Part shown: positions 1 through 64,000 of the stretch, one piece after another | Layout of the letters: every line of letters starts with the position of its first letter | Position numbering within the stretch: the stretch's first letter is position 1 | Notes under the pieces: model-generated | Seen by the model: only the letters and a program-made list of their open reading frames with translations | Told to the model about the DNA's origin: nothing | Database searches by the model: none | Origin: an uncultured Mollicutes bacterium | Lineage (GTDB): Bacteria > Bacillota_I > Bacilli_A > RF39 > UBA660 | Assembly: GCA_947652375.1 (NCBI GenBank) | Contig: CANTCS010000001.1 | Coordinates: forward strand, 132,976-196,975 | Length of the DNA stretch: 64,000 nucleotides | Direction of reading: 5' to 3' | Translations under genes and position numbers: made by a program

Positions 1-218
1 ACCATTTTTATAATAGATAATATAGTAACTATCATTTTATTTAAATTTGCTAATTTAATATGGAAAGTTAATCTAGCTTTCTTTATATACTATAGTTATT
101 TTATATCTATTACAATATGTATACTAATATTGTTTATTACTTTATACCTGATCCATAAAATTAAAAATACAAAAATATTAAGTCAATTATATACAAATTA
201 ATAGTATTTAACTTATAA

Positions 219-253
219 AAAACACGATGTTAGTTAATCGTGTTATTTTTTTG
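219..253. terminator. Rho-independent terminator, bidirectional (stem ACACGAT/ATCGTGT; A-run 5' and T-run 3')
   Basis: Read in sequence: aaaaaacacgatgttagttaatcgtgttattttttt. On the minus strand it follows the stop of the CAP-domain gene. Confidence 0.6.
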
Positions 254-357
254 TATCATTGTATACTCTTCCAATTAAATAATCAAATGAAATATTAGAA
301 CATTGAAATATAATTATTAAATTGTTATTAAAATTAGACAAAAAACAAATAAATTTG

Positions 358-1383
358 CTAATAATTCATCTTAAAAGAAGTTACAGCATACCACATTCCA
401 TTTACTTCATATACGCTTACCGCCATTGCAACATTCTGTTCTCTAAGCATTGTTGCATTATGAGATGGACTATTCTTCCAAGCCGTAATAAAATCAGAGC
501 CTATTCCACCATAACCAATATTTTCACCAAATCCATATCCTGCACCATCATGAGAATAATTTATTGATATCTCCTTAGATCTTCTATCAGCTTCTGATTG
601 AGTTTCAGAAGTATTTGGTAGTACAGACAAGCCATTTTCTTTTCTATATATATTTATCTGATTGGCAAAGGAATTAGAAATATCTTGACGATATTTAGGA
701 GAAGTAGCAGTGTTGTTATTAGTTATATTGTTAGATGGTTTAGATGATGGGGTTGTTGTCGATTTTGAATTATTTTTAGCTGGTTTCTTTTCTGAAACTT
801 TTGATTGCTCTTCTGTTTTCTTTTTAATTTTTAATATAAAATTCTTTGAAGTTATATTATTGTTTTCATCTTCAGCTACAACTTTTAATTTGTATTCTCC
901 AACTATTTTAAGATTATATTCTCCTTCTATTAAAACTTTTACTTTGGTTAAGTCTTTTGCTTCAAAATAAGTAGTTAAATCTAACTTATCTTCTGTTTCT
1001 TCAATTTCTATAGTATCTTTAAATGAAGAAAATTCTGGTGCAATAGTATCTTTTACTTTTATTACAAAATCAATTTTTTTCTTTTTGTAACTAATAGTTA
1101 TTTTATACTCACCTACTGGAACTAACTCTAATTCATCCATAACAAATAAATCATTATCCTTCTTTAATGATTCTGAAGATAGTTTATAATCTTTTATATT
1201 CTTAGTAGCATCAGTATCTTTTAAATAATTAGATACATCAGAACTAATTTTTTCTCCTAATTCATAAACGAATTCTTCTTTTTTTAATTCTATTTTATAT
1301 GTATTTTTATACACAATAAATAATCCTACTAAAAATATAATTAGTATTATAATAGGTATTACTATCTTTAAGATACGCTTCAT
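358..1383 (-). CDS. Secreted/membrane-anchored CAP (SCP/PR-1, YkwD-like) domain protein with N-terminal TM and Ig-like/Thr-Ser-Asn-rich linker
   Basis: 341-aa ORF. N-terminal hydrophobic segment. C-terminal motif GYGFGENIGYGG...AWKNSPSHNATML...VYEVNGMWYAVTSF, typical of CAP/YkwD domains. RBS GGAGGAG upstream. Confidence 0.7.
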   Translation of the reverse strand: MKRILKIVIPIIILIIFLVGLFIVYKNTYKIELKKEEFVYELGEKISSDVSNYLKDTDATKNIKDYKLSSESLKKDNDLFVMDELELVPVGEYKITISYKKKKIDFVIKVKDTIAPEFSSFKDTIEIEETEDKLDLTTYFEAKDLTKVKVLIEGEYNLKIVGEYKLKVVAEDENNNITSKNFILKIKKKTEEQSKVSEKKPAKNNSKSTTTPSSKPSNNITNNNTATSPKYRQDISNSFANQINIYRKENGLSVLPNTSETQSEADRRSKEISINYSHDGAGYGFGENIGYGGIGSDFITAWKNSPSHNATMLREQNVAMAVSVYEVNGMWYAVTSFKMNY

Positions 1384-1410
1384 AATTTACTCCTCCAAAC
1401 CTCTATGTCC

Positions 1411-1432
1411 TTGTGGTAATAAATTACCACAA
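1411..1432. repeat. Perfect palindrome TTGTGGTAAT-AA-ATTACCACAA. Its right half carries the putative attR core TTACCACAA (1424..1432)
   Basis: The 9-bp core is identical to the last codons plus stop of secA at 7405..7413. Flanks also match (about 15/19). See mobile element. Confidence 0.55.
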
Positions 1433-1445
1433 TATTTAATTCTAT

Positions 1446-1907
1446 TTAATCCAAGTAGAAATGATAAGTTCTTTCATAAATAAATTCCACTTGATTTGAA
1501 TAAACAGCTAAATAGAAATATGCTCTATTTTTATATCTTCTAATTGTTCTTTCTGATATTTCAAGTTTATCAGAAATTTCTCTATCCGTATAGCCGTATA
1601 AACATTTCATTCTTAGAAATTCTCTAATTGTTCTGTCTTCGTTTTGAATTCTAAAAATACTTCTTATATAATTTGCTATCTGATCTTCATTCCAAGATAA
1701 ACTTTTTAACAATCTATCAGATGACGCTGAACCTGTGGAAGCTCCAGAAAATACAACAATACTTGCTGAATTAAAGGTTTTAGTATTTAGTTGCCTTAAC
1801 CTTTTTTCAACTAAAGGTTGATATAATTCACAAATTTCCTTTCCTTTTATGACTGTTTTATCCATATCTATTTTTGATATAATTTCTTTATCAAAAATAT
1901 TAATCAT
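1446..1907 (-). CDS. ArpU-family phage transcriptional regulator (sigma-70 region-4-like HTH)
   Basis: 153 aa. C-terminal ...TIREFLRMKCLYGYTDREISDKLEISERTIRRYKNRA... resembles sigma region 4 / ArpU late-gene activators of Firmicute phages. Start overlaps stop of the upstream csp-like gene. Confidence 0.55.
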   Translation of the reverse strand: MINIFDKEIISKIDMDKTVIKGKEICELYQPLVEKRLRQLNTKTFNSASIVVFSGASTGSASSDRLLKSLSWNEDQIANYIRSIFRIQNEDRTIREFLRMKCLYGYTDREISDKLEISERTIRRYKNRAYFYLAVYSNQVEFIYERTYHFYLD

Positions 1908-2164
1908 TATTCAGAATCCATATTATCTTCTTCTGCATTGGATTCTTCTTCAGTTATTTTACGAACATTTATTGCTTTTTGTTTTTCTTCGTCATAATCA
2001 AAAATTACTGAATCATTCTCATCCAAAGTTTTAAATCCTTTCATTTGGATATCAGAAAAATGTACATATATATCATTTTCTATTTCACTACATGAGAGAA
2101 ATCCATATCCTTTCTCACTACTAAACCACTTAACATTACCTTTCATATTTACTTTTTCTTGCAT
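1907..2164 (-). CDS. Cold-shock-domain protein with acidic C-terminal tail (island cargo)
   Basis: MKGNVKWFSSEKGYGFL...DIYVHFSDIQ... CSD motifs, followed by a D/E-rich tail. RBS AAGGAGA 9 nt upstream of ATG at 2164. Confidence 0.75.
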   Translation of the reverse strand: MQEKVNMKGNVKWFSSEKGYGFLSCSEIENDIYVHFSDIQMKGFKTLDENDSVIFDYDEEKQKAINVRKITEEESNAEEDNMDSE

Positions 2165-2790
2165 ACTTTGCTTTCTCCTTTTCTATTCTTATTAACATCT
2201 GTACTACCTACTGCCAAATCATATAAACTATCAATTCTTTTTATTAAAAAATCAATAGCAAATACTAATAATGCAATAATTACTGCTAAATAGAAACTTC
2301 TCATTAAACTGCCTAACATCACAAAATTATAGGTTAATAGTGAACTTATTGGCAAAAATAATAATCCTTTAGCCATTATTGAAATAATCTTTTTTAAAGA
2401 GTATTTTCTTCTTCTACTAACATATAGAACTACAAACCACGACATAATAAAAGTTATAATGTAAGTATCAAAGACAAATTTTTTAAAAGCGTCTATATTC
2501 ACCAAAGCAACTCCCTCGTTGCAATACTTTAATCTGTTAAATAGATGAAATATAGTATTTGTAGATAAACATAAACAATATAGAATAAATACTAATAATA
2601 AAATATTCAATATTACTTTTAAAATTAATGATAACTTATGATAATTACGCATTCGCTTATTATTGCCTTCATTACACCAATAATTTTCTGAACTACTACT
2701 AAACAAATCTTTATAAAACTGCTTTACCTTTGCTTTAATATTTGTTCCTCCCTCTTTAAATCTCCAATGATACGGATAAAGCTTCATCAA
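2149..2790 (-). CDS. Hypothetical integral membrane protein (about 4 TM) with cytoplasmic N-terminus
   Basis: 213-aa ORF with several hydrophobic stretches. Overlaps the csp-like start by 16 nt and the MazF-like stop, so it is translationally coupled within an operon. Confidence 0.5.
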   Translation of the reverse strand: MMKLYPYHWRFKEGGTNIKAKVKQFYKDLFSSSSENYWCNEGNNKRMRNYHKLSLILKVILNILLLVFILYCLCLSTNTIFHLFNRLKYCNEGVALVNIDAFKKFVFDTYIITFIMSWFVVLYVSRRRKYSLKKIISIMAKGLLFLPISSLLTYNFVMLGSLMRSFYLAVIIALLVFAIDFLIKRIDSLYDLAVGSTDVNKNRKGESKVCKKK

Positions 2791-3079
2791 CTTTTTTCAT
2801 AGTTTTTTCATCTAATGTTTTAATGTAAGAAATTATTTGCTTCTTTGAAATAGTTAAAATACATTCACACAAAGCCATTTGATATGGTGTTATTACAACA
2901 TGTACAGGCATATTAGTCTTTTTAATTTTTGTTGTTAATGGTACAACAATTAGTGTTGGCGAAAAAGTATTACCCTGATTGTTTTGAACAATTAAACAAG
3001 GTCTTATTCCGTTTTGAACATGATCATAGGAATCATTTAATTCAGCTAAAAATATATCTCCTTTTTTAAAGTTTTTCAT
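2756..3079 (-). CDS. mazF: MazF/PemK-family mRNA interferase toxin
   Basis: GDIFLAELNDSYDHVQNGIRPCLIVQNNQGNTFSPTLIVVPLTTKIKKTNMPVHVVI matches the MazF/PemK fold signature. Likely start is MKNFKKGD at 3079 (the ORF extends to 3103). Confidence 0.75.
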   Translation of the reverse strand: MKNFKKGDIFLAELNDSYDHVQNGIRPCLIVQNNQGNTFSPTLIVVPLTTKIKKTNMPVHVVITPYQMALCECILTISKKQIISYIKTLDEKTMKKVDEALSVSLEI

Positions 3080-3339
3080 ATATAATAACTTTTGACCACA
3101 CATTCTACCTCTAAGATATAATAAGCATCTATTGGATATTTTACTCTTCGCTTATATCTATATTTATTTTCATATATTATTTTAAGAATACATGAATACC
3201 CTTCTTGTTCCAAAACTTCTATAATTTTTTCTCTACCGATTTTCTTGACTATATCTCTGCCACAACAACAATTGCCATATTTTCTTAAATGATGCAATAT
3301 CCAATCAGGGATTTTAATATTTTCTTTTGAAAACTTCAT
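3076..3339 (-). CDS. Small Cys/His-rich protein immediately upstream of and overlapping mazF. Putative non-canonical antitoxin
   Basis: 87 aa, HHLRKYGNCCCGR motif. No resemblance to MazE/PemI (AbrB or RHH). Position and overlap are typical of antitoxin-toxin pairs. Confidence 0.4.
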   Translation of the reverse strand: MKFSKENIKIPDWILHHLRKYGNCCCGRDIVKKIGREKIIEVLEQEGYSCILKIIYENKYRYKRRVKYPIDAYYILEVECVVKSYYI

Positions 3340-3560
3340 TTTGTTCCCCTCTCGAATCTTTTTAAACTATCCTTATTAAATCTAATTCAAATTGACTACC
3401 AACTTCAAAGAATTTTATTTCATCATCTCCATCAAATAAATAATAAACTTTGTTATTTATTACTTTAATGATAGTTAGAAAATACCCATGGTTATCAGAT
3501 AAGGTATTATATATTTTATACCTTTCCTTCTCTTTATAGTTTATTTAATCACCTCTTTTA

Positions 3561-3697
3561 GTTCATGATAGTAAACTTTTCTAATTAAAAAATAAAATAT
3601 ATTACTACATCTAAATGTGAAAAGTTTATAATACCTTTTCAAAGCACAATAACATCTACCACCTCCACTAAATCTAAAGTAGTTCACGATAGTAAAC
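3561..3697. repeat. Two direct copies of a 16-19 bp motif (TA)GTTCAYGATAGTAAAC(T) at 3561..3576 and 3682..3697
   Basis: Read directly. Related inverted copies occur at 4438..4453 and 4481..4496. Operator- or iteron-like. Confidence 0.6.
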
Positions 3698-3815
3698 TCT
3701 TTATACTAAAATAATAACCTTTTATTTAATAAAAGTCAATAACTTATTTTTATTTTTTATTTTTATAAACAAAACTGTATAGAATATCTATACAGTTCGT
3801 ACACACTTCAGTATT

Positions 3816-4118
3816 TTATGAATTTAATATTTTATCTAAAACATCTAAGGTTTTATCTAAGGATTCTTCATCTTCAACTGAAATTGTACTCACAGTACCA
3901 ATTATTTCTAATAGTCTTTCTAATTTTACTGCTGAAGAATTACAAAATAAAAGTTCTTTTTTCGTTTTATTGTAATCAGTTTCAATTTCCAAAATCTTTT
4001 TTACAACTTCTTCCATTACTTCATAAGGTATATCTTTCTTTTCTTCAAGATACTTTTCAATTTTTACTCCTAAAACTACTTCTACTTCTTTTACTGCATT
4101 TCTTTCTTCTTTAGTCAT
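3816..4118 (-). CDS. Hypothetical helical protein (island)
   Basis: The ORF runs to 4184 but the likely start is MTKEERNAV at 4118 (RBS AAGGAA about 10 nt upstream). It sits 3 nt after the stop of the upstream 64-aa ORF. Confidence 0.4.
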   Translation of the reverse strand: MTKEERNAVKEVEVVLGVKIEKYLEEKKDIPYEVMEEVVKKILEIETDYNKTKKELLFCNSSAVKLERLLEIIGTVSTISVEDEESLDKTLDVLDKILNS

Positions 4119-4120
4119 TT

Positions 4121-4315
4121 TTATTTTTCCTTTCCAATTGGTACTGCTTCTTGTGATGCCTTCTCCCTCAACTGCTTTAGACATACTTCCAAGATCTGAA
4201 TCACAGATTCATCATCCAATTGGCTTGTTGTACTTAGTTCTATATTTTTATTTGCAACTAAAATTTTGATACAACTCATCTGTTTTGAAGACTGCCCTTT
4301 ATTCAAAAATTTCAC
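4121..4315 (-). CDS. Hypothetical small protein (island)
   Basis: 64-aa ORF, first gene of a leftward operon divergent from the XRE-like gene. Confidence 0.3.
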   Translation of the reverse strand: MKFLNKGQSSKQMSCIKILVANKNIELSTTSQLDDESVIQILEVCLKQLREKASQEAVPIGKEK

Positions 4316-4437
4316 CTGCCTTTCTAATAGTCAGGATGAAAGTATCACCCATCTTACTATTTTCATTGCCTTACTCCTCCACTTCAAATATATAGTTTAA
4401 TACTATATAAAATATTTTATCATTTATTTCTTTTTGT

Positions 4438-4496
4438 GTCTACTATCGTGAACTTATTTTGGCTTTTATTGATTAATTAGGTTCACAATGGTAGAC
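4438..4496. promoter_or_regulatory. Inverted repeat GTCTACTATCGTGAAC (27 bp) GTTCACAATGGTAGAC in the divergent promoter region. Putative operator
   Basis: Read in sequence. The half-sites relate to the direct repeats at 3561/3682. Located between divergently transcribed genes (4315 minus, 4555 plus). Confidence 0.5.
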
Positions 4497-4554
4497 AATA
4501 TTATAAAAAAATAGTACAATGTTGATGATGTGATTATAACGAAAGGAGATAAAA

Positions 4555-4956
4555 ATGACTAAAGAAGAAGCCATCAGGTTTATAATTTCCGATTATTGTA
4601 AAATTCATAAAATTACGCCTACACAATTTGCAAGAGAAAGTGGGATTAGTAAAGCCTATATGAGTAAGATTATGAAAAAAAAGTATGGCAAAGTTGGTAT
4701 TTCCATGACTTATACTGAATTAATAGCTAAAGGAATGAAAATGAATATGATTGATTTTCAAAAATTAATTGAACAGTATAAGGAAAAAAATAATAGCACC
4801 AATTATAACCACGATACTGATATTCTTATAGCTCAAATTAATAATGAACTATATAATTTATCAAAAGAAGACTTAGAAGTAATACATAGTATTATAGTGA
4901 ATTCTGATTCTGGAAAATTAGATATTCTACATAATGTTTTGAAAAATATGAAATAA
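4555..4956 (+). CDS. XRE-family HTH transcriptional regulator (phage repressor/cro-like)
   Basis: ITPTQFARESGISKAYMSKIM helix-turn-helix. RBS GGAGA upstream of ATG 4555. Confidence 0.55.
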   Translation: MTKEEAIRFIISDYCKIHKITPTQFARESGISKAYMSKIMKKKYGKVGISMTYTELIAKGMKMNMIDFQKLIEQYKEKNNSTNYNHDTDILIAQINNELYNLSKEDLEVIHSIIVNSDSGKLDILHNVLKNMK

Positions 4957-4972
4957 CATATTTTTTTATTTT

Positions 4973-5836
4973 TTAATAATCTCTATCATAAAAGTCGTTT
5001 TCTTCTTCAAATTCAAGCTCCTTAAACCAACCAGTTTCTGGATCTATTTCCAATTTATCATTTATTCTTAATCTTTCAATGCAATTATTAATTGCTCCTT
5101 GAAAAAATCCAAACTTATTCTCTACTTTGTTACCATTTTCATCAATAAAATGTTTTGAAACTACTATTGGCACAATATAATGTGTCATTTTAACTAGATC
5201 CTTATATGAGTGTCCTTGCTGCAATAAATTTTCAAAATAATTGTCGTAATTGTATATATCAGTATCATATTCATCTATATAATTTTTTTCAATTAAATAA
5301 AGAGTTAAAGGATTTAATTCATCTAAATCGACGAATGGCAAATTTTCTTTAACTCTTTTAACTATTTGTTCTTTAATATTTTGTTTATTAGTATTTATTT
5401 GGGTATCCTTTTCGGCATCTCCTTCAACGGTATTCCCTTTTTGGGCATCTGGATTATCCTGTTGTTTTTCAACCTCTAATGGAATTTCACGAATAATATA
5501 TTCGTACTTATAATATCCTTTATCTCCTCTTGTTTGTTGTATTTCTAAATAGCCATGTTCTTTAAGTTCATTAAGTATAGTTCTTATGGCTTTAATATTT
5601 TCTTTACTAACTGCTACTAACCCTTTCATAGAGTAATCCCAATCTTCAGGCAAACTTAACATGAATGATAGTAGACCTTTTGCTTTATAAGAAAGATTTC
5701 TATCTTGCAAATGATAATTGCTCATAACTGTATAATTCTTTTGTTTTTTTATTTTAAATACTGCCATTACAATCACCCTTTCTTTTATTTTTAAACATTT
5801 AAAAAAGAACTGAATCTTGTCCAGTTCTATATTCAT
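4973..5836 (-). CDS. Replication initiator protein A N-terminal (RepA_N)-type winged-helix initiator
   Basis: FKIKKQKNYTVMSNYHLQDRNLSYKAKGLLSFMLSLPEDWDYSMKGL...ELKEHGYLEIQQTRGDKGYYKYEYII matches RepA_N of Firmicute plasmids, ICEs and phages. Confidence 0.6.
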   Translation of the reverse strand: MNIELDKIQFFFKCLKIKERVIVMAVFKIKKQKNYTVMSNYHLQDRNLSYKAKGLLSFMLSLPEDWDYSMKGLVAVSKENIKAIRTILNELKEHGYLEIQQTRGDKGYYKYEYIIREIPLEVEKQQDNPDAQKGNTVEGDAEKDTQINTNKQNIKEQIVKRVKENLPFVDLDELNPLTLYLIEKNYIDEYDTDIYNYDNYFENLLQQGHSYKDLVKMTHYIVPIVVSKHFIDENGNKVENKFGFFQGAINNCIERLRINDKLEIDPETGWFKELEFEEENDFYDRDY

Positions 5837-5852
5837 ATAATAACAGTTGTTA

Positions 5853-7166
5853 TCACGAAATTGATTCTGTAGGTTTCCTTGCTATAGCAATTTCTAAAGA
5901 GTCTGCATAATCTTCAAATTTACTAACTACTTCTTCTTCCATTTGAATTGTAACTCTTACATAAATGTTATAAGTTGTTTCAATCGTACTATGTCCTAAT
6001 CTTTTTGAAACAGCTTTTATATCTGCTCCTGCTTCAATTAGTCTAGTTGCATGTGTATCTCTAAAATCGTGAAATCTGCAAGGTATTCCTAACTCATAGT
6101 GAATTACTTTAAATGGATATTTACAAGTATTATTTCCCTCAAATGCTCCATTATTTTTTATAAATACTAAGTGTACTTCAGGTAAAGCAACATCAATTTC
6201 TGCAATACAATCAACTATTTTAGTTTCTGGTTTATTTGTATATGGATTTAAAACTTCTTTAGCATAATGTTTGATGTATGAATCTCCATATTGTTCTTTA
6301 TATATTTCTTGCTCTTCTTTAAATTCTTTTAAAGCAGCTGCTAATGTATCTCCAATATCAATTGTTCTGTAACTAGCTTTTGTTTTACACGGACCAAAAT
6401 ACCAAACAGTAGTCCTTTGCCCTTTTATAAGTCTGTGCTTTGTTCCACCCACTTGATTTTTTTCAACAATATTTTTATTTACTGTTAATTTCTTGTTTTC
6501 TAAATCAATGTCTTCCCATGTCAATCCAAATACTTCTGAAATTCTAAGCCCAGTATAATATGCCGTTAAAAAAGCATAATATATACAATGACTATTTTTA
6601 AATCTATTAAAAATCATTTCTATTTCTTCTGGTGTAAAAATATGAGCTGGATCTTCATCTGGACCATCATATCTTGGTAATCTTATTTTCAATGCTGGAT
6701 TATGCTTAATGAATCCGACACCATCTTCAGCATAAGCGAATGATGATTTTAAAACTTTCATTATACTTTTTAAAAAGTTTTTTGATACTCCTTTATTCAA
6801 AAATACATCTGTAAGAAAGTCATTTAATGTAGCTGTATCTATTTGCGATAACCTATAAAATCCTAGTTTTGGTTTAACATGATTTTTAATAATGCTTTTA
6901 TATGCCTCTATCGTATTATACCTTAGATTAATTTGACAATAGTTAGCCATCCAATAATCCAAAAAATCTGCATATGAACATGTATTAGGAGAAAATTTTT
7001 TACCTGTATTCATATATTCATTAAATGCTTTCATACCAGCAACATAAGCATCCTGCTTTGTCTTGAAACCTGACTTGTTAATAAACTTTCTAACTCCACC
7101 TTGTGGAGCTATTTCAAATCTATATTGATATAGATTTCCTCTTTTTGTTACATTCACTTTTCCCAT
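5853..7166 (-). CDS. int: Tyrosine-type site-specific recombinase / phage integrase
   Basis: C-terminal HDFRDTHATRLIEAGADIKAVSKRLGHSTIETTYNIYVRV (H-x-x-R...Y catalytic motifs). N-terminal arm-binding-like domain (GKVNVTKRGNLYQYRFE...). Confidence 0.85.
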   Translation of the reverse strand: MGKVNVTKRGNLYQYRFEIAPQGGVRKFINKSGFKTKQDAYVAGMKAFNEYMNTGKKFSPNTCSYADFLDYWMANYCQINLRYNTIEAYKSIIKNHVKPKLGFYRLSQIDTATLNDFLTDVFLNKGVSKNFLKSIMKVLKSSFAYAEDGVGFIKHNPALKIRLPRYDGPDEDPAHIFTPEEIEMIFNRFKNSHCIYYAFLTAYYTGLRISEVFGLTWEDIDLENKKLTVNKNIVEKNQVGGTKHRLIKGQRTTVWYFGPCKTKASYRTIDIGDTLAAALKEFKEEQEIYKEQYGDSYIKHYAKEVLNPYTNKPETKIVDCIAEIDVALPEVHLVFIKNNGAFEGNNTCKYPFKVIHYELGIPCRFHDFRDTHATRLIEAGADIKAVSKRLGHSTIETTYNIYVRVTIQMEEEVVSKFEDYADSLEIAIARKPTESIS

Positions 7167-7196
7167 AACTTCCTCCTCTAAATTTCTTTAGAGAAC

Positions 7197-7220
7197 GAAA
7201 AAATCAGCACGAATGCTGAT
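7197..7220 (-). terminator. Rho-independent terminator (stem ATCAGCA/TGCTGAT, then T-run on the minus strand) between secA and int
   Basis: cgaaaaaatcagcacgaatgctgat read in sequence. Would terminate secA read-through before int. Confidence 0.55.
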
Positions 7221-7274
7221 TATTGTGAATTTGTGTTCATTGAAAAATCCCTTGTTTTATAAGGCTTAGAGCAA

Positions 7275-7326
7275 TTGTGTGCATTAATTTTTTATTTTAC
7301 GCACACAAATTGCACACAAGTGTGCA
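7275..7326. promoter_or_regulatory. Clustered inverted repeats TTGTGTGC-N16-GCACACAA and TGCACAC-AA-GTGTGCA upstream of int
   Basis: Read directly. GC-containing palindromes in an otherwise AT-rich spacer inside the element near attL. Candidate int promoter operator or recombination-directionality / arm-type sites. Confidence 0.4.
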
Positions 7327-7400
7327 TTTTTAACTGTTTTTTGCCTATTTTTTTGACTTTTTTTACTACTGCACTACTTCACAAACCCTTATAAATTAAG

Positions 7401-9896
7401 TTATTTACCACAACATTGTTTATACTTCTTGCCTGAGCCGCAGCTGCAAATTTGATTTCGACCTATTTTTTGACTTCTTTTTGGTTGTTTTTTAGTAGTT
7501 TTTTCTTCTTTATCATTTGTTATTATTTTTTTTGTTGTTTCTTTTCTTTCTATATTTTGTCTTATTTCTGCTTTAAGTAAGAATATTGAAACATCTTTGT
7601 CTATTTTTTGTAGCATAGAATCAAATAAATCAAATCCTTCCATAGTATAAGCTCTTAAAGGATCTTCTTGAGCATAACCACGTAGGTGAATTCCTTCTCT
7701 TAAATGAGACATAGTGTTAATATGTTCCATCCAGTAATTATCTAGTACTTGTAATGTTATAACTTTTTCGAATTCTTGAACTATTTCTTCAGGTAAATCT
7801 TTAATTTTCTCTTCATATTCTTCTATAACTTTTTTAGATAAAAAGTCAATTAACTCGTTTGCTTCTTTATCTTTAATATCTTTTTCCGATAAATCAATTT
7901 TTAATAAGTTTTCATTAACAAACTCTGTTATCTCTCTAATATCATCCTCTGTTAAATAGTTTTCTGGTGGAATATGAGAATTAACTAAATCTTCTATATG
8001 ATGTCTATAGGTAGTTAAAACCATTTCATGTATTGATGTGTTATCTAAAATCTTATTTCTTTTTTCATAGATAATTTCTCTTTGATTATTCATAACATCA
8101 TCATATTGTAGTAAGCTTTTACGAATATCAAAATTATTTCCTTCTACTCTTTTTTGCGCTGTTCCAATTGATTTAGTGAATGTTTTACTTTGAATTGCTT
8201 GTTCTCCTAAACCCATTGACTCCATCATTGCACCAATTCTATCTGATCCAAAACGAACCATTAAGTCATCTTTCATCGAAACAAAGAATTGAGTATATCC
8301 TGGATCTCCTTGACGTCCTGAACGTCCACGCAATTGATTATCAATACGACGTGACTCATGACGCTCAGTTCCAACCACACACAAACCACCTAGTTCTTTT
8401 ATTTCATCTGATAATTTAATGTCTGTACCACGACCTGCCATATTTGTAGCAATAGTTACTGATTTACTTTGACCTATTTTTGAAATAATTTCTGCTTCTC
8501 TTTCATGATTTTTTGCATTTAAAACTTCATGAGGAATATGTGCTTGTTTTAACAATCTGCTAATTAGTTCACTTGTTTCAATAGCAATTGTTCCAATTAA
8601 TACAGGTTGCCCTTCATTATATCTTTCTTTTACAAACTCTATTACTGCTTTATATTTTGCTTCTTTTGTAGCATAAACTAAATCAGGAGCATCGATTCTA
8701 ATAACATCTTTATTAGTTGGAATTTCTATAACATACATATTATAAATGTTTCTAAATTCTTCTTCTTCAGTCTTTGCAGTACCTGTCATACCTGATAATT
8801 TTTTATACATTCTAAATAAATTTTGAAATGTAATTGTTGCTAAAGTTTTTGTTTCTTGATTAATATTTACGCCTTCTTTGGCTTCGATAGCTTGATGTAG
8901 TCCATCAGAATATGCTCTACCTTTCATTAAGCGTCCAGTAAATTGATCAACTATTACTATTTCGCCATCTTGAACAACATAATCTACATCATTGTTCATT
9001 GCGTAATTAGCACGAAGAGCTTGGTTTATAAAATGAAGTAATGTTGCATTATCTACATCATAAAGATTTTTTATTTTAAACATTTCTTCGGCTTTATCTG
9101 CTCCTAATTCTGTTAAGTTAACACTCTTTGTTTTTTCATCAAATATAAAATCTTTTTCAATAGTTAAACTTTTAGCATATTTATCTGCACTAGTATAAAG
9201 ATTTACATTAGACATTTCTCCACCAGATATAATTAAAGGTGTTCTTGCTTCATCAATTAAAACTGAATCAACTTCATCTATGATTGCAAAGTTTAGAGGT
9301 CTTTGAACTCTTTCTTCTTTTTTAACTACCATATTATCTCTTAAATAATCAAATCCTATTTCATTATTTGTAGAATATAATATATCACAATTGTACGCAG
9401 TTTGTTTTTCTTCTGATGTCATATCTCTTGTATTTACTCCTACTGTTAAACCTAGGAAACGATGAATTCCACCCATCCATTCAGCATCACGACTAGCTAG
9501 ATATTCATTTACAGTTATAATATGAACTCCATCTCCACTTAAGGCATTTAAATATGCAGGAAGAACAGATGTTAAGGTTTTTCCTTCTCCTGTTTTCATT
9601 TCTGAGATATTTCCATAATGTATTGCAAGTCCACCTAAAATTTGGACAAAATAATGTTTTTCTCCTATAACACGAAATGATGCTTCTCTTGCTGTTGCAA
9701 AAGCTTCTACTAAGATATCTTCTAAAGTTTCTCCTTTACTTAATCTCTCTTTAAATTCGTTTGTTTTATTTTGTAGTTCTGTATCAGTTAATTTTGAATA
9801 TTCTTCTTCTAATTCAAGAATTTGATTTGCTAGAACATTAAATCTTCTTAATTCTTTATACTCATGATCGAATAATTTTTTTAATATATTCATCAT
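7401..9896 (-). CDS. secA: Preprotein translocase ATPase SecA
   Basis: 831 aa. DEAD-like motor motifs. C-terminal zinc-binding CSCGSGKKYKQCCGK. Confidence 0.97.
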   Translation of the reverse strand: MMNILKKLFDHEYKELRRFNVLANQILELEEEYSKLTDTELQNKTNEFKERLSKGETLEDILVEAFATAREASFRVIGEKHYFVQILGGLAIHYGNISEMKTGEGKTLTSVLPAYLNALSGDGVHIITVNEYLASRDAEWMGGIHRFLGLTVGVNTRDMTSEEKQTAYNCDILYSTNNEIGFDYLRDNMVVKKEERVQRPLNFAIIDEVDSVLIDEARTPLIISGGEMSNVNLYTSADKYAKSLTIEKDFIFDEKTKSVNLTELGADKAEEMFKIKNLYDVDNATLLHFINQALRANYAMNNDVDYVVQDGEIVIVDQFTGRLMKGRAYSDGLHQAIEAKEGVNINQETKTLATITFQNLFRMYKKLSGMTGTAKTEEEEFRNIYNMYVIEIPTNKDVIRIDAPDLVYATKEAKYKAVIEFVKERYNEGQPVLIGTIAIETSELISRLLKQAHIPHEVLNAKNHEREAEIISKIGQSKSVTIATNMAGRGTDIKLSDEIKELGGLCVVGTERHESRRIDNQLRGRSGRQGDPGYTQFFVSMKDDLMVRFGSDRIGAMMESMGLGEQAIQSKTFTKSIGTAQKRVEGNNFDIRKSLLQYDDVMNNQREIIYEKRNKILDNTSIHEMVLTTYRHHIEDLVNSHIPPENYLTEDDIREITEFVNENLLKIDLSEKDIKDKEANELIDFLSKKVIEEYEEKIKDLPEEIVQEFEKVITLQVLDNYWMEHINTMSHLREGIHLRGYAQEDPLRAYTMEGFDLFDSMLQKIDKDVSIFLLKAEIRQNIERKETTKKIITNDKEEKTTKKQPKRSQKIGRNQICSCGSGKKYKQCCGK
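7405..7413. repeat. Putative attL core TTACCACAA overlapping the secA stop codon
   Basis: Identical 9-mer at 1424..1432 with similar flanks. Confidence 0.55.
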
Positions 9897-10032
9897 ACCA
9901 TCTCCTTTAGTAATTTATTTTATCAAAAAAAAAGACTTGTGTTAAGCTTTTTTCCTATTTTTACAGTATTTTCTTCATGTTTTTCTAAATATCTTTACGA
10001 TATAGAAACTTAACCTTTTGTTGTGGACCAAT

Positions 10033-10524
10033 TTAATGAGTATATTCCATAAGTACTAATTTTTTCATAATTTTTACTTGTTCTAGTAAATCCATATTTA
10101 CAGATTCAAATCCCATTATTTTATATTTTGAATCTAGTGTTACTTTAAGAAATTTGTCTTTATTATCATTTTCTTCACTTGTTAAAGTTGGCCTACCTAC
10201 ATTTAAAATTTCTAAGTATTTTTGATAGATAAATTCTAATGAAAAAAGAAAACTATTTTTGTATTCTCTATCATTTCTCTTTTCTAATTCTTCTAATATA
10301 CACTCTAATAATTCGAAAGAATCTTTTGGTAAAACTTTGATTTCTGAATCTGATAGAGTCATATAATAAGTACATACATAATATAAGCTTTTATCACATG
10401 CCATTAGCTTCTCTTTACTAGATGAATAATAGTTTGATAGCAAAAACAGAGATTCTTCTTCAGAGTTTTTTAATGAAATTTTGTTTTTTGTATTTAAAAA
10501 TAAATACTCTTGAAATTTTTGCAA
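10033..10524 (-). CDS. Hypothetical protein (Cys-containing), lineage-specific insert between secA and hpf
   Basis: 163-aa ORF. No motif recognised. Confidence 0.4.
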   Translation of the reverse strand: MQKFQEYLFLNTKNKISLKNSEEESLFLLSNYYSSSKEKLMACDKSLYYVCTYYMTLSDSEIKVLPKDSFELLECILEELEKRNDREYKNSFLFSLEFIYQKYLEILNVGRPTLTSEENDNKDKFLKVTLDSKYKIMGFESVNMDLLEQVKIMKKLVLMEYTH

Positions 10525-10602
10525 AATAATTAAAATCTACTTTTCCCATTTATATCATTTGGTATTTTATATTATACTTTTTTGATAATTATTGTAAGTT
10601 AT

Positions 10603-10629
10603 AAAATAAAAAAAGGCTAAAATTAGCCT
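10603..10629 (-). terminator. Rho-independent terminator after hpf
   Basis: Hairpin AAGGCTAA..TTAGCCTT followed by T-run on the minus strand, immediately after the hpf stop. Confidence 0.55.
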
Positions 10630-11163
10630 TTATTCTGACTCAATTAAACCATAATTTCCATCTGTTCTTTTATATACTACAGTTGGTTTATTAGTTTCAC
10701 TATCTTTATACATATAAAATTCATGATTTAGTAATTCCATTTGAAGAATTGCTTCTTCTTCATTCATTGGTTTTACTTCGATTGTTTTTCTTTTAATAAT
10801 TTTATGTTCGTCTTCAATTTCTTCTTTAAAATCAATTTTTTCAAAATTAAAGTCATAACTAGCTTTATTTTGTTTTGCCATTAATTTTGTTTTGTTTTTT
10901 CTTACTTGTCTTTCTAATTTATCAATTGTTTTATCAACAGCTGCATAAAAATCTTCTTTTGTTTCTTCTGATCTTAGAATAAATGATTTTAAAGGTATGG
11001 TAATTTCTACTGTTTGTTCATGATTTTTTACTTTTACTATGACATTTGCACGAACGGCATCACTTTTTTCTAGATATTTTTCTAACTTTCCTAGCTTTTC
11101 ATTTATATAATCTTTCATAGCATCAGTAATTTGCATTTTATCTCCTCTGATGATAATTTCCAT
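10630..11163 (-). CDS. hpf: Ribosome hibernation promoting factor, long form
   Basis: MEIIIRGDKMQITDAMKDYINEKL... aligns with the long-HPF N-terminus. C-terminal dimerisation domain present. Confidence 0.9.
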   Translation of the reverse strand: MEIIIRGDKMQITDAMKDYINEKLGKLEKYLEKSDAVRANVIVKVKNHEQTVEITIPLKSFILRSEETKEDFYAAVDKTIDKLERQVRKNKTKLMAKQNKASYDFNFEKIDFKEEIEDEHKIIKRKTIEVKPMNEEEAILQMELLNHEFYMYKDSETNKPTVVYKRTDGNYGLIESE

Positions 11164-11214
11164 ACTATCGCCTCCTTATAATTTGATTATAGCATAATAA
11201 AATAAAAATTGCTA

Positions 11215-11436
11215 CTATATTATAGTAGCAGCTTCGTTAACTAATTTTACATTTATTGCTTGAAATCCCTTGCTTGTTTCAATTAGTTTGAATTCTACTA
11301 ATTGATTTTCTGATAAAGTTTTGTATCCATCTAATTCAATTGCTGAGTAATGAACAAAAATATCTTCATTTTCTCTAAAACCAATAAAACCATAACCTTT
11401 ATCATTATTGAACCATTTCACGCGTCCAGTCATCAT
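11215..11436 (-). CDS. csp: Cold shock protein (CspA family)
   Basis: MTGRVKWFNNDKGYGFI...FVHYSAI motifs. Confidence 0.9.
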   Translation of the reverse strand: MMTGRVKWFNNDKGYGFIGFRENEDIFVHYSAIELDGYKTLSENQLVEFKLIETSKGFQAINVKLVNEAATII

Positions 11437-11589
11437 ACCTCTATAGCACCTCACATTCTACCATCTATTATTTCTATTGGTGATTTAATCTTAACAAATA
11501 TTTCCTTAATTTATTAATTTTTCTATAAATTGCTTTTTTTGAGAATGTTTTTGAGATGATTTCTACATTTTTCGACAAATTAGAATATT

Positions 11590-12306
11590 TTATATATCTC
11601 TTAGATAGGAAATTAACTCTTTCTTTTTATTTCTTGAAATAAAATTAATACTTTCTTTATTTCTAAAAATTATTATATTCTCTTTAGTGTTGTAATATTC
11701 CACTTGATCCATATTTATAATATAGCTTCTACTACACTTTATAAATCTTCTATCTAATTTTTCTTCTAAGATTTTCATATTTCCAGAATATTCAAATTCT
11801 TCTTCTTTTGTTTTTATAATACATTTTTTACTCTCTTTTTCTTTTTCTATATATATTATATTTGAAAAGCTAATATTGTAAATAGTATTTTTATAAATAT
11901 ATTTTAAAGTGTTTGGTCTTGAATCATAATTTTTTAAAGCTATATTAAATGCTGTTTCTAATTTTTTTTCATAACTTGTATCTGTTGTTAATAAATAATC
12001 AATGTACATGAATCGATGGTTAATAATTTCATATTTTAAATTATTGGACGTAGTTTTAAAAATCATCATAGATTGCCAATCACATAAATCAATTCTTAAG
12101 TATTTAGCTAAATTTAAGCCAAGATTATTTTTTATATCAGTGTTTATTAGAAATATTTTAAAGTTTTCTTTAGTTATTTTATCTTGCCAATTTGAGGATA
12201 ATTTTAAAATAGTAGTTTTGTATTCATAGTCATAATTCATCATTACTTTATCTATTAACATTTTATTAATTGTAGGGTTTTCATCAAAGATTAGAAACTC
12301 AACCAT
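11590..12306 (-). CDS. LytTR-family response-regulator-like protein (orphan, no adjacent kinase)
   Basis: C-terminal ...RRFIKCSRSYIINMDQV...IIFRNKESINFISRNKKKELISYL = LytTR DNA-binding domain. Divergent receiver-like N-terminus. Start MVEFLIF with RBS AGGAGG. Confidence 0.6.
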   Translation of the reverse strand: MVEFLIFDENPTINKMLIDKVMMNYDYEYKTTILKLSSNWQDKITKENFKIFLINTDIKNNLGLNLAKYLRIDLCDWQSMMIFKTTSNNLKYEIINHRFMYIDYLLTTDTSYEKKLETAFNIALKNYDSRPNTLKYIYKNTIYNISFSNIIYIEKEKESKKCIIKTKEEEFEYSGNMKILEEKLDRRFIKCSRSYIINMDQVEYYNTKENIIIFRNKESINFISRNKKKELISYLRDI

Positions 12307-12360
12307 ATATATTACCTCCTTTTTAATTCTCCTATATAAGGATAACATAAAAGAGCATTA

Positions 12361-13443
12361 TTAGTGCTCTAAATTTTTTTCTTTTTCAATATTCTTTTTG
12401 GATTTATCAATAATAATAGTTGTGTGAAAAATAAACCATATAAATATAAGAAATATTATAATATATAATATTTGACCAATTTTTTGATTTATTAAAGTAA
12501 AACATATAGTGGCAGAGGCAAATAAAATATTTATTCCATATATAATTAAGACAGTAACTGTTTGAGAAAAATTCATTCCTAATAATTGATGATGAAGATG
12601 TTGTTTATCTGCTTTAAATGGTGGTTCTCCTTTTAGTAATCTTCTGATTATTGCAAATAGAGTATCTAATATAGGTATTCCTAAAATTGTTACAGGAACA
12701 AAAAATGAAATTAAAGCAGGTCCTTTAAACTCTAATAAAGTTATTACTGCTATTATGAAACCCATAAAAGTAGCACAATCTCCTGCAAAGATTTTAGCAG
12801 GATGAAAATTGTGCATTAAAAATCCTAATGTAGAACCAAGCATTATAAGAGTTAAAACCATAACTAAACTACCTGCTCTTCCTTGATAAAAACCTATTAT
12901 AGCAATTGTAATAAAAAATATTGAACAAATTCCACCACTTAAGCCATCTAATCCATCTATTAAATTTATTATATTTGTACATGCTATAATAAATAAAATG
13001 GTAAAAGGATAAGCCAAAATTCCAAAATCAAAAGAAAAACCAAAAGCTGTAATATTATTTAATAAAATTCCTCCATAGAAAACAATTACCATAGCGGCAA
13101 TTAAATGTCCTAATATTTTATGAATTGCACGAATAGATTTTATATCATCAATAATACCTGTTAAAATTATAATAAAACTTCCTATTAATATTGAGTTCAT
13201 TCTTATACTTTGTTCACCAAAAAGCATATAACCTAAAAGAAAAGCTAAAAAAATCCCTACTCCGCCTAATTTTGGAGTTGCTTCTTTATGAATATGTCTG
13301 TTTCCTTCTTCCGATCTAGGAATATCTATAGCTTCTATATGCTTTGCAATTTTTTTCATTAAAAACATTATTATTGTTGAAAATAGAAAAGTTACAACAA
13401 CTATCTTTAAAGAAGACAGTATTTGTAATTTCATAAGACTCAC
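12361..13443 (-). CDS. Polyprenyl-phosphate sugar-1-phosphate transferase of the MraY/WecA family (TagO-like GlcNAc-1-P transferase)
   Basis: Multi-TM protein with NIINLIDGLDGLSGG motif and HLHHQL near the C-terminus. Length 360 aa. Confidence 0.7.
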   Translation of the reverse strand: MSLMKLQILSSLKIVVVTFLFSTIIMFLMKKIAKHIEAIDIPRSEEGNRHIHKEATPKLGGVGIFLAFLLGYMLFGEQSIRMNSILIGSFIIILTGIIDDIKSIRAIHKILGHLIAAMVIVFYGGILLNNITAFGFSFDFGILAYPFTILFIIACTNIINLIDGLDGLSGGICSIFFITIAIIGFYQGRAGSLVMVLTLIMLGSTLGFLMHNFHPAKIFAGDCATFMGFIIAVITLLEFKGPALISFFVPVTILGIPILDTLFAIIRRLLKGEPPFKADKQHLHHQLLGMNFSQTVTVLIIYGINILFASATICFTLINQKIGQILYIIIFLIFIWFIFHTTIIIDKSKKNIEKEKNLEH

Positions 13444-13517
13444 TTCTTTCTATTAAAATTATATCATGTATAATCAATTAATAAAATAGATATTTTTTAG
13501 AAAGAAAAAACCAAATA

Positions 13518-14513
13518 TTATTGGTTATCTTCTAATAGTTTAACATTATCTAATAAAATTCCTGTTCCCTCAACGACACAGGTTAGAGGAGTTTCTGCAA
13601 CTAAAACAGGTATTTTTAATTCCTCTTCGAATACTTCAACTAATCCATTTAAGAGAGAACCTCCTCCAGTTAAAATTACACCTTTTTCCACAATGTCTGC
13701 GGATAATTCTGGAGGTGTTTGTTCTAAGACATTTTTAGTAGCTTTTATTATTCCTTTAACACAATCTTTTAAGGCTTCTTTAGTTTCTTCTTGTGTAATT
13801 TCTATAGAATGAGGTAAACCTGTAACTAAATTTCTTCCTCGAACTTCTAACTTTGCTTTTTTATTAGGTTTATAAACGTTTACAAAATTAACCTTGATAT
13901 CTTCTGCGGTTTTTTCGCCAATTAATAATTTATATTTTTCTCTGATATATTTAATGATATCTTGGTCCATTGCATTTCCTGCTATTCTTACAGATGCTGA
14001 AGAGACAATTCCATTTAAAGATAGAATTGCTATGTCTGTTGTTCCTCCTCCAATATCTAAAACCATATTAGCAGTTGGCTTAGAAATATCCATTCCTGCT
14101 CCTACAGCTGCTACTTTAGGTTCTTCTTCAATATAAACCTTTCTAGCACCTGTTCTTTCTGCTGCTTCTTTTATTGCATTTTTTTCAACTGGTGTAATAT
14201 TAGTTGGACAACAGATTAAAATTCGTGGTCTAGCAAATAAATTTTTTGCTTTTATTTTTCTTATAAATAAATTAAGCATAATTTCAGTTAGTTCGAAATC
14301 AGCAATTACACCATCTTTCATAGGTCTAATTGCTTTTACTTTTCCTGGAGTTCTTCCTAACATTTCATTTGCTTCTGACCCTACAGCTATTACTCTTTTA
14401 GTTTCAGTATCTATTACTACTATACTAGGCTCATTAAGAACTATTCCTTTATCTTTTATATAAATTAAAACATTCGCTGTGCCTAAGTCAATTCCAATAT
14501 CTTTTGCTAGCAT
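13518..14513 (-). CDS. mreB: Rod shape-determining actin homolog MreB/Mbl
   Basis: MLAKDIGIDLGTANVLIY... actin-fold phosphate motifs throughout. Confidence 0.95.
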   Translation of the reverse strand: MLAKDIGIDLGTANVLIYIKDKGIVLNEPSIVVIDTETKRVIAVGSEANEMLGRTPGKVKAIRPMKDGVIADFELTEIMLNLFIRKIKAKNLFARPRILICCPTNITPVEKNAIKEAAERTGARKVYIEEEPKVAAVGAGMDISKPTANMVLDIGGGTTDIAILSLNGIVSSASVRIAGNAMDQDIIKYIREKYKLLIGEKTAEDIKVNFVNVYKPNKKAKLEVRGRNLVTGLPHSIEITQEETKEALKDCVKGIIKATKNVLEQTPPELSADIVEKGVILTGGGSLLNGLVEVFEEELKIPVLVAETPLTCVVEGTGILLDNVKLLEDNQ

Positions 14514-14598
14514 AATTTCATTCCTTCCATTAGTTATTTTACCATAATTTTATTCATTTATAATAAAATAAGTACATTTTACTTAAAAAAAAAGAAAT

Positions 14599-15228
14599 TT
14601 AGTTTTTCTTTTCTTCTACTTCTTTATTTAAGTAATTAATTGGATTAACAGCTTGTCCATTTTCATAGATTTCAAAATGTAAATGATTTCCTAATTCTTT
14701 ATCTAATTCATTTGTTCCACTTTTTCCTAAAACTTGTCCTTGTGTTATGACATCACCTTTTTTTACACTTATTTCACTTAAGCTTTGGTATGTTGATATT
14801 AAGCCATTTTCATGTTTAATTTCAATTATTTTTCCTAATGTTTCATCTTCTTTTACTGTAATTACAGTTCCCTCTAGTATAGCAACTACATCAAATACTT
14901 TAGCAGAAATATAATCGATTCCTGTATTTTGTATATATGTATTTTCATGAACTATAATAGATTTTTTTTGTTCTTCTTCGCCACCTTGATAATCATAGTA
15001 TCCTTTACCAACTGTAACAGATGGATCAGTATAAGGATTGATAATTGATTTAGTTGTATTTACCACTGGTTGAGTTTCATTTATAATTTCTTTTGTTACA
15101 TGACTTGGCTCTTCAATATCAGTTTTTAAAGACTGTTTTGTTAAAAAAACTATAGTTAAAACTGGAACTAAAATTAATAACATAACTACGATAGGAAATA
15201 CCTTTAATCTTACTTTCTTTTTGATCAT
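14599..15228 (-). CDS. Membrane-anchored M23 (LytM) family metallopeptidase
   Basis: N-terminal TM. C-terminal ...HLHFEIYENGQAVNP M23 HxH motif. Confidence 0.75.
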   Translation of the reverse strand: MIKKKVRLKVFPIVVMLLILVPVLTIVFLTKQSLKTDIEEPSHVTKEIINETQPVVNTTKSIINPYTDPSVTVGKGYYDYQGGEEEQKKSIIVHENTYIQNTGIDYISAKVFDVVAILEGTVITVKEDETLGKIIEIKHENGLISTYQSLSEISVKKGDVITQGQVLGKSGTNELDKELGNHLHFEIYENGQAVNPINYLNKEVEEKKN

Positions 15229-15278
15229 TTTTTCACCTCAATATAAGTTTTTCCCAAAAAAAAAGATTTATACACTTT

Positions 15279-15485
15279 TTAAAATAATTTTCCAGAAGTG
15301 AATAAATCCATAATACAATTTGTGACTAAATAAATTAAAGATATTCCTAATAAGAAATAAAATACGCGAGCTTGAAGTATTTTATTTTTTTTAAATATTT
15401 GATTTATATTTACTGAATCCATCGCCCAAATTACAATAATAGTAACTAAAATATATAAAAAGAATTTACCTGACATAATTTTCAT
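15279..15485 (-). CDS. Small membrane protein (DUF1146/YwzB-like)
   Basis: Two hydrophobic helices. Start uncertain (15485 or 15476). Confidence 0.45.
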   Translation of the reverse strand: MKIMSGKFFLYILVTIIVIWAMDSVNINQIFKKNKILQARVFYFLLGISLIYLVTNCIMDLFTSGKLF

Positions 15486-15918
15486 CCTCAAATTTTTGAA
15501 TTTTATTTTCACGGCGACGATATCTTTCAATTGTAGAAAATGGTGTGCTAATAAAGGTTTCTATTATTTCGATAGCATCTTTAATCGAAGTTTTCTCATC
15601 AATTGCGATAATATTTATATTATCATCATTTCTAGCTGATGCGGCGACTTCTTTTCTAATAACGTTAGCACAACGAATACCTTTTACTTTGTTACATGCT
15701 ATGGTCATACCTGCCCCACTACCACACATTGCGATACCAAAATCTACATTTTTATTAGCAACATTTTTACTTAATAAGAAAGCAAAATCGGGATAGTCAA
15801 CAATTTCTTCAGAATTTGTTCCAAAATCTACTACCTCATACCCTCTCTCTTTTAATTCCTTATAAACTTCTTGCTTTAATTTATAACCACGATGATCACT
15901 AGTAATTCCTAATTTCAT
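15466..15918 (-). CDS. rpiB: Ribose-5-phosphate isomerase B
   Basis: MKLGITSDHRGYKLK...GIAMCGSGAGMTIACNKVKGIRCA RpiB/LacAB family signature. Confidence 0.9.
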   Translation of the reverse strand: MKLGITSDHRGYKLKQEVYKELKERGYEVVDFGTNSEEIVDYPDFAFLLSKNVANKNVDFGIAMCGSGAGMTIACNKVKGIRCANVIRKEVAASARNDDNINIIAIDEKTSIKDAIEIIETFISTPFSTIERYRRRENKIQKFEDENYVR

Positions 15919-16472
15919 AAAAATTTTCCTTTCCTTTTTAATTTTTGAAAAATTAAATCTTCTCCGATTTGATTTGTTAAATGTGAATAATCTATTCCAT
16001 CATTTTCATAATTGTTTTGAAGATTAATATTTCTTTGTAATGTTTCTAATTCATAAATATTTTGGGGCAATGCGGACTCATAACCAGATTCTACTTTTAT
16101 TGTTCGTTTTAAAACATAGCTTTCGTTTTTCGAAATATTATCTAGTAAAGGTCGATAAATTATATATTTACTTTTTGGAGAAATTTTAGCTCCTGAAAAA
16201 TAACAAGTGATAAATTTTTTAGCTGAAGAGTATTTTATACCATCATATAAGATTACTAAATCTCCAGGAAAAAAATCTAAACTTCTATGATTAGCTTCTT
16301 CTTCTATTATTTTTTGATAAATACTTGGTAGTGACTGTCCATACATTTCTTGAACAATTTTTTTTGCTAAACGATTATTGCACATTTCTTTCAAATATTT
16401 ATGATATAAATCTTTATTATTTTTTAGAGTTATTTCTTCAAAATTATAATTATCAAATATTTCCATACTCAT
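15915..16472 (-). CDS. Hypothetical protein
   Basis: 185-aa ORF overlapping the rpiB start by 4 nt. No motif recognised. Confidence 0.4.
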   Translation of the reverse strand: MSMEIFDNYNFEEITLKNNKDLYHKYLKEMCNNRLAKKIVQEMYGQSLPSIYQKIIEEEANHRSLDFFPGDLVILYDGIKYSSAKKFITCYFSGAKISPKSKYIIYRPLLDNISKNESYVLKRTIKVESGYESALPQNIYELETLQRNINLQNNYENDGIDYSHLTNQIGEDLIFQKLKRKGKFL

Positions 16473-16815
16473 CTTTAACCACCCACTTTTATTATAACAT
16501 AACTATATTAATAATGATTTATTTTCTATAACATTAAACTTTAACACTTAAAATTTTTTATATCACAATTTGTTGTTTGTTTAACTTTTTGAATCTATAG
16601 ATACTTATTACTTTTAATTATAATAAATAATTTTTAAATTTATCGATATTTTTTATTGTTTTTTTTACAAATAAGTGAAATTTTATATTTAGTATTTTAA
16701 CGTTTTCTATTGCAAATTTGAAATATTAAAAAAGCAATAATAACTATTTTATTGTGATTAAGAGATAAAATATATTTATAAATTATAATATTTTTTACAT
16801 AATAAAAAAGCTACA

Positions 16816-17034
16816 TTAAGCAGCTGTTTCTTCTTGTGTAAATCCATATTTTTTGTTGAATTTGTCAACACGACCTGCACGTGATGCTCTATTTTGTTTA
16901 CCAGTATAGAATGGATGACATTTAGAACATACTTCAACATTTATTTCTGATTTTATAGATTTGCAAGTGAAAGTTTCTCCACAAGCACAAGTTACTTTAC
17001 AATCATTTGTTTCTGGATGTAAATTCTTTTTCAT
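16816..17034 (-). CDS. rpmE: 50S ribosomal protein L31
   Basis: MKKNLHPE...CxC...[22 protein letters not shown] 9 nt upstream. Confidence 0.92.
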
Positions 17035-17108
17035 ACTATTATTCTCCTTCCGCCATGACAAAGTTTTTGTCATAGTAATTAAATCGCGTAACTAATATAT
17101 CAAATTTT

Positions 17109-17798
17109 TTATTTTTTTTCAAGTGTTTTAGTAATTATTTTCTTAGCTATTTCTTGATATCCTATATTATTTGGATAATTAAGATGAGGATTTGGAAAAT
17201 ATTTTTCTCGATTTGAAAGTAAATTATATGTATCTATGTAGGTAACTTCCTTAGAATTAGATAAAGTTTCATTAAGTTTTCTTATACCTTTGTTTAAATA
17301 ATAACTTTCTTTATTAGAACAATAATATCCTATTACGATAATATCTCTTTTATAAAATCTTCTAATTTCTTTTATCATATCATTATAATCATCTGAAATT
17401 TCATTTATTACTTCATTTAGATTTTTCATATTAATTTTTTCTTTGAGGCTTAATTTATAAAGAAGGTCATTGTAACCTATAGCTAGAATTAAAAGATTAG
17501 ATTCAGATAATGTTTTTTTTATATTTGGATTATTTTTAACTTGTTCTAATAAAATGTTTATTGTTAAATCTTTTTTATTAAAATTGTTTTCAATATAGAC
17601 ACTTTTATTTTGAGCATTAATATAATCTTTTATATACTCAATATAACCGGATTCCTTTATGCCATATGGATTTACTCCTATAGCTAAATTATCTCCTATA
17701 TTGGTAATATTAAATACACTATTTTTTGTATTTTGATATATAAAATATACAGAACAACTTAAAAGAATAAGTATAATTAGTTTTTTTAATTTATGCAT
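17109..17798 (-). CDS. Secreted SGNH/GDSL-like hydrolase
   Basis: Signal peptide. ILAIGYNDL (GxND block). Confidence 0.5.
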   Translation of the reverse strand: MHKLKKLIILILLSCSVYFIYQNTKNSVFNITNIGDNLAIGVNPYGIKESGYIEYIKDYINAQNKSVYIENNFNKKDLTINILLEQVKNNPNIKKTLSESNLLILAIGYNDLLYKLSLKEKINMKNLNEVINEISDDYNDMIKEIRRFYKRDIIVIGYYCSNKESYYLNKGIRKLNETLSNSKEVTYIDTYNLLSNREKYFPNPHLNYPNNIGYQEIAKKIITKTLEKK

Positions 17799-17833
17799 TT
17801 TTTCCTCCTAAAAAAAGAAATATAACTATTAAA

Positions 17834-19087
17834 TTATATTTCTTTAATCTTTATTTTAGCACCAACATTAGTTAGTTTCTCGACAATTTGTTCATAACCT
17901 CTCAATATGTGTTCTGCATTTGTAATTGTAGTTTTCCCTTCTGCTTTTAAAGCTGCCGCTACCATTGAGGCACCTGCACGAAGATCAGTTGCGACTACTT
18001 GAGATCCTTTTAATTTTGATGGGCCCAAGATAGTAGCAGTTTGATTTTTTATTTCTACATCAGCGCCTAATTCTTTTAAATAGGGAACATGCATAAAACG
18101 ATTTTCAAAAATTGTTTCGGTTGTTTTACTTTTTCCATCACATTGTGTTTGTAAAACAGTAAATGGTTGTTGTAAGTCTGTTGGAAATCCAGGGTAAACT
18201 GCTGTTTTAATGCTTGTAGACTTATAGTAATTATTTCTTGATGTAATTACATAGTCAGCTCCTATTTCTAAGTCCACACCCATTTCTTCTAATTTAGAAA
18301 GCAAAGCATCTAAATGCTCTGGTATAACATTATCTATTTTTAGAGGATTTCCACACAATGCACCTATTATTATATAAGTACCTGCTTCTATTCTATCTGG
18401 TATTACTTCATGAAAACATTTGTGAAGGTAATCTACGCCCTCAATTTTAATGGTTGAGGTCCCTGCACCTGTAATCTTGGCCCCCATATTATTTAAAAAT
18501 GTGGCAACATTTACAATTTCTGGTTCTTTAGCAGCATTATCGATAATTGTAGTTCCTTTTGCTTTTACAGCGGCTAACATTATGTTAATTGTTGCTCCTA
18601 CTGAAGCTATATCTAAATATATATTTGCTCCATGCAATTCTTCTGCTTCAACTATATATTTATTTAATTCATTTTTTACTGTTGCTCCTAAAGCTTCAAA
18701 TCCTTTTAAATGTAAATCTATAGGTCTAGCGCCTATGGAACATCCTCCTGGAAAATACATTACAGCTTTTTTATATTTCCCTAACAAAGCTCCCATAAAA
18801 TAATAGGATGCTCTTAACTTTTTTGAAAATTCTTCTTTTATTTCAATATTTTTTATATTAGTTGGATCTATTATCATACTTTCACTTGCTCTTTTTACAT
18901 TAACATTTAATGATGAAAGAATATCGCATAGAGCATCTGTATCAGTTATTTCTGGTATATTACAAATTGTTGCTTCTTCATCAGTCAAAATTGCAGCTGG
19001 AATTAATGCAACTGTTGCGTTTTTAGCACCACTTATTCTGATAGTGCCATTAAGGTCATTTCCACCTTCTATTTCCATTATCTTCAT
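17834..19087 (-). CDS. murA: UDP-N-acetylglucosamine 1-carboxyvinyltransferase
   Basis: 417 aa, MKIMEIEGGNDLNGTIRISGAKNA... canonical MurA. Confidence 0.95.
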   Translation of the reverse strand: MKIMEIEGGNDLNGTIRISGAKNATVALIPAAILTDEEATICNIPEITDTDALCDILSSLNVNVKRASESMIIDPTNIKNIEIKEEFSKKLRASYYFMGALLGKYKKAVMYFPGGCSIGARPIDLHLKGFEALGATVKNELNKYIVEAEELHGANIYLDIASVGATINIMLAAVKAKGTTIIDNAAKEPEIVNVATFLNNMGAKITGAGTSTIKIEGVDYLHKCFHEVIPDRIEAGTYIIIGALCGNPLKIDNVIPEHLDALLSKLEEMGVDLEIGADYVITSRNNYYKSTSIKTAVYPGFPTDLQQPFTVLQTQCDGKSKTTETIFENRFMHVPYLKELGADVEIKNQTATILGPSKLKGSQVVATDLRAGASMVAAALKAEGKTTITNAEHILRGYEQIVEKLTNVGAKIKIKEI

Positions 19088-19111
19088 TTATATACCTCCA
19101 AAATAGTCTTT

Positions 19112-19954
19112 TTAATTTGTTTTAAATAAAGTTACAATCTCTCTTATTCTTTTTTTAACTGCTTCTTCGCCACTATTTATTATTTTTCGTGGGTCATATA
19201 CAGAACTATCATTTTGTAATTTTTCTCTTACTTGTTTACTCCATACTACTTGTAAATCTGTATTGATATTAATTTTAGAAATACCATTTTCAATTGCTTG
19301 TTCAATTTTATCATTTGGTATACCAGTTCCTCCATGTAACACTAAAGGGATTGGTAAATTTTTATTTATTAAATTCATTGTTTCAAAATCTAAATTTGGT
19401 TCACCTTTATAAAAGCCGTGCACACTTCCTAATGCAGGAGCAATTGCATCAATTTTTGTTAGATTATAAAGTTCTAAGCATTCTTCTAAAGTGGCATTAG
19501 TTTCTTTTGAAGATAAATTATCTTCTGTTCCTCCTATATGCCCTACTTCTGCTTCAACTGAAACACCTTTCTTATGAGCATATTCAACTACTTCTTTTGT
19601 TATTTTAATATTTTCTTCTAATTTATTACGAGAGGCATCTATCATTACTGATGTAAATCCAGCATCAATAGCCTCTTTACAAATATTAATTGTTGAGCCA
19701 TGATCGATATGTAAACAAATAGGAATAGTTATTTTTAAATCTTTTATTAAGCCTTTTACCATCCCAACTATAGTATTATAACCACCCATATATTTAGCAG
19801 CACCTTCGCTAACTCCTAAAATTACTGGAATATTTAATTCTTGACATTCTTCTAAAATATATTTTGTCCACTCTAAATTATTTATATTAAAGTGGGGTAT
19901 TGCATAATGTTCTTCTTTTGCTTTTAGTAGCATTTCATTAAAGTTTACTAACAT
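19112..19954 (-). CDS. fba: Class II fructose-bisphosphate aldolase
   Basis: ...HFNINNLEWTKYILE...LHIDHGS... Confidence 0.92.
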   Translation of the reverse strand: MLVNFNEMLLKAKEEHYAIPHFNINNLEWTKYILEECQELNIPVILGVSEGAAKYMGGYNTIVGMVKGLIKDLKITIPICLHIDHGSTINICKEAIDAGFTSVMIDASRNKLEENIKITKEVVEYAHKKGVSVEAEVGHIGGTEDNLSSKETNATLEECLELYNLTKIDAIAPALGSVHGFYKGEPNLDFETMNLINKNLPIPLVLHGGTGIPNDKIEQAIENGISKININTDLQVVWSKQVREKLQNDSSVYDPRKIINSGEEAVKKRIREIVTLFKTN

Positions 19955-20034
19955 AAAATCACCCAACTTAATCATAATTTAATTACATCTCTTTGTCAAT
20001 TAACTATGATTAATTATAATTTATTTGTCGTAAA

Positions 20035-20571
20035 TTATTTGAAAATTAAATATTTTAAAGCAATTAAAAACATTAAAAGAATTCCAAAGTTAGTAGTTTT
20101 TTCTTGATATTTTTCTGTTAAAATTTTTCCTAATTTTAAACCATAATATGTAAATATAGAACTAACTATAGAAAAGATTATTCCAGCTATTACGGTTGAT
20201 TCTTTAGTTATACCAAAAGCTATTCCTACAGAAAAACTATCTAAACTAACTGAAATTGCAAAAAGAAAAATGGAAAATATATTTAAAATATCTGCTTTTT
20301 CTTCTTTATCTTTATTTAAATACATTTGAATTGCTAAGACTAAAAATATAGTAAAAGTAATATAATTTGTTTTTAAGTAGAGTGCATTTGAAAAAAAACT
20401 GCCGATAGTACTTCCTAATAAAGGCATTAAAAAATGAAATATCCCAACGATAAGTGCTGTTTTGATTATTTGACTTTTTGTTGGTGAAGTTGTGCCAATT
20501 GAAAGTGATAAAGAAAAAGTGTCCATACTAAGACTTAATCCCATAAAAAAATATATAAGAGTTTGTAACAT
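20035..20571 (-). CDS. DUF204 membrane protein (MntP/YtaF-like putative Mn efflux pump)
   Basis: Duplicated SMDTFSLSLSIG / SLDSFSVGIAFG motifs. Confidence 0.6.
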   Translation of the reverse strand: MLQTLIYFFMGLSLSMDTFSLSLSIGTTSPTKSQIIKTALIVGIFHFLMPLLGSTIGSFFSNALYLKTNYITFTIFLVLAIQMYLNKDKEEKADILNIFSIFLFAISVSLDSFSVGIAFGITKESTVIAGIIFSIVSSIFTYYGLKLGKILTEKYQEKTTNFGILLMFLIALKYLIFK

Positions 20572-20595
20572 TTTATCACCTTATATATTCTATTC

Positions 20596-21105
20596 TTAAA
20601 AGTATTTATCCATTACTTCTTTTATTAAAGATTTATATTCAATATCATTTTCCTCATCAATCATACATAGCGGAGGAAATAAAACACACCAAAAGTTTTT
20701 TCCTTGTCCGTTTCCTAAAGTTATTACTAATGATTCATATTCTCCTGCTTCATATATGACATCATTATATATTTTTTCAGGAAAATAATTTTTTCCATAA
20801 TTTATGTGGAAAGTTCTATTTTGATTCTTTTCTTTTAAAGTTTTATCCACAACTTTTTCTAATTGAGGAAGATTATTATTGATAAATTCCCTTGTTTCAT
20901 CGATTGTTTTTAAGTTATTTGATTGATTTATTGTTGTGGAAAGATTTGCAACTATCTCTTTTTTTAAATTTTGATCTTCAACTGTATCACTATTGGCTAT
21001 TATTCTAAATCTTATAGATTCTTTAGGAATAACTATTGTTTCTTCATCTTTATTAATAACTAAAATAGATATGGCTATAGCTAAAATTATAATAAGTTTT
21101 TTCAT
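20596..21105 (-). CDS. spoIIR: Stage II sporulation protein R
   Basis: VIPKESIRFRIIANSDTVEDQNLK and YEAGEYESLVITLGNGQGKNFWCVLFPPLC match SpoIIR signature blocks. Located next to prmC as in Bacillus. Confidence 0.8.
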   Translation of the reverse strand: MKKLIIILAIAISILVINKDEETIVIPKESIRFRIIANSDTVEDQNLKKEIVANLSTTINQSNNLKTIDETREFINNNLPQLEKVVDKTLKEKNQNRTFHINYGKNYFPEKIYNDVIYEAGEYESLVITLGNGQGKNFWCVLFPPLCMIDEENDIEYKSLIKEVMDKYF

Positions 21106-21151
21106 AGAAAAACCTCGCTTTCATATTAATAGTGAGGTTTTTTTAAAATTT

Positions 21152-21976
21152 TTATACATTATTTTTTAAAATAAATAACATTCGGTCTTTTCCAGATAAA
21201 TCTTTTTTTACAATAATTTCAATATTTTTTAATTCTTCTTTTGCTATTTCTGAAATAGCTTGTGCTTGAGTGAAGCCAATTTCAAAGGCAATTATACTTT
21301 TATCTTTTAAATAAGGATTTACATTTTTTAAAATTTTTTTATAACAATCTAGACCATCATCACCAGCATATAAAGCAATATGAGGTTCATTATTTTTAAC
21401 AATATCTTCTATTTCCTCATTTGTTTTTATATAAGGAGGATTACTGATAATAATATCGTACTTTTTAGAGACATTGTTTAAAAAATCACTTTCTATAATT
21501 TTAGCTTTAGAATTTAGTAATTGACAATTTTTTTGTGTTACTTCTAGGGCGTCTTTATTAATATCTACTAAATCCACAGAATTTGTTGAAACTTTTTTTT
21601 CTAATGTCAGTCCTATTACACCACTACCACATCCTAAATCAAGAATATCCACAGGTTCTGTGAAATATTTATTAATAAATTCTATTGTATTTTCAACTAA
21701 TTCTTCTGTTTCAAATCGTGGAATTAAAACTTTTTCGTTAATTAAAAATTTGTTTCCGTAAAAATTTACAGAACCTATTACATATTGTAGTGGTTTATTA
21801 TTTGCTAAAGCTAATATCTCCTGTTTATATAGTTGGCATATTTCTTCTTTTACTTGAACTGATAAATCAACTAGTAATTCTAAAGGATTTTTTCCTAGTA
21901 ATTCTGCTAAAAGTATTTTAGCATGATCAGAATGACAATGGCTTTTGCCATATACTAAAAGTTCTTCTATAGTCAT
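21152..21976 (-). CDS. prmC: Release factor glutamine N5-methyltransferase
   Basis: NPPY motif (IISNPPYIKT). SAM-binding LDLGCGSG. Confidence 0.9.
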   Translation of the reverse strand: MTIEELLVYGKSHCHSDHAKILLAELLGKNPLELLVDLSVQVKEEICQLYKQEILALANNKPLQYVIGSVNFYGNKFLINEKVLIPRFETEELVENTIEFINKYFTEPVDILDLGCGSGVIGLTLEKKVSTNSVDLVDINKDALEVTQKNCQLLNSKAKIIESDFLNNVSKKYDIIISNPPYIKTNEEIEDIVKNNEPHIALYAGDDGLDCYKKILKNVNPYLKDKSIIAFEIGFTQAQAISEIAKEELKNIEIIVKKDLSGKDRMLFILKNNV

Positions 21977-21979
21977 TTC

Positions 21980-22531
21980 TTACCTTTTTTTTACTTTTTG
22001 TTGTCTTTTATTTTTTTCAGATAAGGCTTGATAAGCATTTTCTTCTAATGGCGTTCTTAAATTAGAAAGTTTTAAATCTAATTTAGCAGTTGCTTCATTT
22101 TTTAGACAAATTTGTGGAGTAATTTCCTTACATTTTCGACATTCTACATGGCGTTCACTATATTGTTCTGTCTCTTGTAATGTAGATTCTTCTACTAAAT
22201 TAATACTATAACAAGCAAGACAAATATATTGATTAAGAATACTATTTTCTATATCAATTTTTTCAGGTGAAATTATATAATTAAAATTTTCAGTTTTTTG
22301 ACCTTGGTTATCATTAAATACTATTTGTTTAGAGGTTTCTTTGAATTGTGTTTTTTTTGTTAATTCTGATAGAGTTTCTTTATTTCTTCCAACTTTTTCT
22401 AGTTTTGAAGATTGTTCATCTAATAAATTAAATAGAGATTCTAGTTTTTTTACTTCTTTTTTTCTCTTTTCTTTATTTTTTCTTATACTTAATTTTTTTA
22501 ATTTTTTATGTGTATTATTATTTTTACTCAT
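21980..22531 (-). CDS. Highly basic hypothetical protein with CxxC...CxxC zinc-ribbon, embedded between prfA and prmC
   Basis: 183-aa ORF overlapping the prfA stop by 8 nt and ending 4 nt before prmC. Confidence 0.45.
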   Translation of the reverse strand: MSKNNNTHKKLKKLSIRKNKEKRKKEVKKLESLFNLLDEQSSKLEKVGRNKETLSELTKKTQFKETSKQIVFNDNQGQKTENFNYIISPEKIDIENSILNQYICLACYSINLVEESTLQETEQYSERHVECRKCKEITPQICLKNEATAKLDLKLSNLRTPLEENAYQALSEKNKRQQKVKKR

Positions 22532-23585
22532 TTCCTTCTAGCTTCCTTTTCTGATCTTCTTGGATTAGAGCATTTATAACATTATCTAAGTCTCCATCCA
22601 TTACTCGATCTAAGTTTTTAGTTGTGAAACCAATACGATGATCAGTTACTCTATTTTGTGGGTAGTTATATGTTCTAATTTTTTCTGCTCGATCTCCTGT
22701 TCCAATTTTACTACGTCTTTCATTTCCTTCTTTTTCTGCTTTTTCTTGTTCTTGTAATTCATAAAGACGTGTTTTTAATACTTTCATAGCTTGTTCTTTA
22801 TTTTGAATTTGACTTCTTTCATTTTGGCATGTGACTACTGTATTTGTTGGTAAATGGGTAATTCTTACAGCCGAATCTGTTGTATTAACACCTTGACCTC
22901 CACAACCACTTGATCTATAAATATCAATTCTTAAGTCATTTGGATTTAAGTCTATTTCAATATCTTCATCTGCTTCTGGCATTACAAGAACAGTTGCTGT
23001 TGAAGTTTGAAGGCGACCATTAGATTCTGTTACAGGTACTCTTTGAACTCGATGAGAGCCACTTTCATATTTTAATAATGAATAAGCTCCTTTTCCTTTT
23101 ATTATAAATTCTATTTGACTAAAACCGCCTGCTGTTCCATCAATAGAATTATATACTTGATAAGAAAAACCTTTCTTTTCAGCGTATCTTGTGTACATTC
23201 TAAATAAGTCTCCAGCAAAAATATTTGCTTCATCGCCACCTGCGGCTCCTCTAATTTCAACAATTACATTTTTTCCATCATTAGGATCTTTTGGAATTAA
23301 TAATATTTCTAATTCGTTATCTAAATTTTCTTTTTCTAATTCTAATTCTTTTAACTCTTCTTTTGCCATTTCTCCTAAATCGGGATCTTTTATCATTTCT
23401 TTAGTATTTTCGATATCCTCTAAAAGTTTTTTATATTTTTTATAACAGGTAACTATATCTTCTAAATCTGCCATTTCTTTAGAATATTCTCTTGTTTTTT
23501 TTATATCACTTAGGACTTCGCTTTTAGTTAATTCTTGTTCTAATTGTTGATATTTCTTTAAAGTTGTTTCTAAACGTTCAATCAT
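22524..23585 (-). CDS. prfA: Peptide chain release factor 1
   Basis: GGQ motif (SSGCGGQGVN) and PVT tripeptide (RVQRVPVTES). Confidence 0.95.
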   Translation of the reverse strand: MIERLETTLKKYQQLEQELTKSEVLSDIKKTREYSKEMADLEDIVTCYKKYKKLLEDIENTKEMIKDPDLGEMAKEELKELELEKENLDNELEILLIPKDPNDGKNVIVEIRGAAGGDEANIFAGDLFRMYTRYAEKKGFSYQVYNSIDGTAGGFSQIEFIIKGKGAYSLLKYESGSHRVQRVPVTESNGRLQTSTATVLVMPEADEDIEIDLNPNDLRIDIYRSSGCGGQGVNTTDSAVRITHLPTNTVVTCQNERSQIQNKEQAMKVLKTRLYELQEQEKAEKEGNERRSKIGTGDRAEKIRTYNYPQNRVTDHRIGFTTKNLDRVMDGDLDNVINALIQEDQKRKLEGNE

Positions 23586-23643
23586 ATTTACACCCTTTCC
23601 TGGTAATATTTTTATTATATCATATTTTATGAAAAGAACTAGA

Positions 23644-24084
23644 TTATTCCTCTAGTTCTAGTTCATCTTCGTCAATTACTACTAAATCTTTCAATTCCTC
23701 ATTTGCATCTTCATCAAAATCGGCATCATCATTATCATCATAGCTATCTTCTTCTATTTCTTCTTCTGGTTTTTCTTCTGCATCTTCTTCTTCATCGTCA
23801 TCTTCTTCTTCACTAACCTTAATTAGTTTATCTGATGTATGATTACTTCTTAAATCCCATTTTCCATCGTCTAAAAGAATAAATCTTTTATCTGTTGCTA
23901 AAGCGGTATAAAAATCTGCTATTTTTGATTCAAATGTACTTTCTGGTAATTCAAGTAATTTTATTATTTTTTTATATAAATCTGCAGTGTTAATAGTTTT
24001 TTGACTATCTTCTAAAATTAATTTTGCTATATCTTTATTTGATAGTAATTCTAAATCTTCTTTTTTCATATTTTTAAGACTCAT
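23644..24084 (-). CDS. rpoE: RNA polymerase delta subunit
   Basis: N-terminal HARE-HTH-like domain plus long D/E-rich C-terminal tail, typical of Firmicute RpoE. Confidence 0.8.
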   Translation of the reverse strand: MSLKNMKKEDLELLSNKDIAKLILEDSQKTINTADLYKKIIKLLELPESTFESKIADFYTALATDKRFILLDDGKWDLRSNHTSDKLIKVSEEEDDDEEEDAEEKPEEEIEEDSYDDNDDADFDEDANEELKDLVVIDEDELELEE

Positions 24085-24195
24085 AAATAGCCCTCCTAAT
24101 CAAAACATTATATGCTTGAAATTATCTTTTGTGTGGTATTGAAAAAATCACCAACAAAGTTATAACATATATATTATTTCTTGACAACACTTTTT

Positions 24196-25944
24196 TTACA
24201 TTTTATTTGGAACATTTATTCCTAAAATTTCTAAAAGCATATTGTTTATATTATATACTACTTTTGTTAAGACTAACCAAGATTCTTGTAATTGCTGATC
24301 TTTTTCAGTTAAAACCTTATTTTCTGCATAAAATTTATTATATAGTGAAGTTAAGTTATAAAGATATTCTGCTATTTCATTTAAAGATTTTGTTTCTAAT
24401 GATTTAGTTAGTACTTGAGATAATTGAAGAATCATTAAAGCTATATCGTTTTCTGTTTGACTATTTAATTTTCTAATAGAGTCTTGTTTTAATGTCTTAG
24501 CTTTATTTAATAAAGATTTCATTCTTATTGTAGAGTATAAAAGATAAGGACCTGTTTTACCTTCTAAATCAGCAAACTTTTCTACTTCAAAAACATAATC
24601 TGTAGCTCTAAATGGTAGGAAGTCAGCATATTTTAATGCCGCAATTGCAACTGTCTCAGCAATAGCATCTTTTTCTTCATCATTTATCGTGTCAGGATTA
24701 ATTCTTTTTAATGTCTCTTCTTTTACCAAATTTATCAGACTTTTTAAAGTCATTACTCCACCATCTCTAGTTTTAAATGGTTTACCATCTTTGCCATTCA
24801 TTGTACCAAATCCGATAAATTCTAAGTTAACTTCATCATCTATTAGACTGGCTTTTCTAGCAGCACGAAATACTTGTTCAAAATGAAGGCTTTGTCTTGC
24901 ATCAACTACATACCAGATTTCATCTGGGTTGAATTCTTTTTTTCTTTGAAGGATAGTTGCTAAGTCAGTTGTTTCATAAGAAATAGTTCCGTTTGATTTA
25001 ATAAATAATAATGGTGGCATTGGTGAAGTATCTTTTTCTTCAGCAACTTCTATAATTTTTGCGTTATCGCTAATAGTTAATAGATTTTTTTGCTCGAATA
25101 TTGTATTTAATTCTTCAAAATGTTCTACCGAGTCACTTTCTCCTAACCATAATTCGAAATTTACATTCAATTTATCGTATATTTTTTTGATATCTGCTTT
25201 TGATATTTCTACAACTTTCTTCCAAAGCTCATAATATCCTCTTTCTTTGTTTTGGACTTTCATTGTAATCTCTCGAGCTTCTTCTAAATAAGTTTCATCT
25301 TCTTTTGATTTTAAAGAGGCTTTTGGATAAATTTTTTCTAAGTCCACATTAGTAATAGGTAGTTCGATATCATCATAATTTCCAGTGTAATCTTTATCAA
25401 AATATTTTAAATCAGGATATAATTTTTTTATTTCAAGAATTACTAAACCTAATGGTCTTCCATAATCTCCTAAATGAGCATCTCCTAAAACTTCATAGCC
25501 TAATAGTTTTCCTAGTCTTTTCAAAGCTTCACCTAAATTAGCACTTCTTAAATGCCCTACATGTAACGCTTTTGAGACATTTGCTCCACCATAATCAATT
25601 ATAATCTTTTTATGTTCTTTTTTTTCGATATTTGAAAAAATATCTTTGTGAATGCGATTTAGTATCTCAATTTTATAATTTTCACTTAAACTTAAGTTTA
25701 TAAATCCTGGTCCAGCAATATTAATATTTGTATAATTTTCATTTTTCTTTAATTCTTCTACTATATTTGTTGCTATAATTTGAGGATTTTCATGATATGT
25801 TTTTGCAAGTTGCATAGCATCATTTAATTGATATTCTCCTAAATCTCTTCTATTAGATGGGGTCAAGGATAACTTATCTACTTCATATCCTGCTTTTTTT
25901 ACTATTTCTTTTAAATTATTCTCTAATTCTTTTAAATTACTCAT
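24196..25944 (-). CDS. argS: Arginine--tRNA ligase
   Basis: 582 aa. Class I HIGH-type motif ANVSKALHVGHLRSA. Anticodon-binding C-terminal domain ending ...NVPNKM. Confidence 0.9.
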   Translation of the reverse strand: MSNLKELENNLKEIVKKAGYEVDKLSLTPSNRRDLGEYQLNDAMQLAKTYHENPQIIATNIVEELKKNENYTNINIAGPGFINLSLSENYKIEILNRIHKDIFSNIEKKEHKKIIIDYGGANVSKALHVGHLRSANLGEALKRLGKLLGYEVLGDAHLGDYGRPLGLVILEIKKLYPDLKYFDKDYTGNYDDIELPITNVDLEKIYPKASLKSKEDETYLEEAREITMKVQNKERGYYELWKKVVEISKADIKKIYDKLNVNFELWLGESDSVEHFEELNTIFEQKNLLTISDNAKIIEVAEEKDTSPMPPLLFIKSNGTISYETTDLATILQRKKEFNPDEIWYVVDARQSLHFEQVFRAARKASLIDDEVNLEFIGFGTMNGKDGKPFKTRDGGVMTLKSLINLVKEETLKRINPDTINDEEKDAIAETVAIAALKYADFLPFRATDYVFEVEKFADLEGKTGPYLLYSTIRMKSLLNKAKTLKQDSIRKLNSQTENDIALMILQLSQVLTKSLETKSLNEIAEYLYNLTSLYNKFYAENKVLTEKDQQLQESWLVLTKVVYNINNMLLEILGINVPNKM

Positions 25945-26291
25945 TTTATCTCCTTCAATTGTAAATTAAATTTTTCATTTTCTATTTCATAAATTATATT
26001 TAAATCATTTTTATTTCTTTTTATTTTTATTGTTTTAATTAAAACATTTAACTCTTTTTTTAAATTTTTAATATAAATTTTACCTAATGTTTCTTGTTTT
26101 TCATCAAAAATATAATTAAGCTTAATATCTTTTGTTTCTCTAATTAAATTATTTGTATGATAAATAAATTTAACCATTATATCTTTATTTTCTTGATATT
26201 TTAAAATATCGTCTTGAAGAATAGCATTTGTTTTTACATTATAATTTTTTATATTGCTTTTTATTCTTACGGATATTTTTATTTTGGCCAT
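25941..26291 (-). CDS. DUF1934 (YwiB-like) protein upstream of argS
   Basis: 116 aa, overlaps the argS start. Conserved ywiB-argS arrangement. Confidence 0.55.
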   Translation of the reverse strand: MAKIKISVRIKSNIKNYNVKTNAILQDDILKYQENKDIMVKFIYHTNNLIRETKDIKLNYIFDEKQETLGKIYIKNLKKELNVLIKTIKIKRNKNDLNIIYEIENEKFNLQLKEIK

Positions 26292-26396
26292 TTATTACAA
26301 CCTCCAAATTTCTAGTTATGATTATAGCATAATATTGTTTTTTTTTATACATAATTTTTTTATTATACATAATACTAATAAAAGAATGGAGGCTTT

Positions 26397-28364
26397 ATGA
26401 AATTTTTTAAATTGTCTTTTAAATTTATTAAAATTTTTTTAGTTATAATTATTATTGGATTGGTTTGTTGTTACATGTATGTTAAGTTTTCTCCAAAACT
26501 GACTATTGATAGTGCTAATAATATTATGTTATACGATAATAATAATAAAGTTTTTTTTAAAGGTAGTCATTCTAAAGAATGGGTCTCACTAGATGATATT
26601 AGTGATAATTTAATTAATGCAACTGTTTATACAGAAGATAAAAATTTTTATAAACATTTTGGTTTCGATTTTTTAAGAATTGGTAAAGCATTAGTTACTA
26701 ATATTTCTAGAGGGCATAATAGTCAAGGAGCTTCTACCATTACACAACAATATGCCAAAAATTTATTTTTAGATTTTGATAAAACCTGGAAAAGAAAATG
26801 GGATGAAATGTGGTATACTATGAGAATTGAGGCTAATTATAGTAAAAAGGAGATTCTTGAGGGTTATTTAAATACAATTAATTATGGGCATGGTAAATAT
26901 GGCATTGAAGCTGCTAGTAAATTTTATTTTGGCAAATCAGCTAAAGATTTGACGATGGCAGAAGCAACTTTATTAAGTGGTATTCCGAAATCACCTACTA
27001 ATTATTCACCTATTAATAATTTTGATGCGAGTAAAGAAAGACAATTATTAGTGTTAAAACAACTTGTAAATAATGAACTAATAACAGATGCGGAAAAAGA
27101 TAAAATTTATCAAGAAGAGATTACTATTTTAGGAAAGGAAAATAAAGAAGCACTTACTAGTATCAATTATTATCAAGATGCAGTTATGGCGGAGTTAAAG
27201 ACGATTGATAAGATTCCTAATAATTATAGTGATGTAAAGGGTTTAAAAATTTATACTAATTTTAATTATGATATTCAGAAATCTTTAGAAAATAATATTA
27301 AAGAAACTTTTCCTGAGGATTCAGAATTAGAAACTAGTAGTGTAGTTTTAAATCCTAATACTGGTGGTGTTATGGCTTTAGTTGGAGGTAGAGATTATAA
27401 TAAATCTACTTATAATAGAGCAATTTCTTCTGAAAGACAAGTAGGTTCTACAATGAAACCTTATTTATATTATGCTGCTCTTGAAAATGGTTTTACTTCT
27501 AGTTCAGCGTTTATTAGTGAGAAAACAACATTTCCTATGGGAAATGCTGATCCTTATGCTCCTAAAAATTATAATGATAAATATGGTAATAAAGCAATTT
27601 CTATGGCGACAGCGATTGCTTATAGTGATAATATTTATGCTGTTAAAACTCATATGTTTTTAGGAAGTGATGCTTTAATTAATGTTGCTAAAAGGGTCGG
27701 TATTACCAAAACACTAGAAAGTGTTCCATCTCTTCCTTTAGGTACTAATGAGATTAGTATTATGGAGATGGCTTCAGGATATGCTGCTTTTGCTAATTTG
27801 GGTTATAAAGTTAAATCGCATTTAATTGAAAAAGTAGTTGATGGTAATGGCAATGTTTTATACGAAGCAAATAAGAATAAGGAATTAGTATTAAATCCGA
27901 GTTTAGTTTATATTCTTAATAATATGTTAACTGCTACTTATGATCCTTTATATATTGATTATAATTATCCTACTGGTATTAGTTTATCGGCAAAGTTAAA
28001 ACATACATATGGTTTAAAAAGTGGTACTACTAGTGGTGATAATTGGAATATTGGCTTTAATAGAAATGTTTTGTGTGCGGTTTGGGTTGGTTATGATAAT
28101 AATAAAGAGCTTTCTACAAGTGATTACAAGTATGCTCAAAATATTTGGTTTAAGACTGTAGAGGATTATCAAAAAGATGTTCCATCTGATGAAGGGTGGT
28201 ATGTAAAACCTAAAAACGTTGTTGGAGTCTTAGTTGAACCTATTAGTGGAAAACCTGCTAAGGATACTGATAAAAATAAAAAATTAATGTATTTTTTGAA
28301 AGGAACTGAACCAAGTGAAGCTGATCCTACTTTTGATGAAAAAAGTCAGCCTGTAGCTAATTAA
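26397..28364 (+). CDS. Class A penicillin-binding protein (GT51 transglycosylase + transpeptidase)
   Basis: GT51 motifs (EDKNFYKHFGFD, QGASTITQQ). TP motifs STMKP, YSDN, KSGTT. Confidence 0.88.
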   Translation: MKFFKLSFKFIKIFLVIIIIGLVCCYMYVKFSPKLTIDSANNIMLYDNNNKVFFKGSHSKEWVSLDDISDNLINATVYTEDKNFYKHFGFDFLRIGKALVTNISRGHNSQGASTITQQYAKNLFLDFDKTWKRKWDEMWYTMRIEANYSKKEILEGYLNTINYGHGKYGIEAASKFYFGKSAKDLTMAEATLLSGIPKSPTNYSPINNFDASKERQLLVLKQLVNNELITDAEKDKIYQEEITILGKENKEALTSINYYQDAVMAELKTIDKIPNNYSDVKGLKIYTNFNYDIQKSLENNIKETFPEDSELETSSVVLNPNTGGVMALVGGRDYNKSTYNRAISSERQVGSTMKPYLYYAALENGFTSSSAFISEKTTFPMGNADPYAPKNYNDKYGNKAISMATAIAYSDNIYAVKTHMFLGSDALINVAKRVGITKTLESVPSLPLGTNEISIMEMASGYAAFANLGYKVKSHLIEKVVDGNGNVLYEANKNKELVLNPSLVYILNNMLTATYDPLYIDYNYPTGISLSAKLKHTYGLKSGTTSGDNWNIGFNRNVLCAVWVGYDNNKELSTSDYKYAQNIWFKTVEDYQKDVPSDEGWYVKPKNVVGVLVEPISGKPAKDTDKNKKLMYFLKGTEPSEADPTFDEKSQPVAN

Positions 28365-28431
28365 ATTTAATTTAGTTAGCTTTTTTTTATTTTAAAAATC
28401 TGGTATAATTTTATTAGTATGGAGGATTTTT

Positions 28432-28965
28432 ATGATAGAAATAATTTTAGGAATAATAGTTTTAATATCTTTAGTTATGTTATTAATTATTTTATGTAAT
28501 AATAAGTTTTGCCTTGCTAATATTAAAATTGATCGGGCTGAAGAGGATATAGGCATTTATTTATCAAAAAAGAAAGATTTGTTATATAAAACGCAACCTA
28601 TTATTAAAGATGAATTAAAGATGAAAGATTTTTTGGATGACCTTAATGAATTAAAAGAACAGAAGTATAATAATTTTCAATTACATGATTTTTTAAAAAC
28701 TAATTATAATGAACTTTTTAAAGTGCTAGATGAAAATGAAAAATTACTTAAAAGTGAAAGTTTAGTAAAAATTCTTGAAGATTTAAATGATAATGAAGAA
28801 AATATTATTGGAGCTATTAAATTTTATAATGATACTGTTGTTGAACTGAATAGATTAGTTTTATCTTTTCCATCAAGTATTCTTGCTTTTTTTAAAGGCT
28901 ATCATAAAAAAGATTTTTACAATAATGAAAAAAGAGAAATTTTTGAAATATTAAATAAAAAATAG
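28432..28965 (+). CDS. lemA: LemA family membrane protein
   Basis: N-terminal TM. AIKFYNDTVVELN...FPSSILAFFKGY matches the LemA signature. Confidence 0.75.
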   Translation: MIEIILGIIVLISLVMLLIILCNNKFCLANIKIDRAEEDIGIYLSKKKDLLYKTQPIIKDELKMKDFLDDLNELKEQKYNNFQLHDFLKTNYNELFKVLDENEKLLKSESLVKILEDLNDNEENIIGAIKFYNDTVVELNRLVLSFPSSILAFFKGYHKKDFYNNEKREIFEILNKK

Positions 28966-28980
28966 AAAGAAGGAAATGAA

Positions 28981-29979
28981 ATGAATTTTATTGATAAAAT
29001 TAAAGAGAGAGCTAAAAGAGATAAGAAGACTATTGTTCTTCCTGAATCTATGGATATTAGAACGATGGAGGCAGCTGAAAAAATTTTAAATGAAGACATT
29101 GCAGATTTGATTATCATAGGTACTGAGGAAGAAATATCTAATAATTCTAAAGGGTTAGATATTAAGAGAGCTACTTTGATTAATCCATTTACTGCCGATA
29201 TTACTGAGGAGTTAATAAATGAATTTGTTGAGCTTCGTAAAAATAAAGGAATGACTTATGAAGAGGCTAAAAAATTATTATTAGAAGATTATATGTATTA
29301 TGCTTGTATGCTTGTAAAAACGGGGAGAGCTGATGGTGTTGTGTCTGGTGCATGTCATTCTTCGGCTAATACGATTAGGCCAGCTTTACAAATAATTAAA
29401 ACAAAGCCTGGTACAATGTTAGTTTCTGCATTCTTTTTAATGGTTGTTCCTGACTGTCAATATGGTTCTAATGGAGCTTTTGTGTTTGCTGATGCTGGTC
29501 TTGAGCAAAATCCTACTTCTGAGAAGTTAGCTGCTATTGCAGCTAGTAGTGCTTTAAGCTTTGAATTATTAGTGGAAGAAGAAGCAAAAGTAGCAATGCT
29601 TTCTCATTCAACAATGGGAAGTGCAAAACATATTGATGTTTCAAAGGTTGTTGAAGGGGTAAAAATAGCAAAAGAAAAATATCCTCAATTTAAAATAGAT
29701 GGTGAATTACAACTTGATGCAGCAATCGTACCTGAAATTGCTAAGTCTAAAGCTCCTAATAGTAAAGTTGCTGGTTGTGCTAATGTTTTAGTATTTCCAG
29801 ATTTAGATGCTGGTAATATTGGTTATAAATTGGTACAAAGACTTGCGAAAGCTGAGGCTTATGGTCCAATTTGTCAAGGAATAGCGGCTCCTATTAATGA
29901 CTTAAGTAGAGGTTGCTCAAGTGATGATATCGTTGGAGTAGTTGCTATTACGGCTGTTCAAGCACAAGAAATTAAGTAA
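28981..29979 (+). CDS. pta: Phosphate acetyltransferase
   Basis: 332 aa, MNFIDKIKERAKRDKKTIVLPES... PTA_PTB family. Confidence 0.92.
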   Translation: MNFIDKIKERAKRDKKTIVLPESMDIRTMEAAEKILNEDIADLIIIGTEEEISNNSKGLDIKRATLINPFTADITEELINEFVELRKNKGMTYEEAKKLLLEDYMYYACMLVKTGRADGVVSGACHSSANTIRPALQIIKTKPGTMLVSAFFLMVVPDCQYGSNGAFVFADAGLEQNPTSEKLAAIAASSALSFELLVEEEAKVAMLSHSTMGSAKHIDVSKVVEGVKIAKEKYPQFKIDGELQLDAAIVPEIAKSKAPNSKVAGCANVLVFPDLDAGNIGYKLVQRLAKAEAYGPICQGIAAPINDLSRGCSSDDIVGVVAITAVQAQEIK

Positions 29980-30052
29980 TATTTAAGGAAGTAGGAGTTT
30001 TAACATTTAGAGATATATTAATTGTTATATTCATCTTATTTTAATATATAAT

Positions 30053-30088
30053 AAAAAATTCTACACTTAACTTGTGTAGATTTTTTTT
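30053..30088. terminator. Bidirectional rho-independent terminator between convergent pta and ung
   Basis: aaaaaattctacacttaacttgtgtagatttttttt. 7-bp stem flanked by A- and T-runs. Confidence 0.7.
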
Positions 30089-30308
30089 AATCTCAACCGC
30101 ATCGTTTTATATATTTTTAGTTACTATATATTAATTAGCTTGTAAAAATTTTAAATTTATATTTTTTTAAGCATTTTTATTTGTTAATTAACTTTTAGGT
30201 AAATTAAGAGGATTTTTTAGTTTGTTTATTCTTTATATTTTTTTCTTTTATTTTAAATTTAAATCAGCAATATATTTTTAAGAGTTTTATATTATAAATT
30301 TTATATTA

Positions 30309-30971
30309 TTATTCAACTTTCCAGTCTATCTCTTTTAAGCCTTTGCTTTTTAAAAAATTATTAGTTTTAGAGAATGGTTTACTTCCGAAGAAACCATTTC
30401 GTGCTGAAAAAGGTGATGGATGTGCTGATTCAATTATATAGTGATGAGGATTAGTAATTAATGCTTTTTTATTTCGAGCATAAGCTCCCCAAAGTATAAA
30501 AACTACTGGTTCTTCTTTTTTATTGACTATCTTAATAATATCGTCTGTAAAAGTTTCCCAACCTTTATCTTTATGTGATGTTGGCTTATGTTCTTCGACT
30601 GTTAAAACGGCATTTAATAATAATACTCCTTGTTTAGCCCATGGCTTTAATGAATTAGATTCAGGAAATGATATTCCTAAATCATTTTCTAGTTCCTTAA
30701 AAATGTTTTTTAATGATGGAGGTTTTAATACTGAATTACTTACTGAAAATGATAAACCCTCTGCTTGATTCGGACCATGATATGGATCTTGTCCTAATAT
30801 TACTACTTTTAAATCATCAAAATCAGTATATCTAAAAGCGTTAAAGACTTCATTTTCTCTTGGATAAATTGTTTTTTCTTTATATTCTTTTTTTATAAAT
30901 TCCATTAAATTAGTAAAATATTCTTTTTGATATTCTTCTTTTAATAATTGATCCCACTTATTTCCTATCAT
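30309..30971 (-). CDS. ung: Uracil-DNA glycosylase
   Basis: VVILGQDPYHGPNQAEGLSFSV and HPSPFS motifs. Confidence 0.95.
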   Translation of the reverse strand: MIGNKWDQLLKEEYQKEYFTNLMEFIKKEYKEKTIYPRENEVFNAFRYTDFDDLKVVILGQDPYHGPNQAEGLSFSVSNSVLKPPSLKNIFKELENDLGISFPESNSLKPWAKQGVLLLNAVLTVEEHKPTSHKDKGWETFTDDIIKIVNKKEEPVVFILWGAYARNKKALITNPHHYIIESAHPSPFSARNGFFGSKPFSKTNNFLKSKGLKEIDWKVE

Positions 30972-30979
30972 ATTTCCTC

Positions 30980-31435
30980 CTACTTATGATAACTTTCATT
31001 ATTATTTATTTTATATGCGCGATAAATTTGCTCTAAAAGTATGACTCTAAATAATTGGTGGGGAAACGTCATTTTTGAAAAAGAAAGATGTAAATTAGCT
31101 TTATCTTTTATTTCTTGAGAAAGTCCATAACTTCCACCTATTATAAATGTTATATTACTATTCTCTATTAAGATTTTGTCTATAGTTTTAGCAAATTCTT
31201 GAGAAGTAATTTCTTTTCCTTCTATTTCTAATGTTATTAGAAAATCTTTACTAGTAATATTTTTTCGTATTTTTTCAGCTTCTAGTTTTAAAGCTTTAGT
31301 TTCTTCTACGTACCCTTCATCTTTTAGTTCAATAATTTCTAAGTTAGTATATTTTTTTAATCTTTTTTTATATTCATTGATTGCTTCTTTAAGATAATTC
31401 TCTTTTATTTGTCCAACAACTATTAATTTTAACAT
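30980..31435 (-). CDS. rlmH: 23S rRNA (pseudouridine1915-N3)-methyltransferase RlmH
   Basis: SPOUT fold, C-terminal ...LLEQIYRAYKI..YHK. Confidence 0.88.
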   Translation of the reverse strand: MLKLIVVGQIKENYLKEAINEYKKRLKKYTNLEIIELKDEGYVEETKALKLEAEKIRKNITSKDFLITLEIEGKEITSQEFAKTIDKILIENSNITFIIGGSYGLSQEIKDKANLHLSFSKMTFPHQLFRVILLEQIYRAYKINNNESYHK

Positions 31436-31436
31436 T

Positions 31437-32192
31437 TTAGACCTCTATTAATGCGCTTTCTTCATTTTGTCTTGCTATTGTAATGCGAGCATTTTTATCT
31501 AGATTTTCTTCTTGCATTGCTTTTATAGCTAAAGCTTCAGTATTATTTTTTTCGCTTAAATGTGCCAAAATTATATTTTTAGTATTATTTCCTATAATTT
31601 TTTTTAAATATTTTGCAGTCGTTTTATTTGATAAATGTCCTCTATCACTAATTACCCTTTCTTTTAGAAATCGTGGGTATGGACCATCCATTAGCATAAC
31701 TTCATCATGGTTACTTTCTATAACATAAGCATCTTTTCCTACCATTTTTGCTAAATATTTTCTATTTATGTAACCTGTATCAGTTACATATACTAAACTT
31801 TTATTATTATATTTTATTATAAATCCGACAGAATATGGCGCATCATGTGATGTATGAATTAACTCTATCTCTACATCATTAATATTAAATTCATCTGATA
31901 TAAATTGGCATTTTGGATATGGAATATAGTCTTTTAGACTTTCATACATTTCTTCTGGTATAAATACAGTTAAATTAGTATTTTTAATAAGGGATGATAA
32001 TCCTTTAATATGATCGTTATGACAATGAGTAATTAAAACTCCTGAAAAATCATTAAATGAAAGGGAATTTTCTTCTAAACTTCTTTTTAGAGTTAGATAA
32101 GAAATTCCCATATCAATAATAATATTTGTATTATCACACAATACTATTGAACAATTTCCTTTTGAGCCACTTTGTATTGTTTTTATTTTCAT
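31437..32192 (-). CDS. MBL-fold metallo-hydrolase (WalJ/YycJ-like)
   Basis: THCHNDHIKGL motif. Adjacent to rlmH as yycJ-rlmH in Bacillus. Confidence 0.75.
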   Translation of the reverse strand: MKIKTIQSGSKGNCSIVLCDNTNIIIDMGISYLTLKRSLEENSLSFNDFSGVLITHCHNDHIKGLSSLIKNTNLTVFIPEEMYESLKDYIPYPKCQFISDEFNINDVEIELIHTSHDAPYSVGFIIKYNNKSLVYVTDTGYINRKYLAKMVGKDAYVIESNHDEVMLMDGPYPRFLKERVISDRGHLSNKTTAKYLKKIIGNNTKNIILAHLSEKNNTEALAIKAMQEENLDKNARITIARQNEESALIEV

Positions 32193-32193
32193 T

Positions 32194-33699
32194 TTAATAA
32201 AATTGCATAGCGTTTAACGCTCTTCCTCCACGATATGGGAATCCAGTCCAAATTGAGAAGTGAAGATGAACTCCTGTTGCTGCACCAGTTCTTCCCATAC
32301 CTCCTATTACTTGTCCTTTTTGAACATATTGTCCTACACTAACATAACGACATCCATTACACATATGAGCATACATTGAATAATATCCGTTTGGATGTTG
32401 AATAGTTACAAATTGTCCATTATCATATTTATAACCAGATTGAACTACCTTTCCTTCTGCTGCTGCATATATAGCTGATCCATATCCACATCCTGCTATA
32501 TCTGTTCCATCATGTAATACTCCCCAACGATATCCAAAACCACTTGACACTGATGAACATGAAGCTGGCCATCCAAAGTAACCATTGGATGGTCTTGGTC
32601 CTGTATTACTCCAGGCTCCAGATCCATAACTATTTCCGCCTCCACAATTTTTTGTACCTTTAACAACAATTTCTTTTACTGATTCTTTTAAAACCTCTTT
32701 ATCTACACCTACTGTGTTGACTGTTTCACCATTTATTTTTTGAACTTTTTGAGTAACTCTGTTTAACCCTTTTACTCCAGCTTGTGTAACTTCAGAAACA
32801 TTATTACATTTACTAGAATCTTCTATAGTTTCAGTAGGATAATTAGATTCAATATCTTTTACTACATGATCTACTTCAACAACACTAAATTGAGGTTTTA
32901 ATATTCCTAGAGTTACTACTTGTCCTGGAGATAATAAACTATTTTCATCTTGAAGAGTTGGATTTGCTATTAAAAATTCTTCAGTGGAAATTTTATTATT
33001 AAAGGCTATATCTTGTATAGTATCGCCATCTGATATTTGATATTTTGCTTGATCTTCTGTTGTTCCAAACAATAAATATTTACTAAGTTCCTCAACAGTT
33101 TGATAAATTTTTTTATCAACTGGAATATTAGATTTCTTTATTGTTATTTTATTTTGAATATAAATATTTTCAATTATTTTTCCTGTTGTTTGAATATCTT
33201 TTTGAATGTCTTTTTCATATTCTTCATATTCTTCTTTTGGTATAAATGATTTAACTGTTCTTTCAATAGATTCTGTGAAAATATTTTTATCTAGAACATA
33301 AATAGTTTGATTTTTTCCTTTAATTGTTTTTCCGTTAACGTCTTTTGTATCTTCTCCTTTTAGTTTTATCGAGTATCCACTAATTGTAAAAGGAGAAATA
33401 TCTTTTATCTCATTATAAATTTCTTTGTTTGATTTTATATTTGTATCATATGTTGTTTCTTTAACGATATCAAGTTCAGATGGAACGTATACTTTATTAA
33501 CGTCATATTTTTTCTTTATTTCTTCTTGTTTCTTATCAATATATTCCTCTAATGATTTTTGTGACTTGATTAAACCCAATGACTTTCCTTTTAAATAAAC
33601 ACGGTAAACTGTTTGTGGTTTAGTTGATATTTTAGTAAACCCAGTTGTAAATGCTAATGATAGTAGAATTATAATCAATAAATTTATTTTTTTATTCAT
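32194..33699 (-). CDS. Secreted LysM-domain M23 peptidase
   Basis: Signal peptide, LysM block (ISDGDTIQDIAFNNKISTEEF), C-terminal M23 (HDGTDIA...GVHLHFSIW). Confidence 0.8.
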   Translation of the reverse strand: MNKKINLLIIILLSLAFTTGFTKISTKPQTVYRVYLKGKSLGLIKSQKSLEEYIDKKQEEIKKKYDVNKVYVPSELDIVKETTYDTNIKSNKEIYNEIKDISPFTISGYSIKLKGEDTKDVNGKTIKGKNQTIYVLDKNIFTESIERTVKSFIPKEEYEEYEKDIQKDIQTTGKIIENIYIQNKITIKKSNIPVDKKIYQTVEELSKYLLFGTTEDQAKYQISDGDTIQDIAFNNKISTEEFLIANPTLQDENSLLSPGQVVTLGILKPQFSVVEVDHVVKDIESNYPTETIEDSSKCNNVSEVTQAGVKGLNRVTQKVQKINGETVNTVGVDKEVLKESVKEIVVKGTKNCGGGNSYGSGAWSNTGPRPSNGYFGWPASCSSVSSGFGYRWGVLHDGTDIAGCGYGSAIYAAAEGKVVQSGYKYDNGQFVTIQHPNGYYSMYAHMCNGCRYVSVGQYVQKGQVIGGMGRTGAATGVHLHFSIWTGFPYRGGRALNAMQFY

Positions 33700-33700
33700 T

Positions 33701-35053
33701 TTATTGCCCCTCCATACTTTTATCTTTTCGTAAGTTTAAAAATGTAGATGTATTTTTCTTAAATAATAACTCTAATGTTGCTGTTGGTCCGTTACGATGT
33801 TTTCCAATGATAAGTTCACTTATACTATTATTGTCTTCACTTCTTGCTTCTTTATTATAGTAGTCATCTCGATATAAAAACATAACTATATCTGCATCTT
33901 GTTCGATAGATCCTGATTCACGTAAATCACTCATAAGTGGTCTTTTATCTTCGCGAGCCTCTACTCCACGCGATAACTGAGAAAGTGCTATTACTGGTAC
34001 CTCTAATTCCATGGCTAATGTTTTTAAACTTCTTGAAATATCTGATACTTCTTGTTGTCTATTAGAACCATAATTCTTTCCACCTGAAATTAATTGAAGG
34101 TAATCGATTATTACTAAGCTTAGACCTTTTTCACTACTAGCAAGTCTACGACATTTTGCTCTAATTTCACCTATTGTAATTCCTGGAGTATCATCAATTA
34201 CCATATTAGTATTTGATAATTGTGATACAGCTTCATTTATTCTTTTCCAATCTTGGTTCATCAAATTTCCTGTTTTTAATTTAAATCCCTCTAATTGTCC
34301 TAAAGATGATAAAATACGCATAGCTAATTGCTCAGCACTCATCTCTAAATTAAATAAAGCTACTGATTTATCTTGAGTCATTGCTACATGAGTTGCTAAA
34401 TTTAGAGCAAAAGCTGTTTTTCCCATAGCTGGACGTGCTGCTATAATTATAAATTCGTTAGGATGAAGTCCTGTTGTTATTTTATCAAAATCATACCAAC
34501 CAGTTGCTAAACCAGTTATTTCTCCTTTACTTTCTGATAATCTTTCTAAGTCTTGTTGAGTTTTTATTAAAACATCTTTAATACTTCTAAATTCACTAGC
34601 TTTTCTATTTTTAACAATATTTAAAATTTTCTTTTCAGAATTATCTAAAATTTCATTTACTGTTTCATCTGTTCGATATCCCTCGGATGCAATTTCAGTA
34701 GCTGTTTCAATTAAATTTCTTAAAATTGCTGATTCTTCTACACTTTTTATATAATAATCAACGTTAGTTGCTGTTGGAACATAATTTAAAACTTCTGTTA
34801 AATATTCTACTCCTCCAACCTCGGTTAAAGTGTTTTTCTTTTTTAAATAACTTGTTACGGTTGTAATATCTATTGGTGTTTTTTCCTCAAGTAATGAAGT
34901 CATCGTAAGAAAAATTTTTCCATTTTTTTCATCATAAAATGAGTCAGCTGTTAAACTTTCTGAAGCTTTTTGTAAAGCATATTTTGATAAAAAGCAAGCT
35001 CCTAAAACTGATTGCTCGGCCTCTAGGTTGTTTGGTAATATTCTTGTAGGCAT
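33701..35053 (-). CDS. dnaB: Replicative DNA helicase
   Basis: N-terminal LPNNLEAEQSVLG. Walker A ARPAMGKTAFALNLA. 450 aa. Confidence 0.95.
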   Translation of the reverse strand: MPTRILPNNLEAEQSVLGACFLSKYALQKASESLTADSFYDEKNGKIFLTMTSLLEEKTPIDITTVTSYLKKKNTLTEVGGVEYLTEVLNYVPTATNVDYYIKSVEESAILRNLIETATEIASEGYRTDETVNEILDNSEKKILNIVKNRKASEFRSIKDVLIKTQQDLERLSESKGEITGLATGWYDFDKITTGLHPNEFIIIAARPAMGKTAFALNLATHVAMTQDKSVALFNLEMSAEQLAMRILSSLGQLEGFKLKTGNLMNQDWKRINEAVSQLSNTNMVIDDTPGITIGEIRAKCRRLASSEKGLSLVIIDYLQLISGGKNYGSNRQQEVSDISRSLKTLAMELEVPVIALSQLSRGVEAREDKRPLMSDLRESGSIEQDADIVMFLYRDDYYNKEARSEDNNSISELIIGKHRNGPTATLELLFKKNTSTFLNLRKDKSMEGQ

Positions 35054-35063
35054 ATTCTCACCT

Positions 35064-35513
35064 CTATTTTATTAAGTGGACTTTAATAGTCGCTATTATT
35101 TCTGGATATAAATTAATATTTACGTTATGAAAACCAAGAGATGAAATAGTATTTGTTAATTCTATTGCACTTTTTTCTATTTTAAATCCTTGTTCTTGTA
35201 GTTTATCTTTTATTTGTTTTACACTTATACTTCCAAATACTTTATCGCCTGCTCCAGTTTTTACTTTAAATTCTAAGATTACATTGTTAAGCTCCAATTT
35301 TTTTATTTCGGCTTCTTTTCTTTTTAAATCATCTTCTTGTTGTTTTTTAAATAATTCATGATTTAATTTAGCTAAATTTTCTTTTGTCTTTTTAACCGCA
35401 TAACCATTTTTAATTAAAAAGTTTTGGCCATAACCATCTTTTACATTTTTTATTTGTCCTTTTTTCCCTTGATTTTTTAAATCTTTTATAAAGATAACTT
35501 CCATTTTATTCAA
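35064..35513 (-). CDS. rplI: 50S ribosomal protein L9
   Basis: MEVIFIKDLKNQGKKGQIKNVKDGYGQNFLI. Confidence 0.92.
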   Translation of the reverse strand: MNKMEVIFIKDLKNQGKKGQIKNVKDGYGQNFLIKNGYAVKKTKENLAKLNHELFKKQQEDDLKRKEAEIKKLELNNVILEFKVKTGAGDKVFGSISVKQIKDKLQEQGFKIEKSAIELTNTISSLGFHNVNINLYPEIIATIKVHLIK

Positions 35514-36492
35514 CCTCTTCTTTGATATATTTTTTTAAATCTTGCTCTACTTTACTAATAGTTTTATTTTTAAAAGTAGCTGCTCCATTATAAGTGTCGC
35601 CTCCACCACCTAATTTTTCTAAAATTTTAGTAATATCAAAATTACCTAAACTTCTAGCACTTAGACCAATTAAATCTTTTCCAATTTTTCCTATAACAAA
35701 AGAAGCTTCAATATTATTAAAAAATAGTAATGTATCTGCTACTTTTGCTAAATCTTCTCGGCGATATTGCATATGTTGAGTTGCTTTAGTAAAAGCAATT
35801 TTTCCATCTATTGTTTCAATATTAGTCATTAATTTTTGTCTTTCGTTATATTCTTCTATATTTTGTTTCAATAAATATTGTACTTTTTTTGCACTTGCTC
35901 CTAAGCTTGATAAATAATAAGATGCATAATATGTTTCTGCTGTTGTGTTTAATGTATAATTATTAGTATCTAAGACAATTCCAGATAAAAGAATTGTTGC
36001 ATAATAAGACTCTAATTCTACATCATAATATTCTATTAAATTTGTGATCATTTCACATGTACTAGAGACTTTATTATCATTGATTATGGTTGCATCTTTT
36101 ATAGATGTTTTTCCTAAGTCATGATGATCGATTATTAATTTATTTTCAAATTTATGTAGAATTTCTTTACTTTGAACTAACTCTTTTTTATTGGTATCTA
36201 ATATAATTAGTAAATTTTTTGAATTTCTAGGATATAGGTATTCTTCAATGTTTTCACTTTTTATTATTTGTAAACATCCCTCTAGCTCTCTTAGTATTTT
36301 CTCTACTCCTGCTTCATGATTTTTATCATCTAGTATAATATAACATTGCTTTTTTTTACGTTTTAATAACATGTACATTCCTATTGAACTACCAAGAGCA
36401 TCTAAATCTAGATTTTTATGAGCCATTAAAAATATATTTTTAGCTTTTCTTACTGCTTTATTTAACTTTTTTCTTTCTTTAATTATACTCAT
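35506..36492 (-). CDS. Stand-alone DHH/DHHA1 phosphoesterase (NrnA / short GdpP-like)
   Basis: DHH motifs (NLDLDALGS, IIDHHD) and DHHA1 GGGGD..GAATF. 328 aa with no TM/PAS/GGDEF. Sits in the rpsR-(gdpP)-rplI position. Confidence 0.75.
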   Translation of the reverse strand: MSIIKERKKLNKAVRKAKNIFLMAHKNLDLDALGSSIGMYMLLKRKKKQCYIILDDKNHEAGVEKILRELEGCLQIIKSENIEEYLYPRNSKNLLIILDTNKKELVQSKEILHKFENKLIIDHHDLGKTSIKDATIINDNKVSSTCEMITNLIEYYDVELESYYATILLSGIVLDTNNYTLNTTAETYYASYYLSSLGASAKKVQYLLKQNIEEYNERQKLMTNIETIDGKIAFTKATQHMQYRREDLAKVADTLLFFNNIEASFVIGKIGKDLIGLSARSLGNFDITKILEKLGGGGDTYNGAATFKNKTISKVEQDLKKYIKEEVE

Positions 36493-36550
36493 TTTTCCTC
36501 CCTATAAAATACCAATTTTATTATATAATAAAATCCCTTTTTTGTCTAAT

Positions 36551-36576
36551 AAAAAAAGCCACAACAAATGTGGCTA
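36551..36576 (-). terminator. Rho-independent terminator after rpsR
   Basis: aaaaaaagccacaacaaatgtggct. Stem AGCCACA/TGTGGCT, with T-run on the minus strand. Confidence 0.65.
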
Positions 36577-36579
36577 ATA

Positions 36580-36795
36580 TTATCTTGAAAAAGGCATAAG
36601 AGCGATAGCGCGTGCTCTTTTTATTTGTCTTGAAATAAATCTTTGATGTAGTGCACAGTTTCCTGTTACTCTTCTAGGTAAAATTTTACCTTTTTCATTA
36701 ACATATCTTTTTAGTGTTTCTGGATCTTTATAATCTACAGTTTTTCCAGTACACATAAAACAGATTTTTTTCTTTCTACGATTGAATTCTGCCAT
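36580..36795 (-). CDS. rpsR: 30S ribosomal protein S18
   Basis: [19 protein letters not shown]...[12 protein letters not shown]. Confidence 0.95.
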
Positions 36796-36810
36796 ACTTT
36801 TTCCTCCTTT

Positions 36811-37296
36811 TTAGAATGGTAATTCATCATCACTAATTTCGATACTTGCTCCGAAATCGGCAAATGGATTACTGTCTACGTCTGTACCTTTAGGCTCTGG
36901 AGAATTTCCAAAGTCATATGGTGTTGGTCCTGCATTATTTCCTGCAGTACTATTCATATTATTAGAATTATTTGAGGAATTTTTTGATCCTAAAAATTCA
37001 ACGTTATCAGCAACTACTTCAGTTACATATCTTTTTTGACCATTTTGATCATCATAACTTCTAGTTTGAATTCGACCTTCTACAGCTACTTGACTACCTT
37101 GTGTTACATAGTTTTTTACATTTTCGGCTTGTTTTCTCCAAACTACTATATTAATAAAATCAGCTTCTCTTTCACCTTGTTGATTAGAAAAATTTCTATT
37201 TACGGCAAGAGAAAAAGTTGCAACTGGAGTATTGTTACCAGTATATCTTAATTCAGGATCTCTTGTTAATCTTCCTATTAAAACTACTTTATTCAT
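36811..37296 (-). CDS. ssb: Single-stranded DNA-binding protein
   Basis: MNKVVLIGRLTRDPELRYT... OB fold. C-terminal acidic tip DDELPF. Confidence 0.95.
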   Translation of the reverse strand: MNKVVLIGRLTRDPELRYTGNNTPVATFSLAVNRNFSNQQGEREADFINIVVWRKQAENVKNYVTQGSQVAVEGRIQTRSYDDQNGQKRYVTEVVADNVEFLGSKNSSNNSNNMNSTAGNNAGPTPYDFGNSPEPKGTDVDSNPFADFGASIEISDDELPF

Positions 37297-37314
37297 AAAT
37301 TACCTCTTTTTCTC

Positions 37315-37602
37315 TTAGTCTTCTACTCTTATGATTAGATGACGAAGTAAATTTTCATTAATTCTAGCAACACGATTAAATTCTTGTTCAGCTTCATTTC
37401 CAGCTTCTACTAAATATAGAAAATAGTATCCTGTATTGAACTTTTTGATTTCATAAGCTAATTCTTTTTGACCTATTGCTTTTTCTTCTAAAACTTTTGC
37501 TTTAGCATCTGTTAAAACCTTTTTCATAGCTTCAGCTGTTTTTCTGATTTCAGCTTCTTCCATATCAGGTCTTACAATAAACATAATTTCATATTTATTC
37601 AT
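37315..37602 (-). CDS. rpsF: 30S ribosomal protein S6
   Basis: MNKYEIMFIVRPDMEE... RBS AAAGGAGGTG upstream of ATG at 37602. Confidence 0.92.
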   Translation of the reverse strand: MNKYEIMFIVRPDMEEAEIRKTAEAMKKVLTDAKAKVLEEKAIGQKELAYEIKKFNTGYYFLYLVEAGNEAEQEFNRVARINENLLRHLIIRVED

Positions 37603-37743
37603 TTTTTGCACCTCCTTTTGGACTTTTGACTCATTCAAAATGAGTAAGGAGTATTTTAATACTCGGATGTATTATATCAGAGGATAATACTTTTGTCTAG
37701 TCTTTTAGAAGTATTTATTGATTTCAAAAACACTTTCTAAATG

Positions 37744-37977
37744 CTATGATTGATAATAACATGAGTCAATTAATTTTTTATATTTTTCTTCAGGATTAGA
37801 AAAGCCAAGATTATATAAAATATCATATGCATTTTCTTTACTCATTTGAAAAAAACAATCATCTCTTTTTAAAATTTCATTTATTAGATAATATTTTTTT
37901 AATTCTTCTTCAGGAAATGGTGTTGTTTGTTTTAAGATTTTAATTTTATTACAGATTATCTCTTTTAATTCATTCAT
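37744..37977 (-). CDS. Hypothetical small protein
   Basis: 77-aa ORF overlapping the stop of the upstream gene by 4 nt. Confidence 0.35.
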   Translation of the reverse strand: MNELKEIICNKIKILKQTTPFPEEELKKYYLINEILKRDDCFFQMSKENAYDILYNLGFSNPEEKYKKLIDSCYYQS

Positions 37978-39026
37978 TTTTTCCCTCCTCTTGAAGATAT
38001 CTTATAGTTATCTGCATTTAATTCAATATCATCATTTAAAGCTTGAAGATTATATGCTTCATCTTCTGAAACTTCACAAAGACCATCTTTTTTCGTGTAT
38101 AAAAAATTTATTCCATTTATGCATGGATGAAAATCACAATACCTAATTTGTTTTGTTTCAGGTGGACAATAATTAATAAGCAACCCTAGATAAATATTTT
38201 CGTCTTTCTTTACTTTAATATAATCATTTGTAATTCTTGCTTGGTCTTCTGATGATAAAAATATTTTTATTAAATTATTTAAATACATTATATTACTAAT
38301 TGTATCTAATTCAGAATCTTTTAATAATATTTTTATTTCGGAGAAAAGTGAATTTATGCTAGGTTGATTTTCTCTTTTATATTTTTTATAAGTCGAATTT
38401 GTATTTAGTATTTCAAGTAATTTTGTAATTTGATGAGAAAATGTTGGTTTTTCTATTTTTACAAGTAAATCTTTTGATATTTTTGCATCGGTTATTTTTT
38501 TAGCAATTATTTGATTATCCTCATCTTTTTCATAGATTAAAAAATTATTTGGAACTATTCCTAGTTTACTTCTAGTTATATCTGAAAATTCAAAACCATT
38601 TGTCAAGTCTTTGGAATTTTCTGTAGCATCTGCATATACTATATATCCATCTGCTTTAAAAAATACTCTACTATGCATACCACCTTTATTTATAACGGCA
38701 GGAAAATTTTTACTCTCTAAAAAAAGGGCAAATAAAGATGCCCAAATAGTGCAAATTATCGATGAATCTTCTTCAGTAATATTATTTACTTTTTTATTTT
38801 TTAAAAAATCAAAGTCTGTTTTAAATGCTAAAAAATATTCGTCATATGAAACTTTTTTGTTAAGTGATGTATAAATTTCATAGGCTAATGCTATACCTGT
38901 TAATGATTCATCAACATCATCCATTACATAATTATAAAATTCGGGATTAATACTTTCTTTTTCGTTAACTTTAGTACCATATTTTGATAAATCATCATCT
39001 TGTTGATATGTTCTTAATTCTTGCAT
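37974..39026 (-). CDS. Hypothetical protein with transglutaminase-like Cys-His-Asp core
   Basis: SSIICTIWASLFALFLESKNFPA...GMHSRVFF...YADATE resembles the transglutaminase-like cysteine peptidase core. Confidence 0.45.
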   Translation of the reverse strand: MQELRTYQQDDDLSKYGTKVNEKESINPEFYNYVMDDVDESLTGIALAYEIYTSLNKKVSYDEYFLAFKTDFDFLKNKKVNNITEEDSSIICTIWASLFALFLESKNFPAVINKGGMHSRVFFKADGYIVYADATENSKDLTNGFEFSDITRSKLGIVPNNFLIYEKDEDNQIIAKKITDAKISKDLLVKIEKPTFSHQITKLLEILNTNSTYKKYKRENQPSINSLFSEIKILLKDSELDTISNIMYLNNLIKIFLSSEDQARITNDYIKVKKDENIYLGLLINYCPPETKQIRYCDFHPCINGINFLYTKKDGLCEVSEDEAYNLQALNDDIELNADNYKISSRGGKK

Positions 39027-39039
39027 AAATTACCTCACT

Positions 39040-40140
39040 TTAAACATTAAATCTAAAATGACAAATATCTCCATCTTGCATTAAATATTCTTTTCCCTCT
39101 AGACGTGCACGTCCTGATTCTTTTACTTTTAATTCACTACCACATTCAATTAAATCATTATAAGATATTACTTCTGCTCTTATAAAACCTTTTTCAAAGT
39201 CAGTATGAATTATTCCTGCACATTGTTTAGCATTCATGCCTTTTTTAAATGTCCAAGCTCTAACTTCATCTTTTCCTACAGTAAAATATGTTGCTAGTCC
39301 TAGGATATCATAAGTTGCTGTTATAAGTTTATCTAAGCCTGAGCCATCTAATCCTAGTCCTTCTAGCATTTCTTCTTTATCTGCTTTATCTAGTTCACTT
39401 AATTCTTCTTCTACTTTTGCACATAAACTAACTACACGAGCATTTTCTAATTTGGCATAATCTTTTACTTTTTTTACATATTCATTGTCTATATTTCCTA
39501 ATTCACTTTCTTTGACATTAGCTAAATATATAATTGGTTTTAGTGTTAAAAAACTATATGATTTAATAATCTTTTTTTCTTCATCTGTTAAAGATATTTG
39601 TCTAATAGGTTTATTTTCTAATAAAGCATTCTTACATTTTTCTAATGTTTCTACTTCTAAGATATCATCTTTATTTTTACTTGTTCTTGCTTTTTTAGCA
39701 ACTTTTTCTAAGCGATTATTTATTATGTCTAAATCGGAAATGGCTAATTCTAGATTTATTGTTTCTATATCTCTGATTGGATCAATATTACCTTCCACAT
39801 GAATAATTTTTCCATCATCAAAACATCTAACTACTTCTACAATAGCATCTACTTCTCTAATATGAGATAAAAATTTATTTCCTAAACCTTCTCCTTTGGA
39901 TGCTCCTTTTACTAAGCCTGCTATATCTGTAAATTCATAAGCGGTTGGAATAAATTTATTAGGTTCATACATATTCTTTAATTTATCCATTCTCTCATCT
40001 GGAACTGTTACAACTCCAACATTTGGTTCAATTGTTGCAAAAGGATAATTCTCTGCTAAAATTTTTTGATTAGTAATTGCATTAAATAAAGTTGATTTTC
40101 CAACATTTGGTAAACCTACTATTCCTGCTGTTAAACTCAT
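39040..40140 (-). CDS. ychF: Ribosome-binding ATPase YchF
   Basis: GIVGLPNVGKSTLFNAIT G1 motif, TGS domain C-terminus. Confidence 0.93.
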   Translation of the reverse strand: MSLTAGIVGLPNVGKSTLFNAITNQKILAENYPFATIEPNVGVVTVPDERMDKLKNMYEPNKFIPTAYEFTDIAGLVKGASKGEGLGNKFLSHIREVDAIVEVVRCFDDGKIIHVEGNIDPIRDIETINLELAISDLDIINNRLEKVAKKARTSKNKDDILEVETLEKCKNALLENKPIRQISLTDEEKKIIKSYSFLTLKPIIYLANVKESELGNIDNEYVKKVKDYAKLENARVVSLCAKVEEELSELDKADKEEMLEGLGLDGSGLDKLITATYDILGLATYFTVGKDEVRAWTFKKGMNAKQCAGIIHTDFEKGFIRAEVISYNDLIECGSELKVKESGRARLEGKEYLMQDGDICHFRFNV

Positions 40141-40252
40141 AATATTACCTCTTTTCTTTGTCAATTATATCATATTTTTCTATATTTTCTCTAGTTTAAT
40201 TACTGAAGATATATTCTAGTCCCATTATAAAATATGGAACAATATATATTTT

Positions 40253-40672
40253 TTAATTATTTATATAATGAATTTTTATTTCTATATTTCCTTTTCCATC
40301 AAAATATTCTAATTCATAATCATATTTTTTTCTATAGCAATCTATTTCTTTTTCATATATTTGTTGTAAGTTCTCTTTTCTGCCTTTAAAGGTTTCCCAT
40401 TCTTCAAGATTAGGTAAATTAATTTCAATATAACTAATGTCAAAATTTGCTTTAGAAAAATCAATAGATTTTATTTTGTTTAATATATCTTCATCATCTA
40501 TAACACCTAAAGCATAATCAAAATATAAGTAATCTTCTGACCAATTCATACCTAATCCAATTAGTTTTTTTGAATCAATATTGGAACTAAATAAATCCCA
40601 ATATTGGCCTAATAAATTTTCTTGTTCCCAATTAAGACATCTAACTTTAATTTTATATCCTTTATATATCAT
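40253..40672 (-). CDS. Hypothetical protein
   Basis: 139-aa ORF. No motif recognised. Confidence 0.35.
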   Translation of the reverse strand: MIYKGYKIKVRCLNWEQENLLGQYWDLFSSNIDSKKLIGLGMNWSEDYLYFDYALGVIDDEDILNKIKSIDFSKANFDISYIEINLPNLEEWETFKGRKENLQQIYEKEIDCYRKKYDYELEYFDGKGNIEIKIHYINN

Positions 40673-40987
40673 ATTTTGCCTCCTACTCTGCTTTTATTAT
40701 ATCACTTGTAAAATAATAAATTATCTGAAAAGTTTAGATTTTTTTATAAAATATTAAAAAATTTTATTTAATGCAAAGTTTTTTTTAATTATCTTTTTTT
40801 TATTAACAATACATAATATCTATATTGTTAATTGACAGACTATATTTTTTAATGACAATTGCATATTTATTTTTTTAAATTAATTGTTAAATTAACTTTA
40901 TAAGAAATAGATTTTTAAACTTAAAGATATTATTATTCATATAAAACATGATATTTGCATATAAAAAACACCATATGGTGTATGGTG

Positions 40988-42583
40988 TTAAAGGGTTGGA
41001 TATACTCCTGGTCCTATTGGTAAGCCTATTATGTACCAACCTATTATTAATAAAATCCATGTTACTGAAATTAATAAAAAATATGGAGTTATTAATTTTA
41101 AAGATTTTCTTATTGTATATGGTTTTTCTTTATGTAAATTATAAATATTTAGATAACCAATATATATTACAAAAGAAGCTAAAAGTGGAGTATATCCTTT
41201 TGTCATTGAATCTGCAACACGTATTACAAGTTGAGCAAATTGTGGAGATATATTAGCTTGCATAAACATTGGTACAACCACTGGTGAAAATATAATCCAT
41301 TTACTCGTTGTGGATGTTAATAAAAGATTTGATAAAGCAATTAAAATAACTGTTACTATAATTAATGGTAATCCACTAAATGAAAGATGTTCTAATAATG
41401 AAGCTAACCATGCTGTTACTATATATCCTATATTACTTTTTCTAAATACAGCTATAAATTGAGATGCTACAAATATTAAAATTAATATGCTTCCACGTTC
41501 ATTAAACTTTTTACTAGCATTTTCTATAATATCTTTATCATTTTTTATTGATTTACTACCTATTCCGTATGCTATACCTGCTAAAATGAATAATAATGAA
41601 ACTAAATAAGTAAATCCATCTTGAAAATATGAATTTTCTCCAAATAATTGATTTACATAAGCATTTTCTTTCATATCTAATAACATTCCAGAATAAGGGA
41701 GATTTGGTATTAAAGAGTAGACAAATATAAAAATAATTAAAATTGTGATTATTAATGCAATTCTCAAACCTCTTTTTTCATATTTATCTTTTTCTAATTG
41801 CATTTGTTCTTGTTCTTCTAAATTTAATATTTGAAATTGCTCTGTCTTAGCAAGTTCGTCTTCTTTTTTATATTTTCCTAATTTAGGTGAAACTATTTTT
41901 TCGATAATAATTGTTCCTACTATTGATAAAATAATTGTTGCTACTATTATAAAAATTAAATTTGATATTAAAGCAATATGGGAATTTTCATCTATTAAAG
42001 AAGCTGCTACTTTTGTATAGTCCATTAGAGACACTTCCATAGATCCTACAAAAATTGAAACTCCATAACCAAATGAAACACCGCAAAATGCTGTTATGAT
42101 ACCAAGAATTGGATTTCTATTACTAATAAAATAGATTAAGGCGGCTAAAGGAATTAAAATTGCATAACCTACCTCATTTATAAGAGAAGATATTATTGAA
42201 ATAAAAATTAATAAGAATGTTAAAGTAAATTTTGGGAATTTACTGATATGTCTTTTAGTTAGTGTTTCAATAAATCCTGTTCCCTCTGCTACTGAAAGTC
42301 CTATTAATGATATTAATAGCATTCCTAATGGTCCAAAACTTAGAAAATTTCTAGTAGCATTGCTTATTATAAATTTTAAGCCATCAAATGAAAGTAAATT
42401 TTCAACTGCAACAAGAGTTGGTTCTAGTTCTTTTGTACTTGTATTAATAGTGTTATAAGTAGCTTGAATTTCAAATTTAGATAAAATACTACTAGCTATA
42501 AGTGTTAATAAAGTAAGAAATAAAAATATAGTAATTGGATGAAAGTAAAATTTTTTTAATTTTATTTTTTTATAATCATTCAT
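40988..42583 (-). CDS. AbgT-family transporter (p-aminobenzoyl-glutamate / antimetabolite efflux family)
   Basis: 531 aa, multi-TM. N-terminal region ...VENLLSFDGLKFIISNATRNFLSFGPLGMLLISLIGLSVAE typical of AbgT. Confidence 0.7.
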   Translation of the reverse strand: MNDYKKIKLKKFYFHPITIFLFLTLLTLIASSILSKFEIQATYNTINTSTKELEPTLVAVENLLSFDGLKFIISNATRNFLSFGPLGMLLISLIGLSVAEGTGFIETLTKRHISKFPKFTLTFLLIFISIISSLINEVGYAILIPLAALIYFISNRNPILGIITAFCGVSFGYGVSIFVGSMEVSLMDYTKVAASLIDENSHIALISNLIFIIVATIILSIVGTIIIEKIVSPKLGKYKKEDELAKTEQFQILNLEEQEQMQLEKDKYEKRGLRIALIITILIIFIFVYSLIPNLPYSGMLLDMKENAYVNQLFGENSYFQDGFTYLVSLLFILAGIAYGIGSKSIKNDKDIIENASKKFNERGSILILIFVASQFIAVFRKSNIGYIVTAWLASLLEHLSFSGLPLIIVTVILIALSNLLLTSTTSKWIIFSPVVVPMFMQANISPQFAQLVIRVADSMTKGYTPLLASFVIYIGYLNIYNLHKEKPYTIRKSLKLITPYFLLISVTWILLIIGWYIIGLPIGPGVYPTL

Positions 42584-42595
42584 AGATATACCTCT

Positions 42596-42781
42596 CTATT
42601 CTTTTATTTTTTTCAATTTCTTGTTAAATTCTATTCTTGGGATAAGTACTGTTCTTCCACATTTTAAACACTTAATTTTTATATCTGCACCTAATCTCAC
42701 TATTTCCCATTCATTTGTTCCGCATGGATGTTGTTTTTTCATGACAACTATAGAACCAAGTTTATAATTTTTACTTTCCAT
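42596..42781 (-). CDS. DUF951 (YyzM-like) small zinc-ribbon protein
   Basis: 61 aa, GSIVVMKKQHPCG...CLKCGR. Confidence 0.55.
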   Translation of the reverse strand: MESKNYKLGSIVVMKKQHPCGTNEWEIVRLGADIKIKCLKCGRTVLIPRIEFNKKLKKIKE

Positions 42782-43601
42782 TATGCACCTCTATTTGTTG
42801 ATATGGTATTTTTATTTTTGCTTTATCCAATGCTTTTTTTATTTCTTTTTTTAAATATCTTTCTACTGCTATTTGTTTCATAGACTCTGTTTCAACTATA
42901 ATTCTATAAATTACTGAGGAATCAGATAATTCGTTGACTCCTAATAATTCTAAGTTATTAGTTGCATATGGAATTTTACCATTAAGCTCATTAAATAGTT
43001 CATTAAATACTTTTTCTATTTTTTCTTCTGAACATTCGTAAGCTACAGCAACATCTACAACTGCTAATGAATTATTATTACTATAATTGATTAAGTTATC
43101 CATATAATGATTAGATATTATTTTTATGGCACCTTTAAAATTCTTAATTCGAGTTGTTTTTAATCCTATTGAAACTACTTCTCCCATGAAACCATCTACT
43201 TCGATTGTGTCTCCAACTTCATAAAAATTTTCTGTTATAATTGTAAAGCCTGCTATTAAATCTTTGGCTAAATCTTGAAATGCTAATCCAATTAGTGCTG
43301 TTCCTATTCCAAGTCCTGCTAAAATTGATTTTACATTGATACCAAATTCCGATAAAATGGCTAATACAATTAAAGTTGATAATGTGTATTTTATAACATT
43401 TATTATTAAAATTTTTAAAGTATTTATCTTTTGTTTTTGATAATTTTTTAAATATTTTTCACTTTTTAAAGCTTTAGTAATAATTCTTTTTAGTAGTTTA
43501 AATAAAACAATTCCAACAAAAATGTATACAAATGATAAAATTATAGATTTAATTTTTAAAGAAATTCCAAATAAAGTTAACATATTATCTTTCGACCTCA
43601 A
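42771..43601 (-). CDS. Small-conductance mechanosensitive channel (MscS family)
   Basis: TM helices plus ...ITENFYEVGDTIEVDGFMGEVVSIGLKTTRIKN beta-domain. Confidence 0.8.
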   Translation of the reverse strand: MRSKDNMLTLFGISLKIKSIILSFVYIFVGIVLFKLLKRIITKALKSEKYLKNYQKQKINTLKILIINVIKYTLSTLIVLAILSEFGINVKSILAGLGIGTALIGLAFQDLAKDLIAGFTIITENFYEVGDTIEVDGFMGEVVSIGLKTTRIKNFKGAIKIISNHYMDNLINYSNNNSLAVVDVAVAYECSEEKIEKVFNELFNELNGKIPYATNNLELLGVNELSDSSVIYRIIVETESMKQIAVERYLKKEIKKALDKAKIKIPYQQIEVHNGK

Positions 43602-44505
43602 TATTTAAAATTTCTAGAATTCTATTTAAATCATTTCCATTGACAAAACTAATTTCAATTTTATTCTTTTTGATAAGAACTTTTGTACCTAATTTATCGC
43701 TTAGTTCATTTTGTAAATAATTATATTCACTATAATTATTTTCTCGATGATGTTGTGGATTTGCTTTAACAATTGTTGGAGCTTTAGTTAAATCTTCTAA
43801 TTCTCTAACACTAATTCCCTCATTTAAAACTTTATTAACTAATTCTTGTTGCTGATTACTATTTTCTAATTTGCTTAAAACTCGTGCATGTCCCATTGAA
43901 ATATTTTTTTTACTAATTTCATTTTGAATATTAAGAGGTAATGTTAACAAACCTAACATATTAGTAATATGACTTCGGCTTTTTCCTAATCTTTTTGCTA
44001 ATTGGTCTTGAGTTATGGAAAGTGTATCTAATAATTTTCTATATGCAGTAGCTTCTTCTATTGATGTTAAGTTTTCTCTTTGAAGATTTTCAAGTAAGGC
44101 TATTTCCATCATTTGTGTATCATTAAAATCTCTAATTATTGCAGGAATTTCTGTTTTTCCTGCCATAAGAGATGCTTTTACTCTTCGCTCACCAGCTATA
44201 ATTTCGTAACCTTTTATAGATTTTTTTACTATTATTGGTTGAAATACTCCATGTTCTTTTATTGAATTTGCTAATTCTTCTAAAGCTGTTTCATCAAATA
44301 TCTTTCTTGGCTGATAAGGGTTACTTCTTAGTTCATTTAAAGATATCATAGTTATTTCATCTTTTGATGAATCTTTAACTATTTTTTCTTCTACTGCACT
44401 ATAATCTAAAACTTCACTATTAAATAATTCTTCTAAGCCTCTTCCTAAAGCTCTTCTTTTTGGAATTCCACTTTCATTTATATTATTTGTTTCCATTTCT
44501 TTCAA
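43585..44505 (-). CDS. parB: Chromosome partitioning protein ParB/Spo0J
   Basis: ParB box GERRVKAS, HTH, 306 aa. Immediately downstream of parA. Confidence 0.92.
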   Translation of the reverse strand: MKEMETNNINESGIPKRRALGRGLEELFNSEVLDYSAVEEKIVKDSSKDEITMISLNELRSNPYQPRKIFDETALEELANSIKEHGVFQPIIVKKSIKGYEIIAGERRVKASLMAGKTEIPAIIRDFNDTQMMEIALLENLQRENLTSIEEATAYRKLLDTLSITQDQLAKRLGKSRSHITNMLGLLTLPLNIQNEISKKNISMGHARVLSKLENSNQQQELVNKVLNEGISVRELEDLTKAPTIVKANPQHHRENNYSEYNYLQNELSDKLGTKVLIKKNKIEISFVNGNDLNRILEILNIEVER

Positions 44506-45271
44506 TCACTTCCTTTGCTAGATTAATGTAGGCTTCTGAACCTCTACTTTTAGGATCATATGCTATAATTGGTTCTCCGTGTGATGGAGCTTCTGTTAAT
44601 CTCACTAATCTAGGAATTATTGTATTGTAGACTTTTTCTTTAAAAAATTTCCTGATATCATCTACTACTTCAAATCCTAAGTTTGTCCTTGAGTCCAACA
44701 TTGTTAAAAGAACTCCTTCAATATCTAAAGTTGGATTTAAACTTTTTTGAGCTAACATAATTGTTTTTAATAATTGTGTAATTCCTTCTAATGCAAAAAA
44801 TTCACATTGTACTGGAATAATGACAGAATTTGAGGCAGTTAATGCATTTGTTGTTATTAATCCAAGTGATGGAGGGCAATCAATTATTACATAATCAAAA
44901 CTATCTTTTATATCTATTAAACTATTTTTTAATTGTTCACCTTTTTTAAAACCATTTTCTATACGACTTTTTTCTAATAATTCTGTATCTAATCCTGCTA
45001 AATTAATTGTTGCTGGTAGAACATATAATTTTTTATATTTAGTTTTAATCATAGCTTCAGTTACTTTACATTCTCCTATTAAAACATCATATATACTTTT
45101 ATCTATTTCCCCTTTGTTTATTCCTACACCAGTAGTTGTATTTCCTTGAGGATCTAAGTCTATTAATAATACTTTTTTACCTAATACTGCTAATGATGCA
45201 GAAAGATTGATACTAGTGGTAGTCTTTCCTACACCACCTTTTTGATTAACTAACGATATAACCTTTCCCAT
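44483..45271 (-). CDS. parA: Chromosome partitioning ATPase ParA/Soj
   Basis: Deviant Walker A NQKGGVGKTTT. Confidence 0.95.
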   Translation of the reverse strand: MGKVISLVNQKGGVGKTTTSINLSASLAVLGKKVLLIDLDPQGNTTTGVGINKGEIDKSIYDVLIGECKVTEAMIKTKYKKLYVLPATINLAGLDTELLEKSRIENGFKKGEQLKNSLIDIKDSFDYVIIDCPPSLGLITTNALTASNSVIIPVQCEFFALEGITQLLKTIMLAQKSLNPTLDIEGVLLTMLDSRTNLGFEVVDDIRKFFKEKVYNTIIPRLVRLTEAPSHGEPIIAYDPKSRGSEAYINLAKEVIERNGNK

Positions 45272-45402
45272 CTAATCACCCATTTTCCATTTTTCTAATA
45301 TATTGTATCAAATAAAAAATATTTTTTAAATGCTTTTATGAAAAAAAGTAGACTTTTATAAGAAATATAATTTTTATAACTATAAATTCTTAATAATCTA
45401 CT

Positions 45403-46683
45403 TTAATTATTATCTTTATCTAATTTTATAATTATTTGATATGATTTTTCAAAATTCATTTCATCTGTATTAACTGTAATTCCATGTTGTTCTAAATCTT
45501 CAACTAAATTTCTTATTTTTTCTGTTGCCTCTTCTATACTATAATTTTCTTTTGTATAAGTATTAATTGATTCATTAAAATTAGAAATTTCAGGGATATT
45601 TATTGATGATAAATCAGGTGTTTTAAAATAGTCTTCTTGATTATTTTCTAGTGGATCTGTTTTTACAATTTTTTCTGCTGGTGTTATAAAATTATCACTC
45701 ATTTTATTATTAATTGATCCATTTATATTTAAAAGACTATCTAGATCTCCTCCTATTGCTGAAGTATTAATATCTTCAGAGTTGTTTTTTATACTATTTA
45801 TATCTACTGTTGAAATAGCTGGAGGGATATCAAAAGAATTACCATCATCTTCATCCTCATCTTCTTCGATTTCTCCATAGTTTATGAATTTATTAATAGG
45901 AGCTTCCTCTCCAACAGGAGGTGCAATTGTTACTTTGCCATAATTAGATTTATCTTCAGGTAAATCAGCAGTTGGAATTAATGGATTATCATTAACATAT
46001 GCATTAGATAATTCACTTATATCTTTAGGTGGAAGAGGAATATAATTGTTATTCATATCATCTGATTCTTCTTTATTATAGATATTTTTTATTTCTTCTT
46101 CTAATAATCGTACACTCATTTTATTTTCTATTACTTTTTTTAACATTTCTTTTTGATTTTTTGCATCTGGGATGTTTAATAAAGTCCTTGCATGTCTTTC
46201 TGAGATTTGTTCTTTTAATAAAGCATCTTGAATTTCATCTGGTAATGTTAATAATCTTATTTTATTTGCTACTGCCGATTGACTTTTTCCCATTGTTTTA
46301 GCTAGGTCTTGTTGAGTCATCTCATCAAGTTCAATTATTTTTTGGTAAGTTCTTGCTTCTTCTATGGGATTTAAATTTTTTCTTTGTAAGTTTTCTAATA
46401 AAGCGACTTTTGAACTTTCTTTATCATCTAAATCTCTTATAATAGCGGGTATTTTTGTCATTCCTGCTAAGGCTGAGGCTTTATATCTTCTTTCTCCTGC
46501 AATAATTTCATATTTACCATTAACATTTCTTACAATTATTGGTTGAATAACACCATGTTCTTTTATTGAAACTGCTAATTCTTTTAGTGCTTTCTCGTCA
46601 AATATTTCTCGTGGTTGAAATCTATTTGGAATTATATCATCTAAATATAGTTGAACAACTTCATCTTTTATGTCTTGATACAT
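45403..46683 (-). CDS. noc: ParB-family paralog in the Noc position, with ~170-aa acidic/Asn-rich C-terminal extension
   Basis: N-terminal ParB domain (GERRYKASALAG) plus HTH. C-terminal low-complexity region (EEDEDEDDG, N-rich). 426 aa, versus about 280 for typical Noc. Confidence 0.7.
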   Translation of the reverse strand: MYQDIKDEVVQLYLDDIIPNRFQPREIFDEKALKELAVSIKEHGVIQPIIVRNVNGKYEIIAGERRYKASALAGMTKIPAIIRDLDDKESSKVALLENLQRKNLNPIEEARTYQKIIELDEMTQQDLAKTMGKSQSAVANKIRLLTLPDEIQDALLKEQISERHARTLLNIPDAKNQKEMLKKVIENKMSVRLLEEEIKNIYNKEESDDMNNNYIPLPPKDISELSNAYVNDNPLIPTADLPEDKSNYGKVTIAPPVGEEAPINKFINYGEIEEDEDEDDGNSFDIPPAISTVDINSIKNNSEDINTSAIGGDLDSLLNINGSINNKMSDNFITPAEKIVKTDPLENNQEDYFKTPDLSSINIPEISNFNESINTYTKENYSIEEATEKIRNLVEDLEQHGITVNTDEMNFEKSYQIIIKLDKDNN

Positions 46684-47074
46684 AATATTCCCTCGCTTTA
46701 TTCTTTTTTATTTTCCCTATATTATCATTATAGTTTATTTTTATGAAGATTTCAACTACTATTTTTTTTAATGTGTGAAATAGAAAATTAAATTACAGTT
46801 TTAATAATTTAAAATAGAATTTAGTCTTGCACATAATTCCAGTTAAATATTTGTAAGACTTAATTCATTTTTTGGAAATTTGGAGGATTAAAAGTTGTTT
46901 TTTTAATAAAATTTGAAAAAGAAAAAATCTCTTTGAAAAAAAGAAAATTGTAAAAAAAGAATCTACTTTTAAAAATTTCTATGTATAGGTGAATTTATGC
47001 TTTAATATGTTAACTTAAGAGCTTTTGTTTTAATATCGTTTTTTATTAATTATTTAAATTAACTATTTTTTTAA

Positions 47075-48466
47075 TCATTTTTTTATTAATTTTTTAGATT
47101 TATCATTTTTTAGAAGTAAAGCTAAATGATTTAATAAAGCAACTAAGAAAAATAATTCGTAGTTCTTAGTATATTTTATATAATCTTTTTTAACAAAGTC
47201 TTTATAACGTCTATTAATATAGTTTATATTTCTTTGGTAATTAATTTTTTTCTTTTCTTGATAACTTTCGTAAATTGTTTCTTCTGGAGTTATAAAAAGG
47301 CTATTTAAAATTTCTTCTTCTAATCTTTTTTCTCCTTCAAAATAATTTTCATTAAAACTTTTTAACTCTTCTAAAAATGTTATATTATATATTAAAGATA
47401 AATCGTTATCTAAATTTGTTAAATCAATAATATTAGTTGTATTATTATCTTCGAATGTACACCAAGCATGGCTTTCATTATTATATGAACCTGTAATATA
47501 TTCTATATCAATATTAGCATATAAACAGATAGCTTTAAAAAGGCCTGAAAAATTACAACAAATTCCATAATTATCTTTAGATTCTAGTATAGATTTTAAA
47601 ATATTAGTATTATAATTAATAACTTTTTTATTTGATATTATATTAAAAATAGCATTTTTATCTTTTGATTTTTCTGACTTTTCTTCATTTAATAATGAAA
47701 ATATTTCTGGATCATAATCTATTTTTTTCATTACATAATAAGCTATTTTAATAATTTTTTGTTCTTCTGTTTCTTGTTTAAAATTAAAAGACTTTACAAT
47801 TTCTTTAATTTTTTTTAATATCATTTTTAAACTAATAAGTTCATCTTTAGAAAACATATTTACTTTAATTCTTGCTTTTATCGCATTGGGTAACTGTTCA
47901 TATAAATAATAAAAATTTACTTGTTCTAAATCTGTAGAATTATCCTTTGTCTCTAATGTTATTTCTTTATCTTCTTTTATCCATTCTATATTATTACTAT
48001 TTAATTGTAAGTTTTTAAAATTAATAATTAAAGTGATTCTTTTTAAATGAGCAAGATTATTTATTAAATTCTTAGCTTCATTTGTTAAATATTGATAATT
48101 TTTTATTTCTATTTCTTCTATATTTGGTAAATATAAAAAATCATTTAAATCAGATTTTAATCCATCAAATACAACTTTTTTTACTAATTGTAAATTCTCT
48201 CTATTAATTGATAAATCTATTTTATCTACTTCTGAATCGACTATAGTATCTTTTAATGGATTTTCTAAATTTATTTCTTTCATTTCTGGAAAATCTTTAT
48301 TAAGCTCGTAAATTGAATTATAAGTTGGTTCTGATATTTTTAGAGGATTTTTATTTTTATTTGGAATTATTGCGTTTGATAAAGAAGTTACTAGTAATGT
48401 TCCTAAAAGTGTTTTATAAGCTTTTCTTTTTATTAAAATAAAATTTAAATTAGATTCTTTAGTCAT
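47075..48466 (-). CDS. Secreted hypothetical protein with transglutaminase-like Cys-His-Asp core
   Basis: Signal/TM N-terminus. GICCNFSGLFKAICLYANIDIEYITG...SHAWCTF...IIDLTN matches transglutaminase-like core motifs. Confidence 0.55.
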   Translation of the reverse strand: MTKESNLNFILIKRKAYKTLLGTLLVTSLSNAIIPNKNKNPLKISEPTYNSIYELNKDFPEMKEINLENPLKDTIVDSEVDKIDLSINRENLQLVKKVVFDGLKSDLNDFLYLPNIEEIEIKNYQYLTNEAKNLINNLAHLKRITLIINFKNLQLNSNNIEWIKEDKEITLETKDNSTDLEQVNFYYLYEQLPNAIKARIKVNMFSKDELISLKMILKKIKEIVKSFNFKQETEEQKIIKIAYYVMKKIDYDPEIFSLLNEEKSEKSKDKNAIFNIISNKKVINYNTNILKSILESKDNYGICCNFSGLFKAICLYANIDIEYITGSYNNESHAWCTFEDNNTTNIIDLTNLDNDLSLIYNITFLEELKSFNENYFEGEKRLEEEILNSLFITPEETIYESYQEKKKINYQRNINYINRRYKDFVKKDYIKYTKNYELFFLVALLNHLALLLKNDKSKKLIKK

Positions 48467-48542
48467 TTCTTCTTCCCCCTCGTATACGTAAATTAATACT
48501 TTACTGTTTTATCAATTAAATGTCAATATAAAAAGAAAAAAA

Positions 48543-49184
48543 TTAAATTTTCATTACTAATAGACTTCTTTTACTATCTTCTATTGGTAATAAAAATTCA
48601 TTAATTTCTATTATCTTATATTTTTTTTCTATTTTTTCTTTTACTTCTTCTGTTAATTCTTTTGATATGTCACCTTTCATCGCAATAAATAAACCATTTT
48701 TGTCTACTAAATGCATTGTATAATTAACTAATTTTTCAATATTAGCAACTGCACGTGATGTTACTAAATCAAATTTTTCGTGATAATCTTCTCCTCTTAT
48801 ATGAATTGCTTTTATATTATCTAATTTTAATTCTTTTATTATTTCGTTTAAATAATTCACTCTTTTTTGCAATGAATCAATAAGGGTTATTTTTAAATTA
48901 GGATATAATATTTTTAAAACAATTCCTGGAAAACCTGCTCCTGTTCCTACATCACATAAAGTATTTATATTATTTAAATTTACAACTTTAGTTAAAGTAA
49001 GACTGTCATAGAAGTGTTTTAGGTATACATCTTCTTTTTTAGTAATTCTTGTTAAATTAATTAAATCATTCCATTTTATAAGTAAATCATAGAATAATTC
49101 TAATTTATTCAATTGTTCTTCTGTTATTTTTATGTTTAATTTGTTTAATTCTTGTATAAATATTTCTTTATTCATCTTTTCCAT
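48543..49184 (-). CDS. rsmG: 16S rRNA m7G527 methyltransferase RsmG
   Basis: CDVGTGAGFPGIVLKI SAM motif. gidB position. Confidence 0.92.
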   Translation of the reverse strand: MEKMNKEIFIQELNKLNIKITEEQLNKLELFYDLLIKWNDLINLTRITKKEDVYLKHFYDSLTLTKVVNLNNINTLCDVGTGAGFPGIVLKILYPNLKITLIDSLQKRVNYLNEIIKELKLDNIKAIHIRGEDYHEKFDLVTSRAVANIEKLVNYTMHLVDKNGLFIAMKGDISKELTEEVKEKIEKKYKIIEINEFLLPIEDSKRSLLVMKI

Positions 49185-51039
49185 ATTCCTTTTTTAAATA
49201 AACTGATAATATTGAAATGTCTGATGGATTTACTCCACTAATTCTAATTGCTTGAGCAATTGTTTTTGGTCTTACTTCTTTTAGTTTTTGTCTTGCTTCT
49301 GATGCAATATTCTTTATTTTATCGTAATCAATATTTTCTGGAATTTGCTTCTTTTCTAATTTTAACATTTTTTCTGCTTCTTTAAATGATTTTTTAATAT
49401 AACCTTCATATTTTAGATTAATACTTACTTGTTCTTTTATTTCTTCTTTAAATGGAATTTCAATAAATTTTTCTAAAAAGCTAATCTTAATTTCAGGTCT
49501 TTTTAATAGTTGCTCTAGGCTTAATGTCGTTGTTGGTACTTCAATATTTTCTTTTTTAAAAACTTCTTCTACTTCTTTAGTTATTTTTAGTTTATTTTCT
49601 TGCATAAATACAAGTAAATCATTAATTTTTTGTTTTTTTGTATTTAGTTTATTTAGCTTTTCATCATCTATTAAGCCAACTTGATAACCATATTCTCTTA
49701 ATCTTAAATCTGCATTATCACTTCTTAATAATAGTCTAAATTCTGCACGTGATGTTAATAATCTATAAGGATCTCTAATTCCTTTTGTGATTAAATCGTC
49801 TATTAAAACTCCAATATATGCTTCATTTCTTTTTAATATTAGTGGATCTTTTTCTTCTATTTTTAAACTAGCATTAATTCCAGCTATCAAACCTTGACAT
49901 GCTGCTTCTTCATATCCACTTGTTCCATTAATTTGACCAGCTGTATATAAATTTTTAATTATTTTAGTTTCTAGACTAGCTGTTAATTGAGTTGGATAAA
50001 TTGCATCATATTCTATTGCATAACCATATTTTAAAATCTTGGCATGTTCTAAACCTGGTAAACTATGAACCATCTTTTCTTGAACTTCTTTTGGCATAGA
50101 AGTTGAAAAGCCTTGAAGATAAATATCATCATAATAACGACTTTCTGGTTCAATAAATAATTGATGTCTTTCTTTTGATGAAAATCTTACAACTTTATCT
50201 TCGATTGATGGGCAATATCTTGGACCAATTCCTTCAATATCATCTAATGCACCATACATACTTGATTTATTTAAATTATCTCTTATTATTTTATGAGTTT
50301 CTTCAGTAGTATAAGTTAAATAACATGGTTCTTGTTCATCTAATTTATAAGATGGCTCTAAATCAAAGCTAAAAGTTAGATATCTTTCTTCATCGCCTGG
50401 TTCTTTTTTTGTCTTACTGAAATCTATTGTTTTTTTATCCAGACGTTGTGGTGTTCCAGTTTTTAGACGTATTATTTTAAAACCATATTCTTTTAATTTA
50501 TCACTTAAATAATTTGATGGTTTCTCACCATGAGGTCCTTGTCTAGTTCTTGTATCTCCTACTAAAATATCGGCTTTTAGATAAGTTCCTGTTGTTAAAA
50601 TAACAATTTTTGAGAGTATTTTTTCTCCATTATCTAAGACAATTCCTTTAACTTCATTATTTTCTATTACTAAATCTTCAACCATTCCTTCTTGTATTGT
50701 TAAAAATTCTTGTTCATTTAAAGTTTTAAGCATCTCTTTCGGATAAGTTACTTTATCTCCTTGAGCACGAAGTGATTGAACAGCTGGACCTTTGGCACTA
50801 TTTAACATCTTTATTTGAAGATGAGTTTTATCGGCAATTTTTCCCATTATACCACCTAAGGCATCTATTTCTCTAACAACAATTCCTTTGGCACTTCCTC
50901 CTATATGTGGATTACATGGCATATCAGCAATATTTTTTAAATTACTGGTAATTAAAAGTGTCTTATGATGCTTTTTAGCACTTGCATAAGCAGCTTCACA
51001 TCCAGCATGACCTCCTCCAACAACAATTATTTCATACAT
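49168..51039 (-). CDS. mnmG: tRNA uridine 5-carboxymethylaminomethyl modification enzyme MnmG
   Basis: MYEIIVVGGGHAGCEAA FAD motif. Start chosen at the ATG with RBS GAAGGTGA. Confidence 0.95.
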   Translation of the reverse strand: MYEIIVVGGGHAGCEAAYASAKKHHKTLLITSNLKNIADMPCNPHIGGSAKGIVVREIDALGGIMGKIADKTHLQIKMLNSAKGPAVQSLRAQGDKVTYPKEMLKTLNEQEFLTIQEGMVEDLVIENNEVKGIVLDNGEKILSKIVILTTGTYLKADILVGDTRTRQGPHGEKPSNYLSDKLKEYGFKIIRLKTGTPQRLDKKTIDFSKTKKEPGDEERYLTFSFDLEPSYKLDEQEPCYLTYTTEETHKIIRDNLNKSSMYGALDDIEGIGPRYCPSIEDKVVRFSSKERHQLFIEPESRYYDDIYLQGFSTSMPKEVQEKMVHSLPGLEHAKILKYGYAIEYDAIYPTQLTASLETKIIKNLYTAGQINGTSGYEEAACQGLIAGINASLKIEEKDPLILKRNEAYIGVLIDDLITKGIRDPYRLLTSRAEFRLLLRSDNADLRLREYGYQVGLIDDEKLNKLNTKKQKINDLLVFMQENKLKITKEVEEVFKKENIEVPTTTLSLEQLLKRPEIKISFLEKFIEIPFKEEIKEQVSINLKYEGYIKKSFKEAEKMLKLEKKQIPENIDYDKIKNIASEARQKLKEVRPKTIAQAIRISGVNPSDISILSVYLKKEYGKDE

Positions 51040-51053
51040 TCTATCACCTTCTA

Positions 51054-52418
51054 TTATTTTCCTAAACAAAACCTTGAAAACATTTCATCTAATAATTCTT
51101 CTTCATATGATGTACCATTAATAAGTCCTAGTTCTTCCCAAATGTTTTTAATATCTAATTCAAGCATATCAATTGGTCTTTTTTCTTTTAAACCTTTTTC
51201 TACTTCTTCGATACTCTTTAAGCATCTTTTTAAAATACTTATACTTCTTGAATTACTTAAATAAGTTGGATCTTTTGTTTCTAATTCATTAATATTAAAT
51301 AATTCAATTATTTTTTCTTTTAAACTATCTATTCCTTGATGTTTTAAAACACTTAAATTTATAATTTGTTTTTCATATTTTTTTAACAAATTTTTATCTA
51401 ATTTTGTTTCTAAATCATTTTTATTAATAATTATAATATATTTTTTATTGTTTAATTTATCGAGAAGCATTTCAATATCTTTAGTTAGTTCTTCATTATT
51501 ATTTAACATAAAAAGTATTAAATCTGCCTCTTCCATTATTTTTAAACTTTTTTCTACTCCAAGAGCTTCTATTTTATCATCTGTTTCTCTAATTCCTGCT
51601 GTATCGATTATATTTAAAATTACGCCATTTATTTTTATTTGACCTTCTACTATATCTCTTGTTGTACCTGCTATATCTGTAACTATTGCTTTTTCTTCTT
51701 CTATTAAAGCATTTAATAGTGAACTTTTTCCGACATTTGGTCGACCTATGATTGAAGTTTTGATACCTTCTTTTATTATTTTTCCATTATTTGATTCTTT
51801 AATTATTTTAATTATTTGTTCTTTCAAATTTGTAATTTTTGGTATAAGAATTTCAGTCGTTAGAATATCTACATCATCATATTCAGGATAATCTATATTG
51901 ACATTTATATTTGATATTATTTGTACCATATCATCTCGTAGATCATTTATTAAATTTGATACTTTACCACTTATTTGATTAATAGCCATTTTTCTTTGAA
52001 CTTCTGTTTTTGCATCTATCATATCCATAACTGCTTCTGCTTCAAGGATATCTATTCTACCATTTAAAAAGGCTCTTTTTGTAAATTCGCCTGGTTCTGC
52101 TAGACGGCAACCATTTTCTAATAATAATTCTAAGACTTTATTAGTTGGAGCTATTCCTCCATGAGTATTTATTTCTACTATATCTTCTGTTGTAAAGGTT
52201 TTTGGAGATTTCATAATTGATACTAATACTTCATCTACTATGTTTTCTTGTTCATCTATAATATGCCCATAATTAATAGTGTGACTTGATACTTTTGTTA
52301 AATCTTTGCCTTTAAAAATTTTATTAACTATTTCAATAGATTCTTCTCCACTTATTCTAATTATAGCGATTGCTCCTATTCCACTACTTGTTGCGATTGC
52401 ACATATTGTATCATTCAT
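51054..52418 (-). CDS. mnmE: tRNA modification GTPase MnmE
   Basis: G domain GRPNVGKSSL. C-terminal CLGK. Confidence 0.95.
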   Translation of the reverse strand: MNDTICAIATSSGIGAIAIIRISGEESIEIVNKIFKGKDLTKVSSHTINYGHIIDEQENIVDEVLVSIMKSPKTFTTEDIVEINTHGGIAPTNKVLELLLENGCRLAEPGEFTKRAFLNGRIDILEAEAVMDMIDAKTEVQRKMAINQISGKVSNLINDLRDDMVQIISNINVNIDYPEYDDVDILTTEILIPKITNLKEQIIKIIKESNNGKIIKEGIKTSIIGRPNVGKSSLLNALIEEEKAIVTDIAGTTRDIVEGQIKINGVILNIIDTAGIRETDDKIEALGVEKSLKIMEEADLILFMLNNNEELTKDIEMLLDKLNNKKYIIIINKNDLETKLDKNLLKKYEKQIINLSVLKHQGIDSLKEKIIELFNINELETKDPTYLSNSRSISILKRCLKSIEEVEKGLKEKRPIDMLELDIKNIWEELGLINGTSYEEELLDEMFSRFCLGK

Positions 52419-52594
52419 AATTTACCTCCTTTTATTCATAATAAATCACTTTATTTTGCAGTTCTTATTATATAAATTTTGTATTTGTGTTAAATTAGCT
52501 TTTATTTTGTATTTTTTATTATATCAATTTTTTTAAGGTAAAAAAAGAAGTGCTCTTATCTTTTTAAAATTTTACGACAATTGATAAAAAGTAC

Positions 52595-53227
52595 TTACTT
52601 TTTTATATATTCTTTTGGATTTATATCTTTTTCTTGAGTATTAATTTTTGTATTTAAAATTTTTTTAGCAGTCTCTCCAAAAAAAGCATCTTTTTCTCTT
52701 TGACTTAATTTCTCCATATCAATTAATTCTAAATATTTAATATTTCTAGATAATACTAAAAACATAATTGGCTTACCTAGTTTATCTTTTTTATCAATTA
52801 TATAAGGTGAAACATTAAATCTTAAAAGTCTACTGTACAAATAATTTGCTTTCTTGTTGCGTAATCCTTTTATTAATTCTCTAAATTCTGCATCTTCTAG
52901 TAGTTTTATTAATGAAGGATTTTTTAAGACTTTTATATTATATGGATTATTTTCTACTAAATCATCATGGTAGCTTTTTAAATCTCTCATAACAAACTCA
53001 GCATTCTTTAAATAAAATAATAATTCTTCAACAGTTAATGATAATCCAGTATTAGGCAATTTGTCAGAATCTAAATATTTCAAAGTCAATGCACAATTAA
53101 AAAGGAAATTTAAACCATATTTTTTTTGATTAACAAAACTATTTTTAGAGAAAAAACTTCCATCTTTTCCAATTAGCAAAGAATTTACATATTCATTGTA
53201 ATTATTATCAGTTATATCTTTTTTCAT
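52595..53227 (-). CDS. Hypothetical protein inserted between jag and mnmE
   Basis: 210-aa ORF. No motif recognised. Confidence 0.35.
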   Translation of the reverse strand: MKKDITDNNYNEYVNSLLIGKDGSFFSKNSFVNQKKYGLNFLFNCALTLKYLDSDKLPNTGLSLTVEELLFYLKNAEFVMRDLKSYHDDLVENNPYNIKVLKNPSLIKLLEDAEFRELIKGLRNKKANYLYSRLLRFNVSPYIIDKKDKLGKPIMFLVLSRNIKYLELIDMEKLSQREKDAFFGETAKKILNTKINTQEKDINPKEYIKK

Positions 53228-53291
53228 AAGCTCTCCTTTTTGACGACTTATTATATCATAAATTAATTTAAAAATAAAGAAAAAAGAAGAA

Positions 53292-53906
53292 TTATTCTTC
53301 CTTTGGTTTAATAACTATATAGCGATTTGGATCTTCTCCTTCACTTTCTGTATAAACATATTTATTATTTGCTAAGGTATTATGAATAATTCTTCTTTCA
53401 TAGGAATTCATGGAATCCATTTTTACTTCTATTTTTGTTGATGTTACTTCTTTTGCTAATTTTTTTGCTAAAATTTCTAATGATTTTTCTCTTTTTTCTT
53501 TGTATTCATTAACATCTAATGTGAATTTATAATTCTGTCCTAATTCTTTATTTAAATGTTGACTTACAATTATAGATAATGCTTTTAAATTTTTTCCGTT
53601 TTTACCGATTAATAAAGCATCATTATCTGAGAATAATATATATTTTGGATTTTCTTCTTTATTTTTTATTTCAATATTTACTTTTAAACCCATCTCTTTT
53701 AATAAATTTATTAAAAATTCTTTTATATATTTAATTATTTGTCTTTTTTCAATAACTTCAATTTCTATTTTTTTACTTTTGAATAATCCACTTTTTGTTG
53801 TTTCTATTTCTTTTATTATTAAGTTTTCTTCTAACTCTTGTAGTTCTTCTTTTGCTTTTTGAATAGCTTCTTCTTTTGTTTTTCCTATATAATTATGCTT
53901 TTCCAT
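53292..53906 (-). CDS. jag: Jag/KhpB RNA-binding protein (KH + R3H)
   Basis: C-terminal R3H ...ERRIIHNTLANNKYVYTESEG. Confidence 0.88.
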   Translation of the reverse strand: MEKHNYIGKTKEEAIQKAKEELQELEENLIIKEIETTKSGLFKSKKIEIEVIEKRQIIKYIKEFLINLLKEMGLKVNIEIKNKEENPKYILFSDNDALLIGKNGKNLKALSIIVSQHLNKELGQNYKFTLDVNEYKEKREKSLEILAKKLAKEVTSTKIEVKMDSMNSYERRIIHNTLANNKYVYTESEGEDPNRYIVIKPKEE

Positions 53907-54834
53907 TTAGATCCTTACTCCTTTTAACTAAGATATTTTGAACAATTGTAAATAAATTAGATGTTACCCAATAAATACCTAAGCCTGTTGGCATAAATAT
54001 TGCTGTTATTACTATCATTACAGACATCATCATTGGCATCATTTTCATTGAAGGATCTTCCATATTACCAGTTGAATTCATTTTAAATGAGAAAAATGTT
54101 GTTATAGCAATAATAATCATTATAATCGCATATGAATAGAATGTTCCTGTTGTAATTCCTATAGCAGGTGTTGTTCCTAGTTGTAATCCTAAAAATTTAT
54201 CTTCAAATATTACAGGTGTTCTTTGAACTGCTTCAAAAAATGCTATAAAAATTGGTAATTGTATAAATGAGAATAAACAACCTGATAATGGATTAATTTT
54301 ATATTTTTGATAAACTGCCATCATTTCTTGATTTTGTTTAATCATAGATTCTTGATCTTGTTTGTTTGCATATTTTTTTTGTATTCTATTTAATTCTGGT
54401 TGAGCTTTTTTGATTAATTCAGACTGCATTGCAGTTTTTTTAGTTATGGGGAATGCTATTAATCTTATTATTAAACTTATTATAATAACTGATATTCCAT
54501 AATTACCTACAAATTTTCCTAACACTAATAAGAAAAATGCTAAGGGTTTAACAAAAAAACTTGTCCATAAACCTTCATATTTTCCTGATGTTATTTTGAA
54601 ATTGTCACATTCTGGTAACTTTTCTATTTTTACTTTGTTTTCTTTATAAAGTTTAGCTGTTTTTTCATTTGTTGGCTTACATATTATATTTTCTGTTAAA
54701 GTTTGTCCTGTTTTTTCATTTTTTATCGGTTTTTTATCACTATCAGTTAAAGTTTTTGTACAGCCTGTTGTTAAAATAAATAATGATAAAAGTATTATTA
54801 TTTTATTTGTTAATGTTTTTTTATTTCGTTTCAT
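53893..54834 (-). CDS. yidC: Membrane protein insertase YidC/SpoIIIJ (lipoprotein-type)
   Basis: Lipobox LTTGC. ...IIISLIIRLIAFPITKKTAMQSELIKKAQPELNRIQKKY. Confidence 0.9.
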   Translation of the reverse strand: MKRNKKTLTNKIIILLSLFILTTGCTKTLTDSDKKPIKNEKTGQTLTENIICKPTNEKTAKLYKENKVKIEKLPECDNFKITSGKYEGLWTSFFVKPLAFFLLVLGKFVGNYGISVIIISLIIRLIAFPITKKTAMQSELIKKAQPELNRIQKKYANKQDQESMIKQNQEMMAVYQKYKINPLSGCLFSFIQLPIFIAFFEAVQRTPVIFEDKFLGLQLGTTPAIGITTGTFYSYAIIMIIIAITTFFSFKMNSTGNMEDPSMKMMPMMMSVMIVITAIFMPTGLGIYWVTSNLFTIVQNILVKRSKDLNGKA

Positions 54835-54854
54835 TATAATTCCTTTCTATTATT

Positions 54855-55175
54855 TTAATGAATCATTAAATCATTAAAATCTTTTTCTAATTCTGCAAAG
54901 GATTTTCCTACTGCAGTCTTTCTTAATATTATAATATAATCTTCACTATTAATATAGACTTTTTTATAATTATCTACAATAACTCTTATTTTTCTTTTAT
55001 ATTTATTTCTAAAAACTGCATTACCTAATTTTTTACTAACTGATATTCCAAATCGATCAAAGAGCAAATTATTTTTTTTTAAATATATTACAAAACTTTT
55101 ATTTTTTTTACATTTTCCTGTTTTTATGATGTCTTGAAAATCTCTTGTGCTTTTAACTATAAATTTTTTTTTCAT
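54855..55175 (-). CDS. rnpA: Ribonuclease P protein component
   Basis: MKKKFIVKSTRDFQDI...FGISVSKKLGNAVFRNKYKRKIR. RBS AGGGGA. Confidence 0.9.
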   Translation of the reverse strand: MKKKFIVKSTRDFQDIIKTGKCKKNKSFVIYLKKNNLLFDRFGISVSKKLGNAVFRNKYKRKIRVIVDNYKKVYINSEDYIIILRKTAVGKSFAELEKDFNDLMIH

Positions 55176-55227
55176 AACATCCCCTATTCCTTTGTATAAG
55201 TAAAAAACCACTGTTTGGCAGCGGTAT

Positions 55228-55350
55228 TTATTTGCAAAGTCTTTTACGTCCTTTGCGACGACGACGATTTAAAATATTTGTTTTTTTACGTGCAAAAAAT
55301 CCTAATTTCTTTGATTTTTTACGATTATTTGGTTGATATGTTCTTTTCAT
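55228..55350 (-). CDS. rpmH: 50S ribosomal protein L34, apparently frameshifted
   Basis: Hand translation gives MKRTYQPNNRKKSKKLGFFARKKTNILNRRSSQRT* (stop at 55243). Removing one A near 55260/55261 restores the canonical ending ...NRRRRKGRKRLCK* at 55228. Confidence 0.6.
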   Translation of the reverse strand: MKRTYQPNNRKKSKKLGFFARKKTNILNRRRRKGRKRLCK

Positions 55351-55473
55351 TCTTCCACCTCCAGACATAAATCTACATTATTATAATAATATAATTTCTA
55401 TTTTGTCAATTAAAACTTAGTATTTCAAAAACAATTTTTAAAATTAGATTACTTGTTTAGACATTATTCGACA

Positions 55474-55615
55474 TCTTTCCACATTTCCACATAATTGTTT
55501 AAAATTTTTTTTATTATGTTAAAAGAAAAATTGTGGAAAATGTGGAAAAGTTAAATTTTTGTTTATTTTTCTATAAAATAATTGTTGAAAAAACTGTGGA
55601 ATTTTAGTGGAAAAT
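55474..55615. promoter_or_regulatory. oriC DnaA-box cluster upstream of dnaA (6 boxes of type TTTTCCACA / TGTGGAAAA)
   Basis: Boxes at about 55474..55483 and 55482..55491 (one orientation), and at 55533..55541, 55541..55549, 55595..55603, 55607..55615 (the other). Confidence 0.8.
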
Positions 55616-55698
55616 AATTTTTAAAGAAAAATTGTTTTCTTTTTCCTCAATTTAATGTAGAATAAAACATATTTATTAATCTTGTGGGGAGATGGTGT

Positions 55699-57075
55699 AT
55701 GATGAATGTTGATATTTTATGGTCTAATTTACTTAGTCAAATAAAAGAAGACCTAACTTCACTTTCATACACTACTTGGTTCTCTGACACAAAACTACAT
55801 AAATTTGATAATGGAAAAGCTTATATTATAGTTCCTATGCCTATCCATAAAAAACATTTAATTGATAATTATTCTCAATTAATCGTTGATAAATTAAAGG
55901 AATTAACTGGATCGAATTATGAAATTGTTTTACTTTTAGAAGAAGAAATTGAATCTGAGTTAAAAAACAAAGTAACTAATAGTGAAATAAGCTTAAATGT
56001 TTCAAATGATACAAATAATGTTAATTCAAATTTAAATATAAAATATTTATTTGATAATTTTATTGTTGGGAATAGTAATAAGTTTGCTCATGCTGCAGCA
56101 TTATCAGTTGCTGAAAATCCTGGAAATATGTATAATCCTTTATTTATATATGGAAATAGTGGTTTAGGAAAGACACATTTAATGCATGCAATTGGAAATT
56201 ATATTGTTGAAAACTCAAATAAAAAAGTATTATATGTAACTAGTGAACAATTTAGGCAAGATTTTGTTAAGGCTAATCGAAAAGATGACAAAGGTACTAA
56301 TTTTAATTATATAGATTTCTTTAAAAATAAGTATCGAAATATTGATGTTTTAATAATAGATGATATACAATTTTTAGGGGGAGCCAATCAATCTCAACAA
56401 GAATTTTTCCATACTTTTAATAATTTATATAATGATAGTAAACAAATTATTATATCTTCTGATAGATCTCCTGAGGATCTTAAGTTATTAGAAGATAGAC
56501 TTCGAACAAGATTTTGTTGGGGTTTAACAGTCAATATTTTTCCTCCAGAATTTTCTCTGCGAACAGAAATATTAAAGAAAAAAATTATAGCTGGTAATTT
56601 TGAACAGGATATTCCTGATGAAGTAGTGGAGTACATTGCTTCTAATATTGGACCAGATGTTAGGCAACTAGAAGGATCCGTTACTAGACTTATTGCATAT
56701 TCTGCTATAATGGGAGGAGAAACTATAAATCTTGACCTTGCTATTGAAGCTTTAAAAGACTTTATTAGTAAGGGAATAGGGGAGAAGAATGATGTTCACA
56801 GAATTCAGAAAATAGTATCAGAATACTTTCAAATTTCTGTTGAAGATATAAGGAGTAAAAAAAGAAGCTCTAATATTTCATTTCCTAGACAAATAGCAAT
56901 GTATTTATGTAGAACAATGACTAGTGAATCTTTTCCTAAAATAGGAACAGAATTTGGGGGAAAAGATCATTCTACAGTAATGCATTCTGTTGAAAAAATA
57001 GAAAATGAAATTAAAGTTAATAAAGATTTAGCTAATATAATTGAAAAATTAAAGAAAGATATTGGAATTGTGTAA
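55699..57075 (+). CDS. dnaA: Chromosomal replication initiator DnaA
   Basis: AAA+ Walker A GNSGLGKTHL. C-terminal DNA-binding domain. RBS GGGGAG 8 nt before ATG 55699 (the ORF track starts at GTG 55684). Confidence 0.95.
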   Translation: MMNVDILWSNLLSQIKEDLTSLSYTTWFSDTKLHKFDNGKAYIIVPMPIHKKHLIDNYSQLIVDKLKELTGSNYEIVLLLEEEIESELKNKVTNSEISLNVSNDTNNVNSNLNIKYLFDNFIVGNSNKFAHAAALSVAENPGNMYNPLFIYGNSGLGKTHLMHAIGNYIVENSNKKVLYVTSEQFRQDFVKANRKDDKGTNFNYIDFFKNKYRNIDVLIIDDIQFLGGANQSQQEFFHTFNNLYNDSKQIIISSDRSPEDLKLLEDRLRTRFCWGLTVNIFPPEFSLRTEILKKKIIAGNFEQDIPDEVVEYIASNIGPDVRQLEGSVTRLIAYSAIMGGETINLDLAIEALKDFISKGIGEKNDVHRIQKIVSEYFQISVEDIRSKKRSSNISFPRQIAMYLCRTMTSESFPKIGTEFGGKDHSTVMHSVEKIENEIKVNKDLANIIEKLKKDIGIV

Positions 57076-57094
57076 AATTTATAATTATCAATAT

Positions 57095-57167
57095 CTTTTC
57101 CACAATAAATTTTATAGCTAAATCTAAAAAATAATAATAAAAGAAAGAGTTTTTAACTTTTTCCACA
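57095..57167. promoter_or_regulatory. Second oriC segment between dnaA and dnaN: two DnaA boxes (CTTTTCCACA) flanking an AT-rich putative DNA-unwinding element
   Basis: Boxes at 57095..57104 and 57159..57167. AT-rich tract in between. Confidence 0.7.
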
Positions 57168-57205
57168 GTAATAATAAAAATAATATAAGAAAGAAGGAAT
57201 AATAT

Positions 57206-58333
57206 ATGAAATTTACAATAAAGAAAGAATTATTACTTGAAGCTCTTAGTAAGGTATCTAAGGCAATATCGACAAAAAATTTAATACCTGTATTAGCAGG
57301 AGTTAAATTTGAATTAAAAAAGAAAAAATTAACATTAACAGCAAGTGATAACGATATTACGATTCAAACAACTATTGATTCAACTAATGAAGAAGATTTT
57401 AAAATTGAAAATGAGGGTAGTATTATAATACAAGGAAAATATATTTTGGATATTGTTAGAAAACTTCCTGAAAAGTATATTAATATAGAAGTTATAGATG
57501 AACTTAAAATATTAATTTATACTGAGAATAGTGAATTTAATTTAAATGGTATTAGTGAAAGTGAATATCCTAATGTTGGCTTAGAAGAAAGTAAGAAAAA
57601 AATTAATATTAAAGTTGGTACTTTAAAAAATATTGTTTTTCAAACTGCTTTTGCCTCTTCTAATGAAGAAAGTAAGCCTGTATTAACTGGTATTAATTTT
57701 AATATAGTAGGGGATATATTAGAATGTAATTCTACTGACTCATATCGTTTAGCTAGAAAAATTATTAAGTTAGATAATGTTAGTGAAGAAAATTATAATA
57801 TTGTAATTCCAAGTCATAATTTACTTGAATTTACAAAAATTTTAGGAAATGATGAGGAAAATATAGAATTACATGTTTTTAATAATAAAATATTATTTAA
57901 ATCAGGTAATTTAAAATTTGAATCTAGATTGATTAATGGTACTTATCCAAATACTTCTAATTTATTACCAGATGAATCTTTATTGATTGTTAAAACAAAT
58001 TTAAATGATTTTTATAATATGATTGATAGAGTAAGTATTTTAACTAGTGATAAAGAAAAAAATATTGTTACTTTAGAAACACAAGGTAATACTTTGGTTT
58101 TAAAAAGTAGTTCTGTTGAAATTGGTAGAGTTGAAGAGAAAATGTTAATTAATAAAAATAATGAAGAAAATATTAAAATATCTTTTAGTGCAAAATATAT
58201 GATGGAGGCTTTAAAAAGTTTTTCCACAGAAAATGTGGAATTACATTTCGTTGGTGAAATAAAACCAATTTTGATAAAGTCTACTGAAGATGAGAGTTTA
58301 ACTCAATTAGTTTTACCTATTAGAACTTATTAA
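57206..58333 (+). CDS. dnaN: DNA polymerase III beta sliding clamp
   Basis: 375 aa, MKFTIKKELLLEALSKVSKAIS... three-domain clamp. Confidence 0.93.
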   Translation: MKFTIKKELLLEALSKVSKAISTKNLIPVLAGVKFELKKKKLTLTASDNDITIQTTIDSTNEEDFKIENEGSIIIQGKYILDIVRKLPEKYINIEVIDELKILIYTENSEFNLNGISESEYPNVGLEESKKKINIKVGTLKNIVFQTAFASSNEESKPVLTGINFNIVGDILECNSTDSYRLARKIIKLDNVSEENYNIVIPSHNLLEFTKILGNDEENIELHVFNNKILFKSGNLKFESRLINGTYPNTSNLLPDESLLIVKTNLNDFYNMIDRVSILTSDKEKNIVTLETQGNTLVLKSSSVEIGRVEEKMLINKNNEENIKISFSAKYMMEALKSFSTENVELHFVGEIKPILIKSTEDESLTQLVLPIRTY

Positions 58334-58496
58334 AGAGATTTTTTCTCTTTTTTTGTTTGTTAAAGAAATTTTTGTGTATTATAAATATAGAAATAATGTT
58401 TTTAACTTATTTCGACTTTATTAGTTATAATTCGATTTAGTTTTATGATATTTTAACGAAGAAGCAAAAATTTGCTTTAAATAGGGGGAAATAATT

Positions 58497-58943
58497 ATGA
58501 AATATGAAATAAGTAAGGGTACTTTAGCAGTAGTACCAAATGAATGTAGTAGCAGTTTAATTTATGAGGATGAAAGTAGATATGTCATTGACGAAAACCC
58601 TTTCAAAATTATGGATGATAGCTGTAAATATTTTGGAAGTACATATGAAGGTAGAAAAAATGGAGCTAGGGATATACTGGGAGCAGAATACAAAGTTCCA
58701 ATAGTCATTGAAGATTCAGATAATTTAATTGTATTTCCAACTACTTCTCCATCTTCTGATGATTGTGCTTGGATTACTTTAAAAAGAGTAAAAAAACTAG
58801 AGAAAATTGATTCTTGTAATACAAAGATAATTTTTGATAATAATGTGGAAATTATTGTTCCATCTTCATTTAGGTCAATGGAAAATCAACTTTCAAGAGC
58901 ATCGAGATTAGATTTAATTTTGAGAAATCATAAAAATAGTTAA
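58497..58943 (+). CDS. ComK-family protein (short, N-terminal domain only) in the usual yaaA slot between dnaN and recF
   Basis: YEISKGTLAVVPNE / IMDDSCKYFGSTYEGRKNGA / KVPIVIEDSDNLIVFPTTSPSSDDCAWITLKRV / SFRSMENQLSRASRL align block-by-block with B. subtilis ComK (as recalled from memory). Lacks the ~45 C-terminal residues. Confidence 0.6.
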   Translation: MKYEISKGTLAVVPNECSSSLIYEDESRYVIDENPFKIMDDSCKYFGSTYEGRKNGARDILGAEYKVPIVIEDSDNLIVFPTTSPSSDDCAWITLKRVKKLEKIDSCNTKIIFDNNVEIIVPSSFRSMENQLSRASRLDLILRNHKNS

Positions 58944-59057
58944 AAATAACTATTTTTTTATGTTTTTAAGCTCATTTTGTGATATAATTGATGTGTATGT
59001 ATAGGAATACTGAGATTAGGGGATAGGTGATTATATGAGTCTTTTTGATATCTTTAA

Positions 59058-60170
59058 ATGAAAATTAATAAAATAAACCTACTTAGTTTTAGAAATTATT
59101 CTAAATTATCAGTTTCTTTGGGAAAAAACATGAATATTTTTGTGGGAGATAATGCTCAGGGAAAAACAAATATTTTAGAAGCCATTACTATATTAGCTTT
59201 AACTAAGTCTCATAGAATAGGTAATAATCCTAATATTATTATGTTTGGTCGCAATAAATGTAAAATAAACGGAGTTATAAAAAGCGATAAAATTATTTCT
59301 AATTTAGAAGTAGAAATTATTGATGATTTAAAAAAATTAAGAATAAATAAAACTGATATAAAAAAAGTATCTGATTATATATCACATTTAAATATAATAG
59401 TTTTTACTCCTGATGATTTAGAAATAATTAAAGGTTCACCTAATATACGAAGAAATCTTTTAAATATTCAGTTATCGCAATTAGATCATGATTATATAAA
59501 ATATTATAATGAATATAATAAATTATTAAAAACAAGGAATGAATATTTAAAAATACTTTTTAATAATAGTATTGCTGATAATAATTATTTAGATATAATT
59601 ACTGATAAATTAATAGAAAAGGCAATATTTATTTATCAAAAAAGAAAAAAGTATATTGATTTTATAAATATGAATATTAATGAATGTTTTCATGCTATTT
59701 CTAAGGAAAGAGGATTATATATCAAATATAATACTAATATTAATTTAGAAAACTTTGATTATGAAAGTATTCGAAAAAAGTTAAAACATTTTTATAAAAA
59801 AAATTATATGAAAGAACTTAATTATGGTATGACTATATATGGTCCTCATAGAGATGACTTTAATTTTGAATTTAATGATAAAGATTTAAAAATATTTGGT
59901 TCCCAGGGACAACAAAAGTTGGCAATTTTGTCTTTTAAATTATCTGAAATTCCAATATTTAAAGAATATTGTGGTACTGAACCAGTTTTATTACTTGATG
60001 ATATTTTTAGTGAATTGGATATAAAAAAGAGAAATAAATTGTTAAAAATAATAAATTTGGATAATCTTCAATGTATTATTACAACAACTGATTTAAAAAA
60101 TATTAATAAAAAATATATTGAAAATGCAACAATTTTCAATGTTAAAAATGGAAATATAGAAAGAAAGTAG
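59058..60170 (+). CDS. recF: DNA replication and repair protein RecF
   Basis: Walker A GDNAQGKTNILEAI. SMC-like signature and D-loop near the C-terminus. Confidence 0.93.
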   Translation: MKINKINLLSFRNYSKLSVSLGKNMNIFVGDNAQGKTNILEAITILALTKSHRIGNNPNIIMFGRNKCKINGVIKSDKIISNLEVEIIDDLKKLRINKTDIKKVSDYISHLNIIVFTPDDLEIIKGSPNIRRNLLNIQLSQLDHDYIKYYNEYNKLLKTRNEYLKILFNNSIADNNYLDIITDKLIEKAIFIYQKRKKYIDFINMNINECFHAISKERGLYIKYNTNINLENFDYESIRKKLKHFYKKNYMKELNYGMTIYGPHRDDFNFEFNDKDLKIFGSQGQQKLAILSFKLSEIPIFKEYCGTEPVLLLDDIFSELDIKKRNKLLKIINLDNLQCIITTTDLKNINKKYIENATIFNVKNGNIERK

Positions 60171-62102
<1,932 letters not shown>

Positions 62103-62115
62103 GGAGGTTTATTAA

Positions 62116-64000
62116 ATGGATAGATTAGAAAATAATAATATTGTAAAAGAAGTTCAGGATTCATTTTTGGATTATTCTATGAGTGTTATAACAGCTCGTG
62201 CAATTCCTGATTTAAGAGATGGTTTAAAGCCTGTTCATCGTAGAATTTTGTATTCTATGTATGAATCTGGTTATACTCCTGATAAGCCTCATAGAAAGAG
62301 TGCTAAAACTGTTGGTGAAGTTATGGGTAACTATCATCCACATGGTGATTCTTCTATATATGAAGCAATGGTTCGTATGGCACAAGATTTTTCTTATAGA
62401 TATATGTTAATCGATGGTCATGGAAACTTTGGTAATATTGAGGGTGATGGAGCAGCCGCAATGCGTTATACTGAGTCTCGATTATCTAAGATTTCTCTTG
62501 AATTACTTAAAAATATTAACAAAAATACTGTTGATTTTACACCAAACTTTGATGAAAGTGAAAAAGAACCTGTTGTTTTACCTTCAAGATTTCCAAATAT
62601 TCTTGTTAATGGTACAACTGGAATAGCTGTTGGTATGGCTACTAATATACCTCCTCATAATTTGAGTGAAGTTATTGATGGATGTGTTGCTTACATTGAT
62701 AATCCTGATATTGAACTTGATGGATTAATGCAGCATATTAAAGGTCCCGATTTTCCTACTGGAGCTACTATTTTAGGTAATAGTGGTATTAGAAAGGCTT
62801 ATGAAACGGGTAGAGGAAGCATTACTATTAGAAGTAAGGCTCAAATTGAAGAGAAGTCTGGTAAACAATATATAATAATTGATGAAGTACCTTATGGTGT
62901 TAATACTTTGGAACTTAAAAATAAGGTTGCTGAATTAGTTCATAATAAAACAATTGAAGGAATTGCTGATTATCATTCTGATTTAAAGAATGGTATTAAG
63001 ATTACAATTACTTTAAAAAGAGATGCAAATGCGCAAGTAGTTTTAAATAAGTTATATAAACATACTTCATTACAAACTACTTATGGAATTATTTTCTTGA
63101 TGCTAGATCAGGGTGTTCCTAAAACATTAGGTCTTAAGGATATTATTGTTAAATATATAGATTATCAAAAGGAAGTTATTATTCGTAGAACAAGGTTTGA
63201 TTTAGAAGTTGCTGAAAAGCGTGTTCATATTTTAGAAGGTTTGAAGATTGCTCTTGATAATATAGATGCTGTTATAAAATTAATTAGAGGTTCTAAGAGT
63301 GATGAAGAAGCTAGAAATGGATTAATGAATGGATTTAAATTATCAGAAATTCAAGCTAATGCAATTTTAGAGATGAGATTACGTCGTTTAACAGGTTTAG
63401 AGCGCGAAAAAATAGAAAATGAACTAAATGACTTACTAAAGACAATTGCAGATTTAAAGGCTATTTTAGCTAGTGATGAGAAGATATTAGAAGTAATAAA
63501 AAATGAATTGCTAGAGATTAAACAAAAATTTGGTGATGAGAGACGTACTAATATAGATATGACTGCTATTGAATTTATCGAGGATGAGTCTTTAATTCCT
63601 GAGGAAGAAATAATTGTTAATTTAACAAAAAATGGTTATATAAAAAGATTAAGAACTGATACTTATAAAACTCAAAATCGTGGTGGAGTAGGTATTAAGG
63701 GAATGTCTACTAATGAAGAGGATTTTGTAGAACATCTAATTTCTATGAGTACTCATGATTATATTTTATTCTTCTCTAATTTAGGAAGAGTTTATAGAAT
63801 GAAAGGTTATGAAATTCCAGAATTTTCTAGACAATCTAAAGGTTTACCTATTATTAATTTATTGGCATTAGATAAAAACGAAAACATTAGTTCGATAATC
63901 AGTATTAAAACTAATGATGATTCTACTAAATATTTAATGTTTGCAACCCGTAATGGTATTGTTAAACGTACTCCTATTGAAGAGTTTGATAATATTAGAA
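62116..64000 (+). CDS. gyrA: DNA gyrase subunit A (5' partial, runs off the window end)
   Basis: RBS AGGAGG, ATG at 62116. ...[22 protein letters not shown]...[18 protein letters not shown]... Catalytic Tyr region present. Confidence 0.95.

What the first reader, a model, noticed from the sequence alone, without database searches (positions are those of the whole stretch)
1411..7420. Small (~6 kb) integrase-bearing element inserted into the 3' end of secA, with candidate att direct repeats
A tyrosine integrase (5853..7166) sits next to the secA stop. The 9-mer TTACCACAA covers the last secA codons (C-C-G-K-stop) at 7405..7413. It recurs at 1424..1432 with similar flanks (about 15/19) inside a perfect 22-bp palindrome. 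Everything between is phage/plasmid-like: RepA_N initiator, XRE regulator, MazF module, csp-like, ArpU-like. That content is absent from the usual hpf-secA neighbourhood. The size and content suggest a satellite / PICI-like or degenerate prophage rather than a full phage (no capsid, terminase or lysis genes). It carries its own terminator (7197..7220), which would restore secA termination after insertion. secA as an integration target is uncommon.
Basis: partly seen in the sequence, partly recalled or inferred. Interest (0 to 1): 0.8.

Follow-up and report, generated by a model that had tools for sequence, protein, structure and literature searches.

The report
Left end of large secA-integrated island
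The integrase-bearing stretch next to secA is real mobile DNA, but it is the first 7.4 kb of a much larger (at least 27 kb, probably about 60 kb) conjugative-type island that runs off the window. It is not a self-contained 6-kb satellite, and the proposed 9-base repeat is not its border.

Summary
The sequence features are there: an intact tyrosine integrase, the 9-mer, a hairpin and a terminator. The secA-side junction lies inside secA at about 7438-7446. The element supplies secA's last 13 codons plus stop (7401-7439, the SEC-C zinc-finger motif).

The proposed left border (hairpin 1411-1432) is an internal, conserved intergenic hairpin. In every related contig read, the sigma-like gene is followed by the CAP gene. 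Identity of 99.9% or more then continues for at least 27 kb past the junction. This holds in hosts whose SecA proteins are only 60-68% identical. The window differs from one such copy by 1 SNP in 7442 nt.

Beyond the window lie an ABC transporter, lysin-like proteins with a holin, and a SpaA adhesin. Close relatives carry a methylase, a primase, a VirD4-type coupling protein, ArdC, a relaxase, a sortase and a second xis-int pair at the far end. A 1.6-kb decayed derivative keeps both ends between two SEC-C cores. It shows that the integrase-437 arm and the integrase-426 arm belong to one element.

Verdict: left-terminal recombination, regulation and maintenance module of a roughly 60-kb ICE-like island from uncultured gut Bacilli. 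A new member of a known kind, using a target site I did not find reported.

The parts
7438..7446 (-). Host/element junction (crossover zone) inside secA, at the Cys-Gly codons of the SEC-C motif
   Evidence: Host-specific sequence ends at ...TG(T/C). All copies share the identical GGCTCAGGC... from there on. In attR sites the host-type sequence starts right after ...TG(T/C)GG.
7401..7439 (-). Element-supplied secA tail: GGCTCAGGCAAGAAGTATAAACAATGTTGTGGTAAATAA, encoding GSGKKYKQCCGK-stop. This is the att core and the only copy in the window.
   Evidence: Identical in every copy of the window-type element examined, across about six different host-side flanks (three SecA groups only 60-68% identical). 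The same 39-mer heads most variant attL sites, with L076 the exception. Pfam SEC-C matches SecA residues 813-831.
7167..7400 (-). P' arm of the att site, with four TTGTGTGCA / AATGCACAC motifs (7277-7328) as candidate arm-type integrase sites
   Evidence: Repeats found. The 12-mer ATTGTGTGCATT is shared with the far-end P arm of L068. The arm is conserved in variant elements.
7202..7221 (-). Intrinsic terminator carried by the element, about 180 nt after the secA stop
   Evidence: 8-bp stem followed by TTTTCGTTCT. Conserved in L036.
5853..7166 (-). Tyrosine integrase 'int437' (arm-binding, SAM-like and catalytic domains)
   Evidence: A 72% homologue also sits directly after secA in L071.
4973..5836 (-). 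Replication-initiator-like / DnaD-like HTH_36 protein (287 aa; called as 264 aa in most contigs)
   Evidence: Pfam HTH_36 1.7e-7. PHROG 4707/428 replication initiation, 1e-20.
4555..4956 (+). Divergently transcribed XRE-type regulator (133 aa)
   Evidence: Weak HTH_26 match. The exact protein is listed in 224 blocks of the collection; the 20 contigs read all show the same context.
4104..4569 (.). Divergent control region bounded by a perfect 21-nt inverted repeat. The repeat covers the RBS and first five codons (MTKEE) of both divergent genes.
   Evidence: (I6). Conserved in variants. No flipped orientation was seen.
3816..4184 (-). Small protein of unknown function (122 or 100 aa)
   Evidence: No family match.
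2756..3339 (-). Putative type II toxin-antitoxin pair: an 87-aa ORF (3076-3339) overlapping MazF/PemK (2756-3103)
   Evidence: PemK 6.7e-25. PHROG MazF-like 1e-23. The 87-aa partner has no family match.
2149..2790 (-). Membrane protein of 212/213 aa, unknown function
1907..2164 (-). Cold-shock-domain protein
   Evidence: CSD 5.6e-21.
1446..1907 (-). Sigma-region-4 / ArpU-like putative transcriptional activator
   Evidence: PHROG_248 1e-7. Sigma70_r4_2 and TIGR01637 matches are below their cut-offs.
1411..1432 (.). Internal conserved hairpin or operator (TTGTGGTAAT-AA-ATTACCACAA) between the activator gene and the CAP gene. It is not an element border.
   Evidence: The arms are invariant and only the loop varies across diverged variants. 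Identity between hosts runs straight through it.
358..1383 (-). CAP-domain membrane or secreted protein; cargo of the same island
   Evidence: Pfam CAP 4e-5. The exact protein is listed in 112 blocks of the collection; all 20 contigs read are linked to the same neighbours.
1..201 (+). 3' end of the next island gene (356-aa membrane protein, followed outside the window by FtsX and an ABC ATPase). The island continues off the window.
   Evidence: Window 1 maps to L003 11383. Genes at L003 11183-14138.

Best explanation
Window 1..~7442 is the left end of a large integrative, probably conjugative, element (ICE) of uncultured low-GC gut Bacilli. The element sits in the 3' end of secA.

Integration. 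It integrates by tyrosine-recombinase site-specific recombination. The exchange occurs at the Cys-Gly codons of the SEC-C zinc-finger motif. The element's P' arm carries a replacement for the last 13 codons of secA, the stop codon and a terminator. SecA therefore stays intact. The displaced native tail and terminator end up at the far junction (attR), outside the window.

It is the element's recombination, regulation and maintenance module:
- integrase int437;
- a replication-initiator-like protein;
- a divergent XRE-type regulator;
- a MazF toxin-antitoxin pair for stabilisation;
- a cold-shock-domain protein;
- a sigma-like activator that probably switches on downstream genes.

Downstream content. 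Shown in identical copies: a CAP protein, an ABC transporter, two lysin-like proteins with an M23 endolysin and a holin, and a SpaA adhesin. Shown in 74-96% relatives and in a deletion derivative: a methylase, a primase, a VirD4-type coupling protein, ArdC, a MobA/VirD2 relaxase, HU, a sortase, and an excisionase with a second integrase (int426) next to attR.

Shown: the junction, continuity for at least 27 kb, near-identity across distant hosts, the attR structure in relatives, and both arms in one decayed derivative.

Inferred: total size of about 55-65 kb, presence of a full mating-pore module, which integrase acts, and actual excision and transfer.
For: - Junction: megablast identity to the other-host loci starts at window 7442-7469 (7735 for L004, whose secA tail partly aligns) and runs to position 1 at 98.9-99.99%. 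The flank alignment shows host-specific sequence up to ...TG(T/C) and then an identical core plus P' arm.
- Continuity: L003 vs L004/L005/L006 are 99.96-99.99% identical from the core to the locus ends. L018 vs L019 are 99.93% identical over a further 20.4 kb, so the element spans at least 27 kb.
- Hosts differ: SecA is 60-68% identical between the window, L003 and L004 hosts. The element differs by 1 SNP in 7442 nt.
- Linkage: the sigma-like gene is followed by CAP in all 21 contigs read. The same holds in the 92%-holin variant in all 24 contigs read. The hairpin is conserved inside the element.
- Conjugation-type content: SpaA, Flg_new, N6_N4 methylase and DnaG/Toprim primase in L038. The same order followed by a T4SS-DNA_transf/TraG coupling protein in L062, colinear with L038.
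- Far end: L021 is the window-type left part fused to a 5'-truncated ardC (residues 128-315 of 315), then relaxase-HU-sortase-xis-int426.
- attR: L068 (int 99% to int426) reads int, P arm, SEC-C core. L044 reads xis-int, P arm, displaced secA tail, hairpin terminator, prfB and ftsEX.
- Both ends in one unit: L077 reads hpf-secA-core-[P'437 arm, int437 codons 1-63, scrambled fragments, int426-type P arm]-core-native terminator-hisS.
- Size: three contigs of 55,128, 60,572 and 60,577 nt begin exactly at the core.
- Not phage: no match in INPHARED or IMG/VR.
Against: - The far junction of this particular copy was never read, because all look-ups were exhausted. The link to int426 rests on one deletion-derivative contig (L021) and on the decayed derivative.
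- No VirB4 or other mating-pore gene was seen. About 15 kb of the middle is unread. The coupling protein was seen only in a relative with 75% SpaA identity.
- No empty attB in a close relative and no circular attP junction was recovered.
- L005 (int422 P arm - core - int437) is ambiguous between a tandem array and a junction.
- Two integrases at opposite ends is unusual for an ICE. Which one works is unknown.
- Holin and endolysin genes plus an ArpU-like regulator give the island a phage flavour.
Confidence: 0.8

Rival explanations
1. One reading: an autonomous ~6-kb satellite or PICI-like element (1411..7420), bounded by TTACCACAA direct repeats. It would excise on its own, with the CAP gene being host DNA.
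For: - The 9-mer and the 15/19 flank similarity exist.
- The 9-mer equals the last bases of the real core (TGTTGTGGTAA).
- The module has an int-rep-regulator-TA layout typical of small integrative elements.
Against: - Identity between unrelated hosts runs through 1411-1432 and at least 20 kb further.
- The module is never seen without CAP, and CAP is never seen without the module, in about 60 contigs read, including 92-94% variants.
- The hairpin is conserved as an internal feature.
- Sharing a 9-mer has p of about 0.04.
- The real core is 39 nt, and only one copy is in the window.
- There are no relatives in viral collections.
Confidence: 0.03
2. Accretion origin: the int437 module was once an independent small integrative (mobilizable) element. 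It landed in the secA att site next to an int426 ICE. The internal att site then decayed to the 1411-1432 hairpin, and the two now move as one composite.
For: - There are two integrases only 43-45% identical, one at each end.
- A 72% int437 homologue sits next to secA in another element.
- Tandem arrays at this site are common (L005, L073, L074, L078).
- Tandem accretion and composite transfer are documented for ICE/IME/CIME (PMC5704250).
- The hairpin shares 14/18 bases with the core's 3' end. This is my own hand alignment, made from the reverse-strand sequences printed.
Against: - No full core lies between the module and CAP.
- The module and the rest diverge in step, at 93-96%.
- The P arm on the int426 side and the P' arm on the int437 side share the ATTGTGTGCATT motif, as expected for the two arms of one attP.
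- No stand-alone module was found.
Confidence: 0.2
3. A mobilizable or merely integrative genomic island without its own mating pore. It would be an IME or cargo island moved in trans by other conjugative elements.
For: - No VirB4 or other pore gene was seen in any locus fetched.
- The deletion derivative L021 keeps only relaxase and integrase.
- The 1.6-kb derivative has spread without any genes at all.
Against: - A VirD4-type coupling protein follows the primase in the colinear relative L062.
- About 15 kb remain unread between the coupling protein and ArdC, enough for a Firmicute-type T4SS.
- The sortase, SpaA adhesin, primase, ArdC and methylase form a typical conjugative set.
Confidence: 0.15
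4. A degenerate prophage: int, rep and an ArpU-like late activator, plus a lysis cassette, with the structural genes lost.
For: - Phage_holin_4_1, an M23/CW_7/LysM endolysin, and a weak ArpU/phage-activator match.
Against: - No capsid, portal, terminase or tail gene in the 27 kb of this element, or in about 33 kb of the 93-96% variant.
- No DNA or protein relatives in INPHARED or IMG/VR above 39%.
- A relaxase, coupling protein, ArdC and sortase are present in the family.
Confidence: 0.04

Closest known systems
Firmicute ICEs that integrate by a tyrosine integrase into the 3' end of a housekeeping gene (e.g. ICESt3 at fda, ICESa2603 at rplL, the Tn5252 superfamily). Recalled from memory and from PMC4701971 as listed.
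   Same: - Site-specific insertion at the 3' end of an essential gene, with the gene's end regenerated by the element.
- An xis-int module at one end.
- A MobA/VirD2-type relaxase, a VirD4-type coupling protein, a primase, ArdC, a methylase, adhesin plus sortase, and TA stabilisation.
   Different: - The target is the SEC-C-motif coding tail of secA. It is not mentioned in the two Streptococcus ICE/IME surveys (0 occurrences of secA) and was not found.
- A second integrase with its own regulator and rep module sits at the opposite end.
- The relaxase is at most 29% identical to any PLSDB plasmid relaxase.
- The hosts are uncultured gut Bacilli.
ICEBs1-type left-end module (int next to an immunity repressor at attL). 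Recalled from memory.
   Same: Integrase, XRE-type regulator and divergent control region sit at the att-proximal end of a conjugative element.
   Different: - Here int is transcribed away from attL.
- A Rep-like protein, a MazF TA pair, a cold-shock-domain protein and a sigma-like activator follow.
- There is no ImmA-type protease match.
Tandem accretion of ICE/IME/CIME at one att site (ICESt1/CIME; S. agalactiae tRNA-Lys islands). PMC5704250.
   Same: - The same site holds tandem arrays (L005, L073, L074, L078).
- It also holds gene-less att-flanked derivatives (L076-L081), like CIMEs.
   Different: In the window copy no internal att site survives between the int437 module and the rest.
PICI / phage satellites
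   Same: An int-regulator-rep layout in about 6 kb, with no structural genes.
   Different: - It is not bounded at 6 kb.
- It has no packaging or capsid-remodelling genes.
- It has no viral-database relatives.
- It is part of a conjugative-type island.

Membership tests
Integrative and conjugative element (ICE) | Site-specific integrase and flanking att sites (attL and attR sharing a core) | tested here: inconclusive
   attL is defined in the window (7401-7446). attR of this copy lies outside the window and was not reached. attR with the same core type was seen in L068, L044 and L077.
Integrative and conjugative element (ICE) | Relaxase (and oriT) for DNA processing | tested here: met
   PF03432 relaxase, 3e-27, in L021. 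The left part of L021 is 99.9% the window-type element. It is also present in L044 and L065. It is not inside the window.
Integrative and conjugative element (ICE) | Type IV coupling protein and mating-pore (VirB4-type ATPase etc.) | tested here: inconclusive
   A T4SS-DNA_transf/TraG-D_C coupling protein was seen only in the colinear relative L062. No VirB4 was seen. About 15 kb of the middle is unread.
Integrative and conjugative element (ICE) | Horizontal spread between hosts | tested here: met
   1 SNP in 7442 nt between copies in hosts with 60% SecA identity. Identity of 99.9% over at least 27 kb.
Integrative and conjugative element (ICE) | Excision to a circular form and conjugative transfer | not testable with these tools
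   Needs read-level attP/attB detection or mating experiments.
PICI / phage satellite | Discrete ~10-15 kb (here claimed 6 kb) unit bounded by att repeats | tested here: not met
   There is no border at 1411-1432. The element continues for at least 20 kb beyond.
PICI / phage satellite | Packaging or capsid-redirection genes and relatives among phage-associated sequences | tested here: not met
   No such families were found. There are no relatives in IMG/VR or INPHARED.
Prophage | Terminase, portal, capsid and tail genes | tested here: not met
   None were found in the 27 kb of this element read, or in about 33 kb of the 93-96% variant. The middle ~15 kb is unread.
Tyrosine recombinase (Tn916/Tn1549-lambda type integrase) | Arm-binding N-domain, SAM-like core-binding domain, and catalytic domain with R..HxxR..Y | tested here: met
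   Pfam Arm-DNA-bind_4 (weak), SAM_3 and Phage_integrase. The alignment to 3nkh/6emy shows GLRISE, HDFRDTH and GHS..NIY.
MazEF type II toxin-antitoxin | PemK/MazF toxin with an upstream overlapping small antitoxin | tested here: inconclusive
   The toxin is met (PemK 6.7e-25). The overlapping 87-aa upstream ORF has no family match.
   Pfam gives only HTH_36. PHROGs give generic replication-initiator/DnaD-like families.
   19.8 bits against a cut-off of 43.1. Sigma-70 region 4 matches are weak.

The most novel reading that the evidence does not exclude
This would be a previously undescribed family of ~60-kb conjugative islands of uncultured human- and animal-gut Bacilli. Its attachment site is the coding sequence of the SEC-C zinc-finger motif. 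That is usually the tail of the essential secA gene, and once an 85-aa SEC-C ORF.

The attP would be flanked by two different tyrosine integrases, xis-int426 on one arm and int437 on the other. The family is now crossing between hosts with only about 60% SecA identity with essentially no sequence change. It leaves behind gene-less att-flanked 1.6-kb derivatives that themselves occur in several hosts.
Probability: 0.5. Interest if true: 0.5.

Novelty: new member of a known kind. Interest (0 to 1): 0.38.

Why it matters
The finding itself is a routine correction. What looked like a tiny satellite is the visible end of a big island cut by the window edge.

The underlying biology is of moderate interest to mobile-element specialists:
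- A conserved 39-nt protein-motif coding sequence at the end of an essential gene serves as a broad-host landing pad.
- The site is a hotspot, with tandem arrays, at least two integrase lineages and decayed remnants.
- Essentially identical copies sit in hosts with 60-68% SecA identity, which documents very recent gene flow among uncultured gut Bacilli.
- The cargo (adhesin, ABC transporter, lysin-like proteins with a holin) could affect competition in the gut.
- For annotation pipelines, integrases next to secA in these genomes mark the edge of a ~60-kb island.

Tried and rejected
- I looked for a second copy of the att core in the window and in the 27 kb downstream. There is none, so the far end lies further away.
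- The phage (INPHARED) and IMG/VR searches with island DNA, the holin and int437 found no close relatives. I rejected the prophage and satellite readings.
- The GTDB scan with the 26-nt core gave 8 loci with one match per genome, in fixed 8-kb blocks. That defined attL and attR types but not this copy's far end.
- I walked outward with the holin, SpaA and integrase look-ups.
- I tried to find an empty attB through the window's exact SecA and Hpf proteins. Only short contigs came back.
- I tested whether L005 (int422 arm - core - int437) is the circular junction. The 84-kb contig is longer than the ~60 kb inferred for the element from contig lengths, so a tandem array is more likely. This remains unresolved.
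- I tested whether the 21-nt inverted repeat around 4104-4569 marks an invertible switch. All 21 loci have the same orientation.
- Base composition does not separate the island from the host.
- Literature searches for secA as an integration site found nothing relevant.

Full report
**1. What is in the window**

- The region is about 25% G+C, like the rest of the window, so composition gives no border.
- On the minus strand the order is hpf (10630-11163), a 163-aa ORF, then secA (7401-9896, 831 aa with a SEC-C motif at residues 813-831).
- A 234-nt spacer follows, with a hairpin and T-run terminator at 7221-7202.
- Then comes a 437-aa tyrosine integrase at 5853-7166.
- Next are a replication-initiator-like HTH_36 protein, a divergent XRE-type gene on the plus strand, small ORFs and an 87-aa ORF overlapping a MazF/PemK toxin.
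- These are followed by a membrane protein, a cold-shock-domain protein, a sigma-region-4/ArpU-like protein, the hairpin at 1411-1432 and a CAP-domain protein at 358-1383.
- On the plus strand, 1-201 holds the tail of another gene.

- The 9-mer occurs three times against 0.59 expected. Two of those hits are the arms of the single hairpin.
- The 15/19 flank match is real.
- Two regions of this size and composition share a direct 9-mer about 4% of the time.
- 'RepA_N' and 'ArpU' are not supported at family thresholds.

**2. Where the element really starts and stops**

I looked up the exact CAP, sigma-like, XRE and holin proteins in public assemblies. This returned dozens of contigs.

- Aligned to the window, their identity begins at or just upstream of the core. 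Megablast starts at window 7442-7469, or at 7735 for L004, whose secA tail partly aligns. It runs to position 1 at 98.9-99.99%.
- Upstream of the core the secA genes are too different for megablast to align.
- The flank alignment shows host-specific sequence up to ...TG(T/C). It is followed in every copy by GGCTCAGGCAAGAAGTATAAACAATGTTGTGGTAAATAA and an identical spacer.
- The SecA proteins of the window, L003 and L004 hosts are only 60-68% identical. The window and L003 copies of the element differ by one base in 7442.

On the other side, identity does not stop at the hairpin or at the CAP gene.
- L003, L004, L005 and L006 remain 99.96-99.99% identical to the end of the 21-kb loci.
- L018 and L019 extend this to about 27 kb from the junction at 99.93%.
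- No second core copy occurs in that span or in the window.
- The hairpin at 1411-1432 is conserved, with invariant arms and a variable loop, in variants that are 91-94% identical overall.
- The sigma-like gene is followed by the CAP gene in every contig read, including 24 contigs of a variant lineage.

So the element runs off the left end of the window, and the 6 kb is not a separate unit today.

**3. What the whole element is**

Content past the CAP gene:
- An FtsX/ABC transporter and small secreted proteins.
- A 752-aa protein with PG_binding and Rv2525c-like hydrolase-like domains.
- An M23/CW_7/LysM endolysin and a holin.
- An 810-aa paralogue of the 752-aa protein, and a 1123-aa SpaA-type adhesin.

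In the 93-96% variant L038, the order continues with a Flg_new surface protein, an N6_N4 methylase and a 969-aa DnaG/Toprim primase. The colinear relative L062 adds a VirD4/TraG-type coupling protein.

The contig L021 is 99.9% identical to the window-type element up to a small gene. That gene is truncated at 87 of 158 aa. It is fused there to a 5'-truncated ardC (residues 128-315 of 315). Relaxase, HTH, HU, sortase, an excisionase and a 426-aa integrase follow. This is an internal deletion of one element, and it gives the right-hand end.

A 99% copy of that integrase in L068 is followed by a ~290-nt arm with two ATAGTACAAATAATACTA repeats and then by a SEC-C core. A related element in L044 ends with xis-int, a P arm, a displaced secA tail and a hairpin terminator. 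MCRA, TetR, prfB and ftsEX follow.

The metagenome scan with int437 found a 1.6-kb derivative in at least five host backgrounds (L076-L081).
- In L077 the order is hpf-secA-core-[P' arm, int437 codons 1-63, two inverted fragments of the island, int426-type P arm]-core-native terminator-hisS.
- This places the int437 arm and the int426 arm at the two ends of one element, between two SEC-C cores.
- The two arms also share the 12-mer ATTGTGTGCATT.

Three contigs of 55,128, 60,572 and 60,577 nt begin exactly at the core. This suggests a size of about 55-60 kb. The window-type copy carries roughly 5 kb of additional genes. The size estimate is an inference.

**4. Mechanism**

- In attR sites the sequence becomes host-type immediately after ...TG(T/C)GG. 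For example, L080 reads GGAAGTGGCAAAAAGTAC....
- In attL sites the sequence is host-type up to TG(T/C).
- Strand exchange therefore happens at the Cys-Gly codons, at window ~7438-7446.
- The element supplies GSGKKYKQCCGK-stop and a terminator, so the essential SecA keeps its zinc-binding tail.
- Because the motif is conserved by protein function, the site is available in very different hosts.
- In L036 a 98% int437 copy sits behind an 85-aa ORF that ends in a SEC-C motif instead of behind secA.

Which integrase acts is not known.
- int437 and the int42x lineage are 43-45% identical.
- Both are tied to this site. A 72% int437 homologue follows secA in L071. int422- and P0081-type elements end at the same core.
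- The 6-kb module most likely provides integration, a repressor/activator switch, post-excision replication and TA stabilisation. These functions are inferred from family matches only.

**5. Rivals**

- An accretion origin is possible, with a small int437 element fused to an int426 ICE. It fits what is known about tandem ICE/IME/CIME arrays (PMC5704250). However, no internal core survives, and the two parts diverge in step.
- A non-self-transmissible island cannot be excluded until the unread ~15 kb is seen.
- A degenerate prophage is unlikely. There are no structural genes and no viral relatives, and conjugation-type genes are present.

**6. Comparison and novelty**

- Functionally this is a Firmicute-type ICE that targets the 3' end of a housekeeping gene. 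That is a well-known strategy.
- I did not find secA or the SEC-C motif reported as an att site. The two Streptococcus ICE/IME surveys do not mention secA, and targeted searches gave nothing. That is a limited search.
- The relaxase is at most 29% identical to any PLSDB relaxase.
- The GTDB loci that carry the core are all 'uncultured Bacilli bacterium' MAGs from Hadza human gut, one Brazilian (BRZ) sample of unstated source, and roe deer.
- I classify it as a new member of a known kind. The finding as written is downgraded: right about the insertion site, wrong about size, borders and type.

Noticed in passing
L076-L081 (e.g. L077 9728-11393): A 1.6-kb gene-less derivative flanked by two SEC-C cores. 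It holds the P' arm, int437 codons 1-63, two inverted island fragments and the int426-type P arm. It carries the same internal rearrangement in at least five different secA backgrounds. It looks like a CIME-like non-autonomous element that is itself spreading, or an old insertion.
   Followed up: partly
L005 1-3945 / L057 12612-18405: In one 84-kb contig, the core in front of int437 is preceded by the right end of a different element, not by secA. That end reads HU (with an IS110 transposase gene just outside it), sortase, xis, int422 and a P arm. This is a tandem array at the same site, or less likely a junction of a circular form.
   Followed up: partly
L036 5961-6218: A 98% copy of int437 with the same P' arm lies behind an 85-aa ORF that ends in a SEC-C motif (Pfam 7e-10), rather than behind secA. 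This suggests the motif-coding sequence itself is the target.
   Followed up: partly
window 4104-4124 and 4549-4569: A perfect 21-nt inverted repeat, 424 nt apart, covers the RBS and first five codons (MTKEE) of the divergent XRE gene and the 100-aa gene. It is conserved in 91-94% variants. No inverted orientation was seen in 21 loci, so there is no evidence for an invertible switch. Its function is unexplained.
   Followed up: partly
L018 6167-8425, 9108-10438 and 12137-14569 (outside the window): Two paralogous 752-aa and 810-aa proteins carry PG_binding and Rv2525c-like glycosidase-like domains and are about 81% identical over 1.5 kb. They sit next to an M23/CW_7/LysM endolysin and a holin. 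This may be a holin-dependent export or bacteriolysin cargo rather than phage lysis. The 752-aa copy is absent from the variant lineage.
   Followed up: no
L021 7756-8585: A natural internal deletion fuses a truncated 158-aa gene to a 5'-truncated ardC. It removes the adhesin and the presumed transfer genes but keeps the relaxase and xis-int, giving an IME-like derivative.
   Followed up: yes
window 358-1383: The CAP-domain protein has a weak, sub-threshold match to the SEC10/PgrA surface-exclusion domain (TIGR04320, 20 bits against a cut-off of 70). Not reliable, but notable in a conjugative-element context.
   Followed up: no
window 17044-17075 (-): An Rfam L31-Firmicutes ribosomal-protein leader (36.2 bits, above the gathering score). 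Ordinary host feature.
   Followed up: no
L078 9728, 11355, 12286, 18146: Four SEC-C-type cores lie within 8.5 kb downstream of one secA gene. This is an array of successive remnants at this hotspot.
   Followed up: no

What the first reader, a model, noticed from the sequence alone, without database searches (positions are those of the whole stretch)
1446..2790. Overlapping tricistronic cargo: membrane protein, acidic-tailed cold-shock-domain protein, ArpU-like regulator
Three ORFs are translationally coupled: a 16-nt overlap, then a 1-nt stop/start overlap. They are a 4-TM protein with a cytoplasmic N-domain, a CSD nucleic-acid binder with a D/E tail, and a sigma-region-4-like ArpU-family regulator. 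ArpU normally activates phage late genes, but no late genes are present here. This arrangement is not a described module. It could be a phage-sensing, regulatory or abortive-infection unit. It could also be a hijacking function of a satellite, for example redirecting helper late transcription.
Basis: inference. Interest (0 to 1): 0.6.

Follow-up and report, generated by a model that had tools for sequence, protein, structure and literature searches.

The report
Conserved regulatory operon of a mobile island
The three overlapping genes are real, but they are not cargo: they are the end of a longer, strictly conserved operon in the backbone of an undescribed mobile island of uncultured gut bacteria, and the cold-shock-type protein and phage-type activator most likely switch on the surface-protein gene that always follows.

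Summary
The three minus-strand ORFs and both overlaps (16 nt and 1 nt) are confirmed. The grouping and the "cargo" reading are not.

- **Element:** The genes lie in an integrase-bearing element inserted in the 3' end of secA. In 39 of 39 related loci the order is fixed: Int, Rep, XRE, two small ORFs, an 87-aa ORF, MazF, membrane protein, CSD, sigma-like protein, CAP surface protein. Variable cargo begins only after CAP.
- **Mobility:** The same element (99.7% identical) sits in at least three genomic contexts.
- **Membrane gene:** It starts at a conserved ATT/ATA codon (window 2739), not at the listed TTG.
- **Sigma-like protein:** It is a small, basic, distant ArpU/Ltr relative, below the family cutoff.
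- **Promoter:** The operon's promoter is followed by two copies of a 15-bp operator-like repeat. Two more copies lie at the XRE divergent promoter.
- **Remote relatives:** Relatives at 22–34% identity keep two adjacencies: CSD then regulator, and regulator then a homologous Ig-like surface protein.

Best reading (about 0.5): this is a repressor-controlled early operon whose last gene activates the next unit. The target, the CSD role and the membrane protein's function are inferred. A satellite role is not excluded. I saw no virion genes in at least 17 kb, but a lysis cassette lies beyond the window edge.

The parts
7401..7482 (-). 3' end of secA (SEC-C zinc-motif codons). This is the integration junction: the last ~13-27 codons of secA are supplied by the element.
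   Evidence: Identity to the same element in other hosts begins at window 7469 (L058), 7482 (L013) and ~7439 (L012). Upstream secA is only 65-76% identical.
5853..7166 (-). Tyrosine integrase, 437 aa.
   Evidence: Pfam Phage_integrase 88.6 bits plus Phage_int_SAM_3; phrog_1 E 4e-73. It sits next to secA in 9 of the fetched loci.
4973..5836 (-). Replication initiator-like protein (HTH_36, DnaD-like).
   Evidence: Pfam HTH_36 31.3 bits; phrog_4707 and phrog_428 replication initiation, E 1e-20.
4555..4956 (+). XRE-type HTH regulator, the only backbone gene on the opposite strand. Putative repressor.
   Evidence: HTH_26 E 1.4e-3, phrog_8. Present in 35 loci at the same position.
4439..4495 (.). 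Inverted pair of operator-like 15-mers (4439-4453 and 4481-4495) in the divergent XRE / early promoter region. Promoter-like sites are at 4442-4414 (-) and 4492-4520 (+).
   Evidence: The positions are conserved in most lineages and the motif sequence changes with lineage.
3816..4315 (-). Two small early ORFs of unknown function: about 53-64 aa (4121-4315) and about 100 aa (3816-4118).
   Evidence: Conserved in 34-35 loci. No family hits.
3772..3798 (-). Terminator-like hairpin with a T tract, after the small early ORFs.
   Evidence: 12-pair stem followed by TGTTTAT.
3711..3739 (-). Promoter-like site TTGACT-17-TATTAT. Candidate promoter of the operon that holds the three ORFs.
   Evidence: 10 of 12 matches. 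It lies directly upstream of the operator-like repeats.
3561..3696 (-). Two direct copies of the 15-mer TTTACTATCRTGAAC (3682-3696 and 3561-3575), 121 nt apart, downstream of that promoter.
   Evidence: (D3). In most lineages the copies sit about 357 and 237 nt before the 87-aa ORF.
3362..3544 (-). Small conserved ORF (homologue of the 62-aa 'c11' family). In this window it has no canonical start codon (ATA follows an AGAGGTGAT Shine-Dalgarno) or is frameshifted.
   Evidence: Family alignment. The window frame was read by hand.
3076..3339 (-). 87-aa ORF with an invariant GNCCCGR motif. Putative antitoxin, by position only.
   Evidence: ATGA overlap with mazF Met9. Conserved in 35 of 35 loci (33 by ORF call, 2 more by tblastn). 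No family match.
2756..3103 (-). MazF/PemK-type endoribonuclease toxin. The likely start is Met9 at 3079.
   Evidence: Pfam PemK_toxin 87.8 bits; phrog_1936 E 1e-23. Present in 35 of 35 loci.
2149..2739 (-). 4-TM membrane protein, 196 aa, pI 9.9, with a Lys-rich C-terminal tail. It starts at a conserved non-canonical ATT (2739-2737), 7 nt after GGAGG (2751-2747).
   Evidence: Family of 37 clusters, no Pfam, PHROG or PADLOC match and no fold match.
1907..2164 (-). Cold-shock-domain protein, 85 aa, with a 15-residue acidic tail (TEEESNAEEDNMDSE). It overlaps the membrane gene by 16 nt.
   Evidence: Pfam CSD 74.6 bits; the RNP1 (KGYGF) and RNP2 (VHF) motifs are present; the tail is conserved in character in all lineages.
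1446..1907 (-). Sigma-region-4 / ArpU-like (Ltr-like) small basic regulator, 153 aa, pI 9.0. TAATG overlap with the CSD gene.
1411..1432 (-). Conserved stem-loop without a U tract, between the regulator and the CAP gene.
   Evidence: 94.6% of cells paired; 5 of 9 pairs show compensatory changes; 0 of 500 shuffles reach the covariation score.
1384..1408 (-). Nearly invariant ACATAGAAG motif (1408-1401 here) followed by the GGAGGAG Shine-Dalgarno of the CAP gene. ACAT and the next A are invariant; the following positions are at least 90% conserved.
358..1383 (-). Membrane-anchored surface protein: N-terminal TM segment, Ig-like region, Ser/Asn/Pro-rich linker, C-terminal CAP (SCP/PR-1) domain. 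Last backbone gene and candidate target of the regulator.
   Evidence: Pfam CAP 24.9 bits. Present in 40 of 41 loci. The N-terminal half is homologous to genes downstream of remote regulator relatives.
1..201 (+). C-terminal 66 codons of an FtsX-like permease. This is the first gene of the variable cargo region, and the element runs off the window here.

Best explanation
The three ORFs are the distal part of a six- or seven-gene, repressor-controlled "early" operon. Its order is small ORF, 87-aa ORF, MazF, 4-TM protein, CSD protein, ArpU/Ltr-like regulator. The operon belongs to the invariant backbone of an undescribed family of integrative elements. These elements insert into the SEC-C-motif end of secA in uncultured gut Bacilli.

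Proposed working:
1. In the integrated state the element's XRE protein occupies four copies of a 15-bp operator, two at its own divergent promoter and two just downstream of the operon promoter.
2. On derepression the operon is transcribed and its cistrons are translated in a coupled chain.
3. The last product, a small basic sigma-region-4 protein, acts like a phage late-gene activator (Ltr/ArpU type). It switches on the next transcription unit, whose first and invariant gene encodes a membrane-anchored Ig-like surface protein with a CAP head.
4. The CSD protein is the regulator's dedicated partner. It is probably an RNA chaperone or antiterminator acting on the conserved stem-loops in the transcript.
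5. The 4-TM protein is a family-specific accessory kept at low dosage by an AUU/AUA start codon. Its role is unknown (exclusion or holin-like).
6. The 87-aa ORF with MazF acts as an addiction or growth-arrest pair.

Shown: gene content, couplings, synteny, mobility, motif positions, hairpin covariation, distant ArpU homology. Inferred: who binds the operators, the regulator's target, the CSD role, the membrane protein's role.
For: **Backbone status.** 39 of 39 loci carry the membrane, CSD and regulator genes in the same order. 35 of 35 carry MazF and 40 of 41 carry CAP. Block comparisons put the conserved/variable border exactly at the CAP stop codon (L025 vs L028).

**Mobility.** The window's element is 99.7% identical over at least 17 kb in three different contexts. 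Element divergence does not follow host secA (rho -0.77, n=8).

**Ltr-like features**, as defined in PMC3753634: small, basic, last gene of the early cluster, under repressor control, C-terminal DNA-binding domain.
- 153 aa and pI 9.0.
- Sigma region-4 fold.
- Full-length sub-threshold ArpU alignments for the protein and its remote relatives.
- Operator-like repeats at the operon promoter, shared with the XRE promoter.

**Functional linkage.**
- Regulator identity tracks CSD (rho 0.87) and CAP (0.80) more than Rep (0.44) or Int (0.58).
- In remote lineages at 22-34% identity, a CSD gene overlaps the regulator gene in 2 of 9 (L043, L047).
- In 3 of 8 remote lineages with enough downstream sequence, a homologue of the CAP N-terminal half follows the regulator (L043, L051, L052).

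**Conserved RNA or DNA signals.**
- A stem-loop with covariation lies between the regulator and CAP.
- A similar hairpin lies before the L051 homologue.
- A conserved ATT/ATA start follows a perfect SD for the membrane gene.
Against: - No direct evidence that the regulator acts on the CAP promoter.
- I found no Ltr-type direct repeats upstream of CAP, and synonymous sites at the regulator's 3' end are not unusually conserved.
- The only promoter-like site there (TTATCA-17-TAGAAT) is weak and overlaps coding sequence. CAP may simply be read through from the operon.
- The operator-like repeats could instead be Rep iterons, or sites for the regulator itself.
- The regulator scores below the curated ArpU cutoff and has no tblastn relative in 50,697 phage records.
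- Structure models are of moderate confidence (pLDDT 69).
- The CSD-regulator adjacency holds in only 2 of 9 remote lineages.
Confidence: 0.5

Rival explanations
1. Satellite hijack. The element is a phage satellite, and the ArpU-like protein (with the CSD protein) acts in trans on a helper phage's late operon. It would turn on or redirect helper packaging and lysis genes for the island's own transfer.
For: - Int, Rep and a repressor are present, but no capsid, terminase, relaxase or T4SS gene appears in at least 17 kb.
- Nearly identical copies sit in different hosts.
- The window's lineage carries a phage-type endolysin and holin but no virion genes.
Against: - No relative of the regulator was found in IMG/VR contigs or in 50,697 phage genomes. 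A hijacker would be expected to resemble its helper's specificity domain.
- The regulator co-evolves with the cis-linked CAP gene, which is conserved even in remote relatives.
- No packaging-redirection genes were found.
- The far end of the element is unseen.
Confidence: 0.17
2. Defence or abortive-infection unit. MazF, the membrane protein and the CSD protein form a phage-triggered growth-arrest or membrane-damage system, with the sigma-like protein as its sensor or regulator.
For: - A MazF toxin lies directly upstream.
- A membrane protein with restricted translation could be toxic.
- CSD effectors occur in retron systems, with weak hits to retron Se72 effector (E 1.6e-4) and PADLOC CSD_V (E 6e-6).
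Against: - Beyond those weak CSD hits, none of the three proteins nor MazF matches a PADLOC defence model.
- The genes are invariant and colinear in every member and diverge with the backbone. Defence genes in islands normally sit in variable hotspots, and here that hotspot begins after CAP.
- The CSD-regulator pair recurs in phage-like early regions without MazF or the membrane protein.
Confidence: 0.1
3. Transfer-operon switch of a larger conjugative or mobilizable element. The regulator activates surface-adhesin and transfer genes, as regulators at the head of Gram-positive conjugation operons do.
For: - Remote relatives sit after ParA-ParB modules and before large SpaA/Flg_new surface proteins and a T2SSE/VirB11-type ATPase (L050, L051).
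- In L007-L010 a 1113-aa SpaA protein lies downstream.
- The invariant downstream gene is a surface protein.
Against: - No relaxase, coupling protein or T4SS component appears in any of the ~40 core-family loci within 10 kb, nor in 17 kb of the window's own element.
- The region after CAP is mosaic and often on the opposite strand.
Confidence: 0.13

Closest known systems
Ltr superfamily of phage late-operon activators (ArpU, RinA, LtrA/sigma70_r4, LtrB/DUF1492, LtrC; Quiles-Puchalt et al. 2013, PMC3753634)
   Same: - A small basic protein with a C-terminal sigma-region-4-like DNA-binding domain.
- Encoded as the last gene of the early cluster, apparently under repressor control and immediately before the next transcription unit.
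- Full-length but weak alignment to the ArpU model.
   Different: - It scores below the ArpU and Pfam cutoffs, and no phage homologue was found by tblastn.
- The downstream gene is a surface protein, not terS.
- I found no 7-nt direct-repeat binding region.
- It is translationally coupled to a CSD gene.
- It resides in an element with no virion genes in the 17 kb examined.
Phage-inducible chromosomal islands and other phage satellites
   Same: Integrase at one end, a divergently transcribed repressor-like gene, a replication initiator, site-specific insertion in a conserved gene, nearly identical copies in different hosts, and a variable accessory region.
   Different: - Int and Rep are co-directional with the main operon.
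- No primase-helicase, terS, capsid-size or packaging-interference genes.
- Absent from IMG/VR.
- Helper dependence is untested and the far boundary is unknown.
CspA-family cold-shock proteins acting as RNA chaperones or transcription antiterminators (CspE/CspA/CspC)
   Same: A full CSD with RNP1 and RNP2 motifs. The best NCBIfam hit is the CspE antiterminator model, E 1.8e-19.
   Different: - It scores far below the equivalog cutoffs (69.6 against 120 bits).
- It carries a conserved 15-residue acidic tail.
- It is encoded inside a mobile-element operon and overlaps both neighbouring genes.
MazEF type II toxin-antitoxin modules on mobile elements
   Same: A PemK/MazF toxin preceded by a small overlapping ORF (ATGA overlap).
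   Different: - The upstream 87-aa protein has no MazE/AbrB/RHH signature and carries a GNCCCGR motif.
- The pair is embedded in a longer operon rather than being autonomous.
Tn916 regulatory region (orf9 antisense HTH, orf7 sigma-like, orf8)
   Same: From my own knowledge, not tested here: an antisense XRE-type gene together with a small sigma-region-4-like protein that controls downstream element functions.
   Different: There is no conjugation module, no sequence comparison was made, and the gene order and partners differ.

Membership tests
ArpU family (NCBIfam TIGR01637) / Ltr superfamily | Profile score at or above the curated cutoff. | tested here: not met
   19.8 bits against a 43.1 cutoff, though aligned over 12-135 of the protein and 4-128 of 136 in the profile. 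Remote relatives reach 33.8 bits. phrog_248 'transcriptional activator' E 1.1e-7.
ArpU family (NCBIfam TIGR01637) / Ltr superfamily | C-terminal sigma-70 region-4-like HTH domain. | tested here: met
   Sigma70_r4_2 E 4.3e-5 and GerE E 4.6e-5, both just under the gathering score. The model's C-terminal domain superposes on SigE/SigD region 4, TM to target 0.66-0.74. BFVD hits are small phage 'Sigma-70 region 4' proteins, E 7e-3.
ArpU family (NCBIfam TIGR01637) / Ltr superfamily | [quoted passage not shown] | tested here: inconclusive
   153 aa, pI 9.0, and the last gene of the operon. Repressor control is inferred only from operator-like repeats shared with the XRE promoter.
ArpU family (NCBIfam TIGR01637) / Ltr superfamily | Lies just upstream of terS and activates the packaging/lysis operon through direct repeats. 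| tested here: not met
   The downstream gene is a CAP-domain surface protein. No terminase was found in at least 17 kb and no repeat region was found. Activation itself is not testable here.
CspA-family cold-shock proteins | CSD domain above the Pfam cutoff, with RNP1 and RNP2 motifs. | tested here: met
   74.6 bits against 27. KGYGF and VHF are present in all lineages.
CspA-family cold-shock proteins | Single-domain protein of about 65-70 aa that meets an NCBIfam equivalog cutoff. | tested here: not met
   85 aa with a 15-residue acidic tail. The best equivalog, CspE, scores 69.6 against 120 bits.
MazEF type II toxin-antitoxin | PemK/MazF toxin domain. | tested here: met
   PF02452 87.8 bits against 23.1.
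MazEF type II toxin-antitoxin | Cognate antitoxin of a known antitoxin family directly upstream. | tested here: inconclusive
   An 87-aa ORF overlaps by ATGA and is always present, but it matches no Pfam, NCBIfam or PHROG family.
Phage satellites (PICI-like) | Integrase, repressor and replication module between att sites. | tested here: inconclusive
   Int, XRE and Rep are present and the left junction is mapped to the secA 3' end. The right att site was not found within 17 kb.
Phage satellites (PICI-like) | Packaging or capsid-redirection genes (terS, cpm, ppi, capsid genes). | tested here: not met
   None was seen among the conserved genes or in the 17 kb of the window's element.
Phage satellites (PICI-like) | Induction and packaging by a helper phage. 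| not testable with these tools
   The only indirect check is that no relative was found in IMG/VR viral contigs.
Known anti-phage defence systems (PADLOC) | A match of the component proteins to defence-system models. | tested here: not met
   No hit for the membrane protein, the regulator or MazF. The CSD protein has only a weak CSD_V hit, E 6e-6.
Holins | Small membrane protein with a charged C-terminus that matches a holin family and is paired with an endolysin. | tested here: not met
   The protein has 4 TM segments and a Lys-rich tail but no Pfam or PHROG holin match and no viral fold match. A bona fide Phage_holin_4_1 gene lies elsewhere in the element.

The most novel reading that the evidence does not exclude
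This is a new family of horizontally spreading integrative islands of uncultured gut Bacilli that target the SEC-C zinc-motif codons at the end of secA. Their life cycle is driven by a previously unrecognised three-part switch: an acidic-tailed cold-shock-domain RNA chaperone translationally coupled to a divergent ArpU/Ltr activator, which turns on a modular surface protein with CAP, GH25 or other heads. The same switch exists in remote phage-like and plasmid-like elements. In the window's lineage it would also fire a lysis cassette in an element that has no virion genes. That would make the element a satellite-like or lysis/vesicle-dependent transfer element.
Probability: 0.25. Interest if true: 0.65.

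Novelty: new variant of a known kind. Interest (0 to 1): 0.45.

Why it matters
If the reading is right, three things follow.
- It defines the regulatory core of an undescribed mobile-element family that is widespread in gut metagenomes. The window's CAP protein alone is indexed in 112 blocks of the assembly collection, and relatives occur in human, goat, roe deer and rabbit samples.
- It extends the phage late-activator (Ltr/ArpU) principle to elements without virion genes.
- It gives a first concrete, testable role for the cold-shock-domain proteins that many phages and islands carry, as coupled partners of a late activator.

The conserved AUU/AUA start of the membrane gene and the SEC-C-motif integration site are also directly testable features. 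It does not answer a long-standing question, and the individual protein families are ordinary.

Tried and rejected
1. **TGTGATATAAT as the regulator's promoter.** The motif lies just after three remote regulator genes and before the distal operon of the window's element, so I tested it as a regulator-specific promoter. It also occurs in host DNA (window 58978) and scattered in other loci. It is the generic Gram-positive TRTGnTATAAT sigma-A promoter.
2. **The stem-loop and ACATAG as -35/-10 elements.** The spacing varies from 13 to 22 nt between lineages, which argues against a promoter and for an RNA-level element.
3. **Synonymous-site conservation at the regulator's 3' end.** I looked for hidden binding sites and saw no excess.
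4. **Phage genomes with a CSD gene next to an ArpU gene.** The best CSD hits in the phage collection are unannotated, high-GC, host-like contigs with no regulator gene downstream.
5. **Other negative searches.** The regulator has no tblastn match in phages and no relative in IMG/VR. The membrane protein has no fold match in BFVD, and the AFDB library was unavailable. Rfam found nothing in 1-7600.
6. **Finding attR.** There is no second copy of the secA 3'-end core within 16-17 kb, and no prfB landmark in any flank.
7. **Literature.** I found no paper linking ArpU with cold-shock proteins or describing such islands.
8. **A MazF-membrane fusion by frameshifting.** I considered this and set it aside in favour of simple initiation at ATT/ATA.
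Full report
**1. The observation**

The three minus-strand ORFs are present as described: 2149..2790, 1907..2164 and 1446..1907. The 16-nt overlap (2149-2164) and the TAATG stop/start overlap at 1907 are in the sequence.

- The middle ORF is a clear cold-shock domain: Pfam CSD 74.6 bits against a cutoff of 27.
- The last ORF has a sigma-70 region-4 type helix-turn-helix: Sigma70_r4_2 E 4.3e-5 and GerE E 4.6e-5, both just under the gathering score. It aligns end to end, but weakly, with the ArpU model: TIGR01637 19.8 bits against a 43.1 cutoff. It also matches PHROG 248 "transcriptional activator", E 1.1e-7.
- The first ORF has four hydrophobic segments and four long helices in an AlphaFold model with pLDDT 69.

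**2. Where the genes sit in the window**

The ORFs lie in an integrated element. Reading the minus strand from secA (7401-9896) the order is:

- tyrosine integrase (5853-7166)
- HTH_36/DnaD-like replication initiator (4973-5836)
- XRE-type gene on the opposite strand (4555-4956)
- two small ORFs
- an 87-aa ORF (3076-3339)
- a PemK/MazF toxin (2756-3103)
- the three ORFs
- 62 nt later, a membrane-anchored CAP-domain protein (358-1383)

**3. Comparative genomics**

The regulator and the membrane protein belong to very small families. There are 54 and 37 clusters among 5.8 billion proteins. A profile of the regulator finds only 61 representatives at E ≤ 1e-3 among 1.84 billion.

I collected about 40 loci from uncultured gut "Bacilli"/"Tenericutes" MAGs from human, goat, roe deer and rabbit samples. 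The order Int/Rep, XRE, two small ORFs, 62-aa ORF, 87-aa ORF, MazF, membrane, CSD, regulator, CAP is strictly colinear in them. The counts are:

| Feature | Loci with it / loci with enough flank |
|---|---|
| Membrane and CSD genes upstream of the regulator | 39 / 39 |
| MazF | 35 / 35 |
| CAP downstream | 40 / 41 |
| 16-nt membrane/CSD overlap | 31 / 40 |
| 1-nt CSD/regulator overlap | 37 / 40 |

Downstream of CAP the content is mosaic: HTH genes, ABC-transporter cassettes and unknown small genes, often on the other strand. Between L025 and L028 the 96.5%-identical block ends exactly at the CAP stop codon. The three ORFs are therefore backbone, not cargo.

**4. Mobility and integration site**

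The window's element is 99.7% identical from the last codons of secA onward to copies in three other contexts:

- a host with a different secA neighbourhood (L058)
- a window-like host (L060, L062)
- a site directly behind another excisionase-integrase element (L061)

L012 and L013 share 16 kb at 99.97% with unrelated left flanks. Their host secA is only 65% identical to the window's, while element proteins are 88-100% identical.

The junction lies at window ~7440-7482, inside the SEC-C zinc-motif codons of secA. In L013 the same junction closes a different small ORF that ends in a SEC-C motif. Several MAG contigs break at this point. The window's left edge is still inside the element.

**5. 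The membrane gene starts at a non-canonical codon**

Every lineage has (A/G)GGAGG followed 6-8 nt later by ATT or ATA, and then a conserved peptide (IKxxVKQFYxDL...EGNNKRM). Synonymous differences within that peptide indicate it is translated. In L001, L012, L034, L037 and L039 an in-frame stop lies upstream of the SD, and no ATG, GTG or TTG occurs before the conserved peptide.

The start is therefore most likely ATT at 2739-2737. The protein is 196 aa, has pI 9.9 and a Lys-rich tail, and does not overlap mazF. From established knowledge, AUU starts (as in infC) give low, IF3-sensitive translation, which suggests dosage limitation.

The protein has no Pfam, PHROG, NCBIfam or PADLOC match and no viral fold match. 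It is absent from the remote relatives' loci.

**6. The regulator**

The model has one long N-terminal helix, a disordered linker and a C-terminal helical domain. That domain superposes on ECF sigma region 4: 2h27 and 3vfz, TM to target 0.66-0.74, Foldseek probability 0.99 but E about 0.3-0.5. In BFVD the best matches are small (120-165 aa) phage proteins labelled Sigma-70 region 4, aligned over about 130-150 columns, E 7e-3 and up.

The protein is basic, with pI 9.0. Remote relatives also align full length to the ArpU model below the cutoff, up to 33.8 bits. No tblastn match exists in 50,697 phage records. I regard it as a distant branch of the ArpU/Ltr superfamily, not a member by the curated criterion.

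**7. Regulatory anatomy**

- A 15-mer, TTTACTATCRTGAAC, occurs at 3561-3575 and 3682-3696 (direct, 121 nt apart) and at 4439-4453, with a weaker partner at 4481-4495 (inverted pair). Three matches were found against 0.61 expected.
- In most lineages the sites hold the same positions: about +60 and +102 from the XRE start, and about -357 and -237 from the 87-aa ORF. A few lineages showed fewer or none at the search threshold. The motif itself changes with lineage: TCCACTATCGTGAAC, TTTACTAGTGTAAAC, or the palindromic TTTACTATTGTAAAC.
- A terminator-like hairpin (3798-3772) follows the two small early ORFs. A promoter-like site (3739-3711) precedes the direct repeats.

This looks like a two-promoter immunity switch, with the operon of interest under the same control as the early promoter. 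Which protein binds is inferred.

- Between the regulator and CAP lies a stem-loop (1411-1432) without a U tract. It is conserved in 18 distinct sequences: 94.6% of cells paired, compensatory changes at 5 of 9 pairs, and 0 of 500 shuffles reach the covariation score. Slid controls pair at 29-46%.
- The stem-loop is followed by a nearly invariant ACATAGAAG and the CAP Shine-Dalgarno.
- Rfam has no match.

**8. Remote relatives define the natural units**

Nine remote regulator lineages (22-34% identity) were looked up.

- **CSD then regulator.** In L043 the setting is integrase, repressor-like gene..., SNase, SSB, 141 aa, CSD, regulator. In L047 it is SNase, CSD, regulator. In both, a CSD gene overlaps the regulator gene, by 32 and 14 nt.
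- **Regulator then surface protein.** In L043, L051 and L052 a protein homologous to the N-terminal TM + Ig-like half of the window's CAP protein lies 0.25-1.7 kb downstream of the regulator (E 4e-20, 2e-18, 8e-14). These proteins carry different C-terminal heads.
- **Alternative heads.** A closer homologue, P0177, carries a GH25 muramidase head instead of CAP.
- **Similar hairpin.** L051 also has a GTGG...CCAC hairpin just before that gene.
- **Plasmid-like settings.** Other relatives sit after ParA-ParB and before large adhesins and a T2SSE-type ATPase.

Within the core family, regulator identity correlates best with CSD (rho 0.87) and CAP (0.80). It correlates less with Rep (0.44), Int (0.58) and XRE (0.50), and not with host secA (-0.77, n=8). 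The real functional units are therefore the CSD-regulator pair and the regulator-surface-protein pair. The membrane protein is a family-specific insertion, and the 87-aa ORF with MazF is a separate pair.

**9. Beyond the window edge**

In copies of the same element the DNA continues as follows:

- an FtsX/FtsX/ABC-ATPase cassette on the reverse strand
- a lipoprotein and small secreted proteins
- a 752-aa PG_binding_1 + GH25-like protein
- an M23 + CW_7 + LysM endolysin-like protein
- a Phage_holin_4_1 holin

The statement that no late genes are present is thus a window artefact as far as lysis genes go. However, I saw no terminase, capsid, tail, relaxase or T4SS gene in at least 17 kb, and the right end was not reached. 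This distal part is lineage-specific, not family-wide.

**10. Mechanism proposed**

This is a repressor-controlled early operon. Its last gene encodes an Ltr-like activator for the following unit (CAP, and possibly distal genes). The CSD protein acts as a coupled RNA chaperone or antiterminator. The membrane protein is kept at low dosage by AUU/AUA initiation. MazF acts as an addiction or arrest function.

Unshown steps are binding of XRE to the repeats, the regulator's target, the CSD role and the membrane protein's function. I found no Ltr-type direct repeats upstream of CAP and no synonymous-site constraint there, so CAP may be read through rather than separately activated.

**11. Rivals**

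- **Satellite hijack of a helper's late genes.** This fits the lack of transfer genes and the recent spread. There is no viral-contig or phage relative, and the regulator co-evolves with a cis-linked gene.
- **Defence or abortive infection.** This has only circumstantial support (MazF, weak CSD_V and retron Se72 hits). It conflicts with the invariant backbone position.
- **Conjugative or mobilizable switch.** This is suggested by the remote relatives' plasmid-like settings, but no transfer genes were seen in the core family.

**12. Novelty**

The protein families are known. What is new is the arrangement and the element family:

- a CSD gene coupled to a divergent Ltr-type regulator
- a modular surface protein that follows it
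- a conserved AUU/AUA-initiated membrane gene
- SEC-C-motif integration

I found no description in the searchable literature. I rate it a new variant of a known kind, of moderate interest.

Noticed in passing
window 2737-2752; the same site in L001-L042: The membrane gene appears to start at a conserved non-canonical ATT/ATA codon, 6-8 nt after a perfect GGAGG. Five lineages have in-frame stops upstream and no canonical start before the conserved peptide.
   Followed up: yes
window 7401-7482; L013 4368-4508; L061 2154-5531: The integrase targets the SEC-C zinc-motif codons at the 3' end of secA and rebuilds them. In L013 the same junction closes a different small ORF that ends in a SEC-C motif. 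In L061 the element sits in tandem directly behind another excisionase-integrase element.
   Followed up: partly
window 1401-1432: A stem-loop without a U tract shows compensatory changes at 5 of 9 pairs across 18 sequences. It is followed by a nearly invariant ACAUAGAAG before the CAP Shine-Dalgarno. ACAU resembles known MazF cleavage motifs (my own knowledge), and a MazF gene lies in the same operon. This is untested.
   Followed up: partly
window 3561-3575, 3682-3696, 4439-4453, 4481-4495: Four copies of a 15-bp operator-like motif hold conserved positions in most lineages, and the motif sequence changes with lineage. They could be repressor operators or Rep iterons.
   Followed up: partly
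window 3362-3544 (-): The homologue of a conserved 62-aa ORF ('c11') lacks a canonical start in this window. A stop precedes an ATA codon that follows an AGAGGTGAT SD, and the GTG used in other lineages is in another frame. It is either a second non-canonical start or a frameshifted pseudogene.
   Followed up: partly
L058 11183-21008 (DNA to the left of window position 1): The element continues off the window. It carries an FtsX/FtsX/ABC-ATPase cassette, secreted small proteins, a 752-aa PG_binding_1 + GH25-like protein, an M23+CW_7+LysM endolysin-like protein and a Phage_holin_4_1 holin. No virion genes were seen.
   Followed up: partly
L012 11619-15813 and L017 14041-18229: The ABC-transporter cassette is shared at 89% identity between two otherwise diverged elements, at different positions in the variable region. 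It appears to be an exchangeable cargo cassette.
   Followed up: no
window 358-1383; P0177; L043 8313-9515; L051 5191-6210; L052 3594-4706: The surface protein is modular.
   Followed up: partly
window 3076-3339: The 87-aa putative antitoxin has an invariant GNCCCGR(E/D)IVKK motif and a C-terminal ECxV motif. It has no family match and may be a new metal-binding antitoxin type.
   Followed up: no
L025, L031, L037 (record titles): Three loci with this Bacilli-type secA-Int-...-CAP arrangement come from MAGs labelled Bacteroidaceae or Muribaculaceae, and others from MAGs labelled Clostridiales/Clostridia. Contig mis-binning is the likely cause.
   Followed up: no
L001-L006, L015-L017, L037: In several lineages the block starts at Rep, directly after a tandem pair of seryl-tRNA synthetase genes, with no integrase. 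In L001, L002 and L003 a discrete 9.0-kb block (Rep to an HTH_26 gene) is shared between different flanks. How these copies move is unexplained.
   Followed up: partly
window 11215-11454 (-) and 10630-11163 (-): The host has its own plain cold-shock gene and an hpf (Ribosomal_S30AE) gene just upstream of secA. The element's CSD gene is therefore an extra, divergent copy with an acidic tail.
   Followed up: no

What the first reader, a model, noticed from the sequence alone, without database searches (positions are those of the whole stretch)
2756..3339. MazF-like toxin paired with a non-canonical Cys/His-rich upstream partner
The 2756..3079 product has the MazF/PemK fold signature. The overlapping upstream 87-aa ORF does not resemble MazE/PemI, RHH or Phd antitoxins. 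It has an HH...CCCG motif and scattered Cys, suggesting a possible metal-binding domain. This could be a new antitoxin family or a fused regulator, carried as cargo on the mobile element. It may act as an addiction or anti-phage module.
Basis: partly seen in the sequence, partly recalled or inferred. Interest (0 to 1): 0.65.

Follow-up and report, generated by a model that had tools for sequence, protein, structure and literature searches.

The report
MazF toxin with uncharacterised coupled partner
A genuine MazF RNA-cutting toxin gene is always preceded by, and translationally tied to, a conserved 87-residue protein of no known family, which is probably a new kind of antitoxin; this is untested, and an overlooked acidic mini-gene just upstream is a serious alternative.

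Summary
On the minus strand, an 87-aa ORF (3339..3076) overlaps by 4 nt (ATGA) a 107-aa MazF/PemK gene (3079..2756). The MazF matches Pfam PF02452 at 5e-25 and keeps the catalytic Arg/Thr.

The 87-aa protein (p87) is real. It has 33 close clusters, is under purifying selection and matches no known antitoxin family. It precedes every member of this MazF clade examined, and the 4-nt overlap is kept in 28 of the 29 loci with both genes complete. mazF has no ribosome-binding site of its own.

The interpretation needs three corrections.
- The pair is not variable cargo. It is a fixed part of a conserved ~6.8-kb, 11-gene integrative element of uncultured gut Bacilli. Its operon carries the same operators as the element's cI-like repressor promoter.
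It rivals p87 as the neutraliser.
- p87 belongs to a wider family of small phage and mobile-element proteins, most of which are not next to toxins and lack the CCC motif. A possible (H/C)17-C24-C26-C50 metal site is clade-specific and unproven.

Verdict: probably a new antitoxin family for a known toxin, at moderate confidence.

The parts
2756..3079 (-). mazF: 107-aa MazF/PemK endoribonuclease toxin
   Evidence: PF02452 at 5.2e-25. B. subtilis EndoA structures at 3e-20. R26 and T49 (Bs R25/T48) are invariant in the clade, and those residues are catalytic per PMC7354611. pN/pS is 0.43. No Shine-Dalgarno sequence precedes its ATG.
3076..3339 (-). p87: 87-aa basic protein (pI 9.2), candidate antitoxin. 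It is a member of an uncharacterised family of small phage and mobile-element proteins.
   Evidence: 33 clusters with invariant H17, GNCCCGR and C50. The AF2 model has pLDDT 80 with alpha-beta-alpha-alpha-beta-beta order. No significant fold neighbour in PDB; the best BFVD hit is an uncharacterised siphovirus protein, TM 0.60. The 4-nt stop/start overlap with mazF is kept in 28 of the 29 loci with both genes complete. pN/pS is 0.34.
3365..3544 (-). p57: conserved acidic ~58-60-aa ORF, first gene of the operon. It has an ATA start directly after a TAA, preceded by the SD sequence AAAGAGGTGAT.
   Evidence: translation. tblastn finds it immediately upstream of p87 in every element locus. 15 clusters are called as genes elsewhere. 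Family pI is ~4.9 and the C-terminal half is pI 4.1. No family or PDB match. The AF2 model has only pLDDT 56.
3711..3739 (-). Promoter-like site for the p57-p87-mazF operon (TTGACT-17-TATTAT)
   Evidence: 10 of 12 matches. It lies just downstream of a terminator-like hairpin. This is a consensus match only.
3772..3798 (-). Terminator-like hairpin after the preceding gene (p122), separating transcription units
   Evidence: the only terminator-like site in 2100-4700, against 0.3 expected.
3682..3697 (-). Operator-like 16-mer GTTTACTATCGTGAAC (copy 1), just downstream of the -10 box
   Evidence: Part of a 32-nt direct repeat. The position is conserved about -358 nt from p87 in related elements.
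3561..3576 (-). Operator-like 16-mer GTTTACTATCATGAAC (copy 2), just upstream of the p57 ribosome-binding site
   Evidence: The position is conserved about -240 to -265 nt from p87 in related elements.
4438..4496 (.). Two further copies of the same operator type (GTCTACCATTGTGAAC and GTCTACTATCGTGAAC) in the divergent promoter region between the cI-like HTH gene and p122
   Evidence: sites at -1157 and -1114 relative to p87. They overlap the TAGACA -35 boxes of both promoter-like sites.
4555..4956 (+). HTH133: cI/Xre-like repressor candidate, the probable binder of the four operators
   Evidence: Weak HTH_26/HTH_3 hits. Its recognition-helix variant SRAYINK goes with the operator variant GTCTAC in L001, L009 and L010. 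This is an inference.
2149..2741 (-). Multi-pass membrane protein, the next gene of the operon. It probably starts at ATT after the SD sequence GAGGGAGGAA.
   Evidence: It is conserved in all element loci.

Best explanation
p87 and MazF form a translationally coupled toxin-antitoxin-like pair in which p87 is the protein inhibitor of the MazF endoribonuclease.

Proposed mechanism:
- mazF has no ribosome-binding site and starts inside the p87 stop codon (ATGA). MazF can therefore be made only by ribosomes that have just finished p87, so the inhibitor is always made first and in excess.
- p87 is a compact, basic alpha/beta protein from an uncharacterised phage and mobile-element family. The mazF-linked branch carries an extra 8-10-residue C-terminal tail (here ECVVKSYYI). 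It also has a clade-specific (H/C)17-C24-C26-C50 set that might hold a metal.
- The pair, together with the upstream acidic p57, heads an operon (p57-p87-mazF-membrane protein-cold-shock protein-sigma/ArpU-like activator-CAP-domain protein) of a ~6.8-kb integrase/replication-initiator element.
- That operon carries two copies of the same operator that flanks the promoter of the element's cI-like repressor. Toxin and inhibitor are therefore probably expressed mainly when the element is derepressed.

Shown: gene identities, coupling geometry, conservation, co-occurrence and operator layout.
Inferred: binding and neutralisation by p87, repressor control, and any metal site.
For: - MazF is intact and constrained: Pfam 5e-25, catalytic R26/T49 invariant, pN/pS 0.43. 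Some neutralising or silencing mechanism is therefore needed.
- p87 lies directly upstream of every member of this MazF clade examined: about 45 loci from genome, metagenome and assembly collections, down to 46% p87 identity.
- The 4-nt overlap is kept in 28 of the 29 loci with both genes complete, although synonymous sites are saturated, and there is no SD before mazF.
- Loss is one-way. L005/L006 have lost mazF (only MKVID* and a 3' remnant remain) yet keep p87 intact. No locus has mazF without p87.
- The C-terminal extension beyond the YILE strand is present in the mazF-linked members and absent from most of the wider family.
- Small basic Cys-rich proteins sit directly upstream of other MazF lineages in metagenomes. 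A basic partner is therefore not unusual.
- Folded antitoxin domains that neutralise diverse toxins are documented (PMC10440598).
Against: - No binding or neutralisation could be tested.
- p87 is basic (pI 9.2), as is MazF (pI ~9). Canonical MazE proteins are acidic RNA mimics, and the neighbouring p57 is the acidic one.
- Most relatives of p87 are not next to any toxin. They occur in a chromosomal site, phage early regions, and fusions to Rha or Xre DNA-binding domains. The domain's ancestral role is therefore something else.
- p87 survives mazF loss, so it may have an independent function.
- The promoter operators look like those of the element's repressor, not toxin-antitoxin autoregulation.
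- The mirror-tree analysis could not single out p87-MazF co-evolution.
Confidence: 0.5

Rival explanations
1. This is a three-gene module in which the overlooked acidic p57 is the MazF-neutralising antitoxin. p87 is a basic nucleic-acid-binding regulator or accessory factor, analogous in logic to omega-epsilon-zeta or paaR-paaA-parE, where regulator and antitoxin are separate proteins.
For: - p57 is present directly upstream of p87 in every element locus.
- It is the size of short MazE proteins (~58 aa).
- It is acidic (family pI ~4.9). Its C-terminal half is acidic and aromatic (FDGDDEIKFFEVGSQFELDLI, pI 4.1), like MazE tails (E. coli MazE computes to pI 4.7).
- Canonical MazE proteins next to other MazFs are acidic and end in ..DWEW.
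- Its AF2 model is poorly ordered (pLDDT 56), as many antitoxins are.
- p87's helix/strand order matches a winged-helix topology, and it has a basic loop.
Against: - p57 is not adjacent to mazF.
- It is p87, not p57, whose stop codon overlaps the mazF start.
- p57 has no similarity to any antitoxin family or solved structure.
- p57 is also retained where mazF is lost, so retention does not discriminate between the two.
- Basic upstream partners occur in other MazF lineages.
Confidence: 0.22
2. There is no dedicated protein antitoxin. MazF is an effector of the element that is kept silent by the cI-like repressor and released on induction, for example to shut off host or helper-phage mRNAs. p87 is a core regulatory protein of the element, such as an anti-repressor-like or DNA/RNA-binding factor. 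Its coupling to mazF only sets expression level.
For: - The same 16-mer operator occurs twice at the repressor's own divergent promoter and twice between the operon promoter and p57.
- The operator variant tracks the HTH133 recognition helix.
- The operon is a fixed unit with RNA-related genes (cold-shock protein, sigma-like activator).
- p87 relatives occur without toxins and as C-terminal domains of Rha and Xre regulators.
- The nearest outgroup MazF (47-48% identity) also lacks a MazE and sits among regulatory, Xis and Int genes of another element.
Against: - Repression is never complete, and an unopposed MazF with intact catalytic residues would be costly.
- The strict, deep conservation of the ATGA coupling and the one-way loss pattern are what an antitoxin-toxin pair predicts.
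- The operon's own mRNA is not depleted of UACAU, the B. subtilis MazF site, so there is no sign of self-protection by motif avoidance.
Confidence: 0.15
3. The MazF copy is catalytically dead or domesticated, acting for example as an RNA-binding regulator, so no antitoxin is needed.
For: The whole clade has a 7-residue deletion relative to B. subtilis EndoA in the loop after the HVxI strand.
Against: Catalytic R26/T49 and most substrate-groove residues are invariant. Purifying selection acts on the gene. mazF was lost outright in one lineage rather than drifting.
Confidence: 0.05

Closest known systems
MazEF / EndoA-EndoAI (YdcE-YdcD) of Bacillus subtilis and other Firmicutes (type II toxin-antitoxin)
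   Same: - The toxin is a clear homologue (3e-20 to 4mdx/4me7) with the catalytic Arg/Thr.
- The upstream small gene overlaps the toxin start by 4 nt.
- Both sit in a bicistronic arrangement inside an operon.
   Different: - The upstream protein has no RHH or AbrB domain, is basic rather than acidic, and has no sequence or fold similarity to MazE.
- The toxin clade has a 7-residue loop deletion.
- The operon has a third conserved small gene (p57) and five more downstream genes.
- Its operators are shared with the element's repressor promoter.
Three-component toxin-antitoxin operons (omega-epsilon-zeta; paaR2-paaA2-parE2)
   Same: Two small conserved genes precede the toxin. One is acidic and one is basic and possibly nucleic-acid-binding, so regulator and neutraliser may be separate proteins.
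   Different: - There is no homology to omega, epsilon, PaaR or PaaA.
- If p57 is the antitoxin, the gene order (acidic-basic-toxin) differs from regulator-antitoxin-toxin.
- Regulation seems to come from a fourth protein, HTH133.
Partner-swapped type II systems with novel folded antitoxin domains (NetFlax network, Panacea/HTH-type 'conformational' neutralisers; PMC10440598)
   Same: A known toxin fold (MazF/PemK) is paired with an unannotated antitoxin domain that also occurs in other contexts and domain fusions.
   Different: The p87 domain matches no family in Pfam, NCBIfam, PHROGs or PADLOC (one weak PADLOC hit, PbeC). No neutralisation data exist. Most of its relatives are not next to toxins.
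MqsA-type zinc-containing antitoxins
   Same: Both are Cys-rich antitoxin candidates partnered with an RNase toxin. A structural zinc site in an antitoxin has a precedent (own knowledge).
   Different: - There is no homology.
- MqsA has a classical CxxC...CxxC site and follows its toxin.
- p87's putative ligand set (H/C17, C24, C26, C50) is not a classical zinc-ribbon pattern and is unverified.

Membership tests
MazF/PemK toxin (PF02452) | Sequence match above the curated family threshold over the full domain | tested here: met
   88.2 bits against a 23.1-bit cutoff, profile positions 1-108 of 109. 3e-20 to solved EndoA/MazF structures.
MazF/PemK toxin (PF02452) | Catalytic Arg (Bs R25) and Thr/Ser (Bs T48) | tested here: met
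   R26 and T49 align to them and are invariant in 24 clade members. Their role is taken from PMC7354611.
MazF/PemK toxin (PF02452) | Sequence-specific endoribonuclease activity and growth arrest | not testable with these tools
   This needs expression and cleavage assays.
Type II toxin-antitoxin system | Small antitoxin gene adjacent to, and co-transcribed with, the toxin, usually overlapping it | tested here: met
   ATGA/TTGA overlap in 28 of the 29 loci with both genes complete. One promoter-like site lies upstream of p57, and no terminator-like site lies within the operon region scanned, 2100-3770.
Type II toxin-antitoxin system | Antitoxin protein binds and neutralises the toxin | not testable with these tools
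The mirror-tree analysis was uninformative.
Type II toxin-antitoxin system | Antitoxin (or the complex) autoregulates the operon at palindromes in its own promoter | tested here: inconclusive
   Palindromic operators exist at the promoter. The same operator also sits at the cI-like repressor's promoter and co-varies with that repressor's recognition helix. This points to HTH133 rather than p87.
Type II toxin-antitoxin system | Toxin is not found without its antitoxin, whereas orphan antitoxins occur | tested here: met
   No clade mazF lacks p87. L005/L006 keep p87 after mazF decay.
MazE/PemI (AbrB-type, PF04014), RHH and Phd/YefM antitoxin families | Sequence or fold match of the partner to one of these DNA-binding antitoxin domains | tested here: not met
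   p87 has no hit in Pfam, NCBIfam or PHROGs or in a PDB profile search. Foldseek against PDB gives nothing with E<0.1. p57 likewise has no hit.
Winged-helix DNA-binding fold | H1-S1-H2-H3-S2-wing-S3 topology with significant structural neighbours | tested here: inconclusive
Zinc/metal-binding small protein | Four conserved Cys/His ligands that co-occur and lie within bonding distance | tested here: inconclusive
   - (H or C)17, C24, C26 and C50 co-occur in the p87 clade and in a second clade where H17 is replaced by C.
- Most of the wider family lacks them.
- L056 has C24Y, and L061/L062 have C25A.

The most novel reading that the evidence does not exclude
The p87 clade is a previously unrecognised antitoxin family. 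It would be a folded, basic, possibly metal-binding (H/C-C-C-C) domain recruited from a widespread family of small phage regulatory proteins, neutralising MazF through a three-dimensional surface plus a short C-terminal tail rather than an acidic RNA-mimicking peptide. A Cys cluster could make toxin release sensitive to redox state or metal. With p57, it would form a new three-part MazF module that an integrative, satellite-like element of uncultured gut Bacilli switches on when derepressed.
Probability: 0.15. Interest if true: 0.7.

Novelty: new variant of a known kind. Interest (0 to 1): 0.45.

Why it matters
If p87 (or p57) neutralises MazF, it adds an antitoxin family with no similarity to any described one. 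It would also give a first functional handle on a family of small phage and mobile-element proteins that has no annotation: at least 89 clusters at 50% identity, some fused to Rha or Xre regulators.

The setting is also unusual. The toxin module is a fixed, repressor-controlled part of a tiny integrative element in uncultured gut Bacilli (RF39-like metagenome-assembled genomes), not a free-standing addiction cassette. It could therefore show how mobile elements use MazF during induction.

The result is not surprising in kind. Partner swapping and novel antitoxin domains are well documented for type II systems.

Tried and rejected
- **Phage collections:** IMG/VR scans for p87 and p57 relatives found none. 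tblastn of p87 and of a Rha-fusion relative against INPHARED phages found none.
- **Mirror-tree correlation** of pairwise distances: all nine block genes co-diverge (r = 0.82-0.95), so p87-MazF co-evolution cannot be singled out.
- **Motif avoidance:** UACAU, the B. subtilis MazF site, is not depleted in the operon (5 copies, 1.57/kb against 1.0/kb in host genes). No 5-mer is significantly depleted. A 'self-immune transcript' idea is therefore dropped.
- **RNA antitoxin or riboswitch:** there are no Rfam matches in 1-9000 at E<=0.1.
- **TGA as Trp (code 4):** rejected, because SecA and other host genes read intact under table 11.
- **PADLOC PbeC hit to p87** (15.8 bits, 37 residues): too weak and local to use.
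- **Literature searches** for MazF with winged-helix, zinc or cysteine-rich antitoxins, or on phage satellites, found nothing describing this pair.
Full report
**1. Observation**

On the minus strand an 87-codon ORF (p87, 3339..3076) ends in TGA inside the sequence ATGA. The ATG of that sequence starts a 107-codon ORF (3079..2756).

The downstream product is a full-length MazF/PemK toxin:
- Pfam PF02452 at E=5.2e-25, 88 bits against a 23-bit cutoff.
- PHROG 'MazF-like growth inhibitor' at 9e-23.
- Closest solved relative is B. subtilis EndoA/MazF (4mdx, 4me7, 1ne8) at 3e-20.

Aligned with EndoA, window residues R26 and T49 correspond to Bs R25 and T48. Those two residues have been shown by mutagenesis to be essential for MazF catalysis (PMC7354611). 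Both are invariant in 24 clade members. The clade shares a 7-residue loop deletion relative to EndoA.

p87 has no significant match in Pfam, NCBIfam or PHROGs, only a weak PADLOC hit (PbeC, 15.8 bits), and nothing in a profile search of PDB sequences. It does carry HH (16-17) and GNCCCGR (22-28).

**2. Is p87 a real gene?**

Yes.
- A search of 5.8 billion proteins found 33 clusters at 53-91% identity, all 85-96 aa.
- H17, G22-N23-C24-C25-C26-G27-R28, C50 and K67-Y68-P69 are invariant, against a mean column identity of 67%.
- Across 15 diverse loci the median pN/pS is 0.34, with synonymous sites near saturation. For mazF it is 0.43.
- SecA and other host genes in the window read intact under table 11, so the TGA that ends p87 is a stop codon.

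**3. Context: a fixed block, not cargo**

The pair lies in a small integrative element. Read along the minus strand the gene order is:
- tyrosine integrase (7166..5853; PF00589 at 5e-25);
- replication-initiator-like protein (5836..4973);
- an Xre/cI-like HTH protein on the opposite strand (HTH133, 4555..4956);
- p122 (4184..3816);
- p57, p87, mazF;
- a multi-pass membrane protein;
- a cold-shock-domain protein;
- a 153-aa sigma-region-4/ArpU-RinA-like activator;
- a secreted CAP-domain protein (1383..358).

In the near-identical element of metagenome-assembled genome (MAG) contig CAKOLG010000001 (locus L007) the block is bounded by secA and an ABC transporter. That makes it about 6.8 kb with 11 genes and no virion genes.

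The block from HTH133 to CAP recurs in 29 species-level MAGs labelled uncultured Bacilli/'Tenericutes', from human, ruminant, rabbit and mouse guts, and in many metagenome contigs. It sits next to different host genes: secA, relA, leuS and rpsB-tsf. Pairwise distances of all nine block genes are highly correlated (r = 0.82-0.95). The block therefore evolves as a unit, and mazF is not a variable cargo gene.

**4. Coupling of p87 and mazF**

In 31 loci analysed base by base, 29 have both genes complete.
- In 28 of those 29, the p87 stop and the mazF start overlap by 4 nt (ATGA or TTGA). One locus has a 17-nt overlap.
- One further locus is cut off by its contig end. One lineage (L005/L006) has lost mazF.
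- There is no Shine-Dalgarno sequence before mazF (AAAAGTTATTATATATGAAA). In contrast, p57 (AAAGAGGTGAT), p87 (GAGAGGGGAA) and the membrane gene (GAGGGAGGAA) each have one.

This is the geometry of termination-reinitiation coupling. The inference is that MazF is made only after p87.

Every member of this MazF clade that was looked up has a p87 homologue directly upstream. The clade comprises 53 clusters at 46% identity or more, 51 of them at 56% or more. This holds down to p87 relatives of 41-46% identity (P0036, P0035).

In L005/L006 mazF is reduced to MKVID* plus a recognisable 3' remnant, while p57 and p87 remain intact. Toxin never without partner, but partner without toxin, is the asymmetry expected of a toxin-antitoxin pair.

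**5. What p87 is**

*Predicted structure.* AlphaFold2 with the 33-sequence alignment gives pLDDT 80 and pTM 0.64. The element order is H12-21, E23-25, H27-34, H36-45, E50-56, E72-78, with a basic loop at 57-71 and a poorly ordered tail at 79-87. By my own reading, this order matches a winged helix, or a type-I KH core if the first helix is dropped.

*Fold searches.* Foldseek finds no significant PDB neighbour. The best hits are Rpc34 at TM 0.37 and several KH/STAR domains at TM ~0.3. In BFVD the only convincing hit is an uncharacterised siphovirus protein (TM 0.60, probability 1.0).

*Wider family.* An exhaustive profile search of 1.84 billion representatives found 89 proteins at E<=1e-3. They form a family of 60-100-aa proteins with the core P.W(I/V)...L..(Y/F)GN(C)......K.G....L..L...G(Y/F).C.(L/I)......YILE. 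Their contexts vary:
- Some are C-terminal domains of Rha-type (P0071, P0092) or Xre-type HTH proteins (P0100, P0111, P0120).
- Others are stand-alone: beside icd/gltA in a chromosome, in phage replication or early regions, and in a phi29-like phage contig.
- None of these has a MazF neighbour.

The domain is therefore a general phage and mobile-element module of unknown role, and the mazF-linked proteins are one branch of it. That branch differs by an 8-10-residue extension after the last strand (ECVVKSYYI, GNKVLNYKRD, VVGTRRSI, MEEKIRIYNL), whereas most of the wider family ends within about 4 residues of YILE.

**6. The Cys/His motif**

Across 121 family members, only N23, L18 and G47 are nearly universal.
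- The full set (H or C)17-C24-C26-C50 occurs in the p87 clade and in a second clade (..QCLDQYGNCACG..C.L), where a Cys replaces H17.
- 11 members have none of these residues and 19 have only C50.
- C25 is not needed: GNCACG is found in the mazF-linked L061/L062. L056 has GNYCCG.

The H-to-C exchange at one position, with co-occurrence of the other three, is the kind of pattern metal ligands show. The site is not a classical zinc ribbon, however, and it is not family-wide. I could not measure distances in the model. Metal binding remains possible but unproven.

**7. A missed gene: p57**

A conserved ORF runs between the promoter region and p87 (3544..3365): INYKEKERYKIYNTLSDNHGYFLTIIKVINNKVYYLFDGDDEIKFFEVGSQFELDLIRIV.
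- In the window and in L007 it begins with ATA directly after a TAA, 5-6 nt from a good SD sequence. In other elements the equivalent start appears to be ATG, GTG, TTG or another non-ATG codon (read from translations).
- It is found in every element locus and is called as a gene in 15 clusters.
- It has no family, PDB or fold match. Its model is poorly ordered (pLDDT 56).
- It is acidic (family pI ~4.9; C-terminal half pI 4.1). By contrast p87 (pI 9.2, +7) and MazF (pI ~9) are basic.

Canonical MazE proteins found next to other MazFs in the metagenome scan are acidic (pI 4.4-5.3) and end in ..DWEW. On charge alone, p57 looks more like a MazE-type groove binder than p87 does.

Against that, other MazF lineages in the same scan have small basic CxxC...CxxC proteins directly upstream (L075, L091/92/96, L127/128). 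And it is p87, not p57, that is translationally coupled to mazF.

**8. Regulation**

The layout upstream of the operon is as follows:
- A terminator-like hairpin (3798..3772) follows p122. It is the only one in 2100-4700.
- A promoter-like site (TTGACT-17-TATTAT, 3739..3711) follows it.
- Between this promoter and p57 lie two copies of a 16-mer, GTTTAC-TATC-GTGAAC (3697..3682 and 3576..3561), inside a 32-nt direct repeat spaced 121 bp apart.
- Two more copies (GTCTAC..GTGAAC) lie at ~4496-4481 and ~4453-4438. They overlap the -35 boxes of the divergent promoter-like sites between HTH133 and p122.

This four-site layout recurs, in full or in part, in most related elements, with element-specific half-sites: GTTTAC/GTAAAC, GTCTAC/GTAGAC and GTCCAC/GTGGAC. 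The GTCTAC variant goes with a changed recognition helix in HTH133 (SRAYINK in L001, L009, L010), while the conserved core of p87 is unchanged.

The most economical reading is an inference: the cI-like HTH133 represses both its own region and the p57-p87-mazF operon. Toxin and partner would then be expressed mainly on derepression. This fits a role during element induction better than classical post-segregational addiction. Which of these, or phage defence, applies cannot be decided here.

**9. Mechanism and alternatives**

| Explanation | Confidence |
|---|---|
| p87 is the MazF inhibitor, made first through translational coupling. It probably acts through its folded domain plus the clade-specific tail, within a repressor-controlled operon. 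| 0.5 |
| p57 is the neutraliser and p87 a nucleic-acid-binding accessory protein (three-part module). | 0.22 |
| There is no protein antitoxin. MazF is a repressor-silenced effector and p87 a core regulator. | 0.15 |
| MazF is inactive or domesticated. | 0.05 |

A test of self-protection by motif avoidance was negative. UACAU occurs 5 times in the 3.2-kb operon and no 5-mer is significantly depleted. There is no Rfam RNA in the region.

**10. Comparison and novelty**

The toxin is an ordinary member of MazF/PemK. The system works like a type II toxin-antitoxin pair in layout, coupling and loss asymmetry.

The partner fails every membership test for the MazE/PemI, RHH and Phd families. It belongs instead to an unannotated domain family. 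Partner swapping and new antitoxin domains are well documented (PMC10440598). I therefore rate this a new variant of a known kind, not a new category.

The nearest outgroup MazF (47-48% identity, L067-L071) also lacks a MazE. It sits between a sigma-like gene and an Xis-like/integrase pair of a different element. This branch of MazF may therefore be generally embedded in the control regions of mobile elements.

Literature searches found no description of this pair or of p87-like proteins.

**11. Verdict**

A new antitoxin family is plausible. 'Cargo' is wrong. The metal site is unproven. p57 was missed.
- Interest is moderate (0.45). This would be a useful addition to toxin-antitoxin diversity and a functional lead for an unannotated phage-protein family, but it is not surprising in kind and currently has no functional evidence.

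Noticed in passing
window 3365-3544 (-): A conserved acidic ~58-aa ORF (p57) with an apparent ATA start directly after a TAA and a good SD sequence. It is present in all related elements but invisible to ATG/GTG/TTG ORF listing. Its function is unknown.
   Followed up: yes
window ~2741 (-), start of the membrane-protein gene 2149..2790: The membrane protein after mazF probably starts at ATT, 7 nt after a strong SD sequence (GAGGGAGGAA). The N-terminal region upstream of the first ATG is conserved at protein level in L005. Together with p57, this suggests that non-ATG (ATA/ATT) starts are used repeatedly in this element or lineage.
   Followed up: partly
window 3561-3576, 3682-3697, ~4438-4453, ~4481-4496: There are four copies of a 16-mer operator, GTYYAC-N4-GTRRAC. 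Two are at the divergent promoter of the cI-like repressor and two are between the operon promoter and p57. The layout recurs in most related elements, with element-specific half-sites that track the HTH133 recognition helix.
   Followed up: partly
window 358-7166: The whole element is ~6.8 kb with 11 genes: integrase, replication initiator, cI-like repressor, p122, p57, p87, MazF, membrane protein, cold-shock protein, ArpU/RinA/sigma-r4-like activator and secreted CAP-domain protein. It has no virion genes. It is inserted next to secA here and next to other host genes elsewhere. It may be a phage-satellite-like or other integrative element of RF39-type gut Bacilli.
   Followed up: partly
L005 6277-6500 and L006: In the most divergent element lineage, mazF has decayed to a 5-codon stub (MKVID*) plus a recognisable 3' remnant. 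p57 and p87 stay intact.
   Followed up: yes
L075, L091, L092, L096, L127, L128 (metagenome contigs): Other MazF lineages (35-45% identity) have small, very basic CxxC...CxxC zinc-ribbon-like proteins (42-112 aa as called) directly upstream in place of the acidic RHH-type MazE (..DWEW) seen in L089, L094, L095, L100, L111 and L117. This may be another unrecognised class of MazF partner.
   Followed up: no
L067-L071 (for example L068 3477-3833): The nearest outgroup MazF (47-48% identity) lies between a 185-aa sigma-like gene and a 74-aa Xis-like HTH gene whose start overlaps the mazF stop by 4 nt, followed by a tyrosine integrase. There is no MazE-like gene upstream.
   Followed up: partly
P0071, P0092, P0100, P0111, P0120; loci L042-L045, L132, L133: The p87-like domain occurs as the C-terminal domain of Rha-type and Xre-type phage regulators (one also with a weak MazG-like C-terminal match). 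It also occurs as a stand-alone small gene in a phi29-like phage contig and in a temperate-phage early region. It is an unannotated phage and mobile-element domain family with at least 89 clusters at 50% identity.
   Followed up: partly
window 3772-3798 (-): A 12-bp-stem terminator-like hairpin directly after p122 separates p122 from the p57-p87-mazF operon. It is the only such site in 2100-4700.
   Followed up: no
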